From: a virus | Taxonomy: Duplodnaviria; Heunggongvirae; Uroviricota; Caudoviricetes | Reading direction: 5' to 3' (one strand) | DNA length: 6,417 bases | Virus record (IMG/VR): IMGVR_UViG_2706794662_000009 | Shown here: positions 1-6,417 of the stretch, one piece after another | Position numbering within the stretch: the first letter of the stretch is position 1 | How the letters are laid out: each line of letters opens with the position of its first letter | The notes under the pieces: model-generated | What the model was told of the DNA's origin: nothing | The model's input: only the letters and a program-made list of their open reading frames with translations | Databases searched by the model: none | Program-made: the position numbers and the translations under genes

Positions 1-86
1 CTCCAATGACTAGTCTAAAAACTAGTATTAAGACTATCACTTATTTAAGTGATACTGGTTGTCTGGAGATTCAGGGGGCCAGTCTA
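1..86 (-). mobile_element. Terminal 86 bp of an IS2 element (left end, IRL, adjacent to the insC/orfA start); element body extends leftward out of the window
   Basis: Positions 1-86 are, from my recall, the reverse complement of the IS2 left end (TAGACTGGCCCCCTGAATCTCCAGACAACCAATATCACTTAAATAAGTGATAGTCTTAATACTAGTTTTTAGACTAGTCATTGGAG), with one apparent mismatch near position 55. In IS2 the insC start follows a few bp beyond the last matching base, so it would lie just outside the window. Not verified by alignment. Confidence 0.75.
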
Positions 87-235
87 CCACCCCTGATGTC
101 AGGTAGGAAAACACCATATGTTTCTGCTCTGTTTTTCCTTAGAAATAGGCATCCTTGCTGGAACAAAGCGAGCAGCTATATTGACTCTATGTTGTGAGTG
201 TGTTGATCCGTTCTGAGTTAATACATTTAAGTTGC

Positions 236-1345
236 TCACTCTGTTTCTGCTATCCATTCCGGGATTTTTGCCTCAAGCTCAAGCTGCGTGGTAAAGCCGC
301 TGTTATCAATGGTGTGCTCGGCTTTTGCAATAATCCAGTCCTGATTATCAATCTCGCTTTTAAATCCTGTTACCGTGCCATGCATTTCGGGGTAGAGTTC
401 TGCACGTCCATGCGCCAGTGTGATGGAGAATGATGCGGCTCCGCGTTGTAGCTGCTGCCACTTTGCCGCCGCTGCACGTCTTGCTGCCTGCTCGTTCTGA
501 TAAGTTTTGCGTAACACAAACACGTTGCCTTCCGCACCTTCCATATAGTCGCCTTCCCGGCTGCTGCTTTTCTCCTTTTTTGGTTTTGACGGTTTGCGGC
601 GTTTCACGCTGACTTTTTTCTTTTTCCCGTAATTAAGATCAAGCCAGTAAGCGCGTACCCCCGTATACGCTTCGCGGTCAGCAATGCGGAACTGATGGCG
701 ATCGCCGCTGCTGCGTGTGATGGCGAACGAGGGCAACGGCTGGCCCTGTGCGTTCACGCCACCACCGGGCATGATGAATAACAGATTACCGCTTTTTACC
801 GTGGTGATTGCGCCCAGCATTTCCGCCATGCGCGTAAGGAAGGACATGTCGCTTTCTTCGGTCTGGTCGGCGTGGTCGATTTCGATATCCATCAGCATTT
901 CGCTGATTTGCGGTTTCAGACCATACCGATGAGCGATGGCGGATACCACACGCTCAACGGTCACATCATGCCAGGACACCTCACGTTTAACGTTAAATTC
1001 AGCCCGAAAATCTGCGCTTCTGGCTGAAACAGTCAGCCTGTCCGGCGGTCCTTCGTGAGCGATTTCATCAACAATGTAAGTGCCTTTTTCTGTCAGCGGT
1101 TCTCCCTTCCAGCCAATGAGAACCGTCAGGCGCGCGCCCCGTGGCGGTAGCTGCAACTGACCATCCGCATCATCCAGCGTGATGGTGAGCTGGTCCGCCT
1201 CAAATCCCCGGTTGTCGGTCAGTGACAGGCTCATCAGGCGCTCTGCCACGCCTGACAGCGTTTTACCCTCCGCGAGAATATCAAAATCCGGCATTTTCAC
1301 GGGGTCTGTGCCCTGACTGAGCAATTGCATGGTGGTGTCGGTCAT
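236..1345 (-). CDS. D: Phage tail protein D (P2 gpD / late control gene D family)
   Basis: Minus-strand ORF whose product (MTDTTMQLLSQGTDPVKMPDFDILAEGK...SLSLTDNRGFEADQLTITLDDADG...EGDYMEGAEGNVF...GFTTQLELEAK) resembles P2 gpD as I recall it, including a lysine-rich linker (KKKKVSVKRRKPSKPKKEK). Start chosen at the ATG at 1345, which follows GGGAGGGAG on the minus strand. The longer 413-aa ORF (start 1477) has a Pro/Ser/Thr/Arg-rich N-extension with no RBS. Stop TGA at 238-236. Confidence 0.88.
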   Translation of the reverse strand: MTDTTMQLLSQGTDPVKMPDFDILAEGKTLSGVAERLMSLSLTDNRGFEADQLTITLDDADGQLQLPPRGARLTVLIGWKGEPLTEKGTYIVDEIAHEGPPDRLTVSARSADFRAEFNVKREVSWHDVTVERVVSAIAHRYGLKPQISEMLMDIEIDHADQTEESDMSFLTRMAEMLGAITTVKSGNLLFIMPGGGVNAQGQPLPSFAITRSSGDRHQFRIADREAYTGVRAYWLDLNYGKKKKVSVKRRKPSKPKKEKSSSREGDYMEGAEGNVFVLRKTYQNEQAARRAAAAKWQQLQRGAASFSITLAHGRAELYPEMHGTVTGFKSEIDNQDWIIAKAEHTIDNSGFTTQLELEAKIPEWIAETE

Positions 1346-1502
1346 CTGCTCCCTCCCTGTGTGGCATGGTCGCATGTGCGTGCGGAGGGGGTTACTGCTT
1401 TTTGTTGTCGCCGTGGCGGGAGAATGGCGCAGGGGTGAGATTACGCGCGTGGTGGGTGATGATTGTTGCCGAATCATTTAACGGATACAAGGGGTTGAAG
1501 CT
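1346..1502. promoter_or_regulatory. Divergent intergenic region between D (leftward) and FI (rightward); presumed to contain promoters for both
   Basis: 157-bp non-coding spacer between two divergently oriented start codons. Contains the dyad ATGATT-N7-AATCAT (1459-1477), about 25-45 bp upstream of the FI ATG. No TGT-N12-ACA (P2 Ogr-type activator site) found by eye. No -10/-35 elements assigned. Confidence 0.3.
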
Positions 1503-2687
1503 ATGAGTGAAACTCGTTTTCATGGTGCCCGTGTTACGGAAAATACCGACCTGGTAACAGCGATTAACGATGTTGATTCCAGCGTTATCGGTATCGTGGC
1601 AACGGCGGATGATGCGGACGCGGAGCTGTTCCCGCTGAACAAGCCCACACTGCTGCCCCGCGTCAATGACGTGCTGGGAAAATGCGGAACAACGGGGACG
1701 CTTTATCGTGCGCTTAAGGCCATCGCAGACCAGGTGAGCACAAAGGTGATCGTCGTTCGCGTGGCTGAACACAAAGAAGAAGACGGAAAAACGCAGGATC
1801 AACTGGTTATCGGTGGTTCTGAATCTGACGGCAGCTATACGGGGATGTATGCGCTGCTTGTTGCAGAGCAGGATGAAAGCATCGGATACCGTCCGCGTAT
1901 TCTGGCCGCGCCGGAGCTGGACACGGAGGCGGTGACAAAATCCCTGTGCGTGATTGCGGGTAAACTGCGCGCGTTTGTGTATGCCTCATGTCATGACTGT
2001 AACACGATGGCTGAGGCAATTACCTACCGCCAGAAATTCAACGAACGTGAGGTGATGCTCTTATGGCCGGACTTCATCGCCTACAACCCGAAAAGTGGCA
2101 AAAACGAAACGTTCCCCGCGCCTGCCTATGCGTGCGGCCTTCGTGCGTACATTGACCATGAGCAGGGCTGGCACAAATCGCTGTCCAACGTTCCGGTTAA
2201 AAATGTGCTGGGGATGTCCAGGCATGTGTTCTGGTCGTTGCAGGCCGAAGACAGTGATGCCAACAGCCTCAACAACAAAGAAATCACGACCATTATTCGT
2301 CGCAACGGGTTCCGCTTCTGGGGCAACCGCACACCGGAAACGAACGCCTACATCTTTGAGGTGTATACCCGAACCGCACAGGTGCTGGCTGATTCAATTG
2401 CGGAAGCGCAGTTTGAAACCATCGACAGTCCACTGACGCCTGCGAACGTGAAGGATGTTATCGGTGCCATCAGGGCAAAACTGGATTCACTGGTTACTGC
2501 CGGGAAACTGATTGGGGCGTCGTGCTGGTATGACGTGGTGGATAACGGCACCACGAATTTACGTCAGGGGCGCGTGCGTATTCGCTACAAATATACGCCT
2601 GTTCCCCCGCTGGAAGACATGGAGCTTTACCAGTCGTTTACTGATGAATTCTTTGGTCCCGCATTTGCGGTGCTGGGAGGTGCCTGA
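1503..2687 (+). CDS. FI: Contractile tail sheath protein (P2 gpFI family)
   Basis: 394-aa ORF. Motifs such as DADAELFPLNKP, KLRAFVY, WPDF, EQGWHKSLSNV, IRRNGFRFWGNRT, YTRTAQV and YKYTPVPPLE match my recollection of P2 FI and other sheath proteins. AAGGGG RBS 8 nt upstream of the ATG. Stop TGA overlaps the FII start. Confidence 0.92.
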   Translation: MSETRFHGARVTENTDLVTAINDVDSSVIGIVATADDADAELFPLNKPTLLPRVNDVLGKCGTTGTLYRALKAIADQVSTKVIVVRVAEHKEEDGKTQDQLVIGGSESDGSYTGMYALLVAEQDESIGYRPRILAAPELDTEAVTKSLCVIAGKLRAFVYASCHDCNTMAEAITYRQKFNEREVMLLWPDFIAYNPKSGKNETFPAPAYACGLRAYIDHEQGWHKSLSNVPVKNVLGMSRHVFWSLQAEDSDANSLNNKEITTIIRRNGFRFWGNRTPETNAYIFEVYTRTAQVLADSIAEAQFETIDSPLTPANVKDVIGAIRAKLDSLVTAGKLIGASCWYDVVDNGTTNLRQGRVRIRYKYTPVPPLEDMELYQSFTDEFFGPAFAVLGGA

Positions 2688-3199
2688 TGGCTGTACCAAA
2701 ACATCTTCGCTTTTTTACGCTGTTTGTGGATGGTGAAAACGAAGTGGGTAAGGTGACGTCCGTCACTCTGCCTAAGCTGACGCGCAAAACCGACAGCTAC
2801 CGGGGTGGTGGCATGATGGGAGCGGTAAGTATTGATCTCGGCCTGGATGACTCCGCGCTTGATGCGAGCTTTGTCATGGGGGGCGCAGTTCGTGAGCTGT
2901 TCCTTAAGTATGGCGGCACGATTGACGGTACGCTGCTGCGTTTTGCGGGTGAATACTACACCGACGCTGAAAGCGACCTGTATGAAGTCGAAATGCGCGG
3001 ACGTGTGACGGAAATTGATATGGGGGAAGCCAAACAGGGCGAAGCCACATCACACACTTACGCCATTAAAAACACCTACTACAAGCTGAGTGTTAACGAT
3101 CGCCCGTTGTGGGAGATTGACCTGCTGAACTTCATTTACCGGAAGGACGGCAGGGACATTGTGCCCGATCGCATCCGTTCCGCGCTCGGGCTTGGCTGA
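2687..3199 (+). CDS. FII: Tail tube protein (P2 gpFII family)
   Basis: 170-aa ORF immediately after the sheath gene, with ATGA start/stop overlap. Product resembles P2 FII (VTLPKLTRK..YRGGGM..DLGLDD..RFAG..VEMRGR..KQGE). GGGAGGTG RBS upstream. Size and position are typical for a tube gene. Confidence 0.88.
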   Translation: MAVPKHLRFFTLFVDGENEVGKVTSVTLPKLTRKTDSYRGGGMMGAVSIDLGLDDSALDASFVMGGAVRELFLKYGGTIDGTLLRFAGEYYTDAESDLYEVEMRGRVTEIDMGEAKQGEATSHTYAIKNTYYKLSVNDRPLWEIDLLNFIYRKDGRDIVPDRIRSALGLG

Positions 3200-3253
3200 T
3201 AAGTAATATGCAGGCGGCGCAGTGCGTCGCCTCTGACTGAAAGGAGTTTCCTG

Positions 3254-3579
3254 ATGAAAGAGACGAAAAACATCGATACCGAAAACACGGTCGTTGCTGA
3301 CACTGTGAAAGAAACCAGTGAGCGTGGCGTAAAACTTACCCAACCAATTGAGCGAGGCGGCGAAAAAATCACGTATGTGGAGATCACCGGGGCTATTGAG
3401 CAGGCTGGATCTCTGCGAGATTTGTCGCTGTCTGATGTGCTGAATTTGAAAGCGGAATCCATGTTTACGCTGCTGTCACGCGTGACATCACCGCGACTGG
3501 ATGAAGTGACGATCAAAAAAATGGCATCCCGTGACTTTATTCAGTTATGTGTGGTTGCCGTAAATTTTTTGAGCGGTGC
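3254..3579 (+). CDS. E: Tail assembly chaperone E (P2 gpE family), 3' end lost in the assembly gap; encodes the E/E' frameshift site
   Basis: ORF starts at ATG 3254 with AAAGGAG RBS (3241-3247). It sits between tube and tape measure, the conserved position of the chaperone pair. Contains the slippery heptamer T-TTT-TTG at 3565-3571 in the correct phase. Sequence similarity to P2 E is weak from memory; the call rests mainly on synteny and the frameshift motif. Confidence 0.72.
3565..3571 (+). other. Putative programmed -1 ribosomal frameshift site (T TTT TTG) producing the E' extension
   Basis: In the E reading frame the codons are AAT TTT TTG, giving the heptamer T_TTT_TTG, the slippery sequence described for P2 E/E' and analogous to lambda G/GT. 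The -1 frame is open up to the gap. Confidence 0.6.
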
Positions 3580-3839
3580 NNNNNNNNNNNNNNNNNNNNN
3601 NNNNNNNNNNNNNNNNNNNNNNNNNNNNNNNNNNNNNNNNNNNNNNNNNNNNNNNNNNNNNNNNNNNNNNNNNNNNNNNNNNNNNNNNNNNNNNNNNNNN
3701 NNNNNNNNNNNNNNNNNNNNNNNNNNNNNNNNNNNNNNNNNNNNNNNNNNNNNNNNNNNNNNNNNNNNNNNNNNNNNNNNNNNNNNNNNNNNNNNNNNNN
3801 NNNNNNNNNNNNNNNNNNNNNNNNNNNNNNNNNNNNNNN
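3580..3839. other. Assembly gap or masked sequence (260 N)
   Basis: Uninterrupted run of N. Gap length may be an estimate, so reading-frame continuity across it is unreliable. Confidence 0.99.
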
Positions 3840-3840
3840 C

Positions 3841-6300
3841 CTGATGGGGCAGTTTGGTGACTCCATCCAGCGAACGCAGGGGGCGATCAAAAATCTCGAG
3901 CGTCAGGCGCGTTCATTTGAGCGCGCCCGTGACGCTGTCAGTAAAGCGGATGCGGGCATCGTGAAAGCACGACGCCAGCTTAACGCCCTTAATCAGTTAC
4001 AACGCACGGGTACAGTGCTCAGCGAAAAACAACAAAAGCTGATGCAGCAGTTAAGCACCCGGCTTGAACGCCTGAATGAATCGCGCACACGGGAAATTCA
4101 GAAAATGCGGGAACTTGGCGGAGAGCTGAAACGCCACGGCATTTCCCTGACAGGCAGCGATAACACCATCCAGCAGGCCATCAGACGCACCGGACAATAC
4201 AACAACCAGCTTGAACGCGAACGGCGGGCGCTTGCGCGTGTAACGCAGGCGCGTGAGCGGTATTCACGCGCGCAGGAAACAGCGGGAAAACTGAAAACAG
4301 GTGGTGCGCTGGCAACAGGTGCGGCGGCAGCGGGCGGCTATGCTGCCGGGCGTTTTTTGCAGCCCGCTATCGGGTTCGGGAAAGAGATGTCCCGTGTTCA
4401 GGCACTGACGCGAATCGATAAAAACAGCCCGCAGTTTAAGGCGCTGCGTGAGCAGGCGTTAAAACTTGGCTCTGAAACGCAGTTCACCGCAGGCGATGCC
4501 GCCAGTGGACAGGCATTTCTTGCAATGGCTGGTTTCACACCGCAGGCCATTCAGGCTGCGCTTCCCGGCGTGCTGAGCATGGCAACGGCTGGCGGTATGG
4601 ACCTCGGCGAGACGGCGGATATTGGTTCCAATATCCTGACGCAGTTCGGCCTCTCTGCTGACCAGATGGACCGGGTCGGTGACACACTTACCGCAGCGTT
4701 TACCCGTACCAACACTGACCTTCGCGCACTGGGCGAAACCATGAAATATGCAGGTCCGGTGGCGGGTAAGCTGGGAATATCGCTGGAGCAGGCCGCAGCG
4801 ATGGCGGGCGTGCTGGCGAAGATGGGTATCAGGGGGAGTGATGCAGGTACAGCGTTGCGTAAAAGCCTGGCCAATCTGTCATCACCGCCAAAGGCAGCGG
4901 CAGAAGCACTGAAAGAGCTGGGGGTGTCAGTTGCTGACGCCAAAGGCAAAATGCGCCCGATGGAGAATGTGCTGGCCGATCTCTATAAAGCCACCCGCAA
5001 ATACGGGGAGGTTGACCGGGTATCGTTCTTTAAGGACATTGCCGGAGAAGAGGCTTTCACATCATTTATGGGCCTCGTTGATGCGGCAGGTGACGGCTTC
5101 TTAGCCAAACTGAGAAAAGAACTTGAAGGCGCGCGCGGTGAGGCAGAACGCACGGCAAAGGTTATGGCCAATAACCTTGATGGCAACCTGAAATCACTCG
5201 GCAGTGCATGGGAAGGTCTGCGTATTCGCATCAGTGATCTGGTTGACGGTCCGCTGCGTTCTGTCACGCAGTGGCTCACGCGGGTTGTCTCAAAGGTGAC
5301 GGCGCTGGCGCAGGCCCACCCGGCACTGACGCGCCAGTTACTGATAGCGGGAGGCGCACTGCTGGCGACAACAGCAACGGTTGGTTCGTTGTCTCTGGTT
5401 ATTGGGGTGCTTCACGGGAAGCTGGCTACGTTGCGTCTCGGTTTTTCTCTCCTGACCGAATCAATGAATGTTGTCAGGGTTCTGCCTGCATTATGGGGAA
5501 TGGTGACGGGTTCCGTTTCTTTACTTGGTGGCGCTATCGGGGCGCTGTTCAGTCCGGTTAGTCTTATCGTGGCTGCGCTTGCCGGAGCTGCCGTTCTTAT
5601 CTGGAAATACTGGGATCCCATCAGGGCATTTTTTGCCGGGGTGTTCAGCGGGATTATGGAAAGGCTGACCCCGTTGCGCGAAACCTTTGAACGGTTTGGC
5701 CCTGTTTTTGATGTCGTGCGCGATGGGATTATTCAGGTCTTTAACTGGTTTAAATCGCTGCTGTCACCGATGGAGTCCAGCAAGGAAACGCTGGATAAAT
5801 GTGCCAGTGCTGGCGAGATATTCGGTAACGTTCTTGGCGGTGCGTTACAACTTGTTCTGACACCTGCAAAAATGCTACTGGATACGCTGGCGTGGATACT
5901 TGAAAAACTTGGCGTCCTTCCGGATGAAGCGGAAAGGGCGCGCAAGAAAATCGAAGACGCACAGCGTGCGGCCATTCTTCAGGACAAGGTTGCCTTGCTT
6001 CAGGGGGACCTGGCGAAAATCAATCCGCCGAAGCCTGTGGAAAATGGCAATGGCACCGGAGGTGATAAACCCAAAGACAACAAACCGCTCACAGACAGCA
6101 ATACCGGGACGCTACGCAGACTCAGCAAAATTGCTGATAACACAGGTAAGCTGGTTGATGAGACGAAAAAACGCATTGGCCCCGGCGATATTGTCTTTAA
6201 GAACCTGCCCCGCGCACTTGCTGTTCGTGGGGAGTGGCAGGAGCGGAAGATTGCGCAGGTCAGTAAGCCTGCCCCCGCAATTAATATCACACTGAGGTAG
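3841..6300 (+). CDS. T: Tail tape measure protein (P2 gpT family), 5' end in gap; 3' end runs into an IS element and is probably truncated
   Basis: About 820 visible codons. N-terminal part is charged and helical (Q/R/E/L-rich), followed by a Gly/Ala-rich region and hydrophobic segments (about 5320-5600), then a C-terminal region, all typical of tape measure proteins. Located after FI-FII-E as in P2. Start is either inside the gap or at ATG 3844. The last two codons and the TAG stop (6293-6300) lie within the inferred IS terminus. Confidence 0.88.
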   Translation: MMGQFGDSIQRTQGAIKNLERQARSFERARDAVSKADAGIVKARRQLNALNQLQRTGTVLSEKQQKLMQQLSTRLERLNESRTREIQKMRELGGELKRHGISLTGSDNTIQQAIRRTGQYNNQLERERRALARVTQARERYSRAQETAGKLKTGGALATGAAAAGGYAAGRFLQPAIGFGKEMSRVQALTRIDKNSPQFKALREQALKLGSETQFTAGDAASGQAFLAMAGFTPQAIQAALPGVLSMATAGGMDLGETADIGSNILTQFGLSADQMDRVGDTLTAAFTRTNTDLRALGETMKYAGPVAGKLGISLEQAAAMAGVLAKMGIRGSDAGTALRKSLANLSSPPKAAAEALKELGVSVADAKGKMRPMENVLADLYKATRKYGEVDRVSFFKDIAGEEAFTSFMGLVDAAGDGFLAKLRKELEGARGEAERTAKVMANNLDGNLKSLGSAWEGLRIRISDLVDGPLRSVTQWLTRVVSKVTALAQAHPALTRQLLIAGGALLATTATVGSLSLVIGVLHGKLATLRLGFSLLTESMNVVRVLPALWGMVTGSVSLLGGAIGALFSPVSLIVAALAGAAVLIWKYWDPIRAFFAGVFSGIMERLTPLRETFERFGPVFDVVRDGIIQVFNWFKSLLSPMESSKETLDKCASAGEIFGNVLGGALQLVLTPAKMLLDTLAWILEKLGVLPDEAERARKKIEDAQRAAILQDKVALLQGDLAKINPPKPVENGNGTGGDKPKDNKPLTDSNTGTLRRLSKIADNTGKLVDETKKRIGPGDIVFKNLPRALAVRGEWQERKIAQVSKPAPAINITLR

Positions 6301-6417
6301 CCTGAGTTTAACGGACACTCCTTCCTGAAATAGAATGGCATCAGAAGGAGCTAATAATGAGCAGAAAAACCCAACGTTACTCTAAAGAGTTCAAAGCCGA
6401 AGCTGTCAGAACGGTTC
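6293..6417 (+). mobile_element. Left end of an IS3-family insertion sequence (IS600-like), extending rightward out of the window
   Basis: Begins TGAGGTAGCCTGAGTTTAACGGACAC, which has the TG start and a GGACAC block at the same offset as the IS3 terminal repeat as I recall it. An orfA start follows 64 bp inside, the usual spacing for IS3-family elements. Exact boundary is uncertain by a few bp. Confidence 0.75.
6357..6417 (+). CDS. IS3-family transposase OrfA (helix-turn-helix N-terminal protein), 5' fragment; continues beyond the window
   Basis: Translation MSRKTQRYSKEFKAEAVRTV matches my recollection of the IS600 OrfA N-terminus. GGAG RBS at 6344-6347. Confidence 0.8.
   Translation, partial: MSRKTQRYSKEFKAEAVRTV

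Follow-up and report, generated by a model that had tools for sequence, protein, structure and literature searches.

The window analysed here, a stretch of 6,417 nucleotides from IMG/VR virus record IMGVR_UViG_2706794662_000009, carries a block of phage tail genes with the end of a different insertion sequence (IS) at either edge. Its features are listed below, with L numbers designating the genomic views to which it was compared.

1-86, minus strand: left (IRL, orfA-proximal) end of IS2, corresponding to IS2 nucleotides 1-86, the rest of the element extending leftward beyond the window edge.
87-91: CCACC, one copy of a 5-bp target-site duplication; CCACC stands at both IS2 ends in Shigella sonnei 53G and is single in empty sites.
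87-235, minus strand: the 149 bp next to gene D, out of a 225-bp intergenic spacer that extends from this gene to a PIN-domain gene; 100% identical to Escherichia coli O111 11128.
236-1345, minus strand: gene D (P2 gpD-like tail/late control D family), 369 aa, intact; Pfam PF05954 Phage_GPD, E=3.7e-17.
1503-2687, plus strand: tail sheath gene (FI-like), 394 aa; its exact protein matches the Pfam Phage_sheath_1 families.
2687-3199, plus strand: tail tube gene (FII-like), 170 aa; in relatives the identical gene matches PF04985 Phage_tube.
3254-3579, plus strand: 5' part of an E-like tail chaperone gene, which L004-L013 have at the corresponding position and which measures 121 aa in relatives; the remainder lies under an N mask.
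3580-3839: run of 260 N standing for 264 nt of ordinary sequence; the sequence to either side is 100% identical in L026, L007 and L019, which have 264 nt here.
3840-6300, plus strand: tape-measure gene T, truncated by IS600 after codon 842 of 935, as reconstructed from L007 and the window.
6291-6417, plus strand: left end of IS600, identical at 127/127 positions to copies annotated 'IS3-like element IS600 family transposase', with the orfA start at 6357.

Gene D, whose stop codon occupies 236-238, matches the PF05954 profile with 62.9 bits (cut-off 30.1) over profile positions 48-304 of 305, and its exact protein, recorded in 818 blocks of the collection index, is 369 aa long in all relatives. 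The mechanically derived ORF (236-1477) runs 44 codons further upstream, to 1477, than the 369-aa frame that the relatives all call. In E. coli O111:H- 11128 (L001 12152-13005), RefSeq represents D by a shortened 'VgrG/Pvc8 family' CDS and a pseudogene fragment, suggesting that O111 strains have a disrupted D, or one that is called differently, despite DNA that is 96-99% identical.

D and the sheath gene diverge from a 157-bp intergenic region (1346-1502), and D, sheath, tube, E and T have the same order and strands as in P88-like phages (Xuanwuvirus, Peduoviridae). DNA identity to these phages is 97.4-97.6% over D and the first block, 95-97% over the sheath block and 94.1% over T. The N run conceals the end of the E-like gene, a 51-aa GpE-family frame and the start of the tape-measure gene, the 264 nt beneath it being L007 12078-12341 and L026 3523-3786. 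Since the run is 4 nt short of the real sequence, reading frames drawn across the mask are shifted. The E/GpE-frame region is where P2-like phages make E+E' by frameshifting.

In the prophage of E. coli O111:H- 11128, D is followed by the same spacer, a gene for a 500-aa PIN-domain protein, an ogr/Delta zinc-finger gene, hok/gef and the host genes ihfA-pheT-pheS. The order D, PIN_4, Ogr_Delta, HOK_GEF, ihfA recurs in contigs encoding the exact sheath or D protein, and Pfam confirmed the PIN_4 and Ogr_Delta domains in the downstream genes of relatives. Judging from these comparisons, the phage segment of the window is a P88-like (Xuanwuvirus, P2-related) prophage adjoining ihfA. It resembles P88 and other Xuanwuvirus phages in the order D, sheath, tube, E, tape measure, in the divergence of D from the sheath gene and in having hok/gef near the prophage end. 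With the P2 late region (FI FII E T U D ogr attR) it shares the Phage_GPD, sheath, tube, GpE, GpU and Ogr_Delta families, and in both, ogr and the prophage end come after D. However, in P2 gene D comes after U on the same strand, whereas in this prophage D and the sheath gene are read away from each other and a PIN-domain gene intervenes between D and ogr. P2 is only an approximate, distant reference for this prophage. In one respect that comparison, drawn in the earlier note on this DNA, was apt: the note stated that ogr and the attachment-site end come after D in P2, and in the relatives both ogr and the prophage end are indeed found past D.

The PIN-domain gene (L007 5670-7172, minus strand; L004 7006-8508) encodes 500 aa, with PIN_4 at residues 10-151. 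The remaining approximately 350 aa of the protein gave no match in Pfam, nor did the protein match in PADLOC. As no PADLOC match was obtained, we do not assign the protein to a defence system. Its position and patchy distribution are reminiscent of the cargo/defence hotspots of P2-like phages. In CP060117.1 (L023 11336-12839) the gene is split into ORFs of 353 aa and 132 aa, suggesting pseudogenisation.

At 41.6% GC the spacer that separates this gene from D contrasts with the 54.5% of the phage part, so that its description as AT-rich in the earlier note, which had placed 149 bp of such sequence between IS2 and the end of D, holds in relative terms. Over window 87-300 there is complete identity to the O111 prophage, which is uninterrupted here, and homology ends precisely at 86/87. 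The spacer alone is present at an identity of at least 99% in 59 of 5426 complete E. coli genomes, and also in several S. sonnei genomes, where it matches the intergenic region downstream of D in uninterrupted prophages; a count of more than 1100 E. coli genomes reflects gene D, as against 59 for the spacer itself. No phage record among those searched contains the spacer: in P88 and other sequenced phages homology begins only at window position 210-225 or later, and the sequenced Xuanwuvirus phages differ from this prophage in having neither spacer positions 87-209 nor the PIN-domain gene. This distribution indicates that the spacer and the PIN gene constitute a variable cargo module inserted between D and ogr rather than conserved phage core. 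A discrete functional element within 87-235 was considered and rejected, because the sole Rfam match was at chance level (E=0.59, below its gathering score), RNA folding gave a z-score of -0.25 with no notable structure, and no terminator-like site was found; nor was a gene detected in this interval. The only good promoter-like site, TTGATA-16-TATTAT, is directed toward the PIN gene and, being located past the insertion point as seen from D, falls outside the window. In one genome alone, NZ_CP077442.1 (E. coli O111:H8 SF4-1), the spacer match ends at query position 120 (window 206), a hint that the 29 bp nearest to D may be variant there or carry a further interruption.

The left edge of the window is the end of an IS2 element. 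Compared in reverse complement to the left end of the copy annotated 'insertion sequence:IS2A' in E. coli K-12 (NC_000913.3 381260-382590), window 1-110 matches IS2 nucleotides 1-86 at 85 of 86 positions, and identity breaks off exactly at the IS2 terminus, TAGACTGG. The terminal inverted repeat of IS2 (5'-TAGACTGGCCCCCTGAATCTCC...) is present within 1-86 in reverse complement. The window edge lies 5 nt before the orfA start codon, identifying this end as the orfA-proximal one, with the body of the element pointing out of the window and its orientation being that of gene D. The assertion that an IS2 terminus lies at 86 and faces the phage segment is thus borne out. Of IS2, the window displays these 86 nt and one CCACC copy (87-91).

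The same insertion can be viewed in full in S. sonnei 53G, for which two assemblies were compared. One of them, ADUU01000015.1 (GCA_000188795.2; L007 and L017), we take to be 53G as well. The other is the complete chromosome HE616528.1 (L019) of S. sonnei 53G, a lineage II strain (PMC5447701). Both are 100% identical to window 1-3579 and 3840-6292, IS2 junction included. Window 1-86 is likewise 100% identical to the IS2 copy at this site in 53G, which shares the single substitution relative to K-12 IS2A. The 53G element is complete (L007 7254-8584, 1331 bp; orfA encodes 121 aa and orfB 301 aa), CCACC flanks both of its ends (L007 7249-7253 and 8585-8589; also seen in L019), and it agrees with IS2 (IS3 family), as annotated in K-12 (IS2A), in terminus, orientation, length, orfA/orfB and 5-bp duplication, with no substantive difference. 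Both assemblies also contain the reciprocal IS2 junction, ...GATTCTTACCACC/TGGATTTGCCCC... (the slash marking the boundary). From the insertion point it is 149 bp back to the D stop and 76 bp onward to the PIN start codon, and beyond IS2 the PIN gene, an 86-aa ogr ORF, hok and ihfA are all present. An empty site with a single CCACC was found in all 20 other views (L001 [O111], L004-L006, L008-L016, L018, L020-L023), which come from two look-ups that revisited many of the same genomes. The complete element, the CCACC at both ends and the intact downstream genes indicate a simple IS2 transposition in 53G in which no adjacent DNA was lost.

Why, then, do the downstream genes appear to be missing from the window? 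The window contains neither ogr nor an attachment-site end because it ends inside IS2. Its outermost 86 nt on the left belong to IS2 and approximately 125 nt on the right to IS600, and ending inside both IS copies marks it as an IS-bounded short-read contig, which says nothing of the sequence past either of them. Other contigs stop in a similar manner: Logan contig SRR29188552_365 (L026, 6262 nt), which equals window 58-6315 at 100% with 264 nt in place of the 260 N, ends 29 nt into IS2 and approximately 24 nt into IS600, as expected from a k=31 assembly breaking at repeats, and two IMG/VR contigs include no more than 41 nt of this IS2 copy. An exact-pattern scan of GTDB representatives and JGI metagenomes did not find the IS2/spacer junction, and complete E. 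coli genomes held neither this junction nor that between T and IS600. The absence of ogr and of the prophage end is evidently a contig-edge effect. While the earlier note rightly recognized the IS2 end, the spacer, the ogr gene expected after D and the two bounding IS elements, its proposal that the IS2 insertion, or a deletion mediated by IS2, removed this side of the prophage is not supported by the identical junction in 53G, where IS2 is complete, CCACC is duplicated and the PIN-ogr-hok-ihfA segment is intact. Indeed, the spacer matches uninterrupted prophages, a finding that the note itself had named as speaking against its interpretation.

At the opposite edge, the terminal sequence and the orfA start of the IS600 end are the same as in annotated copies. 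Since the element reads outward from the island, its orfA-proximal end, like that of IS2, abuts the tail genes and its body points away, just as the earlier note had described. The boundary between T and IS600 is ambiguous by 2 nt (6291-6293), with T homology stopping at 6292. The product of the truncated gene would be a protein of 844 aa ending in ...INITLR, as reconstructed by filling in 53G sequence under the N mask and joining it to the window. In a collection of 15 billion proteins this exact protein occurs in only three Logan contigs (5-10 kb class), all ending within the two IS copies and the longest being of 6262 nt, and a homology search with it returned only full-length cluster representatives. 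The T/IS600 junction was not found in GTDB representatives, IMG/VR or JGI metagenomes either. Loss of the last 93 T codons to IS600 should abolish tail assembly and render the prophage defective in this strain regardless of IS2. As a possible strain marker, the truncated T gene might identify a 53G-like S. sonnei sublineage or a laboratory derivative. Five other S. sonnei views (L005, L006, L009, L011 and L012) have no IS2 between D and the PIN gene, but carry one or two IS600 copies near the invertase and tail-fibre genes, around 16263-20512. The presence of IS600 elsewhere in the same prophage of other S. sonnei indicates that IS elements struck the prophage independently in different lineages.

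It is possible that the window derives from a rare strain type, represented by three sequencing runs, in which the 6.2-kb block from D through sheath, tube and E to the truncated T, with IS2 and IS600 facing outward, was cut off from the remainder of the prophage when IS elements mediated a deletion or recombined. If so, the block would be an isolated tail-gene remnant rather than part of a collinear, doubly interrupted prophage. We regard this as unlikely, and each of the two routes by which it could have come about as more doubtful still. The first is an IS2-mediated adjacent deletion, in which the PIN gene, ogr, hok, the prophage end and possibly host DNA were lost during or after insertion. 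IS-mediated deletions are common in Shigella, only one IS2 junction is seen in the window with nothing recovered beyond it for this strain, and a later adjacent deletion by IS2, or recombination between IS2 copies, would preserve exactly the junction observed. However, the same junction in 53G belongs to a complete IS2 with its 5-bp duplication and an intact PIN-ogr-hok-ihfA segment, and about 6 kb of the window matches 53G without a single difference. Neither a loss of adjoining sequence nor a missing target duplication, the hallmarks of adjacent deletion, is seen in 53G, whose two assemblies are the only genomes to show the far side of this IS2. Moreover, none of the 26 contigs (from 24 blocks) that are the longest for the exact D protein has IS2 beside D without the PIN gene behind it, and only a few kb further on come pheST, infC and thrS, essential genes that limit how far a deletion could extend. 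Taken together, these points leave an adjacent deletion with a low probability.

The second route, homologous recombination between IS copies, would have parted the 6.2-kb D-to-T block from the prophage by inversion or translocation without loss of DNA. S. sonnei genomes harbour many IS2 and IS600 copies, other S. sonnei carry IS600 in this very prophage, near the invertase and fibre genes, and the far ends of both IS copies are unconstrained in this strain. However, no positive evidence speaks for such an event, and the prophage is collinear in every genome that displays the far side of this IS2, which leaves recombination with a similarly low probability. Finally, a chimeric joining of an IS2 end to the phage spacer during assembly, conceivable for a short-read contig that ends in repeats, is scarcely credible, as two independent 53G assemblies (one of them complete), two IMG/VR contigs and one Logan contig all contain this junction, which also has the canonical target duplication.

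The most appealing scenario, to which we assign a probability of about 0.85, is an ordinary IS2 insertion into the spacer between D and the PIN gene in the P88-like prophage of a 53G-like (lineage II) S. sonnei strain, with the PIN gene, ogr, hok/gef and ihfA most likely still present beyond it. We infer that the far side of IS2 in the genome of origin is the same as in 53G. IS3-family elements transpose by a copy-out/paste-in route via a circular intermediate. IS2 entered the D/PIN spacer in the orientation of D and duplicated the pentanucleotide CCACC, and in a rare sublineage an independent insertion of IS600 into the tape-measure gene cost it its last 93 codons. The PIN gene, ogr, hok/gef, the prophage end and host ihfA would then remain past the 1331-bp IS2. 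The insertion is already known, since the published genome of S. sonnei 53G contains it. More generally, when a contig or window ends in an IS element, genes that seem to be absent beside it should not be read as deleted unless an assembly spans the element. Both insertions are typical of ordinary IS-driven prophage decay in Shigella, with which this locus shares several IS elements (IS2 and IS600) in one prophage, a truncated T gene and contigs broken at IS copies, and from which it does not differ. The IS2 insertion thus carries little biological weight of its own, being one more IS insertion in a decaying Shigella prophage.

What the first reader, a model, noticed from the sequence alone, without database searches (positions are those of the whole stretch)
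236..1502. Tail gene D lies upstream of, and divergent from, FI-FII-E-T, which is not the P2 order
In P2 and its well-studied relatives the late tail operon runs FI-FII-E-T-U-D on one strand. Here D is on the opposite strand immediately upstream of FI, separated by 157 bp, and no IS sits at that junction. This is either an old inversion or rearrangement, or the native layout of a less-studied lineage. It also means D and the sheath operon would be expressed from divergent promoters in one short region.
Basis: partly seen in the sequence, partly recalled or inferred. Interest (0 to 1): 0.5.

Follow-up and report, generated by a model that had tools for sequence, protein, structure and literature searches.

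The report
Normal gene order of P88-like prophages
The tail gene D does face away from the sheath operon here, but this is the standard, ancient layout of a large branch of P2-like phages (P88 and relatives) found in a quarter of complete E. coli genomes, so it is ordinary rather than a rearrangement or an assembly error.

Summary
D (236-1345, minus strand) and FI (1503-2687, plus strand) diverge across a 157-bp spacer that holds no IS.

It is not an anomaly. The same junction is contiguous in 1355 of 5426 complete E. coli genomes and in 13 phage records, including the functional phages P88 and PhiSM.

Compared with P2, the FI-FII-E-E'-T-U block is the part that is inverted. D and ogr keep the orientation of the V-G operon.

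In a survey of 85 loci, 63 have this order: four ICTV genera (Xuanwuvirus, Senquatrovirus, Reginaelenavirus, Reipivirus) and prophages from about 28 genera of Enterobacterales. The other 22 have the P2 order. NJ trees of D, FI and FII each separate the two groups exactly, which points to one old inversion that defines a clade.

The spacer carries one conserved dyad of the P2 late-promoter type. It reads TGT-N12-AGA in the window (1406-1423) and TGT-N12-ACA in relatives. Mirror-image -10-like hexamers lie 44-49 bp to each side of its centre. This is the geometry of P2's mapped divergent pP/pO pair.

I infer, without experimental proof, that one Ogr site drives FI and D divergently. Interest is low. 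The gene order is already visible in public records, and only the promoter reading adds a little.

The parts
236..1345 (-). Gene D, the baseplate hub (gpD, T4 gp27 / VgrG-like), 369 aa including the stop codon. The longer ORF reaching 1477 is probably not used.
   Evidence: Pfam PF05954, E 5e-17. PDB 6u5h_C (R2 pyocin hub), E 1e-40. 98.6% identical to P88 gpD and 50% to P2 gpD. In other genera the start codon with its SD sits at the equivalent place and the upstream extension is not open.
1346..1502 (.). The 157-bp D-FI spacer, inferred to be a bidirectional late-promoter region (pF plus a D promoter).
   Evidence: The spacer is 140-165 bp in nearly all of the 63 loci with this gene order. Conservation anchored on the dyad is shown.
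1349..1358 (-). Shine-Dalgarno sequence AGGGAGGGAG for D.
   Evidence: Read directly from the sequence.
1366..1371 (-). -10-like hexamer GACCAT for D, at -44..-49 from the dyad centre. The predicted transcription start is about 1357-1359 (minus strand).
   Evidence: nAnnAT occupies this exact offset in 30 of 38 diverged representatives, against a background of 2.3% per position. It mirrors the P2 pP geometry. The start site is inferred, not mapped.
1406..1423 (.). Dyad TGT-CGCCGTGGCGGG-AGA, centre 1414.5. This is the candidate Ogr (late activator) binding site shared by both promoters.
   Evidence: Position. The half-sites are invariant (TGT 38/38; A-C-A 38/27/37 of 38) while the 12-bp spacer varies. 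The centre lies 78.5-88.5 bp from the FI ATG in 61 of 63 loci, with a mode of 82.5, the same as mapped P2 pF. P88's P-O spacer carries the same TCT-N12-ACAACAAAAG element.
1458..1463 (+). -10-like hexamer GATGAT for FI (pF), at +44..+49 from the dyad centre. The predicted transcription start is about 1470-1472.
   Evidence: nAnnAT occupies this offset in 37 of 38 representatives. In P2 pF the -10 lies at +45..+50 and the mapped start at +57..+59.
1503..2687 (+). FI, tail sheath, 394 aa.
   Evidence: Pfam PF04984, PF22671 and PF17482. 97% identical to P88 FI and 45% to P2 FI.
2687..3199 (+). FII, tail tube, 170 aa.
   Evidence: Pfam PF04985, E 1.9e-46. TIGR01611 above its cut-off.
3254..3580 (+). 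E, tail assembly chaperone. Its 3' end and the E' frameshift region are hidden by Ns.
   Evidence: Weak match to Pfam PF10109 (17.7 bits, below the cut-off of 25). The position matches P88 gp47 and the RefSeq 'GpE family' neighbours.
3840..6300 (+). T, tape measure. Its 5' end is hidden by the N-run at 3581-3839.
   Evidence: Pfam PF10145, E 1.1e-57. 96% identical to the P88 tape measure.

Best explanation
The window is the tail end of a P88-like (Xuanwuvirus, Peduoviridae) prophage in its normal gene order.

**Origin of the order.** In the common ancestor of a large branch of P2-like phages, the segment [pF promoter-FI-FII-E-E'-T-U] was inverted once. D and the ogr gene that follows it stayed in place. 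FI and D therefore now diverge across about 150 bp.

**How D is expressed (inferred).** The inversion put the back of the pF promoter next to D. The late activator's binding site is a dyad (TGT-N12-ACA). D needed only a -10 element at the mirror position to be switched on by the same bound Ogr. The spacer would then work like P2's pP/pO pair, with one activator site centred about 56 bp upstream of two divergent start sites. In window coordinates these are about 1470-1472 for FI and about 1357-1359 for D.

**Shown:** the gene order, its distribution, its agreement with the protein trees, and the conserved dyad and mirror-image hexamers.

**Inferred:** Ogr binding, the two start sites, and the idea that a single site serves both promoters.
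For: **Gene order and distribution**
- The junction 1150-1700 is contiguous in 1355 of 5426 complete E. coli genomes. Thirteen phage records cover at least 80% of window 1-3575 at 94-98% identity.
- The P88 map reads V W J I H G (+), then U T E' E FII FI (-), then D (+).
- P88 and PhiSM are inducible, plaque-forming phages (PMC5285337; PMC6456863).
- The same order occurs in SEN5, Kp4871-3 and Kp4848-1, while P2 and Cartapus are colinear.
- In the survey, 63 loci are inverted and 22 colinear. Identity of D to the window is at least 60.6% in every inverted locus and at most 54.0% in every colinear one.
- NJ trees of D, FI and FII each contain an exact inverted-versus-colinear split.
- An ogr homologue lies just downstream of D on the same strand in 62 of 63 inverted loci and in all 22 colinear loci. 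The P88 homologue has the CX2CX22CX4C motif.

**Promoter architecture**
- The P2 record annotates one activator site for both pP and pO, with mapped starts 111 bp apart.
- P2 late promoters share the consensus TGT-N12-ACA and depend on Ogr (PMC3931495).
- In 38 representatives below 90% identity, the dyad half-sites are invariant and the spacer between them varies.
- nAnnAT hexamers sit at +44..+49 in 37 of 38 and at -44..-49 in 30 of 38, against a 2.3% background.
- Colinear loci have the dyad and a -10 on the FI side only.
Against: - No transcript or binding data exist for this lineage, so the start sites and Ogr dependence are inferred from geometry alone.
- The window's own dyad is imperfect (TGT-N12-AGA). 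Matches to the loose pattern are not enriched in the window as a whole: 29 found against 28.4 expected.
- The predicted D leader is very short, about 13 nt, and starts at the SD.
- Eight of 38 representatives lack nAnnAT on the D side. Two Providencia loci have a different palindrome at this position.
- The window itself contains no ogr, because the sequence breaks at IS2.
- The survey took the 80 best D matches, one genome per species. It is not an unbiased sample of all P2-like phages.
Confidence: 0.9

Rival explanations
1. The D-FI junction is an assembly mis-join, or a recent rearrangement private to this genome.
For: None was found. The only nearby irregularities are the IS2 end at 1-86 and the N-run at 3581-3839.
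Against: The same junction is contiguous, in a single aligned piece, in 1355 complete E. coli genomes and in independently sequenced phage genomes. It is also present in 59 genomes of other species.
Confidence: 0.01
2. The FI..U block is a switchable segment, flipped by the phage's Gin/Cin-type DNA invertase or by IS elements. Both orientations would then coexist.
For: P88 encodes a DNA invertase right next to U.
Against: - All 63 loci of the clade have the same orientation.
- Many lack the invertase. The O111-type prophage, for example, has an acetyltransferase at that position.
- In P88 the only long inverted repeats flank the tail-fibre segment 24803-26005, and none flank 27600-33175.
- No IS lies at either end of the block in relatives.
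Confidence: 0.02
3. The gene order is native, but D is not driven by the shared dyad. It would have its own independent promoter (constitutive sigma-70, or a second activator site), or be read from elsewhere.
For: - The D-side hexamer is less conserved than the FI-side one (30 of 38 against 37 of 38).
- Many relatives have a TTG-like -35 on the D side, which could give activator-independent transcription.
- The predicted leader is unusually short.
Against: - No sigma-70 consensus promoter was found in 1346-1502.
- No second dyad is present in the spacer.
- The D-side hexamer sits at exactly the mirror offset of the FI-side one, matching the mapped P2 pP/pO geometry.
- Nothing upstream on D's strand could supply read-through, because FI lies antisense there.
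Confidence: 0.25

Closest known systems
Escherichia phage P88 and relatives (genus Xuanwuvirus, Peduoviridae; NC_026014, PhiR44_2, 500465-2, P884B11, Citrobacter PhiSM)
   Same: Same genes in the same order and orientation. Nucleotide identity over window 225-3575 is 94-98%. The 157-bp spacer is the same, with 4 differences from P88.
   Different: The window has an IS2 end 150 bp beyond D. Its bases 87-224 follow the O111-type version, which has a PIN-domain gene between D and ogr. In P88, ogr follows D after 43 nt.
Phage P2 F operon (pF: FI-FII-E-E'-T-U-D, then ogr)
   Same: The proteins are homologous: FI 45%, FII 42%, D 50% identity. The pF dyad sits at a similar distance from the FI ATG, 82.5 bp in P2 and 88.5 bp in the window, with a mode of 82.5 in the clade. 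D-ogr adjacency is kept.
   Different: The pF-FI..U block is inverted relative to D, ogr and the V-G operon. D is therefore no longer the last gene of the F operon and needs its own promoter.
Phage P2 divergent late promoters pP/pO
   Same: There is one activator site between two divergent late genes. The -10 hexamers lie at +/-44-49 from the dyad centre, and the mapped starts lie at +/-56 (111 bp apart). The P-O spacer is about 150-170 bp, against 157 bp here.
   Different: The genes served are different (terminase and scaffold, against sheath and hub). In the window this is a prediction from sequence conservation, not a mapped promoter pair.
Stenotrophomonas phage Smp131 (P2-like phage with rearranged late operons)
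   Same: It is a published case in which the late operons of a P2-like phage are rearranged and putative TGT-N12-ACA promoters are reassigned. Its PP' and PO' were placed on the same 18-bp element (PMC3931495).
   Different: The rearrangement is different (V/J and F operon members are exchanged) and the lineage is distant. No D-FI divergence was described.
R2 pyocin baseplate hub (PDB 6u5h chain C)
   Same: It is the closest solved relative of D, E 1e-40 over residues 18-356. This supports a structural hub role for D rather than a 'late control' role.
   Different: In the R-pyocin cluster the genes follow the P2 order. This rests on my own knowledge and was not tested here.

Membership tests
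P2-like (Peduoviridae) contractile tail module | Sheath FI, tube FII, tape measure T and hub D proteins belonging to the P2 families | tested here: met
   Pfam PF04984, PF22671, PF17482, PF04985, PF10145 and PF05954 all score above their cut-offs. Identity to the P2 proteins is 42-50%.
P2-like (Peduoviridae) contractile tail module | Chaperone pair E/E' with a programmed frameshift between FII and T | tested here: inconclusive
   The E N-terminus matches PF10109 only weakly (17.7 bits, cut-off 25). The shift region is hidden by Ns at 3581-3839. Relatives do have annotated E and GpE-family CDSs at this position.
P2 gene order (genus Peduovirus type) | FI-FII-E-E'-T-U-D colinear on one strand under pF | tested here: not met
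   D is on the opposite strand, upstream of FI. The P2 order itself is confirmed.
Xuanwuvirus (P88-like phages) | High nucleotide identity to P88-type genomes | tested here: met
   Identity is 97.6% to P88 and 98.1% to PhiR44_2 over window 225-3575. Only 6.4 kb could be compared, so the genome-wide genus criterion cannot be applied.
Xuanwuvirus (P88-like phages) | Order U-T-E'-E-FII-FI on one strand with D divergent from FI | tested here: met
   for P88. for the window. U lies beyond the end of the window.
Ogr-dependent P2 late promoter | TGT-N12-ACA dyad centred about 55 bp upstream of the start site | tested here: inconclusive
   The window has TGT-N12-AGA, a 5-of-6 match, at 1406-1423. The position is conserved and relatives in three sister genera have the perfect dyad or the same TCT variant. 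The start site has not been mapped, so the -55 position is only predicted.
Ogr-dependent P2 late promoter | -10 element at the P2 distance from the dyad | tested here: met
   GATGAT lies at +44..+49 and GACCAT at -44..-49 in the window. Conservation at these offsets is 37/38 and 30/38.
Ogr-dependent P2 late promoter | The phage encodes an Ogr/Delta-type zinc-finger activator | tested here: met
   It is not present in the window. It is present just after D in 62 of 63 loci of the clade, and the P88 copy has CX2CX22CX4C. The O111-type prophage has an annotated ogr.
Ogr-dependent P2 late promoter | Transcription requires Ogr and contact with the RNA polymerase alpha subunit | not testable with these tools
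   This needs reporter assays, start-site mapping or footprinting.

The most novel reading that the evidence does not exclude
The inversion created a fifth late promoter, for D and probably ogr, by re-using the back of pF. A single palindromic Ogr site would now fire in both directions, as at pP/pO. This clade would then be a natural example of an activator-dependent promoter becoming bidirectional after a rearrangement. It would also leave a short D-ogr late transcript that keeps ogr under positive feedback.
Probability: 0.6. Interest if true: 0.3.

Novelty: already known. Interest (0 to 1): 0.15.

Why it matters
It matters little for discovery. The layout is the norm for a very common prophage family and can be read from deposited, annotated genomes.

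It has some practical value:
- Annotators and prophage finders should not flag a D-FI divergence in enterobacterial P2-like prophages as a rearrangement or a mis-assembly.
- The orientation of the FI..U block is a clean marker that separates the P88/SEN4/Reginaelenavirus/Reipivirus branch from P2-type phages.

The conserved dyad with mirror-image -10 elements also gives a cheap, testable prediction about how D is expressed in this branch.

Tried and rejected
- **Exact TGT-N12-ACA in P88.** There are only 2 matches, fewer than chance, and neither lies at a late operon. P88-type phages use a TCT/AGA variant half-site, so exact-pattern scans miss the site.
- **One-mismatch scan of the window.** It found 29 matches against 28.4 expected. 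The motif count alone means nothing. The signal comes from conservation of position across diverged relatives.
- **Sigma-70 and terminator consensus scan of 1-1700.** Nothing was found in the spacer.
- **Rfam scan of the whole window.** No family reached its threshold.
- **Inverted repeats flanking the FI..U block in P88.** None were found, so an invertase-switch model was dropped.
- **Repeats within window 1-3580.** Only short chance pairs appeared.
- **Literature.** The P88, SEN4/5, PhiSM and 'global P2-like diversity' papers do not mention the inversion. The Casjens and Grose P2-like prophage survey could not be retrieved under the id I guessed, so I cannot say whether it describes the inversion.
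- **Possible disruption of D in O111 prophages.** RefSeq annotates only 801 nt there, but the full 369-aa frame is intact. This is an annotation under-call.
- **Source genome of the window.** It was not identified. No surveyed locus or complete E. coli genome carries the IS2 junction.

Full report
**Anatomy of the window**

The window carries a minus-strand ORF at 236..1477 and plus-strand ORFs at 1503-2687, 2687-3199, from 3254, and ending at 6300. Pfam assigns them as follows:
- Phage_GPD (PF05954, E 5e-17) to the minus-strand ORF;
- tail sheath (PF04984, PF22671, PF17482);
- tail tube (PF04985, E 1.9e-46);
- a weak TAC_7 chaperone match;
- tape measure (PF10145, E 1.1e-57).

The functional start of D is the ATG at 1345-1343, directly after AGGGAGGGAG. 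The longer frame to 1477 is open only in close relatives and has no counterpart in other genera.

D's best solved relative is the R2-pyocin baseplate hub (6u5h_C, E 1e-40). D is thus a structural hub protein. An N-run at 3581-3839 hides the E/E' region and the start of T. Bases 1-86 are the end of IS2. No IS lies in the spacer.

**Is the junction real and is it unusual?**

Window 1150-1700 spans the 5' end of D, the spacer and the 5' end of FI. It is contiguous in 1355 of 5426 complete E. coli genomes, at 95-99% identity in nearly all. Window 1-3575 is at least 80% covered by one colinear place in 1110 genomes and in 13 phage records. These records include:
- PhiR44_2 (98.1%);
- P88 (97.6%);
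- 500465-2 and P884B11;
- Citrobacter phage PhiSM.

A mis-join or a private rearrangement is therefore excluded. P88 and PhiSM are inducible, plaque-forming phages (PMC5285337; PMC6456863), so the layout is functional.

**What differs from P2**

The annotated P88 genome (Xuanwuvirus, Peduoviridae) has this order:
- V W J I H G on the plus strand;
- an invertible tail-fibre segment and its invertase;
- U, T, E', E, FII, FI on the minus strand;
- D on the plus strand.

P2 has V W J I H G, then FI FII E E' T U D ogr, all on one strand. So the block from pF to U is what is inverted. D keeps the orientation of the other late genes.

An ogr homologue lies immediately downstream of D on the same strand in 62 of 63 loci with this layout, as in P2. 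The P88 copy has the CX2CX22CX4C zinc-finger motif, although RefSeq does not annotate it.

**How widespread is the layout?**

A tblastn search with D found 526 phage records. Phages whose D is 62-72% identical to the window's D have the inverted block: Salmonella SEN5 (Senquatrovirus), and Klebsiella Kp4871-3 (Reginaelenavirus) and Kp4848-1 (Reipivirus). Cartapus (Elveevirus, 53%) and P2 (50%) are colinear.

A scan of one genome per bacterial species with an alignment of four D proteins returned 80 loci. Local tblastn with D, FI, FII, T and U classified the 80 genome loci and six phage loci (85 of the 86 classified):
- 63 are inverted;
- 22 are colinear;
- one locus (L044) has FI in the inverted orientation, but FI and D are incomplete and it was left unclassified.

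The inverted loci come from about 28 genera of Enterobacterales. Examples are Salmonella, Klebsiella, Enterobacter, Citrobacter, Serratia, Erwinia, Pantoea, Pectobacterium, Brenneria, Yersinia, Hafnia, Edwardsiella, Morganella, Providencia, Xenorhabdus and Photorhabdus.

Identity of D to the window is at least 60.6% in every inverted locus and at most 54.0% in every colinear one. Neighbour-joining trees of D, FI and FII each contain a branch that separates the two groups exactly. The simplest reading is a single old inversion that defines a clade. Because the 80 loci are the best D matches and the trees are unrooted NJ trees without bootstraps, this is well supported but not exhaustive.

In P88, no inverted repeats flank the block. 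Only the tail-fibre segment has them. The block is therefore not a present-day switch.

**The spacer**

P2 late promoters share a TGT-N12-ACA element and depend on Ogr (PMC3931495). The P2 record gives these mapped features:

| P2 promoter | Activator site | Mapped start(s) | Other |
|---|---|---|---|
| pP / pO (divergent pair) | one site, 3057-3087 | 3016 and 3127, 111 bp apart, each about 56 bp from the dyad centre | -10 hexamers at +/-44-49 from the centre |
| pF | dyad centred 82.5 bp from the FI ATG | +57..+59 from the centre | |

The window's spacer contains TGT-CGCCGTGGCGGG-AGA at 1406-1423. By itself this is not significant, because the loose pattern is as common as chance in the window. 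Its position, however, is conserved. A T[G/C]T-N12-ACA element was found in 61 of 63 inverted loci. Its centre lies 78.5-88.5 bp from the FI ATG, with a mode of 82.5 bp.

I anchored 38 representatives sharing less than 90% identity on the dyad, without gaps. The result:
- TGT is invariant (38/38).
- The other half-site is A 38/38, C 27/38, A 37/38.
- The 12 bases between the half-sites vary. This is the usual signature of two protein-contacted half-sites.

The pattern nAnnAT occupies +44..+49 (FI side) in 37 of 38 representatives. It occupies -44..-49 on the opposite strand (D side) in 30 of 38. The background is 2.3% per position. In the window these hexamers are GATGAT (1458-1463) and GACCAT (1371-1366).

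P88's own P-O spacer has the same variant dyad, TCT-N12-ACAACAAAAG, with suitably placed hexamers. Colinear relatives have the pF dyad 79.5-85.5 bp from FI and a -10 on the FI side, but nothing consistent on the far side.

**Mechanism, with its status**

Shown:
- the gene order;
- its phylogenetic distribution;
- the conserved dyad and the mirror-symmetric hexamers.

Inferred:
- The dyad binds the phage's Ogr homologue.
- FI..U is transcribed from about 1470-1472.
- D, and probably ogr after it, is transcribed from about 1357-1359 with a leader of roughly 13 nt that begins at the SD.
- One bound activator serves both promoters, as at P2 pP/pO.

This also gives a plausible history. The inversion placed the palindromic activator site of pF next to D, and only a -10 at the mirror position had to be acquired. 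I put about 0.97 on the native-layout part and about 0.65-0.7 on the shared-site promoter model.

The main rival is that D has an activator-independent promoter in the same spacer. Many relatives have a TTG at the -35 position on the D side, and the D-side hexamer is less conserved. No sigma-70 consensus site was found in the window's spacer.

**Comparison with known systems, and novelty**

The locus is a member of the P88-like phages by sequence and gene order. It belongs to the P2-like tail module by protein content. It does not have the P2 gene order. Its spacer works like, and in my reading is built like, the P2 pP/pO region.

The gene order is visible in public annotated genomes, so I rate the finding 'already known'. 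None of the papers I could read comments on the inversion. The Casjens and Grose survey could not be retrieved. The promoter reading is a small addition that experiments could settle quickly.

**Verdict**

Interest is low, at 0.15.

Noticed in passing
window 1-86: This is the terminal 86 bp of IS2 (left inverted-repeat end), with the element running leftwards off the window. It lies about 150 bp beyond the stop codon of D. No complete E. coli genome has this IS2/prophage junction: none covers at least 80% of window 1-400.
   Followed up: partly
window 87-224; L002 18424-20151: This stretch downstream of D matches only the O111-type version of the prophage. There, a roughly 500-aa PIN-domain gene sits between D and ogr. 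P88-type phages match only from 210-225 onwards and have ogr 43 nt after D. The D-ogr gap may be a cargo insertion spot.
   Followed up: partly
window 3581-3839: A run of 259 Ns hides the 3' end of E, the E/E' frameshift site and the start of the tape-measure gene T.
   Followed up: no
L009 (NZ_JBQPOM010000071.1, 'Vagococcus sp. WN89Y'): A contig labelled as Vagococcus, a Gram-positive genus, carries a prophage with D 98% identical to the window's D, with the same gene order and the same 157-bp spacer. This is probably contamination or a mislabelled assembly.
   Followed up: no
L001 (P88, NC_026014) 34476-34634; also 33155-33286 and L004 7800-7952: RefSeq P88 has no CDS for the ogr homologue just after D, although the CX2CX22CX4C motif is present. 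The small 'hypothetical' CDSs gp50 (P88) and SEN5_27 lie across the D-FI promoter region and are probably over-calls.
   Followed up: partly
L002 20152-21261 (E. coli UTAK-22 and other O111 genomes): RefSeq annotates D as an 801-nt 'VgrG/Pvc8 family' CDS plus a partial pseudogene. The full 369-aa D frame is in fact intact and 99.5% identical to the window's D. This is an annotation under-call, not a disrupted gene.
   Followed up: yes
L045 and L049 (Providencia), D-FI spacer: In place of TGT-N12-ACA, these two loci have a different palindrome (GGTTCTC-N11-GAGAACC) at the same position. This may reflect an activator with changed specificity.
   Followed up: no

What the first reader, a model, noticed from the sequence alone, without database searches (positions are those of the whole stretch)
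3547..3579. Conserved -1 frameshift heptamer in the chaperone gene just before the gap
T_TTT_TTG sits in the exact phase needed for -1 slippage, in the gene between tube and tape measure. This is the hallmark of the E/E' (lambda G/GT-like) tail chaperone pair. It supports the gene assignment and suggests the module once made both chaperone forms.
Basis: partly seen in the sequence, partly recalled or inferred. Interest (0 to 1): 0.4.

Follow-up and report, generated by a model that had tools for sequence, protein, structure and literature searches.

The report
P2-type tail chaperone frameshift site
The T_TTT_TTG run is the well-known ribosome slip site that lets P2-like phages make two tail-assembly chaperones from one gene; here it sits, intact, in a prophage tail module already wrecked by insertion sequences, so it is real but ordinary.

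Summary
Confirmed and ordinary. T_TTT_TTG lies at 3565-3571 in the phase needed for a -1 tandem slip (codons AAT TTT TTG of the ORF starting at 3254). That ORF sits between the tube gene and the tape-measure gene.

The N-run (3580-3839) hides the decisive part. Thirteen public contigs that match the window exactly next to the N-run carry one identical 264-nt fill; six of them were checked at 100% identity on both flanks. With that fill, the 0 frame stops 15 codons after the heptamer (E, 121 aa). The -1 frame stays open for 70 codons (E+E', 176 aa), matches Pfam Phage_P2_GpE (1.3e-12), and ends 14 nt inside the tape-measure gene.

E+E' aligns over both parts with the annotated E+E' of the P2-like phage L-413C (30% identity, 3e-24). 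In 69 of 71 distinct relatives from IMG/VR, an in-phase slippery heptamer occupies the same place. Its sequence varies (T_TTT_TTG, C_CCT_TTC, A_AAT_TTT, T_TTT_TTA).

TTTTTTG alone is not diagnostic: it occurs five times in the window, once in phase inside the tape-measure gene. No stimulatory RNA structure was found, as reported for P2.

The module here is dead: IS600 cuts the tape-measure gene and IS2 flanks gpD. The N-run is 4 nt shorter than every fill, so the apparent chaperone-to-tape-measure ORF is probably an artefact of its length.

The parts
3254..3579 (+). 5' part (108 complete codons) of the gpE-like tail assembly chaperone gene. It continues into the N-run; the full length is 121 aa in identical relatives.
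   Evidence: ORF and AAGGAG ribosome-binding site. PHROG 103 'tail protein' 1.8e-35. Weak Pfam PF10109 Phage_TAC_7 hit, 17.7 bits, below the cut-off of 25. BLASTP against L-413C E+E' gives 3e-24.
3565..3571 (+). Slippery heptamer T_TTT_TTG, in phase for a -1 tandem slip (P site TTT, A site TTG).
   Evidence: Same heptamer and same alignment column as the P2-like phage L-413C, SEN5 and Burkholderia phi52237. P2 shifts at TTTTTTG.
3562..3568 (+). Overlapping second in-phase heptamer A_AAT_TTT. It is the only canonical heptamer left in the phage 503458 clade.
3580..3839 (.). Run of 260 N. By proxy it hides the last 15 codons of E, almost all of the 70-codon -1 extension E', and the first 25 codons of the tape-measure gene. 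Relatives have 264 nt here.
3840..6292 (+). Tape-measure gene from the last base of codon 25 to codon 842 of 935, cut by IS600.
   Evidence: PF10145 1.1e-57. Homology to full-length relatives stops at 6292. The reconstructed product is 844 aa.
2687..3199 (+). Tail tube gene (FII type), upstream neighbour of the chaperone gene.
   Evidence: PF04985 1.9e-46.
1503..2687 (+). Tail sheath gene (FI type).
   Evidence: PF04984, PF22671 and PF17482.
236..1345 (-). gpD-like tail/baseplate hub gene, divergent from the sheath gene.
   Evidence: PF05954 5.1e-17. Called as 369 aa in relatives.
6293..6417 (+). Left end of IS600, inserted in the tape-measure gene.
   Evidence: 100% identical to IS600 copies on Shigella flexneri plasmids. 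The junction is absent from 5,426 complete E. coli genomes.
1..86 (-). End of an IS3-family insertion sequence (IS2 by my recollection of its terminal sequence), downstream of gpD.
   Evidence: Homology to uninterrupted relatives starts at 85. L007 and L008 carry HTH_Tnp_1 and rve genes at this place. The junction is absent from complete E. coli genomes.

Best explanation
This is the programmed -1 ribosomal frameshift site of a P2-family (Peduoviridae, Xuanwuvirus-like) tail assembly chaperone gene. It is the counterpart of P2 E/E+E' and lambda G/GT.

Most ribosomes read the chaperone gene in the 0 frame and stop 15 codons after the heptamer, giving E (121 aa).

A minority slip. With tRNA-Phe on TTT in the P site and tRNA-Leu on TTG in the A site, they move back one base onto TTT TTT. 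They then read GAG and 69 further codons in the -1 frame. This gives E+E' (176 aa), whose C-terminal part is the P2 GpE domain and whose stop overlaps the start of the tape-measure gene.

By analogy with lambda, the shared N-terminal part binds the tape-measure protein and the frameshift-specific part recruits the tube protein. Neither protein ends up in the virion.

Shown here: the phase, the frame layout in identical relatives, homology of both parts, and conservation of slipperiness. Inferred: that slippage actually occurs, its rate, and the protein functions.

In this genome the site is an intact relic inside a module disabled by IS600 and flanked by IS2.
For: Phase and position.

Gene order sheath, tube, chaperone, tape measure.

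Gap proxy: 13 loci share an identical 264-nt fill. The 0 frame stops after 15 codons and the -1 frame is open for 70 codons.

The -1 extension hits PF06528 at 1.3e-12 and PHROG 1756 at 2.1e-38.

E+E' aligns end to end with L-413C E+E', annotated as a -1 frameshift product (30% identity, 3e-24). The slip sites fall in the same alignment column.

All 10 hand-checked phage relatives, at 29-87% identity, have an in-phase canonical heptamer in the frame overlap.

Of 71 distinct IMG/VR relatives, 69 have one 15-22 codons before the 0-frame stop, with 64-74 codons open in the -1 frame (one outlier at 469-470 has a 1-nt deletion joining E' to the tape-measure frame). The heptamer sequence varies but stays slippery: T_TTT_TTG, C_CCT_TTC, A_AAT_TTT, T_TTT_TTA, C_CCT_TTT.

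In the -1 frame a GDG motif upstream of the GTG that PGAP uses as the E' start is shared by the closer relatives.

Literature: P2 shifts at TTTTTTG to give E (91 aa) and E+E' (142 aa), with no downstream hairpin (PMC3091744). Lambda G/GT roles and the roughly 30:1 ratio come from PMC5009743.
Against: The window's own sequence after 3579 is unknown. The N-run is 4 nt shorter than every fill. If that length is exact, the source carries a net frame-breaking deletion somewhere in E, E' or the tape-measure start.

No protein-level evidence exists for this lineage.

TTTTTTG occurs elsewhere in the window, once in phase.

The N-terminal domain misses the Pfam PF10109 cut-off and has no NCBIfam hit.

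No stimulatory structure or upstream Shine-Dalgarno-like element was found. The efficiency cannot be estimated from sequence.
Confidence: 0.9

Rival explanations
1. E' is a separate small gene translated from its own GTG start, as RefSeq/PGAP annotates it ('GpE family phage tail protein', 51 aa). On this view the heptamer is irrelevant.
For: PGAP and other gene callers list a 51-aa CDS starting at a GTG 19 codons downstream of the heptamer.
Against: No Shine-Dalgarno-like sequence precedes that GTG (TGATCACGGTTGTG).

The -1 frame is open back to the heptamer in every relative, and a GDG motif upstream of the GTG is shared by the closer relatives.

The PHROG 1756 profile covers the extension from its first residue.

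In P2-like L-413C the product is annotated as a joined E+E', and the P2 frameshift is cited as established.
Confidence: 0.04
2. The shift is made at the RNA level. RNA polymerase stutters on the T6 run and adds one U to a fraction of transcripts, which puts E' in frame without any ribosomal slippage.
For: The site is a homopolymer run. Close relatives in IMG/VR differ in run length (T6, T7, T8), which shows that polymerases or sequencers slip here.
Against: Six T is short for efficient transcriptional slippage (general knowledge).

Eighteen distinct relatives use C_CCT_TTC and one uses G_GGA_AAG. These have no long homopolymer but are canonical tandem-slip heptamers in the correct codon phase.

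Strict conservation of phase is expected for ribosomal slippage and not for transcriptional slippage.

The P2 case is cited as a translational frameshift.
Confidence: 0.04
3. The heptamer is a chance run of T in a decayed gene and nothing is recoded.
For: TTTTTTG occurs 5 times in 6.4 kb, and a second in-phase copy lies in the tape-measure gene. The module is defective.
Against: The control copy at 4353 has only 20 open -1 codons and sits 23% of the way into its gene.

The chaperone copy is followed by a 70-codon ORF bearing a Pfam domain.

It is conserved in place across relatives down to about 30% identity, with substitutions that keep it slippery.
Confidence: 0.02

Closest known systems
Bacteriophage P2 E / E+E' (FETUD operon; Christie et al. 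2002, as cited in PMC3091744) and its near-twin in Yersinia phage L-413C
   Same: Same heptamer, TTTTTTG, in the same phase and the same alignment column.

Same gene position between the tube (FII) and tape-measure (T) genes.

The -1 extension carries the same Pfam domain (PF06528) and overlaps the start of T.

No downstream hairpin.
   Different: Only 30% identical.

E is 121 aa here against 91 aa. E+E' is 176 aa against 142 aa. The 0 frame runs 15 codons past the site against 6. The -1 extension is 70 codons against 57.

The N-terminal domain scores below the Pfam PF10109 cut-off.

A second overlapping heptamer, A_AAT_TTT, is present.

In this lineage the FI-FII-E-T-U block lies on the opposite strand to D, unlike P2's FETUD operon.
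Phage lambda G / GT tail assembly chaperones (Levin 1993; Xu, Hendrix and Duda 2004, 2013, 2014, as summarised in PMC5009743)
   Same: Same logic. [quoted passage not shown]
   Different: No detectable sequence similarity was sought or found here.

Lambda is a siphovirus. By my recollection it slips at G_GGA_AAG. Here that heptamer was seen only in the Mannheimia relative.
E+E' of Burkholderia P2-like phages KS5, KS14 and KL3 (PMC3091744) and phi52237
   Same: A predicted frameshift at a conserved TTTTTTG without a hairpin. It was identified, as here, purely by comparison with P2.
   Different: Those are intact phages. This copy sits in an IS-disrupted prophage remnant.

Membership tests
P2 gpE/gpE+E' (lambda G/GT-type) frameshifted tail assembly chaperone pair | The gene lies between the major tail/tube gene and the tape-measure gene. 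| tested here: met
   Tube gene 2687-3199 (PF04985), chaperone gene from 3254, tape-measure gene after the gap (PF10145).
P2 gpE/gpE+E' (lambda G/GT-type) frameshifted tail assembly chaperone pair | [quoted passage not shown] | tested here: met
   T_TTT_TTG at 3565-3571, at codons 105-106 of 121 and 85% of the way into the gene. It is the same heptamer as in P2.
P2 gpE/gpE+E' (lambda G/GT-type) frameshifted tail assembly chaperone pair | The 0 frame stops shortly after the site. The -1 frame stays open for tens of codons and ends at or inside the start of the tape-measure gene. | tested here: met
   This cannot be read in the window itself because of the N-run. It is met in 13 loci with one identical 264-nt fill, six of them checked at 100% identity on both flanks. 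The 0-frame stop comes after 15 codons, the -1 frame is open for 70 codons, and the overlap with the tape-measure ATG is 14 nt.
P2 gpE/gpE+E' (lambda G/GT-type) frameshifted tail assembly chaperone pair | The frameshift-specific extension is homologous to P2 E'. | tested here: met
   PF06528 Phage_P2_GpE at 1.3e-12, 47.5 bits against a cut-off of 23. All 10 aligned relatives hit it. Tested on the proxy fill.
P2 gpE/gpE+E' (lambda G/GT-type) frameshifted tail assembly chaperone pair | The N-terminal (0-frame) part is homologous to gpE-type chaperones. | tested here: met
   BLASTP against L-413C E+E' aligns residues 23-105 with gpE residues 4-85 within a 3e-24 alignment. The motifs LRG and LLPR.T.P.L are conserved. 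PHROG 103 scores 1.8e-35. Pfam PF10109 alone is below its cut-off (17.7 against 25 bits) and NCBIfam gives nothing.
P2 gpE/gpE+E' (lambda G/GT-type) frameshifted tail assembly chaperone pair | Slipperiness at this position is conserved across diverged relatives. | tested here: met
   10 of 10 hand-checked phages. 69 of 71 distinct IMG/VR sequences. The two exceptions are T7 and T8 length variants of the same run.
P2 gpE/gpE+E' (lambda G/GT-type) frameshifted tail assembly chaperone pair | E' has no translation start of its own. | tested here: inconclusive
   No Shine-Dalgarno-like motif precedes the annotated GTG, and a GDG motif upstream of it in the -1 frame is shared by the closer relatives. 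Independent initiation cannot be excluded from sequence alone.
P2 gpE/gpE+E' (lambda G/GT-type) frameshifted tail assembly chaperone pair | Both proteins are made in a fixed ratio and both are needed for tail assembly. | not testable with these tools
   This needs protein detection and genetics in an intact relative.

The most novel reading that the evidence does not exclude
The slip site may be a ten-base double site, A_AAT_TTT_TTG, on which ribosomes can shift at either of two adjacent codons. The two events would give products differing by one residue (Phe or Leu at position 106).

On this reading the functional site has moved by one codon between clades. The phage 503458 clade has lost T_TTT_TTG and keeps only A_AAT_TTT. 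That clade also has a predicted -19 kcal/mol hairpin just downstream, which the window's clade lacks.

A less likely alternative is that the 260-nt length of the N-run is exact. The source would then carry a net 4-nt deletion that puts the -1 frame in register with the tape-measure gene.
Probability: 0.2. Interest if true: 0.25.

Novelty: already known. Interest (0 to 1): 0.1.

Why it matters
It matters little beyond annotation. It confirms the identity of the gene between the tube and tape-measure genes.

It also shows that the two adjacent CDSs that RefSeq calls 'phage tail protein' and 'GpE family phage tail protein' are best read as one frameshifted pair. This module, by DNA match over tube end to tape-measure start, was found in 1,375 of 5,426 complete E. 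coli genomes; the split annotation was seen in all 25 listed hits.

It warns that the long ORF running from the chaperone gene into the tape-measure gene is probably an artefact of the N-run's length.

Tried and rejected
**Source genome.** Two exact-match scans of genome contigs with the tape-measure/IS600 junction and the IS2 junction found nothing. Neither junction exists in 5,426 complete E. coli genomes. Look-ups of the tube and gpD proteins returned only relatives without the IS600 insertion. The gap was therefore filled only by proxy.

**Stimulatory RNA.** The 50 and 105 nt after the heptamer fold no better than shuffles (z = 0.26 and -1.63). Rfam gave no match at E <= 1. No Shine-Dalgarno-like element lies upstream. 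The hairpin predicted in the 503458 clade (-19 kcal/mol, z = -1.85) shows no sequence variation among 16 loci, so covariation could not be tested.

**Structures and names.** A PDB profile search found nothing, and NCBIfam found nothing.

**Literature.** The primary P2 paper (PMC135442) is not held. P2 facts are taken from PMC3091744.

**Repeats.** I looked for inverted repeats that could explain the inverted FI-U block in a relative. Only short, weak pairs turned up.

**Heptamer as sole evidence.** Rejected, because of the in-phase control copy at 4353.

Full report
**What is in the window**

The 6,417-base window holds a contractile-tail gene block.
- A gpD-like hub gene lies on the minus strand at 236-1345 (PF05954).
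- On the plus strand come a sheath gene (1503-2687; PF04984, PF22671, PF17482) and a tube gene (2687-3199; PF04985, 1.9e-46).
- A small ORF starts at 3254 behind an AAGGAG ribosome-binding site and runs into a block of 260 N (3580-3839).
- After the N-run comes a tape-measure gene (PF10145, 1.1e-57).

Homology to uninterrupted relatives begins at base 85 and stops at 6292.
- The last 125 bases are 100% identical to IS600.
- The first ~86 bases are the end of an IS3-family element. I recognise its terminal sequence as IS2, and relatives L007 and L008 carry the matching transposase genes at that spot.
- The tape-measure gene is therefore cut after codon 842 of 935. The tail module is no longer complete in this window.

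**The observation**

The sequence before the gap reads GTA AAT TTT TTG AGC GGT GC in the frame of the ORF that starts at 3254. T_TTT_TTG therefore sits at 3565-3571 in the X_XXY_YYZ phase needed for a simultaneous -1 slip of the P-site and A-site tRNAs. An overlapping heptamer, A_AAT_TTT (3562-3568), is also in phase.

As a bare string the heptamer is not remarkable.
- TTTTTTG occurs five times in the window against 1.7 expected.
- The copy at 4353 is also in phase, inside the tape-measure gene.
- That control copy lies 23% of the way into its gene, with only 20 open codons in the -1 frame.
- In-phase canonical heptamers occur four times in the 1,411 codons of the other genes. About 0.08 would be expected by chance in the 27-codon stretch where the chaperone's 0 and -1 frames are both open.

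The case therefore rests on context and conservation, not on the string.

**Filling the gap**

The source genome could not be found.
- Exact-match scans with both IS junctions returned nothing.
- Neither junction occurs in 5,426 complete E. coli genomes.

Look-ups of the exact tube and gpD proteins did return useful NCBI contigs. Six of them (L003-L008) are 99.9-100% identical to the window on both sides of the gap, over 3,495-3,579 and 2,453 bases.

Among all fetched loci that contain both 40-nt anchors, 27 of 28 have exactly 264 nt between them, and 13 share one identical fill. With that fill:
- The 0 frame reads ...NFLSGADSGEKNEQATEA and stops 15 codons after the heptamer, giving E of 121 aa.
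- The -1 frame is open for 70 codons after the slip, giving E+E' of 176 aa.
- The -1 frame ends in a TGA 14 nt downstream of the tape-measure ATG.

The extension is somewhat longer than the 40-60 codons guessed.

**A caveat on the N-run**

The N-run is 260 long and every relative has 264 (one has 263). Because 260 is not a multiple of three, the mechanical ORF list shows a 917-codon 'ORF' from 3547 into the tape-measure gene. In the relatives the tape-measure gene is in the same frame as E, not in the -1 frame.

That long ORF is therefore an artefact, unless the source really carries a net 4-nt deletion. The flanks show no difference over about 6 kb from the intact relatives, so I think an imprecise gap length is much more likely. 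I cannot prove it.

**Homology**
- The -1 extension matches Pfam PF06528 (Phage_P2_GpE; 1.3e-12, 47.5 bits against a cut-off of 23) and PHROG 1756 (2.1e-38).
- The 0-frame protein matches PHROG 103 (1.8e-35). It matches Pfam PF10109 (Phage_TAC_7) only weakly, at 17.7 bits against a cut-off of 25.
- The reconstructed E+E' aligns over both parts with E+E' of the P2-like Yersinia phage L-413C (30% identity, 3e-24). That record annotates the product as a two-piece join made by a -1 frameshift.
- In a ten-member alignment of fusion proteins, at 29-87% identity to the window's, all ten hit PF06528 and nine hit PF10109. The slip site falls in the same column in eight of them.
- No solved structure or NCBIfam model matches.

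**Conservation of the slip site**

All ten hand-checked phage relatives have an in-phase canonical heptamer in the zone where both frames are open:
- T_TTT_TTG in SEN5, Klebsiella Kp4860-2, L-413C and Burkholderia phi52237.
- T_TTT_TTC in a Yersinia phage.
- T_TTT_TTT in a Vibrio phage.
- C_CCT_TTC in Klebsiella Kp4846-1.
- G_GGA_AAG in a Mannheimia phage.
- A_AAT_TTT in Escherichia phage 503458.

A scan of IMG/VR returned 80 relatives.
- Of the 71 distinct sequences my script could parse, 69 have such a heptamer 15-22 codons before the 0-frame stop, followed by 64-74 open -1 codons. One outlier, L026, reads 469-470 because a 1-nt deletion joins E' to the tape-measure frame.
- The two exceptions are run-length variants of the same site, T7 and T8 in place of T6.
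- Four of the six loci that my motif filter missed were inspected by eye, and all carry the site as well.

The sequence changes while slipperiness and codon phase are kept. That is what selection for ribosomal slippage predicts. It argues against chance, and against transcriptional stuttering, which C_CCT_TTC or G_GGA_AAG could hardly support.

**Mechanism**

The best-supported account has three steps.
- tRNA-Phe on UUU and tRNA-Leu on UUG shift back one base onto UUU UUU.
- Decoding then resumes at GAG in the -1 frame.
- A minority of ribosomes do this and make E+E'. The rest make E.

I found no stimulatory element.
- The 50 nt after the site fold no better than shuffled sequence (z = 0.26).
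- The 105-nt stretch gives z = -1.63, and its stable hairpins lie more than 50 nt away.
- Rfam finds nothing.
- This agrees with what is reported for P2 and its Burkholderia relatives (PMC3091744).

Protein roles are inferred from lambda G/GT: the shared part binds the tape-measure protein and the frameshift-specific part recruits the tube subunit (PMC5009743).

**Rival readings**

RefSeq splits the pair into 'phage tail protein' and a 51-aa 'GpE family phage tail protein' starting at a GTG. That GTG has no Shine-Dalgarno-like sequence. In the -1 frame a GDG motif upstream of it is shared by the closer relatives. Independent initiation is therefore unlikely, though sequence alone does not exclude it.

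**Comparison with what is known, and novelty**

P2 shifts at TTTTTTG to give E (91 aa) and E+E' (142 aa). The window's lineage has the same heptamer, phase, gene position, E' domain and overlap with the tape-measure gene. Both parts are longer and identity is only 30%.

The closest phage records belong to Peduoviridae, genus Xuanwuvirus. This DNA module, from the tube gene's end to the tape-measure start, occurs in 1,375 of 5,426 complete E. coli genomes.

This is a textbook feature in a common prophage family. It is already known in kind and is identified here by plain homology. Interest is low.

The only mildly new points are two.
- The window carries an overlapping double heptamer.
- The 503458 clade has lost T_TTT_TTG and retains only A_AAT_TTT, one codon upstream. 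That clade also has a predicted -19 kcal/mol hairpin that shows no variation, so covariation cannot be tested.

Noticed in passing
window 3580-3839: The N-run is 260 long, but 27 of 28 relatives with both anchors have 264 nt there, including 13 with one identical fill. As a result the mechanical ORF 3547..6300, which links the chaperone's -1 frame to the tape-measure gene, is probably an artefact. In relatives the tape-measure gene is in the same frame as E.
   Followed up: partly
window 6293-6417: An IS600 copy (100% identical to copies on Shigella flexneri virulence plasmids) cuts the tape-measure gene after codon 842 of 935. The junction is absent from all 5,426 complete E. coli genomes and from the GTDB representative genomes searched. 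This points to a Shigella-like, IS-rich source that I could not identify.
   Followed up: partly
window 1-86: The end of an IS3-family element (IS2 by its terminal sequence) lies about 150 nt downstream of the gpD gene. The same insertion is present in NCBI contigs L007 and L008 but in no complete E. coli genome.
   Followed up: partly
window 236-2687; L098 (E. coli DEC5A) 13137-20605; L099 (phage 503458): The sheath, tube, E, tape-measure and U block lies on the opposite strand to gpD and to all other late genes, next to a DNA invertase gene. This differs from P2's single FETUD operon. It appears to be the standard layout of Xuanwuvirus-like prophages. No convincing inverted repeats flank the block.
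   Followed up: partly
L046, L029, L047 (IMG/VR), slip site at about 1443: Three closely related contigs carry T6, T7 and T8 at the slip site. T7 fuses E and E' into one continuous frame, and T8 stops E at once. These are either homopolymer sequencing errors or real length mutations at the slippery run.
   Followed up: no
L026 (IMG/VR) and L106 (UFYX01000005.1), within E': Single-base indels inside E'. In L026 a 1-nt deletion joins the E' frame to the tape-measure frame, leaving more than 469 open codons after the slip site. This is probably decay or sequencing error.
   Followed up: no
L009 924-980 and 15 further loci (phage 503458 clade): This clade has TTT ATG in place of TTT TTG, so only A_AAT_TTT remains slippery. 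A hairpin of about -19 kcal/mol is predicted starting a few bases downstream (z = -1.85), and the window's clade lacks it. The stretch does not vary among the loci, so covariation could not be tested.
   Followed up: partly
window 4353-4359: A second T_TTT_TTG lies in the correct phase inside the tape-measure gene (codons CGT TTT TTG). The -1 frame stops after 20 codons. It serves as a natural negative control showing that the heptamer alone is not diagnostic.
   Followed up: yes
L100-L109, downstream of gpD: In the contigs closest to the window the tail block is part of a remnant next to ihfA-pheT-pheS. It is accompanied by a PIN-domain protein gene, an ogr/delta gene and a hok-like toxin gene. 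In E. coli DEC5A a complete P2-like prophage with the same tail block sits elsewhere, near fabB and flk.
   Followed up: no

What the first reader, a model, noticed from the sequence alone, without database searches (positions are those of the whole stretch)
6280..6360. Tape measure gene ends inside the terminus of an IS3-family element; gene U is missing
The T reading frame continues without a stop up to the inferred IS600-like left end (about 6293). The final two codons and the TAG stop are supplied by IS sequence, so the native 3' end of T appears to have been replaced by the insertion. In P2-like phages T is followed by U and D, but here nothing lies between T and the IS. A tail with a truncated tape measure and no U is expected to be defective, so this is a decayed tail module rather than an active prophage or tailocin.
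Basis: partly seen in the sequence, partly recalled or inferred. Interest (0 to 1): 0.6.

Follow-up and report, generated by a model that had tools for sequence, protein, structure and literature searches.

The report
IS600 insertion truncating a prophage tape-measure gene
A common Shigella jumping gene (IS600) has landed in the tail-length gene of a P88-like prophage of Shigella sonnei and cut off its last 93 codons, but the apparent loss of the next gene (U) only reflects a draft-assembly contig that stops inside the repeat, so this is ordinary genome decay.

Summary
Homology to intact tape-measure (T) genes stops exactly at window 6292. Bases 6293-6417 are 100% identical to the left end of IS600. 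The T frame closes as C|TG AGG TAG, using IS sequence. The product keeps 842 of 935 native residues plus Leu-Arg, so 93 residues are lost, including a C-terminal stretch conserved in every sequenced relative phage.

The window is a complete 6417-bp draft contig of Shigella sonnei (CWST01000177.1). It starts inside IS2 (1-86) and ends 125 nt into IS600. "U is missing" is therefore an assembly break, not a demonstrated deletion.

The closest relative (100% identical, intact T) has gpU 12 nt after T. The gene order is also not that of P2. It is the native order of phage P88 (Xuanwuvirus), in which D lies upstream and divergent from FI, and D is present in the window at 236-1345 on the minus strand.

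The same junction, as the exact 844-aa product, occurs on 3 other short contigs. The intact allele occurs on 491 contigs. This points to a rare, recent, sublineage-specific insertion.

I could not read the far side of the IS. IS600 and IS2 expansion in S. sonnei is well documented, so interest is low.

The parts
1..86 (-). Terminal 86 nt of an IS2 copy (its left end, inverted). The contig starts inside this repeat.
   Evidence: Window 1-84 matches only L005, which carries a full IS with 121-aa and 301-aa transposase ORFs at this spot; the other relatives start matching at 85. The element is annotated 'IS3-like element IS2 family transposase' in E. coli genomes at 99% identity.
87..91 (.). 5-bp target-site duplication (CCACC) of the IS2 insertion, in the intergenic region downstream of gpD.
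   Evidence: The L005 filled site compared with the L002 empty site shows CCACC on both sides of the IS.
236..1345 (-). gpD-like baseplate hub gene (369 aa as called; the mechanical ORF extends to 1477), divergent from the sheath gene.
   Evidence: Pfam Phage_GPD 5e-17; PHROG 52 tail protein 9e-166; called gene. Phage P88 has the same divergent position.
1503..2687 (+). Tail sheath gene (FI), 394 aa.
   Evidence: Pfam Phage_sheath_1, Gp18_domIII_N and Phage_sheath_1C. The identical protein is listed in 830 blocks of the public collection.
2687..3199 (+). Tail tube gene (FII), 170 aa.
   Evidence: Pfam Phage_tube 1.9e-46.
3254..3579 (+). 5' part of the tail assembly chaperone gene E, cut by the gap. 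The slippery TTTTTTG of the E/E+E' -1 frameshift type lies at 3565-3571.
   Evidence: It corresponds to the 121-aa gene at L005:11752-12117, followed by a Phage_P2_GpE ORF. Sequence read.
3580..3839 (.). Scaffold gap of 260 N in the deposited contig. It hides the end of E, all of E' and the first 74 nt of T.
   Evidence: The N run is present in the public record L012, which is identical to the window. Relatives have 264 nt here.
3840..6292 (+). Native part of the tape-measure gene T (residues 26-842 of 935, plus the first base of codon 843).
   Evidence: Pfam PhageMin_Tail 1.3e-57. 96% identical to the intact 935-aa T of E. coli and of phage P88, with both alignments ending at residue 842. 100% DNA identity to L005 and L002, which have intact T.
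6290..6292 (.). Predicted 3-bp target site (CAC) that would be duplicated on the far side if this is a simple insertion.
   Evidence: Inference from the 3-bp duplications (AAC, CAC) of two complete IS600 copies in related loci. The far side was not observed.
6292..6300 (+). Fusion codons CTG AGG and the TAG stop that close the truncated T frame.
   Evidence: Read directly from the sequence. The exact 844-aa product ending in LR is on record on 3 other contigs.
6293..6417 (+). Left end of IS600 (IS3 family): the inverted repeat starting TGAGG, then the first 20 codons of orfA from the ATG at 6357. The contig ends here.
   Evidence: 125/125 identity to IS600-family copies annotated by PGAP and to complete 1264-bp copies in L003, L004 and L009. 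orfA starts at IS position 65 in those copies as well.

Best explanation
This is a recent, sublineage-specific transposition of IS600 (IS3 family, 1264 bp) into codon 843 of the tape-measure gene T. The gene belongs to a P88-like (Xuanwuvirus, Peduoviridae) prophage that sits next to pheST-ihfA in Shigella sonnei. The IS left end supplies two codons and a stop, so T makes an 844-aa protein lacking the last 93 residues. The IS also puts 1.26 kb of foreign DNA between the operon's upstream genes and the tube-initiator gene U. The tail most likely cannot assemble, so the prophage can no longer make infectious particles. The window stops 125 nt into the IS only because it is a short-read draft contig bounded by repeats (IS2 on the left, IS600 on the right). 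The remaining 281 nt of T, followed by U and the invertase, most likely lie on another contig beyond the IS, preceded by a CAC duplication.

Shown here: the junction, the IS identity and terminus, the size of the truncation, the contig identity, the gene order, and the rarity of the allele.

Inferred: a simple insertion with U intact on the far side, and loss of tail function.
For: Junction and terminus. Truncation to residues 1-842 of 935. Window is the whole contig CWST01000177.1 of GCA_001254515.1, and its T product is CSE44085.1 'tail protein [Shigella sonnei]'. The left end of the contig is IS2 with a 5-bp duplication. The closest relative L005 is 100% identical on both sides of the gap, shares the IS2 insertion, has an intact 935-aa T followed by gpU and the invertase, and has no IS600 within 10 kb. 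The exact truncated 844-aa product is on 3 further contigs (longest 6262 nt, the size expected for the same IS2-to-IS600 segment), against 491 contigs for the identical intact allele. The gene order is collinear with the inducible phage P88 at 96% identity, and P88 also has a 935-aa T followed by U. The C-terminal segment is kept in all 13 Xuanwuvirus phage records, and its last ~50 aa are recognisable in Klebsiella phages. gpU is the tube initiator sitting on the gpD hub, and the tape measure forms a helix bundle near the spike in P2: preprint 10.64898/2026.09.14.750843. IS600 and IS2 are among the five IS expanded in Shigella, with the greatest recent activity in S. sonnei and strong strain-to-strain variation: PMC7373316. 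Remnant ORFs of the T C-terminus with internal starts exist in the same sources (a 72-aa ORF in Logan and ENA, on contigs up to 2553 nt), as expected for a far-side contig whose T frame is closed by the TAG 27 nt inside the IS600 right end.
Against: The far side of the IS was never seen. Exact-junction scans found nothing in genome contigs, viral contigs or metagenome contigs. The predicted 99-aa TTG-start remnant ORF is not on record. Related S. sonnei-type genomes carry another IS600 in the same orientation about 1.5 kb downstream, just past the invertase. An IS600-by-IS600 deletion that really removes the T 3' end, U and the invertase is therefore mechanistically possible. Loss of function of a tape measure lacking its C-terminus is inferred from conservation and from general knowledge of tail assembly, and was not tested for this protein.
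Confidence: 0.75

Rival explanations
1. IS600-mediated deletion or inversion. The IS600 copy at 6293 would be the product of recombination between two IS600 copies, or of an adjacent deletion. In that case the 3' end of T, gene U and possibly the invertase are truly gone or moved.
For: Several related chromosomes have an IS600 in the same orientation at the position equivalent to about 1.47 kb downstream of the break, just after the invertase, and further copies in the tail-fibre region. Nothing beyond the IS is visible in the window.
Against: The genomes with that downstream IS600 differ from the window by a SNP in T and lack the IS2 at the window's left end. The 100%-identical relative L005, which shares the IS2, has no IS600 within 10 kb. 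Strain-specific simple insertions are the dominant IS event in S. sonnei (PMC7373316). T C-terminal remnant ORFs of exactly matching sequence exist on short contigs from the same sources.
Confidence: 0.17
2. Assembly artefact. The T|IS600 junction would be a chimeric join made by the assembler or scaffolder at a repeat, with T intact in the real genome.
For: The contig is a scaffold with an internal 260-N gap and ends in repeats at both ends.
Against: The break falls exactly at the canonical TG terminus of IS600, to the base. The exact 844-aa fusion product ...INITLR is found on 3 additional contigs assembled independently from other read sets. A random misjoin would not reproduce this.
Confidence: 0.03
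3. The truncated tape measure is still functional, for example giving tails of altered length, so the prophage or a tailocin derived from it remains active.
For: The first 25 residues of the lost segment are a Pro/Ala/Val-rich, low-complexity linker. Internal parts of tape measures tolerate length changes (general knowledge).
Against: The last 68 residues are 97-100% conserved in all Xuanwuvirus phage records, and the last ~50 are detectable in Klebsiella phages. No phage record has a T ending near residue 842. U is separated from its operon by the IS. In contractile tails the distal end of the tape measure engages the hub and spike, where assembly starts (for P2; the C-terminal orientation is general knowledge).
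Confidence: 0.05

Closest known systems
IS600 (IS3 family) insertions in Shigella genomes
   Same: Identical sequence over all 125 visible bases. The canonical TGAGG terminus and orfA start at IS position 65 match. Complete sister copies are 1264 bp with TG...CA ends, 100-aa and 272-aa ORFs and 3-bp duplications. Gene inactivation by strain-specific IS600 or IS2 insertion is the documented pattern in S. sonnei (PMC7373316).
   Different: Only the left end is visible here. The right end and the target duplication of this particular copy were not observed. I did not find this insertion site described, and it is absent from all 5,426 complete E. coli genomes searched.
Escherichia phage P88 (Xuanwuvirus P88, Peduoviridae), an inducible P2-like temperate myovirus
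   Same: Window 225-6292 is collinear with P88 at 96% identity. The order is D divergent from FI-FII-E-E'-T, T is 935 aa and is followed by U and then a DNA invertase.
   Different: P88 has an intact T. The S. sonnei prophage has IS2 downstream of D and IS600 in T. Its relatives also carry an extra 500-aa PIN_4 gene plus ogr between D and hok that P88 lacks.
Phage P2 F operon (FI FII E E+E' T U D ogr)
   Same: The proteins are homologous (T is 32% identical over residues 4-723) and the same E/E' slippery TTTTTTG is present. gpU acts as tube initiator and gpD as hub.
   Different: In P2, D follows U on the same strand. Here D is upstream and divergent, and an invertase follows U. T is 935 aa rather than 815 aa, and its C-terminal ~200 residues do not align significantly with P2 gpT.

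Membership tests
IS3 family / IS600 | Terminal inverted repeats beginning 5'-TG and ending CA-3' | tested here: met
   The window copy starts TGAGG at 6293. Identical complete copies in L003, L004 and L009 end ...CCTCA. The right end of this particular copy is not visible.
IS3 family / IS600 | Sequence identity to named IS600 copies | tested here: met
   125/125 identity to more than 3,000 records. PGAP annotation reads 'IS3-like element IS600 family transposase'.
IS3 family / IS600 | Two consecutive ORFs, orfA (HTH) and orfB (DDE/rve), and a length of about 1.2-1.5 kb | tested here: inconclusive
   Only the first 20 codons of orfA (6357-6416) lie in the window. Sister copies are 1264 bp with a 100-aa HTH_Tnp_1 ORF and a 272-aa rve ORF.
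IS3 family / IS600 | 3-bp (3-4 bp) target-site duplication | not testable with these tools
   The far side lies on another contig. Sister copies have AAC and CAC duplications. Scans for the predicted right junction found nothing.
Phage tail tape measure protein (P2 gpT type) | PhageMin_Tail domain and full-length homology to tape measures of Peduoviridae | tested here: met
   Pfam PF10145 1.3e-57; PHROG 28 4e-212 for the intact allele; 96% identity to P88 T; 32% to P2 gpT.
Phage tail tape measure protein (P2 gpT type) | Complete C-terminus as in functional phages | tested here: not met
   Alignments end at residue 842 of 935, so 93 residues are replaced by Leu-Arg. All phage relatives keep this segment.
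Xuanwuvirus (P88-like) prophage tail module | Gene order D (divergent) | FI FII E E' T U | invertase | tested here: met
   D, FI, FII, E and T are in P88 order and at 96% identity in the window. U and the invertase are seen only in relatives.
Xuanwuvirus (P88-like) prophage tail module | Presence of gpU (tube initiator) downstream of T | not testable with these tools
   The contig ends 125 nt into IS600. gpU is present 12 nt after T in L002-L011.
Canonical P2 F operon order (T-U-D-ogr) | D immediately downstream of U on the same strand | tested here: not met
   D is at 236-1345 on the minus strand, upstream of FI. The P2 order is shown.

The most novel reading that the evidence does not exclude
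The IS600 at 6293 could be the scar of an IS-mediated deletion or inversion, not a simple insertion. Such an event would have removed or relocated the T 3' end, gpU and the invertase. Alternatively, this lesion could be one of several independent hits on the same gene in S. sonnei and E. coli: other T C-terminal remnant ORFs of 64, 84 and 92 aa exist. That would reflect selection to disarm the tail of this widespread P88-like prophage, not neutral decay.
Probability: 0.15. Interest if true: 0.25.

Novelty: already known. Interest (0 to 1): 0.1.

Why it matters
It matters little beyond annotation. It is one more example of IS-driven pseudogenisation in Shigella sonnei, here disabling the tail of a P88-like prophage in a small sublineage. 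The practical lesson is methodological. A gene that seems to be missing after an IS end at the edge of a window may only reflect a draft contig breaking in a repeat. P2 gene order also should not be assumed for all Peduoviridae.

Tried and rejected
1. Exact 40-mer scan for the T|IS600 junction: 0 hits in genome contigs, viral contigs and metagenome contigs.

2. Scan for the predicted right junction (IS600 right end + CAC + rest of T): 0 hits in viral contigs and genome contigs.

4. The predicted 99-aa TTG-start remnant ORF across the right junction is not on record. The 72-aa and 64-aa internal-start remnants are on record, but I could not open their contigs.

5. I tried to predict the far-side contig length from repeated 31-mers inside L005. 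There were no internal repeats, so the test was uninformative.

6. I first read the divergent D gene as a rearrangement. I rejected this when P88 showed the same native order.

7. I considered that the 4-nt shortfall in the N run might be a frameshifting deletion in E' or T. I rejected this because the N run is a scaffold gap in the deposited record and the gap-free 844-aa product exists elsewhere.

8. Solved-structure search for T: the only hit covers the N-terminal/central part (9g8s), nothing covers the C-terminus. The alignment of the C-terminus with P2 gpT is not significant.
Full report
**What is at the coordinates**

The long + strand ORF ends at TAG 6298-6300. Its product carries the PhageMin_Tail domain. 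It follows a tail sheath gene (1503-2687), a tail tube gene (2687-3199) and an E-type chaperone gene that starts at 3254.

A megablast of window 5400-6417 against 5,426 complete E. coli genomes gave 1,365 records with intact 'phage tail tape measure protein' genes. All of them stop matching at query base 893, which is window 6292. A pairwise alignment with one intact gene (L001) is identical through ...AATATCACAC and unrelated from 6293 on.

Window 6293-6417 is 125/125 identical to copies annotated 'IS3-like element IS600 family transposase' in more than 3,000 records.

Two independent complete IS600 copies in related loci are 1264 bp long. They begin TGAGG, end CCTCA and have 3-bp target duplications, AAC and CAC. 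The IS terminus is therefore exactly 6293. Codon 843 is C|TG, codon 844 is AGG and the TAG stop is IS sequence.

**How much of T is lost**

The intact allele is 935 aa in E. coli, in the 100%-identical relative L005 and in phage P88. All alignments end at residue 842, so 93 residues (10%) are replaced by Leu-Arg.

The ORF listing length of 917 aa is an artefact. The ORF runs through a block of 260 N (3580-3839) that hides the true start.

The lost segment begins with a Pro/Ala/Val-rich linker. The last 68 residues are 97-100% identical in all 13 Xuanwuvirus-type phage records, and the last ~50 are still detectable at 64% identity in Klebsiella phages. No phage record has a T ending near residue 842.

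**What the window is**

An exact-product look-up of the ORF from the first ATG after the gap (3844-6297) returned a single record. It is contig CWST01000177.1 of assembly GCA_001254515.1, 6417 bp long and identical to the window, N run included. The protein is CSE44085.1, 'tail protein [Shigella sonnei]'.

The first 86 nt are the inverted left end of IS2, with a 5-bp duplication (CCACC) relative to the empty site. The window is thus a whole draft scaffold bounded by repeats on both sides, IS2 and IS600.

It follows that 'nothing lies between T and the IS' and 'U is missing' are consequences of where the assembler stopped. They are not observations about the genome.

**Context from relatives**

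The sheath protein is identical in many Shigella/E. coli chromosomes, where the element sits next to pheST-ihfA. The order there is:

- hok, ogr, a 500-aa PIN_4 protein and gpD, all on the minus strand
- FI, FII, E, E', T (935 aa) and gpU on the plus strand
- a DNA invertase on the minus strand
- an invertible tail-fibre segment
- H, I and J on the minus strand

L005 shares the IS2 insertion and is 100% identical to the window on both sides of the gap. It has an intact T, gpU 12 nt downstream of T, and no IS600 within 10 kb.

**Gene order**

I first suspected that the divergent gpD was a rearrangement. However, window 225-6292 is collinear at 96% identity with Escherichia phage P88 (Xuanwuvirus, Peduoviridae), an inducible temperate phage (PMC5285337 listed).

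The P88 annotation shows the same native layout...J I H tfa | invertible segment | invertase | U T E' E FII FI | D | hok. The P2 order T-U-D-ogr does not apply. D is not expected after T, and it is present in the window at 236-1345 on the minus strand.

**How common the lesion is**

The gap-free truncated product was reconstructed from L005 plus the window junction (844 aa, ending ...INITLR). It exists exactly in the public protein collection on 3 contigs from independent read-set assemblies. The longest is 6262 nt, about the size of the same IS2-to-IS600 segment.

The identical intact allele is on 491 contigs, including complete S. sonnei chromosomes. No complete E. coli genome has the junction. 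The junction is therefore real, and not a one-off chimera, but it is rare. This fits a recent, sublineage-specific insertion.

It also fits published work. IS600 and IS2 are among five IS expanded in all Shigella, with the highest recent activity in S. sonnei and large strain-to-strain variation (PMC7373316).

**The far side of the IS**

I could not read it. Exact scans for the left junction and for the predicted right junction (...GCCAGTACACCTCA|CAC|CCGTAGTCC...) found nothing in the genome, viral or metagenome collections.

If the insertion is simple, the T frame entering from the IS600 right end is closed by a TAG 27 nt inside the IS. The remnant would then be called from an internal start. 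Remnants of 72 aa (Logan and ENA, contigs up to 2553 nt) and 64 aa, with exactly matching sequence, are on record. This is consistent with a simple insertion but is not proof.

The alternative is recombination with another IS600. Some related chromosomes have a copy in the same orientation about 1.5 kb downstream, after the invertase. Such an event would really delete the T 3' end, U and the invertase. Those chromosomes differ from the window by a SNP in T and lack the IS2, whereas the IS2-bearing twin L005 has no such copy. I give the deletion scenario about 0.17.

**Mechanism and consequence**

*Shown:* IS600 sits in codon 843 of T in the same orientation as the operon. T is truncated to 842 native residues plus 2.

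*Inferred:* IS3-family transposition with a CAC duplication. The inferred consequences are as follows.

- U is displaced 1.26 kb from the upstream genes and subject to polarity.
- Tail assembly fails. The tape measure's conserved distal end is gone, and U is the tube initiator that sits on the gpD hub (P2 cryo-EM preprint). That the tape measure's C-terminus is the hub-proximal end where assembly starts is general knowledge of long-tailed phages and was not tested here.
- The prophage in this sublineage is then tail-defective.

Whether the rest of the roughly 35-kb prophage is intact could not be checked. The allowed flanks reach only as far as J.

**Comparison with known systems and verdict**

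Everything here belongs to known kinds: IS600, IS2, a P88-like Peduoviridae prophage and IS-mediated pseudogenisation in Shigella. Interest is low.

Noticed in passing
window 1-91: The contig starts inside an IS2 copy (its inverted left end, 1-86) with a 5-bp target duplication CCACC (87-91). It is inserted in the intergenic region downstream of gpD, about 74 nt upstream of the start of the neighbouring PIN_4 gene seen in relatives. L005 has the same insertion.
   Followed up: yes
window 3580-3839: A run of 260 N is a scaffold gap in the deposited record (relatives have 264 nt). It hides the end of E, all of E' and the first 74 nt of T. This is why mechanical ORF calling gives a spurious 917-aa T and gene callers start T at 3844.
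   Followed up: yes
window 3565-3571: A slippery TTTTTTG lies immediately before the gap, in the E gene. It is the same heptamer type as the annotated P2 E/E+E' -1 frameshift site. The downstream E' frame is inside the gap.
   Followed up: partly
window 236-1503: gpD is divergent from the sheath gene, with a short intergenic region. This is the native Xuanwuvirus (P88) arrangement and differs from P2, where D follows U.
   Followed up: yes
L002-L011, about 6171-8508 (outside the window, beyond its left end): Between gpD and ihfA the relatives carry a 500-aa PIN_4-domain protein, an Ogr/Delta gene and a hok/gef gene. Phage P88 has hok after D but no PIN_4 gene. This may be a cargo or defence gene of this prophage lineage.
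   Followed up: no
L003/L004/L007/L009/L010 at 16265-17528; L004/L010 about 19229-20492 (minus); L009 at 18899-20162: There are further IS600 copies in the invertase and tail-fibre region of the same prophage in related chromosomes, with 3-bp duplications AAC and CAC. The tail-fibre module is hit repeatedly.
   Followed up: partly
proteins P0006, P0023, P0026: Other T C-terminal remnant ORFs exist in S. sonnei and E. coli assemblies: 64 aa on 12 contigs including a complete genome, 92 aa named 'tail protein [Shigella sonnei]' on 14 contigs, and 84 aa fused to a foreign N-terminus. T has therefore been disrupted independently several times. The 92-aa ORF needs a start codon that the native sequence lacks at that position, and its origin is unexplained.
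   Followed up: partly
L011 16777-21185: In one relative the block L-X-lysis-R-S-V-W-J lies directly after the invertase on the plus strand. This is a large inversion relative to P88 and the other loci.
   Followed up: no
L008 11752-15082: In one NCTC assembly E and T are split into several short ORFs by small indels (98.8% identity with length differences). This looks like long-read sequencing error rather than real decay.
   Followed up: no
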